Positions 1 through 64,000 of a stretch of DNA of 64,000 nucleotides are shown piece by piece. Location: positions 1,612,001 to 1,676,000 of the forward strand of contig OZ251234.1 of the NCBI GenBank assembly GCA_965240325.2. Reading direction: 5' to 3'. Numbering within the stretch: the first letter of the stretch is position 1; each line of letters opens with the position of its first letter. Origin of the DNA: Rebecca billardiae RCC1528 (Eukaryota; Protista; Haptophyta). The notes under the pieces were generated by a model. The model was not told where the DNA came from and did no database searches. It saw nothing but the letters and a program-made list of their open reading frames with translations. A program made the translations under genes and the position numbers.

Positions 1-418
1 ACGCGTTGATCAGCTTGGCGAGGAGGACGACGGCCACGCCAAGGCCGACGAAGGTCAGCCCTGAGCCCACCGCCTGCCCGAGTGTGAGCACGTTCAGCTG
101 GTCGAACGCGCCGCTCATCACGACGCACACACCGAACGCAAAGCTTGCAAACGAGACCGCGACTGCCTTGTTGTCCTCCTCGACCAGGAGCGCGTCGAGG
201 CTCTTGAGCGGCTTGCCGGCGAAGTCGGGAGTGCGCAGCTGGTAAAGGATCACCAGATGGAGCGAGTACAGGTACTTGCACAGCACGAGCACAATGATGA
301 AGATGCCAAGGAAGATGAGATTGTTCAGACGGAAGACCGTCTGCTCCAACGGCGGCACGCCCCGAAGCTCCTCCAGCCACGCCTGCCAGTCGTGGGCCTC
401 GCCCGCGATGTTACTCAT
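1..418 (-). CDS. DUF350-like multi-pass membrane protein, 3' end runs off the window
   Basis: Manual translation from ATG at 418 stays open to base 1: MSNIAGEAHDW...NNLIFLGIFIIVLVLCKYLYSLHLVILY...LDALLVEEDNKAVAVSFASFAFGVCVVMSGAF...GLTFVGLGVAVVLLAKLINA. Several hydrophobic helices plus an 'LxExDNxAVxxS' motif resembling DUF350. Absent from the ORF track because it lacks a stop in the window. Confidence 0.7.
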   Translation of the reverse strand, partial: MSNIAGEAHDWQAWLEELRGVPPLEQTVFRLNNLIFLGIFIIVLVLCKYLYSLHLVILYQLRTPDFAGKPLKSLDALLVEEDNKAVAVSFASFAFGVCVVMSGAFDQLNVLTLGQAVGSGLTFVGLGVAVVLLAKLINA

Positions 419-862
419 CTCCCGATCCGCGCTGGCCTCGGGCACCACCTGGCGTCGCCCTCGCTGAGCTCCCAGATGGGCCCCTGCACGCAAACAGGCG
501 GGTGGGGTTTGCTCCCAAGAGCAGGCAGCGCACTCGTCATCAGCCGTGAGCCGGCTGCTTGCCGGACGGCTGCAGCTCAATCTTGAGCTGCTGCAGCTGA
601 TGACGAATGAACACCGCCCTTGAATGAACGAACGAGTGATTTGAGATTGTTCGTCAGCTCCCCTGATTGTACACTTTGTATGCACAGTATCGTCATTCGT
701 CAAGCGAATGACCACCGGACGTGAGGACGTCGTCACTCGTAACTCTGAGTCTCACTGCCCACGGAATCAATAGTCTCTGTGTCCGTCGTCTCAGAGCGGG
801 CTGACTCGCGTGAAGCGACTCCAGAATAAGACGCCCATGGCGCGGTATCGCGCTGATCCCCG

Positions 863-1708
863 TCAAGCGCCGCCAGCTCGTGCGTCGTCGCTCAGCACGC
901 GGACGACGAGCTCCGCCCACGACTTGAGGCCGGGCTTGGGCGGGCAGTGGACCTCTCGCACGCCGAGCTCACGCGCGCGCCTGGCGGACGTCTCCCCGAT
1001 GCAGATGGCCGTCACGTCGGTGCCGGCGCAGTCGACCCACGCGTCGACCGCAGAAGGCGAGGCGAACGTGACGAAGTGCGCCGCCGCGGCGAGCTCGCGC
1101 ATCTGCGCCGTCCACTCGGGCGGCTCGGTCGTGTAGACGTCGAGACGCTGCACGTCAAAGCCGCGCGCGCGCAGCCCGCCCGGCACCGTCTCCTCGGCGC
1201 GCGCCGAGGCGGGGTACAGCACCCGCGCATCGGACGGCGGTGCCTGGGGCAGCTCCTCCGCCAGCTTACGCCCCGTCGCCTTGGACGGCTCAAATTCCAC
1301 GGTGAGGCCACCAGCCGTGAGCACCTTGCTCGTGCCGGCGCCGACTGAGGCGATCCGCAGCGCGGGCTGGTCCGCTCGCTGCCAGGCGTCGATGAGCATC
1401 GAGCCCGCCTCGGGCGAAGTGACCAGAACCCACTGCCACGTGCCCCCGGCGAGCACGGAAGGCAGCTCCTCGGCTGCCGGGAGCACACGGTGCTCGATGC
1501 AAGGCAGCTCGATGCATTCGATGCCTTGCTGCGAAAGCTCGGCTCGAAGCGCGCCGTTCTTCTCCTTCTCGCGCGTGAGGTACACCGAGCGCGCGCTCAC
1601 TGGGGCACGCGCGCTCGCGAGCGCGTCAACGACCCTGAGCGAGGAGGATGCCACCCACAGCGCCACGGCCGCGCGCGCGACACGCGTCCGCCAAGCACGC
1701 GATGCCAT
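863..1708 (-). CDS. hemD: Uroporphyrinogen-III synthase, probably plastid-targeted
   Basis: Motifs VYLTRE, IELPCIEH, WVLVTSPEA, ASVGAGT, VLYPASARA, LDVYTT, FASPSAV, AICIGETSA. Start placed at Met109 of the 389-aa ORF (MASRAWRTRVARAAVALWVASS, signal/transit-like). Confidence 0.93.
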   Translation of the reverse strand: MASRAWRTRVARAAVALWVASSSLRVVDALASARAPVSARSVYLTREKEKNGALRAELSQQGIECIELPCIEHRVLPAAEELPSVLAGGTWQWVLVTSPEAGSMLIDAWQRADQPALRIASVGAGTSKVLTAGGLTVEFEPSKATGRKLAEELPQAPPSDARVLYPASARAEETVPGGLRARGFDVQRLDVYTTEPPEWTAQMRELAAAAHFVTFASPSAVDAWVDCAGTDVTAICIGETSARRARELGVREVHCPPKPGLKSWAELVVRVLSDDARAGGA

Positions 1709-2141
1709 CGGAATGACGATGATCAGCACGTGAGGCCACCCGGGCACTCTGCAGCCGGCCGGGCGTGCAGCACTGCCGAGCTCAGCATGGCGGCCGGGGA
1801 CGACTATCGCCCCACGTTCAGCGGAGCCCACGCGCTGTGGTCTCAGCTGACTGCCGGCGTGCTCGACGCTGGCGTCCCAGCTCAGCCGCCACCGCCGGTA
1901 TCTGCGCCCCCGACGCGAGTGCTCTTCCTGCACGCCATTGCCTGTCGATCGACAGGCCGCGTCCGCGCGGCACCAGTGCCGCCACTCGGCGTCCGCCCGG
2001 CATGCGGAGCCGGACCGGCCGGGCACACGCACCTCGAGATGCGCAATCCCACGCTGAGGCGTTTCAGACTCGACAGTGACACTGCATATATATACTTTGC
2101 CTCCCCATTACGCCATCAGTCGTCGTCAAGCATCATCATGA

Positions 2142-5100
2142 TCATCCAAAGCCAAAGATGTCGCCGAGCACCCGGCGCGGCCGGCGGAGCTGGTGGACCA
2201 GCGGCTCGACAAAGACCTCGAGCGCCCACGAGCGCCACGACTCTGGCACCCAGTGCTTGATGATATAATCGACGACCACCTCGATCGTCACCATGCACGG
2301 CTCGACCACACCCACCTTGAAGGCCGTCTCGAACGCCCACGCGAGCATCACCTGCTCGCGCCACACGGTCGGGTCGCGGATGCCGACGCCGCCAAAGAGC
2401 GAGAAGGAGAGGAGGAGCGCGACGAGGGCGAGCATGAGCAGCAGGTTGACCGCCCACGCGAGCCGCCGCTTCCACGGCCTCGGCTTGTTGGCCCACCACT
2501 CGGCGTGCTCCAGCTCGTGCTGCGAGAGTCGCACCTGCTCGTGCACGCGCGCCTCAGTGAGCTCCGCGAGCGGCTGCGCGCCGCCATGCGCTCCGTCGCC
2601 GGCGTCGCGCGCCGGCGGCGCGTCGGCCGCGCGCGCGGAGCGCGGCAGGCGGATCTGGCTGAGGTTGAAGGCCGTCCGTGAGAACGGGAAGCGCGACCTC
2701 ATCGAGCGCTGTGCGCCGTGCGAGGCGAGGTGCGCGCGGTGGTACGCGCCGAGCGCCGAGCGCGTCGCGACGTCCGGCTCGATGACAATGTCTGCCGGCG
2801 TGAGCTCGCGCCCGTCGGAGAAGGGACTGGCGCTGTACACGACGCGCACCATCTTGACCACGGGCTCGCCGCCCGCCTGTCGAACCGCCTCGAACGGCGC
2901 CGCCACGCCGAAGACCTCCTCGATGGCCTCGTGCCGCGCCGGCGGCACACGGTACACGAGCTCAGCCTGCACAAAGCGCACGCCTGGCAGCGCCGCGGCC
3001 ACCTCGTCGTAGCGCGCCTGCTCGGGGTCGGGCTGGGCGATGCGCGCGCTCACAGCGCGCACGAGCGATGCGCGCCGCCTGCGCCCGTTCCTCTCGTCGG
3101 TGCGCAGCCTGGTCGTGCCGCTCGCGAAGAAGCCGACGAGCTGGCCGCTGTCTTGCGGGATCGAGATGAGCGCGTGCTGCGGCATGGTCAGCTCGAACGC
3201 TCCGGACGCGACGCCGATGGCGCTCTTGAAGAGACTCGCTCGCCGGCCGGCTGTCTCGCGCGTGTACGCGCGGCCGAGGTGGTGCGCCGGCGCGTCCCCC
3301 TCGCGGAAGCGCACGACGGCGCTCTCGCTCGCGCCGACGAGCTTGATGCCGTCGGGCCGAACGTACCGGAGGCCCGACTTGCGCGGGGGGCCGCCGCCGT
3401 CGGTGCCGCGCGTCGTCGCCTCTGTGAGCACGCGACCGACGGGGGGCGGTGCCGCCTGGCGCGGCGGCGGCTGCGGCCGCGCGGAGAAGACTGTGACTCC
3501 AATCTCGCCGAGCTGGACGAGCTGCGTGCCGCCGCCGCCGCCGCGGGGGGGATGTTCGCGCGACGCGCGTGCACTGAACTCAGACTCACGGACGCTGCTG
3601 CCGCCGCTGCTGCCGCTCCCACCGCCGCTGGGACCACCGCTGCCACCGCCGGCGTGCGTGCGACCGCCGCTGCCGTCACAGCTCGCTGCATCCCGCGGAC
3701 GAATGCGCGCGGCCGCGACCGCGCCGGTACGCGTGTACCGCGCAGCAGGCCTTGGTGCGAGCGAGGGCGAGCGCTGCGGGCTGCTCCGCTCCGCCACGGG
3801 CGCGTCGAGCAGCCCGCGCCGCTTCAACGCCCACTCCCACAGCTTCTCGAGGAAGAGGGTCTCGAACGGGTAGCCAGCTGCGATGCCGACGCCGGCGGCG
3901 AGCACGAGCTGCGCGGCTCCCTGCACGTCCTCCGTGCCGATGAAGAGCGCGACGACGAAGAGCTCGAGGAGGGTCACGTTGGCGAGCACGGCCAGCCGCT
4001 GCTTGGCGGTGATCGGCTCGCCCGGCAGCCGCGTGAGCCACGCCGTGGCCGTCGAGCGCGTGAGCAGCGCGGCGCCGGCGCGCCACGCGAGCGAGGTCCG
4101 CGCGAGCTGCTTCCATTTGGGCACGAGTGGCTCAGTTTCGACCGACACGTCGACGCTGTACGCGACGAGCAGCAAGATGCCGAAGAGGCCGATCACGATC
4201 GCGACGACCACGACGCCCCAAAAGTTGGTGGCCAGCCGCCGCTCCAGCGCGGTCGCGACGTTCGACGCCGTCGGGTCCTCGACAGTTTCCTCGAACGGGT
4301 TGTTCACGGCGATGTCTCCCTGGCCCTCCTCGGCCGCCAGCGTCGTGATCGCGACGGAGAGAGCCGCAAAGTCGGTCAGGTGGTCGCACGCGCACACCAG
4401 CTCGGCGCCGCTCGCGCTGCTGCTCGCGAGCGCGCGGCAGCCCTCGGTCGACCAGCGCTGCTCCGTCTCGTTCCAGAAGTGGCAGAGCACGAGCTCGTCG
4501 CACGCCGGACCCGCGTAGCGCGCGTCGCACTCGCACACGCCGAGCGTGCTGTTGCACTCGCCGCGCGGCGCGTCGCCCGGCGCGGCGCACTGGGCGTCGG
4601 CCGCGCACGCACCCGCCGCCGCCACCGCGCCCGCACTCGTCGAGAGCGTCGCGAGCGCGCTCTCGTCTCCACGCAGCAGCGGGATCGCAATCTGCACGGG
4701 CTCAGCCAGCCCGCCGATCTCGAGCGCGTCGCGCGAGCGCGCGGCGAGAAGCCGCACGCTGAAGAGCGACGACTGGAGTGCCCGCTGCTCGGCTGCTTCG
4801 TACAGGGCATCGGCGGCGCCGGTCTCGTCGGCGCCGGCGAGCGCGCCCGGGTCGGCGGGCGCGCCGCGCGGGTCGTCGTGCACGTTGCGCTGCAGCAGCA
4901 CGAGCTCGACGTCGACGCCTGCGCCGAGGAGCTCACCGGCAGCCTCGCCGGCCGCCACCGCGCCGCCCCCGCCAGCGCCGCCCGCCTTGACGCCGTCAAA
5001 GACGCGCGGCGGGAGCGTCACGCGCCCGAGGCCGCCCGGGCCGCGCAGCGTGGAGTTGTCGAGCTCAGTCGGCAGCGCGCGCAGCGACGTCAAGTTGACG

Positions 5101-8100
5101 CGCTCACCCAGCAGCTCGCGCGCCGCCTCGCCCGGCAGCACGCCGACGGTGAGCCCACTGACCAGCGCCGTGACAGTGCGCTCGACTGCAGAATTGATCG
5201 CAGCGGTCGCCACAGCCTCATCAGCCGCCGCCACTTCGGCCGCCTCATCGGTGTCGGTGTCGGCGCCGGCGCCGGCACCGCTGTCGACGCCGTCCGTCGT
5301 GCCGTCGTCGTCGCCGCCCCCTGAGCTTGCGTCAGCCGCCCTCAGCACGGCATCGAGCCCGCTGACCGAGTTGGCCCCCGTCGTGGCGTCGAGGCCAGAG
5401 TCGTCACGCGCGCCCTCTGCGATGGTGGCGAGCTGCGAGAGCCCTTCGAGCTGCGCGGCCGAGTCGAGCGCGGCTGAGACGGCGAGCACGGCTGAGAGCG
5501 CGTTCGACGTCTGCGCGCGCCCGCCCTCGTCGAGCGCCGAGCCGTTGGCGGCGGTGGCGGTCACGGCCAGCAGCTCGTTGACGACCGCGCGCGCCTCCGT
5601 CGCGTTGCGCTCGGCAATCGCGTCGACGTCCGCGCCTGCGGCCGCGACGATGAGCTGGAGGGCCGCGTCCGTGTCGCCCGCGTCGAGTGCGTCGGACGCG
5701 GCGCCGATGGTCGCGCGTGTGCTCGCGGCTGTCACGTTCTCGCGCGCGGCGGGCACGACGCGCACGCGCGCGGTGGCGGAGGCCACGCCGTCGAACTGGT
5801 CGAGCACGTCGACCGTCGCGTCCAGCTCGCCCTGCGGCAGCACGACCGAAGCACTCGGGTCGAGCGTCGCGGCGGCGGAGACGAACTGCTGCGTGCCGCC
5901 GCCGTCGGCGCCGGGCGCGAGGGTGCGGTACCCAAACCGGTAGCGCAGCGGCAGGTCCTCCGCGTCGTCGTCGGTCCACGCGGCCGCGCTGAGCGCGATC
6001 GGGCTGAGCGCCTCCACCTCGGAGGGCTCGGCGCGCAGCGAGCCACCGTAAGGCGGGCGGTTGATCTCGACCTCTGCGCTCGCCACCGCCGGCCGCGCGC
6101 CGCCCGTCAGCTCCAGCTGTAGCACGTACTTTGCGCCCGGCGTCAGCACGCCGCTGCGGAAGACGAACGAGGGCCGCGCGTCGCCCGTGGTCGTGACGGC
6201 GGTGGCGTCCGCCACGTCGAGCAGCGAGCCGCCGCGCGCGCGCGCAGGCACGCGCAGCTCGCCGACCAGCTCAAAGGCGCGCCAGCGGTATGCGAAGGAG
6301 AGGTTGCCCGCTGTCTGCACGGTGCGCGCGTCCGCGCTGAGCGCGGCGCCGACGCCGACCGCGCTCTCGGGGAGGCTCCACTCGGCGTTGGACTTGGCGC
6401 GCGCGAGCGCGGGCACGTCCACATTCGGGACGTAGTCGTTGACCACCTCCAACGTCACGCGCGCGCTTGCGCTCCGCCCGTCGGCGCTCGAAACCGTCAG
6501 GCCGACGGCGTACGCACCGACGCCGCCGAGCGCGGCCGGCGTGAGCGCGAGCGTCGGGCCGTCGACGGCCACGCCCGCCGCCGCGGCCACGTTGACGGGC
6601 GCGCCGTCCGCCGCTCGCACTACGGCCCATGCGAATGCGAGGCCCGCGCCCGTGCCCACATTCGGGTCGGTGCTCGCCGAGCCGTCAACGAGAAGCGATG
6701 GCGCCGTCACAGAGAGCTCGCGGTCGCCGCCAGCGATCACCGCGCGCACCGGCTGCGACGCGACGACGAGCTGCACGCTCGCGCGCGCGGCTGCGGACGG
6801 TTCGTCGGCCATGCGCGCCGTCACCTCGAGCGTGTACGTGTACTGCGCAGCCAGCGTGTGGGGCGCGAGCTCGAGGGCAGCGCGCGCGCGTGCGGCGGCG
6901 CCAAAGGGCGGCGGAGGCGTCGGGCCGGCGGCGCCGTCCGTGCGCACCGCTCTCACGACGGCCCACGCAAAGTTGACCACTGTGCCGCGCGTCGCGCTCG
7001 GCCAGCACGCGGCGAGCTGCGCGCTCGCCTGCACGACGTTGGGCGCATCGGGGCGCACGGACACCACCGCGGGCCCGCGGATCGCAACGCTCGGCTCGAG
7101 GCCACCCGCGCGCACGACAACGTGCCGCGCGATCGGCGACGACGCGCCGAGGAAGGAGGTAGTCCGTAGCTCAAACACGTACTGCTCGCCGCCCGGCGGG
7201 AGGGTCACGCTGAGCGTCGGCGAGGAGACGCGCTCGACAGCGACGGAGAGCGCGGCGGCGGCGGCGGCGGTGAGCCCGACCGTCGTGTCGATCGACCACG
7301 CGTACGAGAGCGGCACGATCCCGCCGCCGGCCGAGCCGGTGCTGCGCAGCGTCACGCGCTGGTCGGGGCACGCGGACGCGCGCGTTGGGCCGACGATCGA
7401 CGCGCTCGGCGTCGGGCAGCTGCCGACGCACGCGTCCGCGGGCTCGAGCGGGATGGCGACGCCGCCCGACGCGCACAGAACGTCGGGGCACGGCACGCTG
7501 CTCGCGAGCGGGCGCAGCGCGTCCGCGCGCAGCACCACCTCGTCGCCCGGCGCGATGGCCGTGCGCGCGCTCAGCTGCGCGACGAGCGTGCGGTCGTCCG
7601 CCCAGTAGCAACCGGGCGCGGCCGAGGCGGCGCCGCGGATGCGCGCGACCGTCGCGTCGTCGAGCACGACGGTGCACGGCGCGACGCCGCTCATCCCCGC
7701 GCGGTTGGTCGGCTGCGCGTCGAACTCGATCACGAGCGCCGTCGCCGCGCCGTTGAAGCGCGCGCTCAGCAGCGCGGGCGCGTGGAGGCCCTCTGCGTAC
7801 ACAAACGAGCTGGCCCGCGTGGCCGACGCGCCCGCGGGCTGCGCGAACTGCTGGCCGTTGAGCGCGACCGAGACGACGACCGTCGAGTTGGGCACGCCGT
7901 ACGGCGAGCGCACGCGGATGGCGTCGGCCGAGACCGCGAGCGGCGGCGGCGCCTCCACGTCCCCAAAGCGAACGCGCGCCGCCGCGCCCGCAGCCGCCGC
8001 GCCGGCCGCGGTCAGGTTGGTCGCGTTGAGCAGCCCGCCAAAGCCGCTGCCGCTCACCAGCACCTCGTTGCCGCCGCGCGGGTCGCCCTCGCGCGCCGAG

Positions 8101-9920
8101 ATGGCAAGCACGCTCGGCTGCGCGTAGTAGGCGAACTGGAAGCCGGCGCTCGTCGTCGTGCCCGGCCGGGCGTCTGAAGAGAGGCTGAGCTCAAGCGAGC
8201 GCGTGCTGGCCGACGCGCTTGGCGGCAGCGTGCACGCGGCGCGCGAGAGGGTGGCGCCGGGCACGGCGAGCAGCAGCGTCGCCGGCGCTGCGCACGCGCC
8301 GTCAAGCACGCAGCACAGCCCGTCGGCCGCGAGCTCCCGCCCAAAGCCCGCGCCGGTCAGCGTGACGCGCGTGCCGCCGCCGAGCGGCCCGCCGAGTGGC
8401 GCGACCGAGTCGAGCCGCACCGCAGAGCTGTCGTACAGCGAGATTGCAATCTCGCCGAACGCGTTGAAGACGACGTCGCGCGCGTCGCCGTTGAGCGAGA
8501 GCTGCACCGTGTACCGCGCGCCGGCGACCGCCTCGGACGCCTGGATCTCGCGGCACACGGCGGTCGCGTTGTCGAGCACGGCGGCAGGGCGGCCGAACGG
8601 CTCGGCGCCGCCCTCGCGCGTGTACAGGCACGTGGCCACGCCCGCGCCGAGGTCGACAAAGCCCGCGCCCGTGAGCGTGACTGGCACCGGCGCGGACGCG
8701 AGCGCGGCGGCGGGCACGCTCGAGGCCAGCTCGGCGGTGTACAGCGCGAGCTGGCTGCCGCCCGTCCCGAACGTGACGCCGGTCGGGCTCAGCTCCACGC
8801 CGACGCGCTGCACGGCCGCGCCGCTCGGCAGGCGCAGGAGCGGCAGCGGGCATCGCACCTCGGTGGGCGAGAGCAGAGTGCCCGGCACGAGCGCGCGCCC
8901 GTCGAAGCGGCACGCGAGCCCGCCGAGATCGGCGAAGCCCACGCCGCGCAGCACGACGGAGCGCCCCTCAAGCCCGTCGGGCACGCCCGCCGGCTCAACG
9001 GCCGCGATCACGATGGCGGACGCGTCGAACCAGACGAACGTGCGCGTCGCGACGAGCGCGGCGGGCGACGAGCCGTCGCCCGCGCGCAGCTCGACGGCGA
9101 CCGCGCCCGCGCTGAGCGGCGCCTCGAGCGGCTCGCACTCGACGGCGGCGGGCGTGAGCAAGCGCACGCCCACCTCGAGCAGCGAGCCCGCCGCCGCCGC
9201 CACGCTCGCGTTGGCAGCGTCGGCCGGGTAGAAGGCGCAGCTGAGAACCGCGCGGAACGGGAGCGCCGGCTCGAGCCCGAGCGCGTCGATCGTCACGTTG
9301 GTCGGCGCGCCGACCGCCGCGCCGAGCGGGCGCACACCGAGCAGCTCGGCGGTCGCGAGCGCGGGCGTGGGCGGGCTTGGCGGCGGCGCGGGCGATATGC
9401 GCGGCGGAGGTGGCAGCGTCGGCGGCGGCGTCGGCGGCGGCGACGGGCTCGGCGGCGGGGGCTTCGACGGGGGCGGCGGCGACGGGCTCGGTGGGGGCGG
9501 CGGGTTGGGCGGCGGCGGGCTGCTCGGCGGCGACGGCGGGCTCGGCGGAGGCGAGCTGAACTCGCAGCTGCCGTCGTCAAACGTTGCGCTCGAGTCGTAG
9601 TTCAGACCCGCCTCGTCCGTGCAGCCGGCGAAGACGCGCGTGGGCCGCTGGGTGAGCTCCAGCCCAAGCGCAGCCTGCAGCTCAGCGAGCGTGCGGTTGG
9701 CGAGCGAGACCTCGACGTCGAGCATCGGGCCGTCTGCCTCGCGCTGGTAGATCTCGACGGTGAGCAGCACGGAGCCGCCGCTCAGCCCGACGACGCGCAT
9801 CTGCTCGGACGGGATGCCCGTCAGCGCCTCCATCCCGGCGAGGATCTCGCCGATCGCCTCGGGCGTGAGCTCGGACACGACGCCGTCGACGGGCACGGAG
9901 AGAAGCGTGAGCGAGCCCGG

Positions 9921-9953
<33 letters not shown>

Positions 9954-12900
9954 CGGCAGCAGAGGCGGGGGTGACGGCGGACGCGGCGGCGGGTACGGCT
10001 CTGTGCGCGGCGGCGGCGGTGGTGACGGAGGTGGCAGCGGCGACGGCGGCGGCGACGGCGGCGGCGGTGGTGGCGACGGCGACGGCGGCGGCGGGCGCGG
10101 CGGCGGGCGCGGCGGTGCGCTCGGCGGGGGCAAGGGCGGCGGCGAGGGCGGAGGCCGGGGCGGCGGCGGCGGCAGCGGCAATGTGCGCGGTGGCGGCGGA
10201 GGGCTCGGCGGTGGCATCGGCGGCGAAGCCGGCGGCGGCGACGGCGGTGGGGACGGTGGCGTCGACGGCGGCAGCGGGCTTGGTGGCGGTGCCGGCGGCG
10301 GCGATGGCGGGGGCCGTGGTGGCGCGGCCGGCGGCGGCCGGCTCGGAGGCGGGCGGGGCGGGGCGGCCGGTGGCGGGCTCGGCGGTGGGCTGGGGGGCCG
10401 GCCGGGGCCCGGGCTTGGCGGCGGGCTTGGTGGCGGACTCGGCGGCGGGGTCGGCGGCGGGCTCGGCGGCGGTCTTGGTGGCGGACTCGGCGGTGGCGAG
10501 GCCGGCGGCGGGCTTGGCGGTGGGCTCGGTGGCGCGCTCGGCAGCGGGCTCGGCGGCGGGCTCGGTGGTGGGTGTGGCGGCGCGCTCGGCGGTGGCGGAG
10601 TCGGTGGTGGGCTCGGCGGCGGGTTTGGTGGCGGGCTTGGCGGTGGCGGGGTCGGCGGCGGGCTTGGCGGCGGGCTCGGTGGCGCGCTCGGCGGCGGGCT
10701 TGGCGGCGGGCTCGGTGGTGGGTGTGGCGGCGCGCTCGGCGGTGGCGGAGTTGGTGGTGGGCTCGGCGGCGGGTTTGGTGGCGGGCTTGGCGGTGGCGGG
10801 GTCGGCGGCGGGCTTGGCGGCGGGCTCGGCGGCAGGCTCGGCGGCGGGCTTGGCGGCGGGCTCGGTGGTGGGTTCGGCGGAACGCTCGGCGGTGGCGGAG
10901 TCGGTGGTGGGCTCGGCGGCGGGTTTGGTGGCGGGCTTGGCGGTGGCGGGGTCGGCGGCGGGCTTGGCGGCAGGCTCGGTGGCGCGCTTGGCGGCGGGCT
11001 TGGCGGCGGGCTCGGTGGTGGGTTCGGCGGCGCGCTCGGCGGTGGCGGAGTCGGTGGTGGGCTCGGCGGCGGGTTTGGTGGCGGGCTTGGCGGTGGCGGG
11101 GTCGGCGGCGGGCTTGGCGGCGGGCTCGGCGGCAGGCTCGGCGGCGGGCTCGGCGGCGGGCTCGGCGGCGGGCTCGGCGGCAGGCCCGGTGGTGGGCTGG
11201 GGGGGGGACTCGGCGGCGGCGTCGGCGGCACGTTAGGTGGCGGTCTCGGTGGTAGGCTCGGCGGCAGCGGGCTTGGCGGCGGGCTCGGCGGTGGGCTTGG
11301 CGGCGGGCTCGGCGGTGGTGGGCTCGGCGGCAGGCTCGGCGGCGGGCTTGGCGGCGCGCTTGGTGGCGGCGGGTTGGGAGGCGGGCTCGGTGGGGGGCTC
11401 GGTGGTAGGCTCGGCGGCAGCGGGCTTGGCGGCGGGCTCGGCGGTGGGCTTGGCGGCGGGCTCGGCGGTGGTGGGCTCGGCGGCAGGCTCGGCGGCGGGC
11501 TTGGCGGCGCGCTTGGTGGCGGCGGGTTGGGAGGCGGGCTCGGTGGGGGGCTCGGCGGCGGGCTCGGCGGCGGTGGGCTTGGCGGCGGGCTCGGCGGTGG
11601 GCTTGGCGGCGGGCTCGGCGGCGGCGGACTTGGCGGTGGGCTCGGCCACGGCGGGGGTGGAGCGGGCGGCGGGCTCGGCGGCGGGCTAGGTGGCGGGCTG
11701 GGCGGTGGCGAGGGTGGCGGGCTCGGCGGCGACGATGGCGGCGGCGGCGATGGCGGTGGCGACGGAGGCGGTGGAGCCGGCGGCGGCGGACTTGGCGGTG
11801 GGCTCGGCCGCGGCGGTGGTGGAGCCGGCGGCTGGCTCGGCGGCGGCGGCGGTGGAGCCGGCGGCGGCGGACTTGGCGGTGGGCTCGGCCGCGGCGGTGG
11901 TGGAGCCGGCGGCGGAGCGGGCGGCGGGCTAGGTGGCGGGCTGGGCGGTGGCGAGGGTGGTGGGCTCGGCGGCGACGATGGCGGCGGCGGCGATGGCGGT
12001 GGCGACGGAGGCGGTGGAGCCGGCGGCGGCGGACTTGGCGGTGGGCTCGGCCGCGGCGGTGGTGGAGCCGGCGGCTGGCTCGGCGGCGGCGGCGGTGGAG
12101 CCGGCGACGGCGGACTTGGCGGTGGGCTCGGCCGCGGCGGGGGTGGAGCCGGCGGCTGGCTCGGCGGCGGCGGCGGTGGAGCCGGCGGCGGCGGACTTGG
12201 CGGTGGGCTCGGCCGCGGCGGGGGTGGAGCCGGCGGCTGGCTCGGCGGCGGCGGCGGCGAAGGAGGCGGCGGGAACGGCGTCGGCGGTGGTGGGCTCGGC
12301 GGCGGGCTCGGTGGTGGTGGGCTCGGCGGCGGGTTGGGCGGTGGCGGCCGCGGCGGGGGTGAAGCCGGCGGCTGGCTCGGCGGCGGCGGCGGCGAAGGAG
12401 GCGGCGGGCTCGGCGGCGGGCTTGGCGACGGCGGGGGCGAGGGTTCTGGTAGGCCGTCAAGCGAGATCACGTACGCCTCTCCTCGACTGGTGTATCCCAT
12501 GAACGCGCCCACGAGCAGCTCCGGGGAGCCGTCTCCCGAGAGGTCACCGAGCGCAGCGACGCCGTGCCCAAAATTGTCTGAGACAGAGACGTCGGCGCTG
12601 AGGCTCGGGGTCTCGTGACCGATCTTGCGCTGCGAGCGCACAGTGCCGTCACGCTGCATGTACAGCACGTACACGGCTGAGGAGACGCTGGTGCTTGCCT
12701 CGCCGACGAGCGCGTCCGGAATCCCGTCGGCGTCTAGATCTCCTGCACCCGCACAGCCCATGCCAAACCAGCCATCAGCAAGCTCGTTGAGAACAATCCC
12801 GCCTCCCTCGCGCGAGAGCCTCGCGTAAGACTTCACCGTCCCGGTGCGATTCAGGAAGAGCACGTACGCTGCACCGCGACGAGACTCGCCTATGCTGGAG

Positions 12901-14219
12901 TACGGCGCACCCACGATCGCGTCGGGCACGCCGTCATCGTCCAGGTCGCCGAGGCCACCAATGCAGAAGCCGAACCGCCCACCATTGGCCAGAATGGCGG
13001 GGAGTCCGCCCACGCCCGATGAGATTTGTGCGTCTCCCTTGACGGTGCCATTGGCGTGCAGGAAGAGCACCCGCGCCTCGCCGCGCTCGCTGTGGCGGAA
13101 CGGCGCGCCGACCATCACGTCTGTGACGTTGTCGCCATCCACGTCACCCAGCGATGCGATATCGGCGCCTATCGCGGAGACTTCCTCCACTGCGTGCGTG
13201 ATGCCGAGCGTGGACGACGAGATCTCGACGTAGGACTTGGTCGTGCCGGCCGGCGTGAGGAAGATGAACCAGCATGCTCCAGTCCGAAGGCACACGCCGA
13301 TGTCGGTGACGTTGTCGCCGTCGAGATCACCGAGAGACGTGAGGCCGTGGCCGAAGTAGGTCAAGGACCCGTAGGAGGCATCGAAACCGGGGGAGCCCTC
13401 GGAGACCATGTACTCGTCCTTGACGGTGCCGTCGGTGTTGAGGAGGAGGATGAAGACAGAGCCATCGCCGTATCCGCCTCCATACAGCATTCGCGAGGCC
13501 GAGACGAGAGCATCAGGGATTCCGTCGCCGTCGAAGTCTCCGAGTGCCGCCGTGCGATGTGCGAACATTTGGTTGGGGCTGACCGGCGTGCTCAGCCCAC
13601 CCAGGCCGTTTGAGATGATGGTGTAGGCCAGTACCATGTCTGGTGGCGGCGGCGGCAGCGGCGGGCTCGGCGGCGGGCTCGGCGGCGGGCTCGGTGGTGG
13701 TGGGCTCGGCGGCGGGCTCGGTGGTGGCGGGGTGGGGGGTAGGCTGGGTGGAGGCCTTGGCGGCGGGCTCAGTGCGGGTGGGCTCGGCGGCGGGCTCAGC
13801 GGTGGAGGGCTCGGCGGCTGGTTCGGCGGCGGTGGTGGAGAAGGCGGCTGGCTCGGTGGCGCGCTCGGCGGTGGCGGCGGCGAGCGCGGCAGCGGTGGTG
13901 GTGGGCTCGGCGGCTGGCTCGGCGGCGGTGGCGGTCCTGGCGGTAGGCTCGGCGGCGGGCTCAGCGGCGGGCTCGGCGGCGGGCTCGGCGACGGTGGTGG
14001 AGACGGCGGTGGCGGCTGCGGAGGTGGAGAAGGCGGCGGGCTCGGTGGCGCGCTCGGCGGCGGGTAAGGCGGCGCTGGCGGTGGATACGGCGACTGCAGC
14101 GGCGGGTAAGGCGGCTGCGGTGGTGGAGAAGGCGGCGGGCTCGGCGTTGGCTGTCCGCTGGCGAAGGTCAAGCTCGCGAGCACCGTCACAAGATGAAGAT
14201 TCACGTGGACGGCCCGCAT
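2142..14219 (-). CDS. Giant (~4,025 aa) single-exon cell-surface receptor-like protein: signal peptide, Pro-rich, FG-GAP propeller, extensin-like stalk, SEA-like, IPT/TIG repeats, REJ, EGF, GAIN/GPS, polycystin-1-like TM1-5
   Basis: Signal peptide MRAVHVNLHLVTVLASLTFASG (ATG 14219). FG-GAP/Ca-loop repeats (GDFDGDGIPD, GDLDGDNVTD, GDLDDDGVPDAIVGAP). IPT repeats (GPLGGGTRVTLTGAGF). REJ motifs (NRPPYGG, WTDDDAEDLPLRYRF). GPS CHFWNETEQRWSTEGC...CACDHLTDF. Five hydrophobic segments follow. Confidence 0.88.
9915..12445 (-). repeat. Coding Ser-Pro(3-4) tandem repeat region (extensin/pherophorin-like) with higher-order units
   Basis: About 840 codons of SPPP/APPP/TPPP. Recurring higher-order units such as SPPPTPPPPSPPPNPPPSPPPTPPPPSAPP(N/H) and PSQPPAPPPPRPSPPPSP. 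Confidence 0.95.
13640..14150 (-). repeat. N-terminal Pro-rich repeat of the giant protein
   Basis: PPSPPP/PPYPP repeats directly after the signal peptide. Confidence 0.9.
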
Positions 14220-15873
14220 CTTTTGCAGCAGCAATTTCGCGCTGGTTCCGAACCGAGGCCGAGAGGGTGGATTCGTGGGTAGCCCTGCCCTCCCCTGGTA
14301 CGCCGTGAAGGTAAGTGGAGATGGATACCGAGGTCCGAGACTCATCTATGGGCCATCATTCGTCAACTCTTCCCCTGATGGTCATACTGATTCAGAGTGG
14401 GTTCAGACTTGAGATCGAATCCAGAGGGAGCACCCCGAGCCATCTACTGAACAGTCCCATAATGATTATTGAGATTTACGGGTGTTGGACTCATTAGACT
14501 CACACATGCCACTCATGTGCGTTCTTATAGATTACTCTGAGTAAACTATGTATACCGATACAGTTAATCACTCAAGAATTTTTATCATTTGGAGTCTTGG
14601 ACTGGCAGTGAATTGTGTGCATACGTAGTATGCATCACAGGTAGATAACGAGTAATACCATTAGCATCCAGATATTGATCTCTGAATTCATCGTCATAAG
14701 TAGTTGTCGCCTGTCGGCATCCCAAAAAGGATGAAACCGGCCGAGCGGGAGGGAGACTCAGGTCCGGGCCGCGCGGGCTCTGGCGTCCTCTGCGCTGCTG
14801 CGCCGGCCCTCGCGGCGGGCCTCCCGGGCGCCACGGGGGCGGGCTCCTCTGCGGGTGTGGCCATCCGTGCTCTCCAACGAGCAGGTCGATCCGCAGGCCG
14901 CCGCAGTCGACGTCGACGACGGGCGTCGACCTGTATTGGGCGCTTGAGCTTTTCGCCGCACATTGCTCGGGCGGTGCCCCTGCCGAGCCCGGCGCGTCTA
15001 CATGCCCCGCCTTCAAGGAGCTCGTGGAAACCTACGCGCGCTTCCACAGTGACACCATGCGCGCTCTCGAGCGCGCGTGCGGGAGGGCGCACCCGCACGC
15101 CGTGGGGCCCGCGGGCGGCGGTGATGGCGGGGGGCTTGGTGAGGGACTGGGAGTCCGCCACCAGTCCGCCACCAGTCCCCCAGTCCTGGGACTGGGTGTT
15201 AGGCTCCTGCTGGTGTCGGAGGTGGGCCTCCGCGGGAGGGGCATGGGCTTCTTCGGGTGCCTGGTGGCCGACATGGTGCTCGTTGGCATGCGCACCGGCC
15301 GCGCCACGCTCTTCTTCTCGACCTGCCGCACGGCGTGGACTTCACGCGCTTGCTTCTTCGAGGGCCTCGGTGGATTCGACATGGGGCCGCCCGCGGCCGG
15401 GGGCGCGGCGGCACTCTCTGACCCGCCCGGGGCTGCGGGCGTCGAGGAGCAGACCTCATGGCAGGCGGCGCGAGCCCGGTGGCGCGCCAGCTGCCTGCGG
15501 GAGTGGCGCGTGCACGCGTCCCACCGCGGCCGCCCCGCCCTAGCCGTGGTGGACGGCTTGGAGCGCCACGCGGCCGAGGCGTGATGATGGTGACGGGCGC
15601 TCTGCTGGACGCGCAGGGGGGTCCTGGCCTGGGCTCGCGCAGCCCGCCGCCGCTGCAGGCCCGAGGCTGCAGGCCCGAGGCTGCAGCCCCCCCTCGTATT
15701 GTAGTACTAAGATGGTACGCGGCGCCGGCCATCGCGGATCGCCGGCGGCGTCGGCCATCGCCGTTCGGACATTCGCGTTCGGTCGCTCCGCCGGACGCTC
15801 CGCGTCTAGTCGTGACGCCCGTCTACTGTATGGCGGGTATGGATAGCTACAGCAACAGTCTGACGAACGACGA

Positions 15874-18800
15874 TCACGCGCGCCGTTGAACGCGTCGACC
15901 CGGCGGTGTGGGCGGCGGCTCGGCTGCGCCCGCGTCCAGCAGCACGCGCACCACGCGCTCGCTCGCCTCGCCGCGTCCCTGCGCGAGCGCGAGCGGCGTG
16001 TGCCCCGCCGCGTCGGGCTTGTTGAGCAGCGCGCCAGCGCCAAGCAACGCGCGCACGACGCGCACGCTATCGTCCTCCTCCTCCTCGCCCGCGCCCTCCT
16101 CCACCTCCTCCGCCGCCGCCGCCGCCGCCGGTGGCGCGGCGCCACGCTCCGGCGCCCGCGGCCGGCTCGGCTGCTGCACAGCGACATGCAGGGGCGTGCG
16201 CTGCGCGTCGTCTGCGCGGTTCACCGCCACGCCCGGCCGCGCGAGCAGCGCGGACACGCGGTGCGCGGCGCCCGCCTCGATCGCGGCGATCAGCGGCGAG
16301 CGCCCGTCGCGGTCGGGCCGGTTGACCGCCGCGCCACCGCGGAGCAGCTCCTCGACGCAGCCGTCCGCGCCGTGCGTGATCGCGATCATCAGGGCACACT
16401 CGCCGGTCGGGCCGTGCGCGCCGTCGGCCGACGCGCGCGCGCCGAGCAGCGCGCGCACGCAGCGCGCGCGACCCGCCTCGCACGCACGCGTGAGCGCCGT
16501 GTGTCCGTGCACGTCGGCGTGCTCTGTGCTTGCCTTGGCGCGCAGGAGCAGCCCGACACACTCGGAGAAGCCGCGCCCGCTCGCGCACGCCAGCGCCGAC
16601 TCGCCGCGCGCGTCGGGCGAGTGTGCGGCCGCGCCGGCGCCGAGCAGCGCGCGCGCGCACACCCAGTGGCCGCGCGCGGCCGCGTGCCACAGCGCGGTGC
16701 GGCCGTCGTCGTCGTCGTCGTCGACGCGCGCGCGCGCCTGGAGCAGGGCGCGCACGGTTGCCTCGGCGCCGCGCGCGCTCGCGAGCGCGAGCACCGTGCG
16801 CGGCCCTTGCGTGCGCAGAGCGCAGTTTGGGTCCGCCCGCGCGCCGAGAAGCTCCACAGCGCACGCGCCATGACCGCCCGCCACCGCGGCGCACAGCGCG
16901 GTGCGATCGTCGCGCGCGGCGGCGAGCGCGAGGACGCTGGCAACGTCGACGCCGGCCGCGCCGGCCGCGTGCCGCAGCAGCAGCCGCAGGCACGCGAGCT
17001 GGCCGCCCGCCGCCGCGTGCGTGAGGGCACTCCAGCCGGCGCCGTCCGCACGCGCGACGTCGGCGCGAGCGCGCAGCAGCGCGGCCGCGCGCGACACGCC
17101 GCCGGCGGCGCACACCGCCATGAGCGCGGTCACGCCGCGCGCATCCGGGAGGTCGGGGTCGCAGCCGGCGGCGAGGAGCGCGCCGAGCGCGCCGCCGCCG
17201 GCCGCCGTCGTCTGGGGAAGCTCCGTCTCCGCGCCCGCGGCGCCCGCGCTGCCATCCGCGCCGCTGCCGCTGCCCGCCGCCGCAGCCAGCAGCAGCGCTG
17301 GCGCACCGTCGCGCGTTCGCGCCGGCAGCGCGGCCGAGGGGTCGGCGGACGCGCTCAGAAGCGCGGACGCGCACGCGCCGCGGCCACTGTCCGCGGCGCG
17401 CAGCAGGGGCGTCCAGCCGCGCGCGTCGGCCGCGCTCGCGTCCGCGCCCGCCTCGAGCAGCGCGCGCGCGCACGGCACGGAGCCTGCCATTGCCGCCACA
17501 TGCAGCGCGCTCTCGCGCTCGGCGGTGCGCTGCGCCGCGTCCGCGCCCGCCCTGAGCAGCGCCAGGCACAGGTCTGCGCGGCCGGCGGCGCACGCGCGCA
17601 TCAGCGCAGTGCGCGCCGGACAGCCCGCGCTACCGCCCAGCTCGGCGCCACTCGCGCGCACGAGCTGCGCACACGCCTCAATGGCGGGTGTGTCGGCCAC
17701 GCCCGCAGCCGCCGCGCCGTCGAGCCAGCGCGCACACCCCAGCACCAACTGCTGCTGCTGCTGCTGCGGCGGCGGCGACCCCGGCTGCGGCGGCGGCGCG
17801 GCTGAGCTGCCGCCACCGTGCGCCAGAGATGGATCGGAAGTCGCCGCCGCGTCGCTCGGGGGGGGCGGGCTGGCGGCGAGTGTGGCCAGTGCGTCCGCTG
17901 CGCCCGCGGCGGGCTCGGGGCCGGGGGAGATTGGATCTCCCTGGTCGGCGCGTGGCGCCATCAGAGCCCAGCACCGCTGCAGCGCCGCGCGCAGCGCCGC
18001 ACCCGCGCCTGCGTCGCCCGCGCCTTGCCCGCCCGGCGCCGCGCGCCTCAGGTGAACCGCAGCAAGGGCAAGATGGCCGACGGCGGCGCGCGCTGGCGGG
18101 AGCCGGCCTCCGAGCGGCGCGCCGCTCTGCCCCGCGCCGCCCGCCTCGCCCCCCGCCGAGCGCAGCCACGCGCACACGAGCGCGTGCCGCGGCAGCAGCC
18201 GTTGCTCCGCCCAGCGCGCCGCGTCCGGCGGGGCCGCGCCGGCGTCCGGCGCGCCACTCGGCCGACGGCGCGCGCGGCGCGCGCGGCTGGCGGTGGCGCC
18301 GGCCGCGGGCGGCAGCGCGCGCAGCAGCGGCGAGATCGCTCGCACGAACGCGAGCGTGGCCTCACCAAGCCAGGCGCCGCTCACGCCGCCATCGCCGGCT
18401 CCACGGCCGCCGCCGCCTCGCGTGCCGCCGCCGCCCGCGCTGCTGCGCCGCCGCGCGCTGGCGGCGGCCCCGCCGCCGCCGCCGCCGCCGCCGCCTGTGG
18501 CGCCATCTTCGGCCACCAGCGCCGCGAGGAGCGCACACGCGTTGCGCGCCAGCTCGGCCGCGCTGAGCGGCGCCGCCGCCGTGCGCGCGGCGCGCGGCGC
18601 CTCTGCCGTCGCCAGCAGCAGCCCCAGCACAAGCTGGGCGCACGCGAGCACCCGCAGCTCGGTGGCGAGGCCAGCATGACCGCCGCCGCCCCTGCCGCCG
18701 CCCCTGCCGCCGCCCCCGTCGCCGCGTGCGCGCGCGTTTGCGTCATCCGCCGCGCGAAGCGCGGCGTCGAGCGCGCGGCGCAGCACGCGGTCAAACAGCG

Positions 18801-19936
18801 CCTGCTCCGAGCCCGCGCACTCGCTCACGTCGTGCAGCCCGCCTTCGCCCGCGGCGCGCGCCAGCCGCGCGCCCACTGCGGCATGCAGTTTCGAGCCTTG
18901 GGCGGCCTTGCACACGGCGGAGGCGACGGCGGCGTCAGGCACGGGGGCGCGCGCGGCGGCGTCGGCGCCGCGTGGGCGGACGAGCACGTGCAGCGCCGCG
19001 TGCTCGTCCGCGCGCGCCAGCGCCTCCTCCGCCACCGCCCGCACGTCCCGAGCGTGCCTGGTGGCAGCCTCCGCCTCCGCCTCCGCCTCCGCCTCCGCCT
19101 CCGCCTCCTCTGCCGCGCGCGCGGCATGCAAGCCGCCGGCGCCGCCGGCGCGCAGCCGCAGCGTGCGCACGCCAGGCGTGGGCGTGGGGACGATGGCGGC
19201 AGAGCGCGCGCTCGCGACGACGGTGAGCCGCGGCGGGAGCTGGCCCGCGTGCACCGCGCTCGCCAGCGCGTGCGCCACCGAGCCCTCCGGCGCGCCGGTG
19301 CCGGCGGCTGTTCCTGTGACAGTGTCCACGCTAGCCGCAAGCAGCAGTAGCAGCGGCGTGCGCTCCGACACGTCCGAGCCGTCGAGAGAACGCAGGGGCG
19401 CCCACACGAGCCGCTCCATCATCGCCGCGCCGCCCTCGCCGCCCTGCGGCCCCGCCGCCCCCGCCGCCGCCTCGGCCGTCACCGCCGCCTCGGCCGCGCG
19501 AAGCGCTCGCTCGTCTGCCTGTGTGCGCGCCCACGCGTCGTACCGTGGCAGCGCGTGCCGCAGCTGCGCGGCGGTGTTGCGCGCCCACGCGCGCGCGCTC
19601 AGCGTCTCGGCGTGCTCCGCGAGGCACCAGTGGTGCGCGATCACGCGCGGCTCCGCCTCGCCGCCGCCGCGGTCTCCGCCGCCGCCGTCCGCGCCGGTTG
19701 CAATCGCGCGCGAGGGCTGCAGCGCCAGCTGCGCCATCAGCGTGGAGAGGCCCGTGCCCGGCGGGCCGACGAGCAGCACAAGCGTGGGCGAACGCGCGCC
19801 ATCGTCCGCCGCTCGCGCCTCCGCGCCCGCCGCGCCGCCGCGCGCAATCTCACCCACGAGCCGAAGCGTCTGCTCGGCGCCGCCGTCAAAGCACGGCGCG
19901 TGCGCGCGTGCCGTGCGCGCGAAGAGCTCGTCGAGG

Positions 19937-19968
<32 letters not shown>

Positions 19969-20247
19969 TGGATCCGGGAACACTGGCTCGGGATCGCGCT
20001 CGAGATCCGACGCGCCGTCCGCCCCGCGCTCGCCATGCTCGCCTCCTCGCACGCGCGCGCCCAGCGAGGCGAACAGCGCGCTCGCCATCGCCGTGGCGGC
20101 GTGTGGCGCGTGGAAGGGCGAGCGCTCAGACCACGACGAGCCCGACGACTTCTTCAGCGCGGCACTCGGCGAGGCGCCATCTGGCGCATCGGCGCCAGCC
20201 GCGACCGCGCCGCCGTGCTCCGCGGCGGTGGCCTGCTGCGCGCCCAT
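15874..20247 (-). CDS. NACHT/P-loop-like plus ankyrin-repeat protein (TANC/rolling-pebbles-like architecture) with degenerate Walker A
   Basis: LVLLVGPPGTGLSTLMAQL followed by IAHHWCLAEHAETLSARAWARNTAAQL, resembling the NACHT-ANK 'AYHFC' segment. More than 12 ankyrin repeats (G.TAL..A...G....V..LL..GA). Start uncertain; MGAQQ at 20247 chosen. Confidence 0.8.
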
Positions 20248-20527
20248 CCTGTGGCCGATTGGGATTTGTTGATGTAATCTGCCGCGCGCCAATTTTGGGC
20301 CCATTGCCCGTACGGTCTGTTTGTGGCGGTGTCTTTGTGCAGTGTTGGATGGCGTCAATCACGCCTTAACCAAGTGTGCACGTTAGTTGATACCGCGTCA
20401 GGCGCAGTCCGTCATCCGACACGGCCCAGGCCCCGATCCTGCAAGGTGCACCATCCTGATGCTCCCCGACCCCATCTCCGGCTCCGCTCACCGCGCGCTG
20501 CTAGGTATTCATGACTCACTACTACCG

Positions 20528-23500
20528 TCACTTGCCGCGCGGCCGCGAGCGCAGGCGCGCGGCGATGGGCGTCGGCTCTGGCGGCGCGCCGTCCTGCGCG
20601 CACGTACGCGGCCACGGGGCGGCATGGCGCGGGCGCGGCGCGCGTCAGGTGCGGCGCGCGCGGCGGCGCGCGCGAGCCGCGCGCGGGGCGCCTCGTGCTG
20701 CGCGCACCTTGGGCTTCCGCCCCATCTTGATGGGACCAAGCTTGAAGCCCCGACCGGCGCCGTCCGCCTTGGCCGCCGCCTTGCGGCTTGCCGCCTCCTG
20801 CGCCGCGGCGACGCGCGCGGCAATCTCGGCGGTGCGCGCGCTCGAGGTCTGCCCATCGGCCGCGCCTGACGGCGCCACGCCCGTCGCGAGCGCGTCCGCG
20901 TCGATCTCGAGCAGCGGCGCGCGCGCGCCCTCCGAGCCGCCCACCGAGCGCTGTCGCTTGCTCTCGGGCGCGCCGCCGCCCGCCTCTGGTTCGGCCGGCG
21001 CGCCGTCTTGCTCGGCCGCGCCGTGCTCGGCGGCGGCGCCGTCGGGCGCCGCCGCGGGCGCGTCGCTCGGCGCGGGCGTGAGCTTGCGCTTGCCGGGGCT
21101 CGGCAGCGCCGCCGCCGCCGCCGCCGCCGCCGAGGACGCCGCCCCCGCCGCGCAGCCAGTCAGCACAAACCCGACTCCATCGCCCGTGCGCGTGCGCCGC
21201 AGCTCGCCGCTGTATACCACGGTCGGGGCGCGCTCGTGCGGCAGTTGAGGCACGCCGTCGGCTGCGTGCGCCGCGTCGGTGGGCGCGGCCGCCTGCGCGA
21301 GCGCACGCGGCGCACGCGCGCGCGCGCGGCTCAGCGCGCGCGCCACCTCGCGCGCGATCCCGTGCGCCCGTGCCGCGCGCGCACGGCTGGGCGGCGCGCG
21401 TGCCGGCACAGCCGCTCACACACCTCGAGCGCGCAATGTTCGTACCGCAGACCGGCCGCGGAGAGCAGGGCGCCCTTGTCCGGCAACCGCTCGTGCTCGC
21501 CCACCACCAGCGTGCGCGAGCCGCCCTGCCCGTGCGGCTTCGCCGACGCGTCCGCCGGGCCCTTGGCCACCCGTGAGCCCGCGCGCGCGAGCCGCGCGCG
21601 CACCCCAGCGCTGGGCGTGGGCGGCGCGCCATGCTGCTGCAGGTTGAACTGCGCCACCGCAATCATCTCGTTGAGCCGCGCCTCGAGCACGCCCACGCGC
21701 TCCGCCAGCCGCGCCTTCTCCTTCTGCTCCGCGCCCAGCTGGAACTCGAGGGTCTCGACCTCCTGCTCGCACGGCGCAGCGCGGCGCAGCGCGGCACAGG
21801 GCAGCGCAGCGCGGCAGGCAGACACAGGCGGGCGGGCGGGCGCGGCGGGCGGCGTCGGCGTCGGTGACGCGATGTCCTACGCACCGCACGGCACGTCTCG
21901 GCTCGCGCGCGCGCGCGCGCGCGGCGCGCACCAGCCGCATGTTAGTCGCGAGCTGCGTCTCGATCTCGTCGTGCTGCGCCTCGTGCTGCGCGCCCGCGCG
22001 CGCCTCGGCCGCGGCCGCGGCCGCCTCGGCCGCCGCTGCGGCGGCCTCGGCCGCATCGGCGCGCGCGCGAAGCGCCGCAGCCTCCTGCCGCGCGGCCGCC
22101 GCATCCGCGAGCGCACGCGCCTCTGCGGCGCGCGCGCCGTCAAGCTCGGCGCGCATCGTGACGAGCGCGGCGCCCTCCGCCGCGCCGAGCTGCGCGCGCA
22201 GCCCTGCCTCAGCCTGCGCGCCCGCCGCCCGGAGCGCATCGAGCTGCGCGCCGTGCGCTGCGCTCAGCTCCGCCAGCTGCGCCTCCTGCCGGGCGCTCAG
22301 ACCGCCGAGCGCGTGCGCGTGCTCGGCGCGAAGCTGCGCGAGTGCGGACGCGTGCGCTTCGTCCTTGGAGACGAGCGCGCGCTCGTACTCCTTGACGCGC
22401 TCGACGAGCTGGAGGTGCGACGTGGTCGACTCGCGCTCCTGCCTCTGCGCCGAGTGTTGCTTGATCAACGACAGTTGGCGCGAGTGCCTCTCCTGTGCAC
22501 ACGACGAGTCCAGCCGGCCGCGGTAGACTGCCTCCATCTGCGCGGCGCGGAGCGTCGGACGCGCGCGCGTCAGCCCGTGCGCCTCGCTCGGGCCGTGCCC
22601 ACGCGTCCTTCCCCTCCCAGCCCACGCCGCCCTCTCCCCTTTCCTCCCCGCACGCCCTCCCCAGCCGCCCGCCCCCCGGCGCAAGCCGCATTTGCACCTG
22701 TGCCAGCCTCTCATTCATCTCCTCCGCCACCTCCGCACGGATCTGCGGCTCGAGCGCGATGGCGCGCTGCTTCTCCTCGAGGAGCCTCTGCCGCAGCGCG
22801 TGCAGCTGCGCGTGCAGCTCGGCCACGTCGTTCGTCAGCGGCCCGTCCAGCCCGGCGCCGTCCAACTCATCGCCGTCGGTGCCGTCGTCGTCCATGGGCG
22901 GCAGCGGCGGCGGCGGCGGACGCTTCGACGGCACAACGTGCTGCTGCTGCTGCTGCCGCAGCGCCGCGGCCGCGTGCGCGGCGCCGACGTACTTGCTCTC
23001 CATCGGCTGCACCTCGCGCGCGACGGCGGAGAAGCGCAGCGTGTGCGCCGTCTCGTCCGCGTCCGCCGCCCGCGGGTGAACAGCCACGACCATCGCCATC
23101 GTCGACGGGGTCGCACCGCCGCCGCCGCCGCCGCCGCCCGCGCCGCCGCCCGCCTTGTGCGCGGGCTGCTCCACAAAGTAGTCGTGCAGCAGCCGCGTGA
23201 CGCGCGACTCGCGGAAGGGGACGACGCGCGGCGGCGCGCCCTTCGGCCGCGTCGCGTTCGCGCGGAGCACCTCCATGCACCGCCCGAGCGTGAGCAGCGA
23301 CGTGTTGATCTTGGTGGCTTCCTTGAGGCGCGCGCCGCCCGTGTGCGTGCGTGTGACGCGCTCGGCGCCCGCCAGGTCCACCACGCAGAGCCGCGAGACG
23401 GAGTCGGGCGCGGGGCCGCCGAGGCGGCAGAGCTGCAGCGTGAGCAGCGCGTGCGAGCGCGACGAGTCCGAGTTGAGCCGCGTCTGCGCCACCTGCCGCT

Positions 23501-24323
23501 GCTGCGCGCCGTACTGCACCACCGCCACCGCCTCCTCCAGCGATGACACCGCTACTTCCTTCAGCCCCGGGATCACCGTGCGCCCGCACCCGTCCTCCTT
23601 CGTCTTGAGCGCGACGCGCTGCACGTGGATGCCCGAGACCTGGTCGGCGAGCAGGTCGTACACCTGCTCGTTGTACACCTCGAGGTACGACAGCACCACG
23701 CGGTGCGAGCACTGCACGTCCACGGCGGCGCCGCCGAGCGCGTCGAGTGCGCACGACTCGAGCGAGCCGAGCGCCTGCGTCGCGCGCCGCGTCTCGACCT
23801 CGTCGAGCGCGTCGAAGACGAGGCCGAGCGCGCGGGTCAGCACGCCGCCGTCCTCGCGGCTCCCCTGGATGGTGTGCGTCTTGCCCGCGTTCGTCACGCC
23901 GTACGCGAAGAGCAGCGCGTCGCGTCCGAGGAAGATGTCGCGCACGAGCGGCCGCGTCGTGTGCTCAAACAGCTGCGCGTTGGTCACCTCAGGGCCAAAG
24001 GCGTGGGTGAAGGTGTACTTCTCGCGCGTGGGTGGCTCGGCCGAGCCGGCCACCGGCCGCGTGAGCAGCAGCTCCGTCTCGGAGAGCAGCTCGACGCACG
24101 TGTCGTCCTCGGGCGGCGTCGGGCGCACGCGCACGTACACCTTCAGCGCAGCTGCAGCGGCGGCAGCGGCGGCGGCGGCGGCGCCGTCGGCCGGCGCGGC
24201 GGACGCGGCGTCAAGAGAGCTCCCGGTCAGCCCCATCGACGGTGTGCCCGCCCCATCCGCCCCGCCGGCCCCGCCCAGCTCGGCCTCAAAGTGCAGAGCG
24301 CGGATCACCTCGTCGTCGGCCAT
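20528..24323 (-). CDS. Kinesin-6 family motor (KIF20/KIF23-like), spliced
   Basis: KVYVRVRP, P-loop FAYGVTNAGKT (kinesin-6 style), SYLEVYNE, NSDSSRSH, DLAGAER, VPFRESRVT, then coiled coil. GT-AG introns at 22538-22697, ~21763-21931, ~21293-21423 and ~20594-20707. Last exon ends TPIAARLRSRPRGK*. Confidence 0.9.
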
Positions 24324-24489
24324 GATCCGATTCAATTTCGGCCGTTTCGTGTCCGGCTGACACGACTCTGTCGTGTGAGGGCATCCGGACTGCCCACCAA
24401 CCGCATCGGCGGCATCGCTCATCGCTACGTCCGTGCGTCGCGCTGCCGCCGGCCGGCCGTGTCGCGTGGCGAGTGCTCCGCCGTGGTTG

Positions 24490-26016
24490 ATGGTGGCGGC
24501 CTCGGGCGCGGCCGCGCCATGCGCATCGAGCGCATGGACGCGCGCACGGGCGCGGCTCGTGGCGGCAGGCATCCTACTTGTCACCTCGGCTCCGCCAGCG
24601 CGGAGCACGAATCTTCGCAGCGGCCACCTCGCAGTCCCCGCGCTCCCCTGTCGCGCGTCGGCGCCCACCAATAGCACCGCACTCGGGCCCGCCGGCTGCC
24701 GGCGATTCGTGCGCACGCTGCCCGAGCACCTGCTCAAGCGGCACGTGGCATGGCGGGGCGTAGCGAAGCGCGGCTCGCGCAGCGCGGGCTCGATGATACG
24801 CCGGCTCTTCAGCGTGCTCAACTTTGACAAGAACGCGCTGCACCACTTTGCCGTCGCGCTCGGGCTGCCCACGCCGCGCAGGCTCGCGTGCGCGCCAACT
24901 CTTGCCGAGCTTCCGGCCGCGGTGCGCGCCGCGGGCGTCGAGCCCACGAGCGACTCGTTCGTGATCAAGAAGTCGCGAGGCACGAGCGCGCGGCAGGTGT
25001 TTGTCTTGCACCGCGGGCTCGAGCTGCTGCGCCAGCGCCGCATGTCCCTCGACGCGGTGCTGCGCGAGTTCTCCTCGGCCGCCACCGCGTTCCGGACGCT
25101 GCCCAACCAGACGTACTTCAGGCGTAGCGCCGACGGGGCGGACATCGACACGGTGACGTACGTGGCTGAGGAGCTCGTCTTCGACGGGGGCGCGCGTGCT
25201 GCCGCCGCCGGCCGCGACGCGCGGAGCCCGCCGCCCTTCGCCCGCGACGTCAAGCTCGCCGCGTTCGGCCGGACGGTGCCCTACATGGTGCACATGGCCA
25301 ACCGCACGGTGCGCGGCGCCGCGTTCGACAACTGCCTCATGTGCGAGCACACGGCGCACGGCTGCGTGCACCCGGGCGGCGCGGCGGTGGAGTGCTACCG
25401 CATCGATGAGCACCTGCGCTACCGCCGCGGCCGCCGCGTGATCAGGGACGATGTCGGGCTGCCCGCGAGCGCGCTGCTGCCGCCGCCGGCGCACGCGGGC
25501 GCGATGCGCGCGGTCGCCGAGCTGCTCGGCGGCGCCCTCGGCGCGTACGTGCGCGTGGACTTCTTCGAGGCGGCGCGCTGGCCGCTGCTCTCAGAGCTCA
25601 CGTTTTTCCCCGCCGCGCCCAAGCAGCGCGAGATGCCGGGCTGGGTGCAGGACCATCGCGCCGAGCTCGCGCAGCTGCTCGGCTCTTTCTGGCGGGGGCC
25701 AGAGGGCGGCGGCCCGCTGCCGCGCGCGCCGTGCTGGCTGCCACCGCGGTTCGAGGGCGTGCTCATGTCATGCGCGGGCCTGCGCGGGCGGAGCGTGGCG
25801 GAGCTGGGCGCTCGGTACTGCACGGCGCCCGCCGACGCGGAGGACTTGGACAAATGGCGGCGGGTGGCGGCAGGCATCGCCGCGGCGTACGCTCCACTCG
25901 GCCTGGCAGCGCGCAATGGCCGCGCGCCACCCAAGGCCGCCAAGGCGTCGCAGCCGTCCCGTGGACCCTACCGCCCACGGGCACGGCCCGTCGGCCGCAC
26001 AGGCGCCACGAGGTAG
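24490..26016 (+). CDS. TupA-like ATP-grasp protein with N-terminal hydrophobic segment
   Basis: DKNALHHFA...SFVIKKSRGTS...YVAEELV...DVKLAAFG...AELLGGALGAYVRVDFF...SELTFFP parallels the TupA ATP-grasp pattern (DK; FVIK; EE; DYK; VRVD; ELTF.P). Confidence 0.75.
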   Translation: MVAASGAAAPCASSAWTRARARLVAAGILLVTSAPPARSTNLRSGHLAVPALPCRASAPTNSTALGPAGCRRFVRTLPEHLLKRHVAWRGVAKRGSRSAGSMIRRLFSVLNFDKNALHHFAVALGLPTPRRLACAPTLAELPAAVRAAGVEPTSDSFVIKKSRGTSARQVFVLHRGLELLRQRRMSLDAVLREFSSAATAFRTLPNQTYFRRSADGADIDTVTYVAEELVFDGGARAAAAGRDARSPPPFARDVKLAAFGRTVPYMVHMANRTVRGAAFDNCLMCEHTAHGCVHPGGAAVECYRIDEHLRYRRGRRVIRDDVGLPASALLPPPAHAGAMRAVAELLGGALGAYVRVDFFEAARWPLLSELTFFPAAPKQREMPGWVQDHRAELAQLLGSFWRGPEGGGPLPRAPCWLPPRFEGVLMSCAGLRGRSVAELGARYCTAPADAEDLDKWRRVAAGIAAAYAPLGLAARNGRAPPKAAKASQPSRGPYRPRARPVGRTGATR

Positions 26017-26544
26017 TGGCGCCGAACCGGGTCCTCAGTGGCCAGAGGCCCAGAGGCCAGCCGCGTGGCGGAATCGTCGCACCGCCGGACTCGTCGCAAC
26101 AGTGCATCCGCATGATTCAATTTCGCGCGCGCCGGTCGGACTACCTTTTCGCTGCTGCTGTGTGCTGAGGGAGCGCGGCACGCAGTACCTGTGACTGAGT
26201 CCGACACTGTGGCTTTGGACTTTGGAGCCTGGCTAGTCGGCGGAAGAACTAGTGCGTCTACTAGTGGAAAGGGGGCCCACCTCGGGCACATGACATTTGA
26301 CCAATCGTGAAGACTGAAGATTGAAGAGTCCTGAAAGTAGTTAGCGCTCCGGACTCTGGACTCGCGAGTCGCGAGCAGTTGTTCCGGGACGCACCGGGAG
26401 ACAAGGGACTCCCTTGCGAGCGGGAGGGCAGCCATCATTCTCGTTCTCCCTTCGGGTTCCGAGGCACGGCGCGCGCACTCGCGCAGCGACGTAGGTTCGA
26501 TCGCCCTCGGCGCCGCGCGCATCGCCAAAGCGGGCGGCGGCGGC

Positions 26545-26937
26545 ATGCCGGAGAAGGTGGGCGTGCCGATCAAGATCCTGCACGAGGCGGAGGGCCACAC
26601 CGTCACGATCGAGCTCAAGTCAGGCGAAGTATTCCGCGGGAAGCTCGACGAGGCGGAGGACAACATGAACTGCCAGATGAGCTCAGTCACTCGCACCGCG
26701 CGTGATGGCAAGGTGACGACGCTCTCAGCGTGCTTCCTGCGCGGCTCGCAGGTGCGATTCATCATCATGCCGGACATCCTCAAGAACGCGCCGGTCTTTA
26801 AGAAGGTCGCCGACGCGAAGGCGGCAAAGGTGGGCGCCGGCAAGCAGCGCAAACTGGCTGCGGCCAAGGCAAAGGCAGCTGCTGCGAAGGGGCGCGGCGG
26901 CGGCGCGGGCGGGCGGCCACCGCCGCCAACACGGTAG
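26545..26937 (+). CDS. SNRPD3: Small nuclear ribonucleoprotein Sm D3
   Basis: [39 protein letters not shown]...[18 protein letters not shown], with a basic/Gly tail. Intronless. Confidence 0.97.
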
Positions 26938-27241
26938 ATGTCAACGCATCGGATGCCATGGGTCGTGGCTATGCAGCACCAGGCACGCCGCACCAATGTG
27001 CCATTGTCTGTGATCTGGCAACGCGTGTGTTGTGAGGTGATGGTATGCCGGCCACTCTCGGCACCAGCGATGGCGGACCCTGGCATCGACACTCGTGTCG
27101 CAGGGTGTGTGGCCCGCCTTCTCTGCGAAGCGGAGCAGCGCACACCCGGAGCCGTTGTCAACAAGTCGGCGGGGTCGCGCTGACCACGTGGCGCTCGAGG
27201 TGATCGATACGCGATGTGACGCTCCCGGGGCCGGGCCCGGC

Positions 27242-27272
27242 GGTCAGAGTGGCCACGGTGGCCACTCTGACC
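27242..27272. repeat. Palindrome with perfect 15-bp arms (GGTCAGAGTGGCCAC-g-GTGGCCACTCTGACC)
   Basis: Read directly from the sequence; imperfect GC-rich extension on both sides (~27225-27290). Confidence 0.9.
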
Positions 27273-27644
27273 CTCGCCGGCCCGGGGCCACTTATCGTCC
27301 CGCCTGATATGATGAGTATGATCCAGACACCAGAGTCGTCCAAGTCAACGCGACATGCCGCGAGTCAGCACCGCTGACGAGCCATGCGCGCTATCTAAGC
27401 AGCAGTACTATTCATCATATATATATTACCGGAAGGCGCTCGGCCGCGGCGGCATCTGCCGTCGCCGCCGCGTGCCCCAGCCCCAGGCCGAGGCGGTGCT
27501 CCATCCCGCCCCCGCTCCCGTAGGGGGGCAGGGCTGCGGGTGGCGCACTGCCTGACCTGGTCGGAAGGCGCGGACGCATTCTATATGTGTCTGCTGCACT
27601 CTGACTAGTCTGAGCCTGACGCTTGCCCGTTGCATACCACGTCG

Positions 27645-27699
27645 TTAAATATATATATATATAATATTAATTAGTTAATAACATAATATATATATATAT
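27645..27699. repeat. AT-rich (TA)n microsatellite tract
   Basis: ttaaatatatatatatataatattaattagttaataacataatatatatatatat between the convergent SmD3 and GT92-like genes. Confidence 0.85.
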
Positions 27700-27883
27700 G
27701 CTACTCGCGCACGGCTCGTGGGACCGTCGTCGCGCCATCGGTTGCCGTCAGCGGTCGGATATGCGCAATGGTCAGCCTGCCTGCCGCCGATCAACGATGA
27801 TACACTGCGACGCGCGCGTTTGCTCGGTAAGCGGGCTCACTGCTCGGACAAGATTCCCGCACAGGCAGCGGCTGCTCGGAAAG

Positions 27884-29215
27884 TTATAGAGAGTGCACCG
27901 TAGGGTCCGTAGTCGTCGTCGGCGACTTGCGCCGTCGTCGCAGTCGTCGTCGTCTCGAACTCGTCAACATCGTCGGCGTAGGAGTCGGATTCGAACGACT
28001 GGCGTTGGTCTCCAACCAGCTGTTCATCCTGACCGGTACGACCGGCACCCGCTCGGCAAGCCGTGGCCACACGTAGCGCACTTGCGACTCTGTCGCCTCT
28101 GCCGCGGCCCCGAGGCCCCGGACGGTAGCCATGGCCTTCCCCTGCGCTTTGCATATATTCCCCGGCGCTCGGTGCCCACGCCCGCCGCCGAGAGGCCTAG
28201 TAGCGGCGCGGCCATGCCCGTGCCGGTACGACTTGAGCAGGCACTCGGCGTGAGACCGCGTGTTGTAGTGGTACAGCTGCAGGCCGCTGTATTCGGTGAG
28301 CAGGCGATCCGTGTATGGCTCCACGCCCTCGGGCCACTTCCCTCCCGCCGCCTCGAACATTCGCAGTCCTCTCTCGGCGGGGCCGAACGAGCACAACGTG
28401 GAGCCCCCGAGCATGGTCGTGGGCGCTGGGTAAGTAGGCATTGAGCTGTTGCCAACATCAGCCGGTGGGAAATGCTCGATCACTTTGTGCACCGACGCGC
28501 CCACGCCCAAACCTACGCGAATGATCGGCTTTCCCTGGCACACGGCGTACGGCCGCCCGTCGGCTCGGGTCTGTACTCGCACGTACGCACGAGGCTCGAA
28601 GAAGAAGGGCCCCAGCTTGGCCGTGGGTGGCACCAGCATCTCATGTGCACCGCTGGAGTTTCGCACCTCGTTGAAGAATTGTCTGGGCATGATCATGCCC
28701 TTGATGTGAGCGGGCACGCCGCTGAGCGCCGAGTCCAAGCTCCACGCGTTCCAGTCGTCGTGTCCGCTCTGCGGGGCGCCGAGGTGCATGTACTCGTCGC
28801 CGTCGATGAACGTAAGCCAATCCACGTCCTGCTTTTGTTCCGTCGTACGGATGCAGTGGCCGCGGAGGTCGTCCTGGTTCCGGAGGCGCATGCTCGACCA
28901 GGGCAGCACACGTATGTACGACCGCCATGACCGCAGCGATCTGATCCACGGGACGCTTTCGGCTGGATCCGCTGTGCGGTCGTCGATGTACACCCACACG
29001 CTCTCAACGCCAATCAGCCGATGGTAGGCGAGGTGGTGAAAGAGCGTGTGCTTCTCGTACTCGTAGAGTACGCACATGCATATGCGTACCGACGTTGAAT
29101 TCCAGCGACCGCGCGATGCGCCATGGCTGGAAGCGCGTTCGGCGGGCGCCGACGCTGCCAGAGCGGCCAGCAGCACGATCGCCGCCAAACGGGTGGCAGT
29201 CGTCGGCATTGCCAT
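27884..29215 (-). CDS. Secreted/Golgi glycosyltransferase, GT92/GT-A-like
   Basis: Signal-like MAMPTTATRLAAIVLLAALAASAPA; ICMCVLYE, HLAYHRLIGVESVWVYID, DWLTFIDGDEY (DxD), LYHYNTRS. Confidence 0.75.
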   Translation of the reverse strand: MAMPTTATRLAAIVLLAALAASAPAERASSHGASRGRWNSTSVRICMCVLYEYEKHTLFHHLAYHRLIGVESVWVYIDDRTADPAESVPWIRSLRSWRSYIRVLPWSSMRLRNQDDLRGHCIRTTEQKQDVDWLTFIDGDEYMHLGAPQSGHDDWNAWSLDSALSGVPAHIKGMIMPRQFFNEVRNSSGAHEMLVPPTAKLGPFFFEPRAYVRVQTRADGRPYAVCQGKPIIRVGLGVGASVHKVIEHFPPADVGNSSMPTYPAPTTMLGGSTLCSFGPAERGLRMFEAAGGKWPEGVEPYTDRLLTEYSGLQLYHYNTRSHAECLLKSYRHGHGRAATRPLGGGRGHRAPGNICKAQGKAMATVRGLGAAAEATESQVRYVWPRLAERVPVVPVRMNSWLETNASRSNPTPTPTMLTSSRRRRLRRRRKSPTTTTDPTVHSL

Positions 29216-29252
29216 CGGCCCAGAAATAAAGCAGCGGAATCGGCGGTCCATA

Positions 29253-31515
29253 CAGGTGCTATGGCCTATTTCTGGACGGAAAATCCAAGTAGCTCTCACG
29301 TCCAGCCATGGCGGACTAGCCCGCCCACGATGCCACCACGCCAACCAGCGTGGAGTTAAAGGTAGGCACACGAAGTCTCATCGTCATCGGCCATCGCGTT
29401 GGTGAGCAACGTGCTCGACTTCGTCATAGCCCAGATCTGGGCACATGCCGTTTTCTGGACAAACCGTGGACGTGCGGTCGTGAAGCTGTGCGCGCATGTT
29501 GGTGGGCCAGGAATGCTTGAGACCGGACAGGAAGGGCCGCAGTAGCTCGCTGGACTTACTTGACGACCTAGTCCAGGCATATACCACGCGTTCTCTGCTC
29601 CACTAGTCCATTCACCTGCGTTCGGTGCCTGGCACATGCTACGCGTTCTCACAAAGCACCCGCGTTGTCATGCAGCTATCTGATAGCTCAGCTCTGCACG
29701 CGATCAGTCTCATCAGCCGACCATGTGCTAGATCACCAGTTCTGTGAGCCCACGCCCTCCTGCGACAGCGTCGCCACCCACTCCGGGGTAACCGTGCGCT
29801 GCTGCGCGCGGCCTGAAGCGGCGCGCCGTCGGCGTCGGCATGCCATGACGCCCCTGTGTCCGGATGCCGCTCGGCGCGGAGCACCGTGACCGGCCGTGAC
29901 ACACGAGACAGACGAGTACCCGAGCAGTCTCGTCCCGGCCGATCATCTATCAAAGACTAGGCGTGTCATCACTCCGCTGCGGCGAGTCGTTAACGACAGC
30001 TACCCCCGTGATACAAACCTACTGCTAGGGTCTAAGCGTCATCCATCGTGATCGTCGTGTCGATACTCGATGTCGATGACAGCCTCCGAAGGCGCACCCA
30101 CGAGATGCGGCTGGCACTTCTGCTTCTTCCATGCCGTCTTCTGCACGCGCCTGCAATGCGGACAGAAGTGATGCGTCCGGCACGTGCACGTCGCGGCCGA
30201 ATCTGCGCCGCACGCGCATGGCTCAGCCGAGTTGGCGCGCGCCCTCTCGCAGGCCTTGAAGGCGCGCTCGAGCGCATCGCGCTGGTCGACGTTCGCAGCT
30301 GCCGCGGCCTCGGTCTCGGCGCGCCGTGCCGCCTTCGCAGCGCGCTTTGCCTCGGCATCGGCGGCCGCCGTCACAGCCGCCTCATCGGCTGCCTCCTGGC
30401 CCTCGAGGAAGCAGACCAGCTCGGCCGAACCGAACTTCTCCTTGTTTGCGCGCTTCCGGCCGCCCTCGACCTTCTTGCCCACGACGTCGAACGGCAGCAG
30501 CGCCTCCGCCTCCTCGGCGTTGGGCATCTTGACCGTCGTCTCGTGCCACTTGATCTGAGCACGGAGGCTCTCGATCACCGTCTGCTGCTCGGAGAGACGG
30601 TGATGCAGGTCGAGCGTCGAGCCGGCACGGTGGGTGGAGGACACGGGCGTGTACTCGGCCGGGATGCCACCGGCGCCGTAGTCGATCGCGCGGCGCACCG
30701 CACCGCGGTGGCCGGCGCCCTCCGCGGCCGCGGGAGCAGCCTCGAACACGCGCTCGGGGTTGAGCAGCAGATCGGCGACCGCGAACTTGTCCTGCTGCAT
30801 CAAGCCGATGTCGACGCCGCTCGCGGTGATGCCGCAGCGCTTGAAGGCGCCGATGACGCTCTCTTTCTTACAGAAGCCCTCCCACGAGTGCCCAGGAAAA
30901 GGAGGAAGTCGCGCTTCGAGAGAGACTTCTTCGCGCCCTCGCCCGCGCCGCGTCGCCGCCCCTCCTCGGCCGAGTCGTCGCCCCCGTCGCCGTCGTCGTC
31001 GCTGCCGCCCTCATCATCGTCGTCATCGCCGTCGCCGTCGACTGCGTCCTCGAGGTTGATCTCATCGTCGCCGAGATCGGCGCGCACCTCGCGCATGCGC
31101 TGCGCGAGCAGCTTCGACTGCTGGTAGCGCGCCCACTTCTTGGTACTCACCGAGCAGTAGTAGTGCAGCACCTGGTTGATCTGGTCGAGCGGCTGCGTCA
31201 GCCCCGTTGTGTCCGGCGGGCTGAGGTAGACGTGATGAAGGCGGGCCACCGATCCGAGCTGATCGCGCGGTCGACCGCGCCCTTCGCACGCCCCGCGTCT
31301 GCCTCATCGCGGCACCACTTCAGCGCCGTGCGCAGCTGCCGCTGCTTCTCGTCGTGGTTGGACTTGTTGATGGCGTACTCCGCCTGGTTCCGGGGGTTGG
31401 CGATGCGCGCTGCTGGCGTCTTGCGCCGCTTGGCGGGCGACTCGTCGGTGCGCTTCACCATGGCCACGCGCTTGTCCAGAAAACGGCATCGTCCAGAAAT
31501 AGGCCATAGCACCTG
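29253..31515 (-). mobile_element. pogo-type (Tc1/mariner superfamily) DNA transposon, internally deleted, 2,263 bp
   Basis: Perfect 26-bp TIRs CAGGTGCTATGGCCTATTTCTGGACG (29253-29278 and 31490-31515), TA on both flanks (29251-2, 31516-7), DDE_1-type transposase remnant inside. Confidence 0.93.
30039..31461 (-). pseudogene. Disrupted pogo/DDE_1 transposase
   Basis: N-terminus MVKRTDESPAKRRK (NLS-like) joined out of frame to YLSPPDTTGLTQPLDQ (P.TT..QPLD motif). Further frameshift near 30890 into SWEGFCKKESVIGAFKRCGI. Cys-rich C-terminus CACG..CTC..FCPHC. Confidence 0.85.
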
Positions 31516-33288
31516 TACAAAGGAATAGAAGGTCCATAAAAGGGGAATCACGCCCGAGACCAAATCATTCATCTGCGGCAACACCTGCCACCGTACAGTG
31601 ACGGTATGTTTGACTCGCGTGAAGCCGGCATAGGTGGGTGCGGCCGCCCGGCGAAGCCGCACGAAGCCGGTGAAGCGGGCGCGCGGTGGCCACGGTCGCG
31701 GCGATCCGCGCAGTCTAGCGGGTGGCGAGGCGACAGTGGGCGCGTCCCAGTCGGTCGCCGACGTGCCGCGCCCTGCCGACCAGCCGCCTTGACGCGATGG
31801 CCCGCCGACCCCCGGCGTCCGCCTGGGCCACGTGCACGCGGCGATTTGAATGAGGCGCGCGCTGCCGGCTGGCAAGGAATTCGACGAGGGCGAGGACGAG
31901 GGTGATGAGGAATGGATGGCCGTAGACACTGTGAGCGCTGGCCTCTCTGCTGACTCCAGAGCGCCGCACGCGCACACGTGCAAGCACCCGTCTGGCGCGC
32001 CTCCGCATGGCAGAAGGCGGATCGTCCTGTGGTGAAGTGATCCGGAGATACCTGGCGTTGAGTCGCCCCCTTCGGCGGAGGCAAGTTGGCGAGGAGTGTG
32101 TGCCGACCCGTGCTTCGCCGCGGACCCGTCCGCGTGTGGCCCCGCGACGTGTGGTCTCGCTGCGCCCCCGCCCAGCATTGCTTGGTGCCTGGCTGCGGCG
32201 CAGGCGCAGGGCTACCTGGCCGCACGCTCGTCAGCAACGGGCTGACGCGGCGACCTGCGGCTCCAAATGGCAGCAGCGGCGGGGTGGTGGTGGAAGAGCG
32301 CCATGCCTTACATAGCCACGGTGTGCGGTCGGCAGGTGCCATCGCCAGTGACCGCCGAGCGGCGACGGCTGAGCTGAGCTGCATGGCGACTGCGGAGCCC
32401 GCCGAGCGTCGAGCCGCGCGCCGCGCCCGGTCGCCCGAATCGGCGGCGGGGGCAATCGCCTGGACGGAGTCGGCAGCCTCAGCCCTGCTCGGTTGGTCCG
32501 CTCACCCCGCTGCTGCCAGCAAGGAGACTGTGCGCTTAGGCTGGCGCACATGAGACAGTATACGTATGATCGTCGCCGTGCGGTGAATCTCTGGCTGCCC
32601 GCGCGCGTGGCGGTGCGCATGCACGGTGGGCGGGCTGATCTGTGATCATCAAGGTCACAGATTCCGCCCGATGTTGCTCAATGGCGGCTGACCGTGGGGG
32701 TGACTGTGGAGCTGGGGGTGGGAGGTGGGGCATGACGCTCTCCTACTCTTGCCGCAAGGTCCCTCGCGGTCGTCCCGCGCAGCGATTCCCGCACTCGCCC
32801 CTCGCCGGCATCACGCGCCCTCAGCGCCGCTGCGCGGCGGCGCGCCCAACCCAGCCGGGCGGGGCACGCGCTCGCGTTTGCTCCCGCCTCGCCCTCGAGA
32901 CGAGCGCGGGCGGCGGGCTCCTCCTCCTCCTCCTCTTTCCTCCTCCTGTTCCTCCTCCTCTTGCGCGCGCCGGCGCCGGCGGGGCGGCTCCTCCTCCTCC
33001 TCCTCCTCATCCTCATCCTCGCCGGCGCCGCGGCCGCCGGCAGCGGCGGCGCCGCCGGTGCCGCCGCCGGAGAGGGGCCGCCGAGGGCCAAGAGGGGCGG
33101 GAGGGGCGGCAAGGAGCCGCGGCCTGGAATGACCTGCGCGAGCACGGGTGTCGCCGATGGCGACGGCTGTCGCCGGCTGTCGCCGATGGCGACGGCGCCG
33201 GTGCGAAGGGCAGCACGGACGGTCGCGGGCGCGTCGGTATGAGCCTGCACACGGCAGGCGAGTACAGCTAGTAAGCACCGGCACGTCG

Positions 33289-35484
33289 CAGGGTTCGAGA
33301 ATTTGATGTACCAAATGCTCCGGCGTTTGGTTTGTAGTACAAATATTTGTAGGAAACTTTGGGTCCAAAGATGTGCCCGGACCCAAAGTCCCAACACAGC
33401 TTTGGCCTTCCCGGACTGGGAACGTACGTAGCTGCGTAGTAGTAGGCTCGAAGCGCTTTCGTGGAGCGGAGGCCGATGTCGATCTACACGCATCTGCGCC
33501 TGGTGGTGAACAAGCAGACCGGTGCCCGGTGCGCGGAGGAGGACGTGCTTAAGTCGATCGTGGAGCAGGTTGGCATCGACAAGCTCAAGTCCGAGGACTG
33601 GTCGACGGCCAGGGCTGCACACGACAAGCTCGTCGAGCTGCTGCACGCGGCGCGCGTCACGACGGAGCCGAGCCCCAAGACGAACCTGCGGGCTTGCTGC
33701 ACGTGGTGCGGAGCGACGCGCACGCACAACGTGACCGAATGGTCGGTCCACGTCGCCTCGAACTGCTCGCCGTGCCATCCTCTCCGCCAGGAGTGCGCCT
33801 CGAAGATGGTGAACTCGAAGTCGGCGAACCGCAACCTGGGCAACGCGAAGAGGGAGAAGGTGCTCGCGATCAGCAACGAGGCGGAGGCCGAGGCGAACAA
33901 GGCCAAACAGGCAAGGCTGTCAGGCGCGGGCAGCTCTTCCGCTGAGCCGATCCGGCTCGATGGCTCGTCCTCGACGGCGCGCCAGATGCCGCTCGCGAAC
34001 TTCCTCGACCGCCAGCTCACGGACGCGGAGGTCAAGGAGATCGACCTGGAGCTGGCGAGGTGGTGCTACGCGGAGGGCATCTCGTTCAACGCGATGGCAT
34101 CCGAGCGGCTTCGCAAGGCGCTCACCAAGCTCAACAGCACGTGGGTCGCGAAGACGCGGCTGACCGACTGGAACCTCCGCCACTCCCTGCTCGACGACAT
34201 CGCGGAGGAGCAGGCGATCGCGGCGGCTTGTTGAGCAGCTCCGACGAGGCGCCGGCTGATGAGTAGGATGTCGACGATGGCGATAACTGACTCCGCTGAT
34301 CGCGTCACGTCGCCTGACTCAGCGCTGGGCGCCGAGCCGGACCGGGCTGCTGTGGGAGTCCGGTTGCGACCGGATTGCGGGTGTGGCTCCCGGACCCAAA
34401 GATGAAAGATCGGCACCCCAAAGCCCACGGGGAATCTTTGTATTTGTATCCCCTTACCGCAGTCTGCTTCTATACGAAGCAGATTTGGGTGGGCGGCGGC
34501 GTGGGAGCGCTGGGCGCGCAGGTAGACGGCGCGAGCGGGCGCGCGCACGCTTGGGGGCATCTTTGGGACCATACCCATCGATGACCCGAGCCTCGCCGCC
34601 ACCGCCCTTCCCCTTCTCCCGTGCCACGGCGTCCAGACGGAGTGCCAAACGAGCGTTTGAACATGCCACGAAGCAGATTTGGAATGGTGCTCAAACCGCT
34701 GCGGAGGTGATCGTCAGGCTGCGGCGTGAGGCTGGGAGGGGTATCATAACGTAATGGATGACGGTCGTCACCCGTGCGCCGGTCGGTAGGCTGCTACTCA
34801 GCGCCCGTAGGCTCGTACGCTGCACCTCGAGCTCAAGATCCCTCACCGTGGGCTCCGCGCGAGTGACACTGAGCACGAGGAGGGTGTACTTGCGAGGGGT
34901 ACGCGCGTCGCGCCTGCGATCGACGCCAGGACAAGCGAAGAAGCGATACCACCACTCCCGCGAAGCGCCTGCCTGACTTGCACTCGGTGTACACACTGCG
35001 TGCGGCGTGCCGCAAGGAAGGAGCCCGACCTGTGCCTCAGCGTGTCCCGCGCGGCTGGCTGGTGGGCACTTTCAACGTGATCGGTCATGCGAACGCGCGC
35101 AGAGTAACGCGCGCAGTATGTACACTGTCTACAATCATCTTTGTCAGTCGCCCACGTGCTTGAAGCGGCTGCAAGGAGTGCAGCCGGGTGTCGCGGGCCA
35201 GTCGAGCGCCCAGCCAGCACGACGGCAGCTCGGCGCCGCCGCGCGTTGCCATCGTGGAGGCGGTGAAGCTGGAGGTACTAGGCTGGCGGCTGTCTGAGGG
35301 TAGCTAGACCATGCCTGGGCACTCTCAAGCAGTGTTCAACGCCCAGGCGCGCGTGGGTGGGCCGCAAAGCGCGCGCAGCGGCCGCCGTCAAATCTGCTTC
35401 CATACGAAGCAGATTGAACTGCGGTAAGGGGATACAAAGTTTGTACCCCAAACGGTTTGTACCAAATCTTTGTCTCGAACCCTG
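33289..35484 (+). mobile_element. hAT-superfamily DNA transposon, non-autonomous, 2,196 bp
   Basis: 12-bp TIRs CAGGGTTCGAGA / TCTCGAACCCTG. Exact 8-bp TSD GCACGTCG at 33281-33288 and 35485-35492. Truncated hAT transposase inside. Confidence 0.95.
33476..34234 (+). pseudogene. Truncated hAT transposase (BED-like zinc finger and N-terminal region, catalytic domain missing)
   Basis: ACCTWCG...WSVHVASNC zinc finger; IDLELARWCYAEGISFNAMASERLRKAL resembles the hAT 'ARFFY.NG.PFN' segment. Stops before any DDE residues. Confidence 0.82.
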
Positions 35485-36455
35485 GCACGTCGACACGAAG
35501 TCGGCGTTGGTGGCAGAATTGTACCGTTGGCGGCGAGCCCCCAAGAATCAGAGCGCCGATCGGCGCCGCGATGAGTTCGGGTGGTGGACGGGGCTCCATG
35601 GGTCGAGAGTGACGGGGTGATGGGCCACGATGAGCCCGTCATCACCCAGTGACCTTGTGCGGTGCCAGCTCGCCCTCCGCTTCGTCGCCACTCGCACCCG
35701 CACCACGTCGCGCTCGCGCATGCGCATCATGCGCCATCTTGTGCGCTATGTCCTTGCGCAGTTTGCTCGGCAGCAGGGTGCTCGTGGCCGGTGGTCGCTG
35801 TCGCGGAAGATCGGAATGTGTGCAGCTACGATGTATCCCAGACGCCCCCTGCGCTATATCCTAGGCGCCACCAGTCTGTCCTTGTCGAGCGCGTTGGAGA
35901 GCCAATGTTGGAGAGACACGCACGTCGCGCAAACACTCGCGGAAGCAGCCTGCACAGCGGTGTGCGGGCTTTGCTGTGCGCACATGACAAAGGTGTACGG
36001 TCTGCGCCGCCATCGTGCAAGCAGCGATGGCGCGGCGGGCACCCTCGCATGCAGCGATGCAATGGCGAGTACCAGCCGGCTACGAGGAGCCGGCCGAGGG
36101 AGGCCTGAGCACCCGCGGTCCTTCGCGCCACGAGGGCTGGACCATGTATTTAAGGCCGTCGCCTGTCACGCTGCAGTGTGCGACGTGAGACTCATCCGGG
36201 CGGCAGCTTGATGTTGACCCCCGCCTGCTGCGAAGAGCAGGCACGGAAGGAGGCCCGAGCGGAAGCGGTGCTCCGCGTCACAATAAGGGCCGGGAGCGTC
36301 GTGCGCCAATAACTAATCAGTAATCTGTCACACGTGATGATGATGCTGCCAGACTCTTAGTATAAACGCACGTATTTTACTCCGGACTTCTGGCGCCGCC
36401 GACTCGACTACGTGAGTTGACACCGCCACTGGCATCGATGGCGGCAGCAACTGAA

Positions 36456-36554
36456 TACAGTTTACTACAAATACAGTAAGAGACGCACACAGCTCAGGCA
36501 GGCGAGATTACAGTTTACTAAGAATAAGAGACGCACACAGCTCAGGCAGGCGAG
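36456..36554 (+). repeat. Tandem pair of a ~46-53-bp dispersed repeat
   Basis: TACAGTTTACTA(AGAA/CAAATACAG)TAAGAGACGCACACAGCTCAGGCAGGCGAG twice; third copy at 42392-42441. Confidence 0.93.
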
Positions 36555-37221
36555 TACGGGCGGCGAGGGCGGTGCACGGACTTACCGCGCAAGAGTGTTA
36601 TTTGTTGAGCCCGACCGCCGTAAAAGCGCTTCGTGCCCGAGTGGTTAAGAACCGGCACGAAGGCTCAGGCTCAACATTATGTATTATGACGAGCGGCAGT
36701 ACTTATGATGTATGCTGTCCGAAGATGCGATTTGACCGATGAATCATCAGGCGCGCACGTGATAACATTAACAGTAGAATATAGATTGAGCTAGTTACTG
36801 CGGCGTCTGTGCGGCTTCGCGTCGTCCGTAAGTCGATCACAGCAATGATACTGTGACTGATGGAAATATATATGGGAAATATGTACATAGCAGCAGCATC
36901 GATTATTAGTGTCTGTTCAGTACGAGTCGTAGTAGCTATACTCCTTTAAAATGATTGCCGGCGGGCTTGTATATGACATAAGTCGTGCTGACAGTATATA
37001 TATATATACGACTACAGTCACCGCTCGGGATGATGATCGCCCGAATCGTCGCCAATCGGGATCAGATACTCAGGGATGATGCCGCCATACGATGACGACT
37101 CCATCGTCACGGGGTTTATGTATGTATGTATACTTATTATAGACTCGACGCGGTCGGCATACACACCTGCTCACACAGGTGTTCTGATGATAGTGTGTCG
37201 GCATCCTCACTGCACCTGCGA

Positions 37222-37800
37222 TCAGTCCAAGTGTCCACGTGCACGTTTCCGCCGCACACCGACGACGCTCTGTGTCGCCAGTGGCCACGAGGATCCCCTG
37301 GATGGGCGCGAAGGCGCCATGTCATCTGAGCCGGGATCGATTGACTTCGATGCGCTTGATCCGCCTCGACGCCTCAGAGCGTGCTGGGTACCTTCCAGAA
37401 GCTGGAGCATAGCGTGATGTGCAGCAACACGCACCTTTGCGGTTGCATCTTGGGCACCGATGCGCAGCTGCCGCACAGCGGACGGCTCATGCTTCCGCGA
37501 CCACTGCACAATCCGCTTTGCGATGCTCTCCTCACTCGCGATGATGCCAAACGCGAGACCCTTGCTGCAGCCAACGGCGATGCCCACAGGTCCAAGCGTG
37601 ATGCCACCAATGGTGGCGCCAGCCGCTGCGTGCGCGGCAATCTCGCGCCATCGGCTTTCGCGCTGCGCTCGCTTGACCGTAGACGGCGACGGGCTAGACG
37701 CCGGCGTAGACGTCGCCGCCAGCGACGGATCCGATCTGGCCCGAACTATGTGCTTCGGTTCCAGCGTGCGCGACCGGAGTTGGCGGACGGCCGTAGCCAT
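37222..37800 (-). CDS. Hypothetical glycine-zipper membrane protein (~192 aa)
   Basis: MATAVRQ...IAAHAAAGATIGGITLGPVGIAVGCSKGLAFG, a GxxxG zipper. Confidence 0.55.
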   Translation of the reverse strand: MATAVRQLRSRTLEPKHIVRARSDPSLAATSTPASSPSPSTVKRAQRESRWREIAAHAAAGATIGGITLGPVGIAVGCSKGLAFGIIASEESIAKRIVQWSRKHEPSAVRQLRIGAQDATAKVRVAAHHAMLQLLEGTQHALRRRGGSSASKSIDPGSDDMAPSRPSRGSSWPLATQSVVGVRRKRARGHLD

Positions 37801-38337
37801 GGCGACTTGGGGCGCGTCGGCGCGTGACGACGGCCGGTCGCTGAAAGTGAAAGGCAAGCTTCCTGGAACTTTTCCGCGCAGCGTTCCGCGTGGGAACGCC
37901 GAACTTAAATTTCGCGTCGCATAAAGTAATAGCGCGTCGTAGTAGTATTTTAGATTTTTCACATCGGGATCACCTTTCCTCTGAGTGACCTGACTGACGG
38001 CAGTCAAGTCAATTACACGTAGTATGACACTAGCCGTATATGAGCGGAAGGGGCGTGATGGGACCACCACATTCTGTGACGGGGAGTACGGTCGCCGTTG
38101 TGACTCAGATCATCCGAGACTGAGCGTGCCCGCCGGGACGGCCTACGCCTGACTCTCACTCCGGCTCGGACCGCGATCACTTCACGGGTGAGTCGCAGCC
38201 GGGTCCGCGGTCGGCCGAGGCGCGGCACTGACCTGAGTGAGCTGGGCTCTGCGCATCGGCTGCAGGCCGGCGCTCCACGGTCTGCGCGCACGCTGGCGGC
38301 TGCGCGTGGTCAAACAAGACACTGTCACCGCGTCGCG

Positions 38338-41300
38338 CTAGTCAGCAGAGGGCGCGTCCTCGTCGGCGGCGCCCTGAGCGAGCGTCTCGCTCCTCGGCTC
38401 CTCGGTGGTCGGCATGACGAGGCCGACGCTGGGCAGCTCGGCGGTGGACTTTGGCTGGGTGTGGTGCCAGAGGCCGTGGGGCACCCACGAGCCGTCCCAA
38501 TCAGGGGCGAGCCCGGGCGATCCCTCCACCAGCAGCGACTTGATGCGCCTGGCGAGCATCGTACACAGGTGGTCGTGCGGTGCCTCGGCGCACTTGTCGG
38601 CCGCGGCCGTCATGTCGTGCGCCTGATAGAGTGAGTAGGCCTGCTGATAGATGCGCATCGCCTGCGCACACGGGTGACGGCGGCGCGCTGACGCCGGCCG
38701 TCAGTCAACCGGAGCGCGCGTGCACGGCGCGGCGCGCGCGGAGCAGGCGCGGGCGCGGGCTCGAGCTCGGAGCGTCGCGGCTGCGCGCACCCGAGCCTCC
38801 TCGTCCGTCGGCTGCGTCTTTGCCAGGTTGTTGAGCATGTGCACGCGCACCGACTCGGTGCGCACGCCCGGCAGTCTCACCACGTCCGCCTCGCGCGTCA
38901 CAAAGTGGGCGGACACCTCCTGGAGGGTGAGGTCGGTGATGAGCAGCCGCGTGCCGCCGTACTCGTCGGCGGCGTCGGCAAGCCTCTTAGCCACGTCGAC
39001 GACCGGCCCCATCACCGTGTACTCCTCGAGCTTCTCGAAGCCGATCGTGCCAGTGGTGACGTCGCCGATCACGACCGCGGCCGACAAGGCGAGCTCCTCC
39101 TGCGCGGCCTCGCGCCTCTTCTTGTTGAGCACGACGAACTTGTCGTAGGCGCGCAGCGCGGCGCGGCACGCGCGGACGGCGTCGTCGCCCGCGGGCGACG
39201 CGTATGGCACGCCAAAGCAGCCCACCACAGACGTGCCCGTGTACCGGAGGACGACTCCCTGCGAGCGCGCGGCGCGGCGCAGAGCGAGCGGTCAAGCGGT
39301 CAGTCAGCCAGGCCGAGGCCGAGGCGAGAGCTGCTGCTGGTGCGCTCTCGCGCGCGCCCAGGGGGGCTGCGCCCCGGGGCCGGTGCGCGCCGCGCCCCGC
39401 GGCGCGCTCGGGCACGGCGCGCACACAGAGGGTAGCCCGCGCGGGTGGGCAGCCGGGCGGGCGGGCGGGCGCACCTCTTCCTTGAGGATGGCCTTGCCGA
39501 TGTGCATCGACGCCTCGTTCATGACTTTGAGCGATTGCACTGGGTCGTGCCCTTTCGCGGCGAAGACGGACGCGCCGCTGAAGCCGAAGGTGCTGGGCGC
39601 GCGCACGTTGAGGTGGACTATCGCCACGCGCTGCGTCTTGCCTGTCATGTGCCGCGCCTTCGGGTCGAAGTCGTGCTCGACGTACGCGGCCACCCTGTCG
39701 GGCGGCATGTAGCGCGTGAGCGCTGCCGTGAGCCGCTGCTGCGCCCCCTGCTCCTCAAGCATCACCACCACGCCGCTCGCCTCGCCCGCGTAGTCCTTGA
39801 GCGGCACCATCTTGACGTTGACGAGCGCGGACGTGATGGCCGACTTGAACTCGTAGTCAAACACAGACACGGACGTGTGGTGCTCGTAGCATGAGCGCAT
39901 GTTGTCGCACAGCAGCTTGTTGCGCTCGGCGAGCCACTCAGAGTAGTGCCGGCCCACCCACCCCTTCCACCGGATGTTGAGGAAGGAGCTCGCGCTCTCG
40001 CTCTGCTTCTGGTTGACCGACTTGAGCAGGCCGGCTCGGTCGAAGGTGAGGACGATCGAGTCGAGCGAATGCATCACGCCCTCGAGGAAGTGCTGCTGCT
40101 CGACCGACTTGCGGTAGAGCATCGAGTTCTCGAGCGCGATCGCCGCCTGCGCGCCGAGCGCCTCGACAACGTGCACGTCGTCGTCGGTGAAGGTGATGTA
40201 GTCGCTCAGGTCGCTGGGCAGCTCGGCGCCGCCGCCCTGCTCGGCGAAGTTGCGCGAGATGCGCTGAGAGACGCGCTGCGTCGCCACCGCCATCTGGCTT
40301 GCCGACATGTTGCTCACGTTGAGCCCGCCGACGAGCGTGGAGCGGTGCACGGCCGCCATGGCGGGGATGCGCATGCGCGGCCGCGCCGCGTCCGAGTTGG
40401 AGTGCGTCGAGCACGGCGACTGCGGCTCGAGCGCGGGCGTGGTCGGGGTCGGCGCGGCGGCGAAGCTCGTCCGCGACTTGGAGCCGATAGCGAGCTGCGT
40501 CTCGAGCCTGCGCACGTGTGCGGCGCGCTTCTTGTTGAGCATCTGCACGACGCCGACCGTCGTGCCCTCGCGGCTGCGGATCGGCACGCATAGCACCGAC
40601 TGCGTGCGCCCGCCGATCTCCGCGTCGATCGCGACGAGGTCGGGGTCGTCGCTGAAGCGCTCGTCCTCGTACGCGCTCGGTATGTTGAGCACCTCGCCCG
40701 ATGACGCGGCGTGCCCGACCATCCCGGCGGTGAGCGGCAGCCGCAGGTCGAGCTCCTGCGCCTCGCCCACGCTCTCCTCGTCAAACTCCTCGCCGCGCGG
40801 CAGCACGAACAGCACGAGCTCGCGCTTCTCCGGCTCGACGAGGAAGAGGCACGCGCGCTCGGCGTGGGTGAGCTCCTTCGCGCGCGACATGACGATGTGC
40901 GCCAGACGCTCCACCTTGATCTCAGAGCTGAAGAGCTTGGCGGTGTCCAGCACCATCGCCGCCTCCTCCTGCGACTTGACGATCGCCTTGTGCTCGAGCG
41001 TGAACAGAATGTGGGCGCGCGAGGTGTTGAGCATGGTCTGCGCGGTGACCAGGTCGCTCTCGTCGAACGCGCGGTCGCCGAGCTTGTCCAGCGCAAGGAT
41101 CACGCCAAACGCCACGCCGCGGTCGTCGAGCAGTGGCAGCACCATCATCGAGCTGGGGAGCGCCGCCCTCTCCGCGCCCGACGGGCCGGCGCCGGCGTCG
41201 GAGGGGACGGCGCCGCGCAGGCCGAGGTCGACGGCCTTGTCGAAGGCGTCGTCCGTCACCGGCGAGTCGATCACGCGCGACTGCCCGTCCGTCAGCGCGC

Positions 41301-42231
41301 GGCCGACGATGCCTGACATGGGGAATCGCACCGTCGTGAACTGCGCGCGGTTCGGGTACGTGGTGAAGAGCCGCGGCCCGCCGGGCGTGTCGTCGTCCTC
41401 GCGCACGAAGAACGTGCAGTGCGTGCAGCGCAGGATGGACTGCAGCGCCATCGTCACGTTCTGGATCGTCAGGTCGAGGTCGAGCCCCGACTGCGCGACC
41501 GACGACATGAGCAGCACATTCCCGACCTGCCGGCGCCGCGCGGCGGAGGCGAGGCGAGCGCAGCGCGCGCGCCGGGATGCGCACGGCAGGCGTGCGAGCG
41601 TGAGCGAGCGCGCCGCGCGCGCGACCGGTGCGCCGCGGTGCGGTGCGCGTCGGGCGGTGCCGCGCGCCGCGCGTGCAGCCGCCGCGGCCAGCCGCACCCG
41701 GTTCGTCTGGTACGCCCACTCGATCAGAAAGCGCTCTCGCTCAGAGCTGTCGAGCGAGCGCACCTCCTCGATCATGCGCTCGATCGGCAAGTCCTCCGTC
41801 ATGGGCTTGGTGGCGGAGAAGAGCAGCTGGTAGAAGTCCGTGCACGCCTTCCTCTTCTCGAAGGGCGCCTCGACGAGCGGCTCGTAGCAGCTCGCCTGGT
41901 CGACAGTCGCCTCGCGCACGACATCGTAGAACCATGGCAGTGAGCCCGTCTGGCTGGCGCGCTTGACCATGCTGCTGGTCTCGTGGTGCTCGTTCCGCCG
42001 CTTGATCATCTCGGGGGTCACGCTATTGCGGCCGGCGGGCCGCATGTCGGCTGTCGTCGCGTTCGCCGTCACCCGCTCTGCCCGCGCAACAGCGGCCGGC
42101 GAGGACGGAGGCCCAACGTTGGGCAGATCGGCCACGGCGTCTTCGCCGGCCGTCGGCGTCTCCTCAGCCTCGGTCTGGCCAGGCGCGGGGCCCTTGTCCT
42201 TCGGTGGCTCGGTCGATGCACCGCAGCCCAT
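38338..42231 (-). CDS. GAF-GAF-PAS-class III nucleotide cyclase-like protein (CyaB-like architecture), probable pseudocyclase; N-terminal MGCGAS acylation motif
   Basis: Exons 42231-41698, 41526-39475, 39258-38791, 38661-38338 (all GT-AG). GAF motifs (GIVG, GMVGH, LNIPSAYEDERF, NK..FTDDD), PAS region, cyclase fold (FGVP, EYTVMG..V..A.RL), C-terminal PDWDGSW. Confidence 0.88.
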
Positions 42232-42391
42232 GCGCGCCGCGTCGCTCCCGTCCCGACGGGCGTCCGAGCGTGCGCGCCAATGAAGATGGTCGCGCCCTGG
42301 GCCCGCCTCGACGCGTGAGATGCCCCGCTTTGTGCCGAGTTCATCATCGGCACGTGTAACGAACTACTGAACGACCTATCGAGCGAGCCGG

Positions 42392-42441
42392 TACAGTTTA
42401 CTAAGAATAAGAGACGCACACAGCTCAGGCAGGCGAGATTA
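42392..42441 (+). repeat. Third copy of the ~50-bp dispersed repeat
   Basis: TACAGTTTACTAAGAATAAGAGACGCACACAGCTCAGGCAGGCGAGATTA; first 46 bp identical to 36509-36554. Confidence 0.93.
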
Positions 42442-43011
42442 TCCGGCCAATCCGGGTATCTACTTGCACAGCAACTTGACGATGGCGGTGTCGTGTCCGG
42501 AGCGGTGGCCCCGACGGACCACCTCGCGGTGGCTGTGTTCACGATTCGTCACTCAGCGGGTGGCCGACCAGCCTTGGCAGTCAGCGGCCGCGCTTGGGCC
42601 GGCGCGTCTGTCCGCAGACCACAGCCGCGGGCCGCACTGAATCAGTGTCATTGTCAACCTGTAATTGAATAAATTGGCCTGCTAATTACAGTGCGCCACC
42701 GGGCCGCAGACTTCTAGTCAGGCCGCGCTCAAGCAATCCGATCGCGGTGCAGGCTATGCTCTGCCACCAATAACGCCGACTTCGTGTTGACGATCGGGCA
42801 CTGCCGCCAATCAGGAGACCCGCGTCGTCCCATACTGACATACTCCTCGGTCCTCCGATACTGTCCTAAGTTACGGTCCGCAGTAGTTTAAAATTAATAA
42901 AAAAAATCATAGTATTTTAAAATAAATAAATTAGAATGAGTCAATTATGATGGACACAGGAGCTGTGCACAGCACTCAGCAGAATTCCGAGACTCAGTCC
43001 GAGAAGTGATG

Positions 43012-45781
43012 CTAAGCACAGGCGCCCTCCGGAACCTCGGCGAGCGGCTTCGGGAGCAGCTTCGTGTACGGCACGCAGAACTGCGTGCCCTGCCCGTTGT
43101 CCCGCGACGGGATCGACCGCGCCTCGCCGAGGGCGAGCACATCCGGCGGGATGAAATCTGAGCACTTGCTGTATTTGCGCGCCGCGAATGAGCCGCGGCT
43201 GAGCTGCGGCCACACGGCCGCGGGCACACGGCTCAGGAGCACCGACGGCGACATGACGCCCTTGACGTCCGCCTTGGCCTGGAGGGACGCGCGCGGGCGG
43301 CGCGCGCGCGCGCACGGAGCCGGCTCGGCGCCACGCCGCCGCACGCGCGCGCGCTCGCGCTGTCGCGCGCAACCGCACGGCCGCGCGGCCGCAGCGCAGC
43401 CGCAGCCGCCGGCGCAGCAGCAGCGCTCACCTCACCCGCGACACTCACGCGCAGGCTGACAAACTCACTCGCCGGCGATGCCCAGAAATCGGAGCGCTGC
43501 GGCACGCGCTCGACGCTGAGCGTCGCGCCCGCCTCCTCCGCGCCCCTCAGCGTGCTCACGTGCGCGCCCGCCGCCGAGCGCAGCGCCGCGTCCACGCCCC
43601 CGTCCCCCGCGTGCTGCCGCACCGCGCTCTCCAGCTCGGCGCGTGTGAGCTTGGCATAGCTGATCTGCCCGTGGCACTCAGAGCACCAGGGCTCGATGGC
43701 ACCGATGAGCTCGGTGAACTGTCGGTCGAACGCCACGCGCGCGCCGGCGTCCGCGAATCCGCAGAAGGCGCCGTGCGCGCTCGGCTCCACCTTGAGGACC
43801 TGCGGCGGGAGGCGAAGAAGGAGAAAAGAAGAAGCCGCACGCGCGGCGCGGCGCGGCGGCAGCCACAGCGGATCAGGCGGAGGTGCGCACCGCGCCGGCG
43901 CGCCGGTCAGCAGCGGTGTGCCGCAAGCGCGGTCCGGCGCGGCGCGGAGTGCGAGGGCTGAGGCGGGGCCGTGCCAGCGGGCACGGGAGCAGCCGGCCCG
44001 AGCGGCGCGTGCCGAAGCGGCCGCGCGTGCGCGTGCGCGGGCTCCGCCGCGCGCGGGCCCGCGCGCACCTTCGCGCCGGCCGCCTGCGCGCTGCTCCCGT
44101 GGGGACCGAACCGAGCGGCCGCCTCTGCATCCGTGAGCCCGCGCGCCGGCATGTCCGCCGTGGCGGCGGCGGGCGGCGCGGAGGGGAGCGGGTCGCCGGG
44201 CGCGGTGCCCGGCGCGCGGATGACCGCGACGCTCGCGTTCTCCAGCGCGCCGCCCTTCTCGGCGAAGCGCGCGTCGCGGTAGCGCACGCCCTTCCGCCGC
44301 CACGCCGAGAGCTGGAGCACGTGGTCAACCGGGCATTCAAATGGCATGTACTGGCCGTCCGCGTGCGCGCCCGGGTACATGTGCTGGAAGAGGAAGACGT
44401 TGTCGTGCCCCGCCCACACCTTGTCGCAGAAGCAGCGGAAGTGCGGCAGCACCAGCGTGCGCCCGAGCGCCTGCGCGAGCGCCAGCCCGTCGCGCAGGTT
44501 TCGCAGCTGCCATCGGAGCATCTCGAGGTGTGCGCCCAGGCCGAGCTCGGCGCGCGGGTTGCGCGCGTCGAGGTCGCCCGAGCCGACGACGAGGAAGGTG
44601 CCGGCGGAGTTCTCGGCGGGCTCGGGCAGCGCCCAGTGGCCCACGTCGCGGAAGCGCTGCTCCTTCGCCTCCGCGCTCGAGCCGTCGTACGTGTACGTCG
44701 CGTGCGCCGCGTACGGGCGCGCGCCGTGGTACTCGGGCCGCCCCTCAATGCGCCGAACAAAATAGCCGTGGCCGTTGGCGAACAGGAGCGTGGGCAGCGT
44801 GCCGAGCGTGATGGCGTTGGCGGGGCGCGCGAGGGTCCACTTGCCGGGGGTGAGCGAGGGGAACCCGCCCTGCCGCGCGATCCGGTTGAACACCTGCTGG
44901 TCCGACGTCAGGTCCCGGAATTCTCCCGGACCATTCTCAACGTACTCGTGCCACTTCTTGGCAAACGCCGCGCCCGACTCGGTCGCGCGGATCACGATGA
45001 TGCCCGTGTTGAACGTGCCGTGGTACGCGTCCTGCATGGCCATCTTGGCGTTCTTGCCGGGCGAGAGGTTGTCCGACGACGCCATCACGTCCGCGTGCAC
45101 CAGCTCCGCGCAGAACGCGCGCTCCTGCTCGGGCAGCTCGGGCGCGCACGACACAAGGAACGGGCGCGGGTCTCGCAGCCACAGCACGTCGACGTCCGTC
45201 ATGATCACAGAGTAGCCCTTCGCGACGATGGTCGCGACCTCGCCGGTGCGCGTGACCGCGAACTTCTTCCACGACGCCCCCGAGTGGCTCGACGAGCCGT
45301 CCACGTGGCCGATGTCCAGCAGGTACGTCGGCGCGCCAACGCCCTGCAGGAGTTCAAACGCCGGCCTGTCGACCGCGCCGATCACGTGAGGGATGCGCGC
45401 GCGCTTCAGGTGCTCGGCGAAGTTGAGGAGCATGCCCTTGAACGCGGCGTTGCAGAACGTGACGAGCACGATCCGTGGCTCCGAGGGCGGCACCGCGCGC
45501 TCGAGCGCCGCGTCGAGGCTGTCGCAGCACGGGCCGGCCGCGGCTGCAGCCGGAGCAAACTGAGTCGACGCCGGCTGCGCGCCGAGGTGCGCGGGCCCTC
45601 CGGCCCTTCCTGCGGCAGGCTCGCCGGTGGAGCCGTGCGCGGAGTGCGTCGCCGAGCCGTCGAGGGTGCTCCCCACCGGCGAGGGCGGCTCAGGGCCGAC
45701 GACGTACACGGAGAAGGTCGCGATGTACGCGAGCGTGACGAGGATGGCGCCGCCGAGCATGGCGCGCTGGACGCTCGGCAT
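43012..45781 (-). CDS. Nucleotide-diphospho-sugar transferase, GT77, XEG113 arabinosyltransferase-like; type II membrane
   Basis: N-terminal TM, VLVTFCN, TDVDVLWLRDP, DVMASSD, FNTG, DQQVFN, LFANGHGYF, HATY, QLRN..ALAQALGRTLVLP.F.CFCD. Exons 45781-44069, 43799-43431, 43278-43012. Confidence 0.87.
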
Positions 45782-46007
45782 CGCGCGCCGAGGCGCTGGG
45801 CTGCTTCGCGCGTCGGCGGGTGGGGGTGCTGCCGGTGGCAGACGAGAGGCGCCGGCGACACACACTCGGTAAGCCCACCCGGGGGCCGGCACGCGCCCGC
45901 GCGCACGACAGCACGCGGTGACGAAGGGCGCGCCGCCGCGAGTGGGGGCGCCTGGATCGCGCACGATGGCTTCCTCCGCCTCGCATTGCATGCTGGTGTG
46001 ACCACGC

Positions 46008-46976
46008 ATGGGGGGCATGCGCATCGCCAAGCGCCTCGCACGCGTCGGGCTCTGCTCCCGGAGGGAGGCTGAGCGCCTCATCGCACAAGGGCGGGTCGTG
46101 GTGAACGGCACGGCCATCACCAGCCCGAGTACGCGTGTCACGGACGCGGACGCGCTCAGGGTCGATGGCGAGGTCGTCGGCCCAATCCCACCGACGCGCA
46201 CGTGGCTCTTTCACAAGCCCGTGGGCTGCCTCACGTCGCATCACGACCCGTGTGCGGACTTCCCGACACTCTTCTCGCTCCTTCCGCCGGAGCTGCCGCG
46301 CGTCGTCTCCATCGGCCGCCTCGACGTGATGTCAGAGGGCCTGCTCATCCTGACCAACGACGGCGAGCTCGCGGGCCGGATCGAGCGCTCCAGGCTGCCG
46401 CGAACGTACGCCGTCACGGTCGGCCCACCCGCGCTCGCGCACGCCCTGCGGGCCGTGCTGCCGCGCGAGCTTGGCTGCGGGGTGCACGTGGATGGCATGC
46501 GCTACGCCCCGATAGCGGCGCGGTGGACTGCTGATGCGGAGCTCCAGCTCCGCCTCACCGAGGGCAAGAACCGGGAGATCCGACGGCTGATGCGCCACTA
46601 CGAGCTGCGCGTGCGCCGGCTGCAGCGCACGGCCTTCGGGCCGCACACGCTCAGTGCAGTCCCAGCGCGCGGCCAGGTCGTGGAGGTGAGTCCGGCTGAC
46701 CTCGAGCGCAGTCTTGACGACGACGGCGCAGTACAGAACGACGACCATGCCGATCGTGACGGCGATCGTGCTCCTTGCGGCGACGACGTCGTTGTCGTCG
46801 ATCGGGACGAGGATGCCACTGCTCGCTACGACGACGACGACCTCAACGAAGCACGCAGGGGGGCGGGTGGACCCTCGGGGCTGTGTACGACGGACGCGCG
46901 TGGCCGCTGGCGGCCAGACTGCTCCGCCTCCGCCCAGCCTGATGATGCCGACGGGCGGCCCGGGCTGGAGACGTGA
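46008..46976 (+). CDS. Pseudouridine synthase, RsuA/RluB/E/F family (S4 plus catalytic domain)
   Basis: RIAKRLARVGLCSRREAERLI (S4), HKPVG, IGRLDVMSEGLLILTNDG (catalytic Asp), EGKNREIRR. Confidence 0.93.
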   Translation: MGGMRIAKRLARVGLCSRREAERLIAQGRVVVNGTAITSPSTRVTDADALRVDGEVVGPIPPTRTWLFHKPVGCLTSHHDPCADFPTLFSLLPPELPRVVSIGRLDVMSEGLLILTNDGELAGRIERSRLPRTYAVTVGPPALAHALRAVLPRELGCGVHVDGMRYAPIAARWTADAELQLRLTEGKNREIRRLMRHYELRVRRLQRTAFGPHTLSAVPARGQVVEVSPADLERSLDDDGAVQNDDHADRDGDRAPCGDDVVVVDRDEDATARYDDDDLNEARRGAGGPSGLCTTDARGRWRPDCSASAQPDDADGRPGLET

Positions 46977-48962
46977 CGGGCGCACGGCCGCCATCGTCAT
47001 CATCAGGCGTCGTCACGGCGACCTGGGCACGGTCGCGCCAGTAACTGCTCGTGTGTAGTCAATAGAATATCTGCTGCTAGCTATAACTAACTATAGTGAG
47101 TCGTCGACCGTGTCCGTGGCATCTGCTGCTGATAGTGATAAGTATTGTCAGCACTGCCAATCCAGCTGTAAGTGTATGCAGCTGAAGAATCGTCTGAGTT
47201 GACCCCCGGCGGGCTCTGGCTTCGGAACTCGCTTCGCGCGGATTGACAGCAGCACTGATGATGACACTCTTTCTGCTAGCAGTTTCTTCGCCTTATTATT
47301 ATTCGCGGTTGCATGACCCCTGCCAGAGACGGGCACTATCGTGAGCTCATCCTTCATGAATAAGTCACTCGTAGTGAAAACTGCACAGGACTCGGACCGC
47401 TCAATAGATGAATTATTGAATAGATGCCTTTAGATGATGACTTTCACTTCAGAGCGACATTGGGCCAACAAGCACGTTTCTTCTATAGTTCAGACTCTAT
47501 TTTTTACTATATGTATTTGCCCATTTCAGACACTGGTCAGAACACGGTCCGGGAGCGATCCGGATGCACCCGTAGCTATTGGGAATATGTCACCGGACCG
47601 TAGGTAAATAGCTATGAAAAATAACTTAGTCTGATCAGTAGTCTATAGTCAGAAGTAGTCACAGACTGACGATTTTCACACCCTGTCCCTGGGCACGACT
47701 TATTATTGGCCATCCATAGCAACCCTACTTGGGGCCCTGTGGTACACTTCATTCGGGCGTTCATTCGGCCGCAGGAATGCGGAGATCATTTTCGGTACGC
47801 CCGGTTTCTATGACCGGACTGGCAGGGGTCAACCGGAGCCAGAGCCCCCGTAGACCATGCGAACCGTTGAACAGTGTATGAACATCAGTGTACTTGAACA
47901 CTCCGGGGCGGCGCGGCCGGCGCGCCGCGGCATACATAGTCTGAAATAATAGCAGTGCCCCGGAGCCCTCGGTCCCTGCCGCCTGCGCCGCCCCTGCGCG
48001 CCCCGCCCCCAGACCCAGTCACCAGTGGCAGTGCGCCGCCGCTGTAGCTGAAGTGTAGAGTGCTGTAATAACGACGGGACGAGCCCGACGACTCGCGGGC
48101 GGCCGCGGAGCCCGCGCGCGCGAACGGCTCGACCGGACTGTCCGGAGTCGGACTCGACGAGATGTGCTCGCGGTGCGGTCTGCTCGGATGTGTATGTCCA
48201 TCAAGGAGGCAGCGCTGAGTCGTGGCCGCCGCCTAGTTATACGGCGTCTCAGCTACTCACGCTATAGGGCAGCAGATCCGCAGATCAAGATGCTACTTAG
48301 CTAGCTAGTGCGCACGGCAGACCTGTACGGCTATAGCGCACTCGTAGCGCAGGCGGCGGGCTCCGCGCCTCGGCCCCGCCACGGCGCCACGGGGCCCCAG
48401 GCTGCGCCGCGGCCGCTGCGCCAGCTGACCGGACGAACTATAATAATAATTTCTATAAAGATCGAGACGATTAGACTTAGAGTCGTCTGACAGATAGACT
48501 AATATATATATATAGGCTCACTGTTAACAGTACAGCAACCGTAGCTCGTCGATCATATTCACTCAACGTCCGTCCGTCCGGCGCGGACCCGATGACCGCG
48601 GGTAATTCGCGTATATACTCTCGTTACTCGTAGCCTGTCGCTGATCCTGAGCGTCGTTCAAAGCCGACAGGACGGCAAGGATGTCCAGGATCAGGATTGC
48701 GGCCCGCCGGGCGGCTGCCTTCGGCTTCGGATGCCGCGCACCCTGTGAGTGTGTGCTCCACGCACGGCTCTGCCGGGCAGAAAATGCCGGCGCCTTCCCA
48801 CCCGACGAGATCGTCGCGAGAATCCGGTACGATGACCTCGGAGCAGGCGGCGCCGACCGTGACCGTCGGGGCCGCGGCGTGCAGCGCGCTCTCGTGTCGC
48901 AGCGCACCGCTGGCGCGGCGCGGCGCCGATGCCCCGCCGCGTGCGCCGAGGCCACGCGGTGT

Positions 48963-51900
48963 CTAGAAGCCAGGCGGGAAGTTGCTCACCTCCGCCATCT
49001 CGGTGTGCTTCGTGCCGTCGATGGTGCAGTCCACCTTGACCCGCATGACGAGCGGCTTCTGCCCGTGCATCGAGTTGGCGAGCTTGAGGCTCTGCGTGAC
49101 CGAGCCGCCGTTCGAGGGCGGCACCGTCGAGCCCGAGGCCGGCTGCATCATCATCTTCATGTATTTGGGCACGGCCGCCTGGAAGGTGAGCTCGGTGATC
49201 GGCGAGGCCAGCGAGTTGGTGAAGGTCGCCTCGACCGCGGTCACGCTCGGGTTGGCCGCGTCCTTGGACGCGGCGAAACGGATGGTCAGCCCGTGCTTCT
49301 CGAAGGCGACGAAGGTCGCCGGCCCTGCGCAGGGACGGGGAGGGCGGTGCGGTCGGGCGGCGTGCCGCACGCGCGGTGAGGCGGCGCGCCGACCGGCGCG
49401 GCAGGCGCGCGCGGCGCGGCGCGGCGTGGCGCGCGGCGCACGCGCGAGCGCGGCGGCGCGGGGCGGCGCGGCGCGTCGCGGGCGCGCACCGCTCGGCGCG
49501 GCGGGCGTCGGCGCCAGCCCCGGCATCGCGCCCATGGCGGCGAGCGGGTTCGGCTGCGGCGCCCCTCCCATTCCCATCGCGGGCACCGCGGGCGACGGTG
49601 TGGGCGCGGGCGCCGCGGGCGTCGAGTCGCCCAGCAGGTCCATCAGCATGTCTGCTGCGCCAGCGCCGCCGCCCCCGCCGCCGCCGCCGCCGCCCGGCGC
49701 GGCCGCCGGCATCGCAAGGCCGCCCATGCCAGGCTGTGCCTGCGGCGCGCCGCCCGCGGGCGCGGAGGGCGCTCCCATGTCGACCCCGCCGAGAATGTCT
49801 GCAAGCAGGTCCACCTCGCCACCCGCGGGCTTTGGCGGCGCCGCCGCCATCGCGCCGCCGCCACCGCCGCCGCCGCCGCCACGGCCATTTGCTGCGCCCG
49901 CGCCGCGCGCCGCGAGCGGGTCTGCCGCCTTTTGCTTTTTCTCGAGGGCCGGCATGCGCTCGAGCACGCCCTGTCGGATCGAGTCCCACTGGAAGAGGGA
50001 GGAGTACTCGACCGAGCGCTGCTGCATCTCGAGCGCGATCGACGAGCGGTACGGCGCCATCAGCTCGCGCACGCGCGCCTGCACCTCGACGTGCGAGCTG
50101 AATCGAGCGGCGCACTTGACGAGCGCGTTCAGAACGTACTCCTTCGAGGTGATGGTCGAGGTGACGGAGCGGAGCACCGACTCGAGCAGGTCGAGCGCCT
50201 GCGTGGGCGTGAGCGGCTCGCCGCCGTCCGACGCGTCGCCGATCGTGTCCGCGTACTCGCCGATGCACCACACGCCCACCTGCACGAGTGTTTGCTGCGG
50301 AGCGCGGCGCGCGCGCGGTCGCGCGGCGCGGCAGGCAAGGGCCCGGGGCCGCCGCGCGCAGGCGTGCGCGCACGAGGTCAGCCAGACGACGCGCGCACGC
50401 GGGCACGCGGGCGGCGTGCGTGCATGCGCGCGCATGCGCGTGCGCGTGCGTGCATGTGCGCGCGTGCGTGCGCGTGCGCGTGCGCGTGCGTGCGCGTGCG
50501 CGCAGCCCGCCCGCACGCCCGCACGCACCGCGACTGCGTGGAGGTTGCCCTTGAGCGCGCCGTGCAGCTTGCGCGTCGTGTACGACTGGATCTCGGGCGA
50601 CTTGGAGATGAGCGAGATGAGCGAGGACGCGAGGTCGTCCGACACGTAAGCGCTCGACTGTCCACGCCGACGCGGCCGACGCGACGCGCGGCGCGGCCGG
50701 CCGAGGCGGCCGAGGCGGGTGCCCGCAGGTGTGGGCGAGAGAGTGCGCATGTGATCGTCGGTGCCGGCGCGGCGCGCGGCGCGCGGCGCGCGCCCTCCGA
50801 GCGGCGGCGCGGCCCGGCCGCCCGAACCGCGCGCGCGCGGCGCACCATGGTGAGCGTCTTGATGATGGTGTCCACGCGCCACTGCTTGTCCGGCGCGAAC
50901 TGGTCCACCACGTGGCAGATCTTCGTGACCAAGTCCTCCTTGAACTCCGACTCGACCGTCGAGAGGTAGCTCAGCATCTCCGCGACGAGCGGCTCGATGT
51001 TGGACTCGTTGACGAGGACGTAGATGAGCTCGAGGGCCCTCCTGCGCAGCGAGACGTCGGGGTCCTTGAGGCACTCCACGATCGTCGCGCGGTGCCGCTG
51101 CACCGCGTTCACGTCCGAGCCCACCACCGTCACCAGCGTGTTGAGCGCAACGTAACGGATGTTGTTGTCTCGGTTGCCGAGGAAGCGCCCAAGGATGTTG
51201 ATCGCGAGCACGCGCAGCCCGGACTCGGCCTCGATCGCGACGATGGTGAGCACGCACTCGTAGAGGATCGCGTTGCCCACGTTCTTCGACGACTCCGTGT
51301 TCGTCGCGACCTGCGCGAGGATGTCGTTCATCTGGTCCGAGCACTCGGCCGAGTCGGTGCCGAGCACGCGCAGCAGCCGAAGCAGCGCGACCTGCAGGAA
51401 CGGGTCGGTGATGCCGTTGATGTCGTGCTCGGGCGCGTAGCCCGAGAGGACGAGGTTCTTCAGGATGCGCACGAGCGTGGGCACCTGCTTGCGCAGCGGC
51501 TCGATCGTCGTCGCGTCGATCTGCGTCAGCTCGAACATGAGCTTCACGCCCGTGAGCAACACGCCGTGGTTGCGGTCGGACAGGATCGACGCGACTTTGT
51601 CGACGTAGTTCTCGGCGAGCTCGGGGTTCTTCTGCAGGATGCGCACGGCGCAGAGGCACGCCTTCTTGCGCACGTACGGGTTCGAGTTGCCCAGCAGCGT
51701 CTCGATCTCGGGCGAGAGGTCGCGGCAGATCTCCGCCGTCGCGATGTTGGCGAGCGAGCACATGGCCAGCCCGGCAATGTACTGGTTCTGGTTGTGCAGG
51801 TCCCTGCGCGGCCGCGCGGCGGCGGGCGCGGCGGCGGAGGGTGGTGGCGGCGGTGCGCGCGTGAGCGAGGCGCGTGGGCAGTCGCCACGACGCGCGGCGG

Positions 51901-52492
51901 CCCGGCCGCGCGCGCGCGCGCGCGCGTGCGCGGCGCGCTGCCAGGGCGGCGGCGGCGCTGGGCGGCGGGCGGCAACGACGCGTCCACGCGGCGCGGTGCC
52001 GCACATTTTGAGCGAGTTCTCGACCAGCATGAGGACCTCCTGCCGCTCGTCGAGCAGGATCATCAGCCCCAAGTAGCCCACGCGCTTCTCGGGGAACTTG
52101 GTGCCCGCGACGAGCTTGAGGCACTCCATCTGCCCCCAGTGCGTCGGGTAGCCGAGCATGTGGATGAAAAGCAGCTTCGCGACATTGCGGTGGCGCAGCT
52201 CGTTGTTCTCCTCCTTGAAGGCTGTGCGGATGGCGGCGCACTCCTTATGGATGCACGCGCGCTCGTCGGCCTGCGTCTTACACGCGCGCACGTTGCGGAT
52301 GAGCTCCCTGCGCAGCGCGCGGCGAGCCCAGCCAATCCATGGCCGCAAAGAGCGACATCGCGCGAGACGCGGGGCCGAGCGCGGCGCGATCCGGCGTGTG
52401 CGGGCGCGAGTGAGCGGAGAGGTCTGGTGCGCCTCACCAAAAGGCCCTCGCGCGCCGCGCCAGGCGCCCACGCACCGCAGACGGATAGACAT
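48963..52492 (-). CDS. AP1G1: AP-1 complex gamma adaptin, 6 exons
   Basis: MSIRLRELIRNVRACKT..DER, HMLGYPTHWGQMECLKL, EKRVGYLG, DPFLQV, NNIRYVALN, C-terminal gamma-ear FQAAVPKY. Five GT-AG introns join the reading frames. Confidence 0.96.
50395..50505. repeat. Intronic alternating purine-pyrimidine (GCGT/GCGCGT)n repeat
   Basis: gcgtgcgtgcatgcgcgcgcatgcgcgtgcgcgtgcgtgcatgtgcgcgcgtgcgtgcgcgtgcgcg within an AP1G intron. Confidence 0.85.
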
Positions 52493-52718
52493 TGGTACCC
52501 GCCGCCGCCGCCACGGCGCCGCGCCGCCTCGAGAGAGAGTTGGCGAGAGCCGAGCAGCCACAGCGATGGTCACTTGCCAGCGGCCGGACTCAGCGCGGAT
52601 GGCCCCACTTTCCGGACGCTCACAACCCCGCATCCGGGTAAGCGAGTTGGCCGCTTAGGGTGCTCATGGAGGGCACGGCCAGGCGGTTCACTTGATCGCG
52701 CCGCGAGCGTTAGCGTGC

Positions 52719-55086
52719 ATGCCCCAAGGCGGGGGGCGAGTCAGCGTGCGCCCACCGATGGAAGCGCCGCGCCCCGCGGCCGACGCCGAGAAGAGCAGCG
52801 TCCCGTCCGCCGCGCCGCCCGCGCCGATCAGCGCGTGGCAGGGCGCCACGCCCGCCGCCGCCGAGCAGCCGCTCGCGCGAGCGGGCAGCCTCTCGCACAA
52901 GTCCCTCTCGGTGAACGTGGGCAAGGCGGGCTCGAGGGCGCTGGCGGAGGCGCAGACGCCACCGGGCGAGACGCGGCGCATCGTCTCCTTCCGCAGCTCG
53001 AACCACTCGAGCCCCGAGCCGCGCACGCACAGCCCGGGCCAGGAGCGGCCGGAGCGCACGCCGCGCGCGCCGGCCGGCGAGTCGGGCAGCAGCAAGCTCG
53101 CGCGCTGGCTCGCGCAGAAGCGCGCGGCGCGGGAGAACTCGCACGACTGGCACCAGCGCCACGCCAAGCACATCTTCACGCTCAACGTCGGCCTGCGCCT
53201 GTGGAACCGGTGGGCGTCGCTGCTCTCGGCTCTCGGGCTGCTCGCGCAGCTCATTGAGATCGAGTGCTCGATCTTCAATTACGAGGGGTGCAACCAGGCG
53301 GCGCGCACGGCGCTCAAGGCGGTGTGCTCGGCGTTCACGCTCGGCGCGGCGATCTGCCTCACCCAGTTCCACGTCGTGCGCATGCGCTGGCTGCGCGCGC
53401 GCGGCGCGCTCGGCCCGCGCGCCAACTTCCTCTCGTGGCGCGTGCTCAGGCCGTACCTGCTGGAGCTGCTCGTGCTGCTCGTGCACGCGCTGCCGGGCGT
53501 GGACATCTGGGTGGAGCTGAAGGAGGAGCTGCGCGTGCGCCGCTACCCGCTCGACGTCTTCTTCGCCGCGGCGATGCTCATCGGCCGCGCCGCCATCTTC
53601 CTGCCGCGGTACGTCTGGTTCCAGTCGTTGGTGTACAGCCTCGAAGCGTGGGTGCTGGCGGGCGTGGTCGGCGTCGACGTCACGCCGTGGTTCGCGTTCA
53701 AGGTGATGATCTACCTCGCGCCCTTCCAGTTCGTGAGCGCGGGGCTGCTCTTCACGCTGCTCGTCACCGCGTGGGGCGTGCGCGCCTTCGAGCAGTCCGA
53801 CGACACCGACTTTTGTGCGCGCGCGCGCTCGCGCCTTTGTCGGCCCGCGCCGAGCGCGCGCGCCGCAGCGCGCTCGAGCGCCGCGCGCCGCGTGGCAGCG
53901 CGCAGCGCGCCCGCCGCGCGCGCCCCGCTGACGCACGCGCCGCCCTGCCGGGCTGCGCCCGCGCCCCCGCGTCGGCGGCGGCGCCGCGCGCACAGTCGTC
54001 TCCGCCGTGTACTACTCCGTGTACACCGTGCTCGGCGGCAACTACGCGGCGGTCACGCGCGTTGGTCAGGTGTTCACAGTCGCGGGCGGGCTGTCGGGTG
54101 TGTGTCTGGTGTCTCTGCTCACCGCGGCGCTGATCCAGCAGCTCGAGCTCGAGCCGGCGGAGGAGCGGATCGTGGACGCGGTGGTGGGCAACTCGATCCG
54201 CAAGGACATGCTGCACGCGCAGATCTCGCTCATCCAGTGGTCGTGGCGCCGCCACTTTGTGCAGCGGCTTGAGCTTGAACCGGAGCTGCGCGCGCGCTGG
54301 GCGATCATCGAAGCCTCGGCCATGCCGCCGGGGATGCAGCCGCGCGCGTTCCTCGGCCGCCGGCTGCCGTCGGCGCGCTCGACGCTGAGCATGGCGCAGG
54401 CGGTGACGCTGAGCCCGAAGAAGCGCTCCTCCTCCAAGCGCACCACGCGCGCCTCCGTCTCCTCCGCCGCGGTGCGCGGCGTGACGCAGGGCATGGACAC
54501 CTACGCTTTCATGCGGCTGCCGCTGTCCGCCAAGGATGTGCAGGCGACGCGCTACTACACGTTCTATCTGGGCGAGTTCCGCCGGCTGCGGCGCACGCTG
54601 AAGGGGATGCACACGACGCGCGGCGGGCTGGGCGGCGGCGGCGAGGCGCTGCCGCTGCGCCCCGCTGCGGCGCGCGACGGCCGCGACGCCGAGCTGGATA
54701 CGCTGCGCGCCGAGCTGGCCACCGTTGTCGCGTCCGTGCACCAGCTGAGCACGGATTTGCATGTCGCGCTCAAGATGATCGGCAGGCAGTCGAAGGCGCT
54801 GACGAGGGCGCTGGGCGTGGACGACGCGACGGTGGAGGAGTCGCTGCAGCGCGCCGCGCCGATCCGCCGCGCGTACCACGCGCAGCGCTCGCCGCGCCCG
54901 TCGCACGAGGCGGGCGGCGCGCCTGCCGCGCCCGCCGCTGACGCCCCCGCGCCGCCGGGTGCGGTGCGCAGCAGCGCCGACGGCGCGGCGGGCCCCGGCC
55001 CAAGCCGCCAACGTGGTCGGGGCTCGCACGCCGCCGGCGAGCGTGGCTCGGCGTCGTCTGCGCGCAGTGTCGAATCGCTCAGATAG
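52719..55086 (+). CDS. SK/KCNN-like (small-conductance Ca-activated K channel-like) protein with non-canonical pore loop
   Basis: SK-like helices (ASLLSALGLLAQLIEIE; LKAVCSAFTL; LLELLVLLVH; WFAFKVMI; LVTAWGVRAFE; GVCLVSLLTAALIQQLEL..AE). Intron 53815-53995 restores the frame. C-terminal coiled coil. Confidence 0.82.
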
Positions 55087-55258
55087 GGGCTGGCCCGCCG
55101 GCAACAGCAGCTAGACACTCCGCAGCCGGGTTCGTCAAGTTAGTTCGCAGTGGCCTCTTCCGCGTGCACCTGGCCAGTCTGGCAGCTTCGCGAAAAAGTA
55201 CCGGGCGGGCGGAGCCACCGGACGTCAAGTCAAGCCTTCCGCCGCCCGCGCGCGTCCA

Positions 55259-58200
55259 ATGGACGACGAGTTTGCCGCGCTCACGCGGCGCCTGGGCGCC
55301 TCGACGGATCCGTACGAGCAGGGCGAGGTGGCGAACGCGGTGTACGACGCGTGGTTCAAGCGCGCCGCCGCGTACGCCAAATCCGTCGGCAGTGCCGCGC
55401 AGCTCGGCCCGCGCGACGCGGTCCGTGAGATAGCGGCCGCCACGCGCGCGGCGCTCAGCGTGCTCTCGGGCGGCGACGCGGAGCCGAGCGTGCTGCTCGA
55501 GGCGGACGACTTCGTCGCGAACTCGCTCCTCGAGGCCTTCGCCAAGGTGCTCTCCCTGCTGCGCACCAAGCCCAAGTTCTTGCACGTGAGCGCGAGCGCG
55601 GACGGCGCCCCGCTGACGGACTGGCTCGAGGGCGCAGCGCTGCGCCGGCTGGAGGGCGTGGCGTACGCACCGCACGCGCGCTCGACGAATCGGACGGCTG
55701 CGCTGCGCGCGCTCGTCCCGCTCCTCGAGCTCGGCGCGGCCGTGCGCGAGCAGCGCGCGGCGGGCGCGGCGGGCGCGGCGGGCGCGGCGCTGGCCGCCAG
55801 CTCGGCGCGCGGCATCGACCTTCGACTCGAGCCGCTGGTGGCGCTCGCGCTGGGCGCGTCGAGCGAGTACATGCTCGTGCAGGCGGCGCTCGAGCTGCTC
55901 CGCGCGCACGCGCGCCTCCTCGACGCCGCGCCCGCCGGCGCGGACGCCTCCGCGCGCGAGCGACTGCTGACGCTCGTCGCGCGTGCTCTCACGCCCACTG
56001 ACGACGCTGGCGGTGTGCTGCGCCTCTTCTGGTCGCTGCGCGCGCTCGAGTCGGAGGCGGCGGTGCGCGAGCTGGTCGCGCGGCTCGACGCCGAGCGCGG
56101 GCCGTCCGCCGCCAACTCCGCCGCCAACTCCGCCGAGCTCGCGCAGATTGCCGGCACGCGAGCGCTCGATGGGTCGCGCGGCGCGCCCGCGCCGCGCTCG
56201 CTCGCGCGCGCCGTCCTCGAGTCTCTGAACGAGTACGCGCGCGACGTGGAGACGGAGCTGAGCGCGCGCGAGGCCGAGCGTACGCGCGCGCACCTGTGCC
56301 AGCTGCTCGACGTCTCGTGCGCGGCGGTCCATCGCCACGCCACGGGCACGGCGGCGGCGAGCGGCGGCGGCGGCGGCGGCTTGCTGGCCGCTGCGACGAG
56401 CGCCGCGCGCGCCGCGCTTGGCGGTGGCGCGCGCGGCTCGGAGGAGGGGCTGGGCGCGGAGTACGAGCACCCGGCCGTGGCGCTCGAGCTGCTTGACGCG
56501 CTGCTGCTCGCGACCGCCGGCTCGCCCGACGCCTGCGCGCCCTTCCTCGCGTGGGCGCTCGACGCGCGCGCGCGCACGCCCGGCACGCTCGGCTGCGTCT
56601 CAGGCGGGCCGGTGCGTTTGTACCGCGCGCGTGTGTGGCTGGAGCGGCTGCTGCCGTTCGTCGAGGCTCGGCTGGTGCGCATGTCGCTGCACGGCGTGTC
56701 GGGCGACCAGTCCGAGCAGGCCGTCGTCGACCTGCTCCACGACGGCGTGCGCGCGTGGTACTCGGGCCACGGCGGGACGGCAGGCTCGGCGTCCGCGGCC
56801 GCGCCGAGCGCCGCGCTCGGCGCGGCGCTGGTGCACGCGATGCTGGAGGCGATGCGCCGCGGGTACGTGGAGACGGAGCGCTTCCCGATGTACGCGGCGA
56901 TCGTGATCGGCGCGCACGCCTCGAGCGGCTCGCTCGCCTGGCTCGGCGCCGCGCTCTCCCCCGAGGTCTGCCACACGCACAAGGTGACGCGTGCGGTGAC
57001 TGAGGTGGCGCTTCGACTGCTCGGCGCGAGCGTCGTCGGCGACGTTGACGACTCGCGCGTCGGCGTGGTGAGCGCGGCGCAGCGGGCGGAGGTGCTGCGC
57101 GTGGTCGCGACGGCGGGCTCGGCCGCCGGCTTCGCCACGCTCGCGCAGCTCGCCAAGGCCGACGCCGCCCTCCTCCTCGGCATCGACGGCGGGCTGCAAG
57201 TGGCCGTCGCGGGCGCTGACGCGCGGCTGCGCGCGATGGCTAAGGTGCAGCAGCGCTGGACGGCTGAGCTCGACGCGATGAGCGACTTCTTCACGGCGCT
57301 CGCGCCGCACGCGTCGGCGGAGGACGCGGTCACGCTGCTCGACGCGTGGCTCCGCGCCGCCGCCGTCGCCCTCCGCGCCCCCGACGACGACGTCTTCGCT
57401 TCGCTGCTGCAGCGCGCGCCCACCGCCGCGCCGCCGCCGCTTGCCCTTGCGGTCGAGGCACTGCGCGTGTGCGGCGAGCACACGCGCTGCGCGATCGCCG
57501 CGCTGTACCCGACGCTCTGCCTCGCGGACTCGAGCTCGACCGTGCGCGCCGCCGCCCTCTCCGCCCTCGCCGGCTTCCCCGCCCTCGTCCAGCAGCACGC
57601 GGTGCGCGCACGCCGCGGCCGAGCGCGCGCGTGGCGCGAGCGCACCGCCGCGCGCGTGCGCGCGCGCGCCGCGCTGCACACAACCCCGTCGGCGCCCCGC
57701 GCCACGCGGCGGCGTGCGCGTGCGAGCTCATCTGCCTGCCTCTCCTTCTCTCTGTGCGTGCGCGCGCGCGCGCGCGCGTACGCCGGCGCGTGTGCCGCGC
57801 GCAGGCGCTTGTCCTCAGCGCGACCGAGACGCCGAGCTCGCGCGCGCGCGACTGGTCCGGCTGTCCCCGCGAGTGTCGGCTTGACGAGCTTGAACTGGCA
57901 CTCGCCGGCGCGCCGTCGCTCGGTTTGCTGGGGGCGACGCACGCGGCGGCGCTGCCGGCCGCGCTCTCGCGCCTCGCGTCGTACGTCGCGCTCACCGCGC
58001 TCAACGACGCGCAGAGCGCGCCGGCCGACGTCGTGCTCGACGCCCTGCGCCGCGTCGCGTGCGAAGCCGACCCCGCTGCTTTGGGCGAGCACCTTCGCAC
58101 CGCCGCGGGCGCGAGGGACCTTGGTGAGATCGGCCGAGGGCTGGCTGAGTGGCCTGCGCTCGCGCGCGCGCGCGCCGCGGCCGCGGCCGAGCACGCGCGC

Positions 58201-59447
58201 ACCACGCAGCCGCTGCTGGCGCACAGCACGCCCGTCGCGCTCGGCACGCCTGTCGCCATCGCCGCCCCGCTCGGCCGCGCGGCCGAGCCGGCCGCGCCGA
58301 GCGCCGCCGCCAAGGCGCAGGTGACCTCTGCGGGCACGGCCTCCGCGGCCGCCGAGCCGGCGCTCAAGCAGCGGCCGGCCGTGGCTTCCAGCGCGCCCGC
58401 GCTCGCGGCGAGCGCGGGCGCGCGCGGCGCGCCGGCGGACGAGCGCGCGCGGTCGCTTCTCGATGAGGCGCGCGCGTTCGCGCAGGCCGGGCAGCCCGTG
58501 GCGGCGATGCGGTCGTGTGCGCGCGCGCGCGCCACCGACGCCTCCGCCTTCGCGCTCGGCGGCGGCGCCGAGCTCGTGAGCGGCACCGTGCTCCCAGCGC
58601 TCCGCGACACGTGCCTGCCAGCGCCCGCGCCCGCCGCGGCCGCCGCGAGCGCACGCGGGAAGCCCGGCACCGTCCCGGCCTACAGCGAATCTCAGCTGGC
58701 GAGATACGATGCGCACGTGTCTCTCTTGCGAGAGGCGCGGGCGCTCTTCCCGGCGGAGGCGGAGGCGGTGCTGCAGCCGGCGGCGCGGATGGCGGACCTC
58801 GCCGCGGCCGCGGTGGAGCACAAGCTCGCTCGGGGCGACGCGGCCGGCGCGCGGCTGTGGATGACCAAGAAGGGCGTGCACGCGCCCAGCCTTGCGGCGC
58901 GCGTGGCCGAGGCCGAGCGCGGCGCCGCGCCAGAGGCGGCGGCGCCTCGAGCCGCCGCACCCAACGCTGCCGCCGCGAGCGCCGCGAGCGCTCTTGCCTC
59001 GGCCGCGTCGGCGACCGCGCGCGCCGTGCGCAACGCCACGGCGGCGCGGCCGCGCGCGCAGGGCCCTCCGGAGTACGCGCAGCTGTCGTCGCTCGAGGAC
59101 ATGCTGCTCGCGCTGCCGCCTGTGCCGCCGGACGCGCCGGCCAGCGTCAGCGCGGGCCCTGCGCGCGCGAGCACGCGCGCGCCGAGCCGATGGTGCGCGC
59201 GCGCGCCGTGCTCCGCCGGCGCACGCGTCGTCACCGCCAATGCTGCGACTCGCACGCGACAAGCCCACAGCAGCGCTCACCCCTGCGCGCCCGCGCGCCG
59301 CCGCACTGTGCCCGCGACCCCAGGGCGGCTGTCGAGCCGGCTGCGCCCAGGGCGCAATTGCCACCGCTGAGCGCGGCGGCATTGCCACGGCGGCTTGAGC
59401 CCGGGGAGGAGTCGACGGACGCCGAGTCAGGCCCCCTGCTCGCCTGA
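55259..59447 (+). CDS. Hypothetical large alpha-helical (ARM/HEAT-like) protein, spliced
   Basis: Coding-like ORF from MDDEFAALTRRL. Intron ~57602-57804 (GT...GCAG) joins to ALVLSATETP. Last exon and stop uncertain (59398 or 59447). Confidence 0.6.
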
Positions 59448-60371
59448 TGAGGGCCCGCCATCACGGATGAGATATCTAACGTCGTGCCATGCAACGGGTA
59501 GGCGTCAGAGTATCATCAGCAAGCTGACTGAGAGTAGCAGATCGGTCAGCAGCCAATGGCCACTGATGCCAGCAGTGTGAGCCTGAGCGCGTACGAGCCC
59601 GAGGTCGAGGTGGCGCAGCTGCAGTGCTCGAGGTGATTGCGCACTGCGCGCTCGACCCCGCCGAGCCCGCCGCGTGCGCCACCGCACCGCGCCCTCGTGG
59701 CGGACGGCGGCGCCCGGCGTGACGGCGTCCGCCGCCGGGCCGTGTGGGCGATGGCGCGCGGCGCGTGACCCGACGTACGCGGCGGCGCTCGGCCGTGCGG
59801 GCGCGCTCGCGCGGCTATGGGACTCGCTCGAGGGGGCGCTGTGCGCACTCGCCGCGCCGCCCCTGCCCGCCGCCGCCGCAAGCCGCAAGCCGCTCGCGCG
59901 CCGCGGCCGCGGCCGAGACGGGCGGCGGCGGCGCGGCGCGCGCCGCGGAGGCGCCGCTGCTCGGCCGCCGCGCGCGGCGCCGAGCGGCTTCTGCCTTCTC
60001 ATGCAGTCGGGTCGGGCGCGGCGCTGTGGCTGCTCTGCGCGCAGCGCGGCTGCGCACACAACGCGCGTGCGAGCTCGCGTGCACCCCCAGCGCCGCCGCC
60101 CGGCTGTCGGATCTTATGGCGCGCCGCTCTGCCTCAGCTGCGTTGCCGTTAGTTACACTGAGCCGAGCACTTGGCAGTCGGCTGGCGCGCCAGAGTGACT
60201 CGGCTGCACCGGGCGCATGCACCGCCCGACCGTCCGACCGTGTCGTCACAAGCCGGCTGCTGCTCACAAGCTGCGTGATTCGTGAAGAACGCGACGACTA
60301 CTGTAGCCACTAGGGCCGTGCGCTCTCTTAAACTTCGTTGTTCACTACCCGAAGATCGGCGTAGCCGATCA

Positions 60372-62630
60372 TTATATATCACGGCTGTCGCAGTGGAGGG
60401 GTGGTGCTGTTGATGCAGCAGCAGCATCACTGCTGGTGCTCCACACGTAGACAGCGTGGGGCAGCACATGGCCAATCCACACATCCACCAGCGAGCACAA
60501 CTCGCCTTCGAAGGCGGGCTGTCCTGCCAGCTCGTAGCCGACGACGAGTAGCTCCACAGCGCGCTGCCGAGCGGCCAAAGGGAACTGGTGGTGCGCTGCA
60601 GGTGACCACGGTGCAGAGGCGGCGACGATCGCCAGCGCCGCGTCATGGCCGGGCTCGTGCTCCAGCGCGCACAGCGCATTGCTCAGAGCGGAGGGCTCGC
60701 CAGCGTGCGGGTTTGCGCCAGCGCGCAGCTCGCAGAGGGCCTCGGTCAGCGTCAGCTCATTGACGTGTTGGAGCCGCGTATTCCACGGGGCGGCTTGCGA
60801 CAGCCACTCGGCGATGGGCGAGGCGCAGGAGCCGGCCAAGGCGCGGCGGACTGCAGGGTCACCTGCGCCGTGCGAGCAGAGCAACCTCACGCAATCAAAG
60901 TGGCCAGCGCTGCACGCGAGCGCCAGAGCCGTCTGTCCTTCGTCCCAGTCATCCACGTCGATCTGCACGCCGGCCTCAACGAGCAGCCGAGCGCACTCGC
61001 TATGCCCTTTGACGCTCGCAAAGTGGAGTGGCCGCCGGCCGTAATCGGACACGCCCTCGGCATCGCCGCCAGCTTCGAGCAGCAGCCGGACGCATGCGTC
61101 CTCGCCGTAGGCGCTAGCAAGGTGCAACGGCAGCTCGCCGAGCTCGGTCTCGGCATTCACGTCCGCGCCCAGTTCAAGCAGGGCACGCGCGCACGTCTCG
61201 TGGCCGTTGGCGATCGCGACGTGCAGCGGCCTCCAGCCTCCGTCTCCATTCGCGGCAGAATCGAGAGCGACGCCGCCCTCGGCCAGCAAGCGCAAGCATG
61301 CCTCTTGGCCTTTGGCGGCGGCGATGAACAATGCGTCCTGGCCGTCCGCGCTCCTTCGGCTTGGGTCTGCGCCGTAGCAGATGAGTATGGAAGCAAGGTG
61401 GGCGTGGCCCAACCCGCACGCGAGGTGCAGCGGGGTGCGGCCGGCTTCGTCTGCGCAGTCCACCTCTGCGTGTCCGGTGCGCAGGAGCTCGTACGCGAGC
61501 GCGCCGGCGCCCACCGTCGCCACAACATGCAGCGGCGTCCAGCCGTCTTCGTCCGTGCAGCTGATGTCAGCCCCAAGGTCCACCAGCTTGACCACGCACT
61601 CGGTTTGCGCGTTGGCGCAGGCCGCGTGGAGTGCCGTCCATCCGTCATGCACGCAGTTGAGATCTGCCCCGCGCTCCGCAAGCACTCGAACGCACTCGCT
61701 GCGGCCGTAGATGCTCGCAAGATGCAGGGGCGGCCGCGCGTCTTCGACGGTCGCGCTGTCGAGTGCCGCGCCTCGCTCGAGGAGCAGCTGTGCGCACGTC
61801 GCGTAGCCCGTGGCGCACGCCATCTGCATCGGCGTCCACGAGCTCCTCGTGCGGCTCACACTCGCTCCGTGGTCGAGCAGCGCGCGCATGCACTCGAGCT
61901 GACCGTTGGAAACAGCCAAGTCGAGCGCCGTGCGCGAGTGCTCCTCCACGGCGCGCACGTCCGCGCCGTGATCAAGAAGGCAACGCACCGATGCGCTGCA
62001 TCCGAGGCTACCCGCCACGTGCAGCGGCGTTCGACCGTCTCGAGCCGCATGATTTGCGTCTGCGCCGCCCTGCAGAAGGAGCAGCGCGCATGCGCAGCCG
62101 TCGTCCGTCAACATGCACGCGAGATGAAGCGGCGTGAAGCCGAGAGCTGATGGGCAGTCAACGTCAGCTCCAAGGTCCGCCAGCGCGCTTAAGCACGCAG
62201 GGTGCTCGCCCGCCGATGCAAAGTGCACGGGCTGGAAGCCTTCATCATTCGCACAGCTCACCTTGGCGCCGTTCTCGAGCAACGCGCGCACGCAGGCCAC
62301 GTGGCCATTGCCCGCCGCGAGGTGAAGGGCCGTTTGGCCAGCACGGTCGGCGAGATCGGTTGCAGCGCCACGCGCTACGAGCACACGCAGGCACGCCTCG
62401 TGCCCGTCCGCGGCCGCCAGGTGCAAAGCTGTCTGCCCACAGCGCGTGGGCCGATCGACGTTCTTGCCGAGCGTAGCGAAGAGGTCCGTGAGCTCCGCCG
62501 AGCCCACGGCGCACGCGAAGTGCAAGAGAGTCACCTCTTGGGTCGGGTTGACGCCGCTCTCGTCGCCCGCTTGGCTTCGGTCGTCGCCGCTCATCGAGCC
62601 GTCGCGCCACTCGCGCGTGCGGCTGCTCAT
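60372..62630 (-). CDS. Ankyrin-repeat protein with WSP..H..FP..AR.RAVELL C-terminal module
   Basis: About 17 ankyrin repeats (G.TPLH.A...G...C.R.LL..GA). Start may be 62687 or 62630. Confidence 0.9.
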   Translation of the reverse strand: MSSRTREWRDGSMSGDDRSQAGDESGVNPTQEVTLLHFACAVGSAELTDLFATLGKNVDRPTRCGQTALHLAAADGHEACLRVLVARGAATDLADRAGQTALHLAAGNGHVACVRALLENGAKVSCANDEGFQPVHFASAGEHPACLSALADLGADVDCPSALGFTPLHLACMLTDDGCACALLLLQGGADANHAARDGRTPLHVAGSLGCSASVRCLLDHGADVRAVEEHSRTALDLAVSNGQLECMRALLDHGASVSRTRSSWTPMQMACATGYATCAQLLLERGAALDSATVEDARPPLHLASIYGRSECVRVLAERGADLNCVHDGWTALHAACANAQTECVVKLVDLGADISCTDEDGWTPLHVVATVGAGALAYELLRTGHAEVDCADEAGRTPLHLACGLGHAHLASILICYGADPSRRSADGQDALFIAAAKGQEACLRLLAEGGVALDSAANGDGGWRPLHVAIANGHETCARALLELGADVNAETELGELPLHLASAYGEDACVRLLLEAGGDAEGVSDYGRRPLHFASVKGHSECARLLVEAGVQIDVDDWDEGQTALALACSAGHFDCVRLLCSHGAGDPAVRRALAGSCASPIAEWLSQAAPWNTRLQHVNELTLTEALCELRAGANPHAGEPSALSNALCALEHEPGHDAALAIVAASAPWSPAAHHQFPLAARQRAVELLVVGYELAGQPAFEGELCSLVDVWIGHVLPHAVYVWSTSSDAAAASTAPPLHCDSRDI

Positions 62631-63096
62631 GGCTCCACTGGTCAAGCGTGGCCCACCGGTCGCTCGTCCAAGATTTCTTTGGTCCAATGCTCACGAGCGC
62701 GCAGCGCCTCGACAATTTTGCGGGCGCGGCCGCGATTCGATCCGCGAAAAGATTTTATTCGATATTCGAATAAGAGCGTCGAGGACCCTAACTATAAAGC
62801 TAAGCCTAAGGGTCTTCGCGATCACAGTCACAGTGTTTGAGGCGCGCGCTCACCTCAGCAGCTCTTCGTAGAGTTGCAGGCCGCGTCGCACTCGGCACGG
62901 TGACACCCTGGAGGCTAGCTACCAAAGTTGACACTGGCCAGTGCGCAGCATGCGCTCGTCCGGCCCGCGCGGCAGCTGTGCCCGCCGTTCCGCCGGCAGC
63001 CGCCGCGCCGCTGCGACCCATGCGAAGGCACTATCCAACATATCCAGCAGCGATACGGCGCTCGCCACGCAGGGTCGCCCAGCGCCCGTTGGCCAC

Positions 63097-63516
63097 TCAC
63101 ATCGTGGTGCAGAATGACACGCCCTGGCACTCCTCGCAACGGTACCACTGCGCCGTCTGAGGCCGAGCGTTCGGCCGGCGGGTGAACTCGCGCCCGCAGC
63201 CGCGGCAGATGGCCACGCCGGCTTGGGGCGCGGGCTGGCCATAGACTACGGTGCTCGAAGGCTGCTCGGCAGCCGCCGCCTGCACGTACGCTGGCGGCGG
63301 CGGCCCAGCGGGTGTAGAGCCCGCGCCAACCACTTGTCCCGCCGCGACCGGGATGGCAGGCTGTGGCGCCACATGCGGCACGTTGATGACGAACTCGTCG
63401 CCAGGTGCGAGCCCGGCGGGGATGGTGACGTTGAAGAGCTGGGAGTTGTGCGTAATCTGCATCGTGTCGCCGCCCTGCTGGCCCTTCGGAACCTTTACGG
63501 TGAGCGAATCTGCCAT
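63097..63516 (-). CDS. Small protein with V.VP.G...GD repeats, CxxC...CxxC zinc ribbon and C-terminal CTTM
   Basis: VKVPKGQQGGDTM..., VTIPAGLAPGDEF, CRGC...CEEC, terminal CTTM*. Confidence 0.7.
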   Translation of the reverse strand: MADSLTVKVPKGQQGGDTMQITHNSQLFNVTIPAGLAPGDEFVINVPHVAPQPAIPVAAGQVVGAGSTPAGPPPPAYVQAAAAEQPSSTVVYGQPAPQAGVAICRGCGREFTRRPNARPQTAQWYRCEECQGVSFCTTM

Positions 63517-63783
63517 CGCGTCCGTCCGAAAGGAGGGAGGGGAGGCGTCTCGGTGTCCGCCGTGTCCAGAGCTCCACCGCCTGCCGAGCGGTGGGTCCAG
63601 AAGTTTCCGCCGCGTTCCTTCCTTTCGGCTTCGCTACCGGGAGGTCCGGTGTGTCAAGAGCGCCAAGCTCCAAAGCGGTGTGTGTGTCCGGCGGTTTGGC
63701 TCTGCGTTGGCCAGGTCTGGGTCATTTGAAGAGGGCGGCAAGGCACCGTCGCCCGGCATCGCGCCGCGATGGCGGCGTCACAG

Positions 63784-64000
63784 ATGGACTCGGTGATCCT
63801 CGAGGAGGATCTCGACGAGAACTACGAGCCTACGGAGGAGGGTGCGCGCAGCGGTGCTCCCTGCGCGGCGCGCGGCCTCGGCGCGGCGCGACGCGGCGGT
63901 GCGTGCGCGCGCGTGGGCCGAATCGGAGGTGGTGCGGTGCGCTGCTTCGCGCAGAGATCGTGGAGTACGCGAAGTGGCTCGGTATGGACCTGGACGCGGA
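63784..64000 (+). CDS. CEP164-like protein N-terminus (partial)
   Basis: MDSVILEEDLDENYEPTEE|EIVEYAKWLGMDLDA with intron 63842-63954; resembles the CEP164 N-terminal motif (LEEDYDE.Y.P.E.EI.E.A...G.D) that precedes the WW domain. Confidence 0.78.
   Translation, partial: MDSVILEEDLDENYEPTEEGARSGAPCAARGLGAARRGGACARVGRIGGGAVRCFAQRSWSTRSGSVWTWTR

Follow-up and report, generated by a model that had tools for sequence, protein, structure and literature searches.

The window analyzed here, a 64,000-nt stretch of the genome of the haptophyte alga Rebecca billardiae with a G+C content of 70 to 80%, which matches the 73% of Diacronema lutheri (PMC8379373), carries a predicted two-exon gene of 728 codons at positions 52719-55086 on the forward strand, with the layout of an SK/IK (KCNN) channel; all features of this gene given below lie on the same (+) strand. 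Exon 1 (52719-53814) is an open frame that begins at the first in-frame ATG and encodes a low-complexity N-terminus, S1 to S4, the S4-S5 linker, S5, and an acidic turret. Its frame (frame 0) is open from position 52692, five of the six hydrophobic segments found by hydropathy fall within it, and transcript segment A, along with the beginning of segment B, of a relative from Pavlovales sp. CCMP2436 aligns with the exon. An extra exon farther upstream is unlikely, because an AP-1 gamma-like gene on the reverse strand starts about 400 nt away. Exon 2 (53996-55086) encodes the pore helix, a degenerate filter, S6, the helix HA, a variable linker, an HB-like helix, a C-terminal helix, and a low-complexity tail ending in a TAG stop. 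Within this exon, a 359-codon open reading frame (ORF) at 54007-55086 holds the pore, and translation of 54010-54069 reproduced the 20 pore residues quoted in the initial annotation of this DNA.

The predicted intron between the two exons (53815-53995; 181 nt, GTGCGC...GCACAG, phase 1) was placed by a break in homology together with a change of frame, as similarity to the CCMP2436 relative runs in frame 0 until 53813 and then in frame 1 from 53998. It starts with GT at 53815 and ends with AG at 53994-53995, its G+C content is about 79%, and the neighboring AP-1 gamma-like gene has an intron of similar size and style (GTGCGG...GCGCAG). Position 53815 is the earliest frame-restoring GT past the end of homology to the relative, and any other in-frame GT or GC donor further downstream would, if used, alter or add only a few turret residues. 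Searches and folds were run either per exon or on the natural contiguous protein of the relative.

An ORF with the identical pore was also present in two Logan read-set contigs, one of which (L004, from ERR14847148) was 100% identical over 3,875 nt, and the other (L005, from ERR14847151) was 99.4% identical and represents another haplotype or strain. Since the pore sequence recurs in two independent public read sets of the same organism, it does not reflect an assembly error. Within-species differences in exon 2 comprised one synonymous change that falls in the pore loop; the two others were non-synonymous and confined to low-complexity linkers.

SK/IK-type architecture of the predicted protein

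Similarity to the relative begins in a conserved cytoplasmic segment ahead of S1 (53091-53207), as revealed by pairwise alignment with the CCMP2436 transcript contig L001. This segment is followed by a four-helix S1-S4 domain (53220-53603), which is probably of the SK type, judging by hydropathy, a Pfam SK_channel match under the cut-off, and a low-confidence AF2 model, and in which S4 carries just two arginines, seven residues apart. The long S4-S5 linker (53604-53696) contains an 11-residue stretch that is identical in the relative by alignment, and its length may match that of the SK2 linker. S5 (53697-53795) ends with T-A-W-G-x-R-A-F-E-Q, and the profile search paired it with S5 of human SK4. 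On the other side of the pore, the S6 inner helix (54064-54141) aligns to SK4 S6 without gaps, and the helix after S6, which we named HA (54142-54270), aligns to SK4 residues ~289 to 326, starts with L-E-L, keeps the conserved Trp, and is nearly identical in the CCMP2436 relative.

The linker between HA and HB (54271-54516) is unconstrained, and leads to an HB-like amphipathic basic helix (54517-54606; Y-x-F-Y-L-G-E-F-R-x-L-R-R-x-L-K) that is conserved in the relative and helical in the model of the latter; we infer that it is the equivalent of SK helix HB. A further helix close to the C-terminus (54688-54813) is conserved with CCMP2436 transcript segment C and with the proteins P0003, P0007, and P0008, and its sequence is possibly that of a coiled coil like SK helix HC. 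Pfam CaMBD (PF02888) was undetected in the R. billardiae protein at an E value of ≤1.

Several lines of evidence place the protein among SK/IK channels. Pfam SK_channel (PF03530) matched exon 1 over profile positions 16 to 113 (E value, 2.6e-5; 24.6 bits) and the N-terminal half of the relative over the same profile positions (E value, 0.007; 16.8 bits), both scores being under the gathering cut-off of 31.8 bits. The best PDB sequence match of exon 2 in a phmmer search was human KCa3.1/SK4 (E value, 5e-4), and a profile made from the two species matched SK4 at an E value of 1e-4, with coverage of S5, the pore, S6, and HA (SK4 residues 166 to 300 and 192 to 328). When the two-species profile was compared by hhalign with five canonical protist SK-like pores, a probability of 97.5% and an E value of 6e-12 were obtained. 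S5, the pore helix, and S6 were collinear with SK channels in the profile search, in hhalign, and in the structure match. The initial annotation had described the flanking S5 and S6 as SK-like, and the collinearity of both helices with SK4 in the profile search agrees with that description.

Searches with predicted structures gave a consistent assignment. S1-S5 had no PDB sequence match, either alone or as a two-sequence profile. The AF2 model of S1-S5, a monomer of low confidence (pLDDT, 58), retrieved SK2 or SK4 in all of its top 17 PDB matches, with TMq values of 0.54 to 0.65, and the next matches were mostly G-protein-coupled receptors (GPCRs) at <0.33. For the relative, the AF2 monomer model of the S5-to-HB part, of moderate confidence (pLDDT, 67), had SK4/calmodulin as its first match and NaK-family pore structures as most of the next ones. 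The pore helix occupies residues 44 to 56 in this model, and the loop between it and S6 has only 8 residues. Neighbors in the ESM Atlas carried SK_channel, Ion_trans_2, and CaMBD. The resemblance to SK channels is beyond chance, and the protein is a very divergent member of the SK/IK superfamily, about 20% identical to the human channels.

Loss of the K+ selectivity signature

Exon 2 opens with the pore helix (53996-54024), identified by MAFFT, hmmsearch, and hhalign, in which a Tyr replaces the conserved pore-helix Trp of canonical channels, whereas the CCMP2436 relative has the Trp. The loop that follows (54025-54063) aligns with the selectivity filter and is degenerate. In three of the four alignment methods, namely, MAFFT, the profile search against human SK4, and hhalign (probability, 97.5%), G-G-N-Y-A-A (54034-54051) stood opposite T-[VI]-G-Y-G-D, with a three-residue gap directly after the Tyr. 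The remaining method, a single-sequence phmmer search whose local alignment leaves the pore helix outside, gave an ungapped register with T-V-L-G-G-N (54025-54042) opposite T-I-G-Y-G-D. Either register leaves both species without the second Gly and the Asp, and R. billardiae without the first Gly as well. In the gapped register, which we prefer, both species retain the filter Tyr, and the R. billardiae loop has also lost Thr and Val, the residues from which the lower ion sites are built. The residues of the upper sites are missing from the loop sequence in both registers.

Thus, T/S-x-G-Y-G-D, the K+ filter expected of an SK/IK channel, is absent from the R. billardiae protein. Pfam Ion_trans_2 gave only 15.3 bits with this protein, under what the model demands, and no match with the relative. 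The forward frames of 52600-55200 contained no G[YFLM]G motif other than one that forms part of a glycine run at 54625. These data support the descriptive claims of the initial annotation: the K+ signature is lost, with G-G-N-Y-A-A or T-V-L-G-G-N where TxGYGD would be expected, and the loop is about three residues shorter by MAFFT, the profile search, and hhalign, phmmer being ungapped. The annotation had also considered a hidden exon that supplies GYGD; none was found, the locus having no further GYG-type motif and the pore of the relative being encoded in a single exon. We consider it very probable that the product of the gene is an SK-family protein that lacks a K+ filter.

Relatives and their filters

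An exhaustive HMMER search with exon 2 against 1.84 billion protein representatives (E value, ≤0.001; sensitivity limit, about 39 bits or more) yielded six proteins, which were the ORF itself, the CCMP2436 pieces P0002 and P0003, the fragment P0005, and the tandem proteins P0004 and P0006. The only close relative found was that of Pavlovales sp. CCMP2436, the name given by NCBI to P0003. When exon 2 or the relative served as the query of a word search, just these two proteins themselves came back, a word search with the S1-S5 part returned no match, and neither of two metagenome-contig scans with alignments gave a match. No canonical SK-like paralogue from a pavlovophyte was among the six HMMER matches at the above sensitivity.

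The initial annotation had envisaged that orthologues might possess a canonical filter, but the only orthologue-like relative reads S-L-G-Y-T-A, with the same three-residue gap. This filter was present in the JGI transcript contigs L001 and L002, in the MMETSP ORF P0007, and in the NCBI genome sequence L003, where an N gap begins just after the pore. In CCMP2436, S5, the pore, S6, and HA are encoded in one exon, with no intron where R. billardiae has one; therefore, no exon is hidden there. The gene is transcribed and spliced, its frame is open, and its protein is collinear with the R. billardiae model save for a four-residue length difference in the stretch from the turret to the pore. Both species retain the acidic residues that precede the pore helix. 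A tblastx comparison of the neighbor genes in the window with the CCMP2436 locus L003 revealed no common neighbors, so that the case for orthology is that neither protein has a close match other than its counterpart in the second species.

The nearest detectable proteins outside the Pavlovales pair were P0004, from Apiculatamorpha spiralis (Kinetoplastea), with three channel units per chain, and P0006, from a Logan assembly, with two. They showed 24 to 28% identity at E values of 2e-6 to 8e-5, and canonical [TS]-[VL]-G-Y-G-D was present in all five of their pores.

Selective constraint between the two species

Identity between the R. billardiae protein and the CCMP2436 relative varied strongly along the chain, being 28% in the N-terminus, 50% from S1 to the S4-S5 linker, 64% in S5, about 25% in the pore segment (ungapped, 6/24), 75% in S6-HA, and 31% in the HA-HB linker. 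The dN/dS ratios, which are rough since dS is close to saturation, were 0.21 for S5, 0.15 for S6-HA, and about 1.1 for the HA-HB linker. The cores of the HB-like helix and of the C-terminal helix were conserved between the species, and no part of the membrane core was less conserved than the filter loop in this two-species comparison. Judged from these sequence comparisons, the parts for assembly and gating are under purifying selection, and for the apparently drifting pore loop, relaxed constraint is no worse an explanation than a newly tuned filter.

Proposed function and alternative explanations

The explanation that we favor, with a probability of roughly 45%, is that an intact SK/IK gene has lost the K+ signature and encodes a calmodulin-gated pore that is not selective for K+. 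According to this proposal, the protein would form a tetrameric pore that is opened by the SK-type cytoplasmic apparatus (Ca2+/calmodulin). In SK channels, the helices after S6 hold calmodulin and pull the gate open; for the R. billardiae protein, calmodulin gating is proposed from the similarity of the helices only, because Pfam CaMBD was undetected. Since the loop has neither the second Gly nor the Asp and is three residues shorter, it would be unable to form the upper sites, and such a loop presumably cannot build the four stacked carbonyl sites of K+ selectivity. The lower sites may be kept in the relative (S-L-G-Y), and in R. billardiae they could be kept only under the ungapped register (T-V). 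Published work attributes K+ selectivity to the four contiguous sites of TxGYG (PMC9822992) and describes NaK, which has the filter TVGDGN and only the sites S3 and S4, as non-selective (PMC9822992; PMC3082925). By analogy, a short filter that keeps the lower sites at most would let monovalent cations pass without a preference for K+, and opening of the channel would depolarize the cell instead of hyperpolarizing it. That the pore conducts, and does so as a non-selective cation pore, we hold to be possible at somewhat less than even odds, and the broader proposition that the SK gating machine was turned into a Ca2+-activated non-selective cation channel in pavlovophyte algae is more tentative than that.

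CNG, HCN, and NaK are non-selective families with conserved filters. Because known non-selective families conserve their filters, a loop that is about 25% identical, versus 64 to 75% for S5 and S6-HA, looks more like relaxed constraint, and this counts against the non-selective pore. So do the loss of Thr and Val from the lower sites in the preferred register, the undetected CaMBD, and the low to moderate confidence of the two monomer models. With only two species at hand and a filter that is unconserved between them, the odds of a finely tuned new selectivity are lowered as well. The strongest rival, and a close one, is a non-conducting SK-like subunit, the dead pore of which would act as a regulatory or silent partner of canonical subunits, or which would serve as a membrane-anchored scaffold or sensor that binds calmodulin. 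We regard this explanation as somewhat less likely than the favored one. A dead pore would leave the filter loop free to drift, in line with residues that differ at nearly every filter position, and the elements for assembly and gating, i.e., S5, S6, HA, HB, and the C-terminal helix, are those that are conserved; the preferred register, moreover, leaves R. billardiae with neither Thr nor Val at the filter base. The same conservation extends, however, to the pore-lining S6, which is among the best conserved parts, and to the acidic residues before the pore helix, which are kept in both species, and the canonical pavlovophyte SK-like partner that a silent subunit would accompany was absent among the six HMMER matches (sensitivity, about 39 bits or more).

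The other explanations carry far less weight. A K+-selective channel with an unorthodox filter is improbable: while neither species has lost the Tyr of GYG and the relative still reads S-L-G-Y, the second Gly and the Asp are lost in both, the first Gly is lost in R. billardiae, the loop is three residues shorter, and K+ selectivity is tied to four contiguous sites (PMC9822992). It is still less probable that the gene model is at fault and that a canonical filter is concealed by an overlooked exon, a different choice of splice sites, or an error in sequencing. The 53815/53995 splice is predicted from sequence and the intron is absent in the relative, which leaves some room for such an artefact, but the pore sits downstream of the sole plausible acceptor, its sequence is repeated in two more read sets, the locus has no GYG-type motif in any forward frame, and S5, the pore, and S6 of the relative lie in one uninterrupted exon, in the genome and in transcripts, that is collinear with the model. 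The absence of the motif in the forward frames and the single-exon pore of the relative led us to reject a hidden exon. A decaying pseudogene, which would account for the loss of the defining motif and for the fast-evolving linkers, has an equally slight chance, as it is at odds with 728 open codons and an open frame in the relative, with the core dN/dS values of 0.15 to 0.21, with the transcription and splicing of the gene in the relative, and with the within-species changes in exon 2, which are either synonymous or confined to low-complexity linkers. The dN/dS values, the transcripts of the relative, and the within-species differences led us to reject it.

Significance

To our knowledge, all SK/IK channels characterized so far are K+-selective. 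The physiological meaning of these channels, in which a rise in Ca2+ leads to hyperpolarization, rests on this selectivity. Searches of the open-access literature yielded no paper that treats SK-like channels of haptophytes or algae, or SK-family members devoid of the K+ signature, a result that is not proof of absence. A gating apparatus that appears to be under purifying selection, combined with a filter that was discarded, would represent either a natural experiment in re-tuning selectivity on an SK scaffold or the first "dead-pore" SK subunit. If the protein is a Ca2+-activated non-selective channel, a rise in Ca2+ would depolarize rather than hyperpolarize the cell, and the protein would be the first SK/IK member whose pore is not a K+ pore, as well as a natural counterpart of the transition between Kv-type and CNG/HCN-type filters. 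Whether re-tuned or dead, the pore would inform the evolution of P-loop filters as well as Ca2+ signaling in haptophytes, whose membrane physiology is little known.

Comparison with known systems

The closest known systems are human KCa3.1 (SK4/IK; PDB 6CNM) and KCa2.2 (SK2), which are the best PDB matches by sequence and by structure. The R. billardiae protein shares with them an S1-S4 domain without the charge ladder of a voltage sensor, the long S4-S5 linker, and an HA that starts with L-E-L and contains the conserved Trp, and the order of S5, pore helix, and S6 is collinear with that in SK4. It differs from them in having no T-x-G-Y-G-D, a post-filter loop that is three residues shorter, a shorter turret, and about 80 extra residues inserted between HA and HB, as well as in not reaching the Pfam CaMBD and Ion_trans_2 models and in its identity of only about 20%. 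The tandem proteins P0004 and P0006 carry, as it does, S-L-L-T-A in S6 and I-Q-x-x-W-R in HA; unlike these multi-unit chains with canonical pores and full-length loops, however, the R. billardiae protein consists of one unit.

Electrically silent Kv subunits (Kv5, Kv6, Kv8, and Kv9) do not conduct alone and modify their partners, and they retain the GYG signature. They offer a conceptual parallel to a non-conducting SK-like subunit, although the R. billardiae protein, in contrast to them, has no GYG and no known partner. For a non-selective pore, the parallels are NaK (TVGDGN) and CNG channels, which have P-loop pores whose filters deviate from TVGYG and hold fewer than four ion sites, as the R. 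billardiae filter may. In the structure search with the pore module of the relative, NaK-family pores came next after SK4 (TMt, about 0.62), and T-V-L-G-G-N, the filter in the ungapped register, resembles T-V-G-D-G-N of NaK. The kinship with NaK and CNG does not extend beyond the common pore fold, and whereas their filters are conserved within each family, the filter described here differs between the only two known members.

Neighboring genes and a second sequence of the channel gene

Upstream of the SK-like channel gene lies an AP-1 gamma-adaptin-like gene on the minus strand of the window (48963–52400), and the two genes are arranged head to head with a start-to-start distance of about 400 nt. 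A bidirectional promoter shared by this pair is possible. The introns of the adaptin-like gene are GC-rich and about 190 nt long, and the reading frame stays open when they are read through. On the downstream side, a long open frame on the plus strand extends from window position 55259 to 58324 and beyond, with only about 170 nt separating its start from the stop codon of the channel gene.

Public reads contain a second haplotype or strain, represented by L005, a Logan contig of read set ERR14847151 that carries exon 2 and shares 99.4% identity with window 53844–55783 (6 mismatches and 5 gap positions in 1.9 kb). Within exon 2, L005 differs from the window by a synonymous change at 54060, an M-to-L replacement at 54322, and an H-to-L replacement at 55028.

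Transcripts of the Pavlovales sp. CCMP2436 gene

In the JGI transcript contigs of the CCMP2436 channel gene, two introns were kept while five others had been removed. The retained-intron regions map to about 1040–1578 and about 2388–2534 of transcript contig L001 and to 6195–6715 of the genomic locus L003; the second retained intron is absent from both the MMETSP ORF (P0007) and the NCBI protein model (P0003). The NCBI annotation holds this gene as a partial fragment of 84 residues, and N gaps interrupt it in the genome sequence.

Retained intron 1 (L001 1063–1441) is AT-rich and harbors three degenerate copies, at 68 to 81% identity, of the 47 nt with which the S5-coding segment after it begins (L001 1620–1666); an AAT/AAG-rich microsatellite follows the copies. 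These copies look like pseudo-exon duplications within an intron.

Tandem architecture of the closest canonical relatives

The closest canonical relatives of the channel protein are P0004, a 1246-aa protein of the kinetoplastid Apiculatamorpha spiralis, and P0006, a protist protein of 1399 aa. P0004 carries three complete SK-like channel units and P0006 two, in each case in tandem within one chain, and such a concatenated layout is unusual among the SK-like family.
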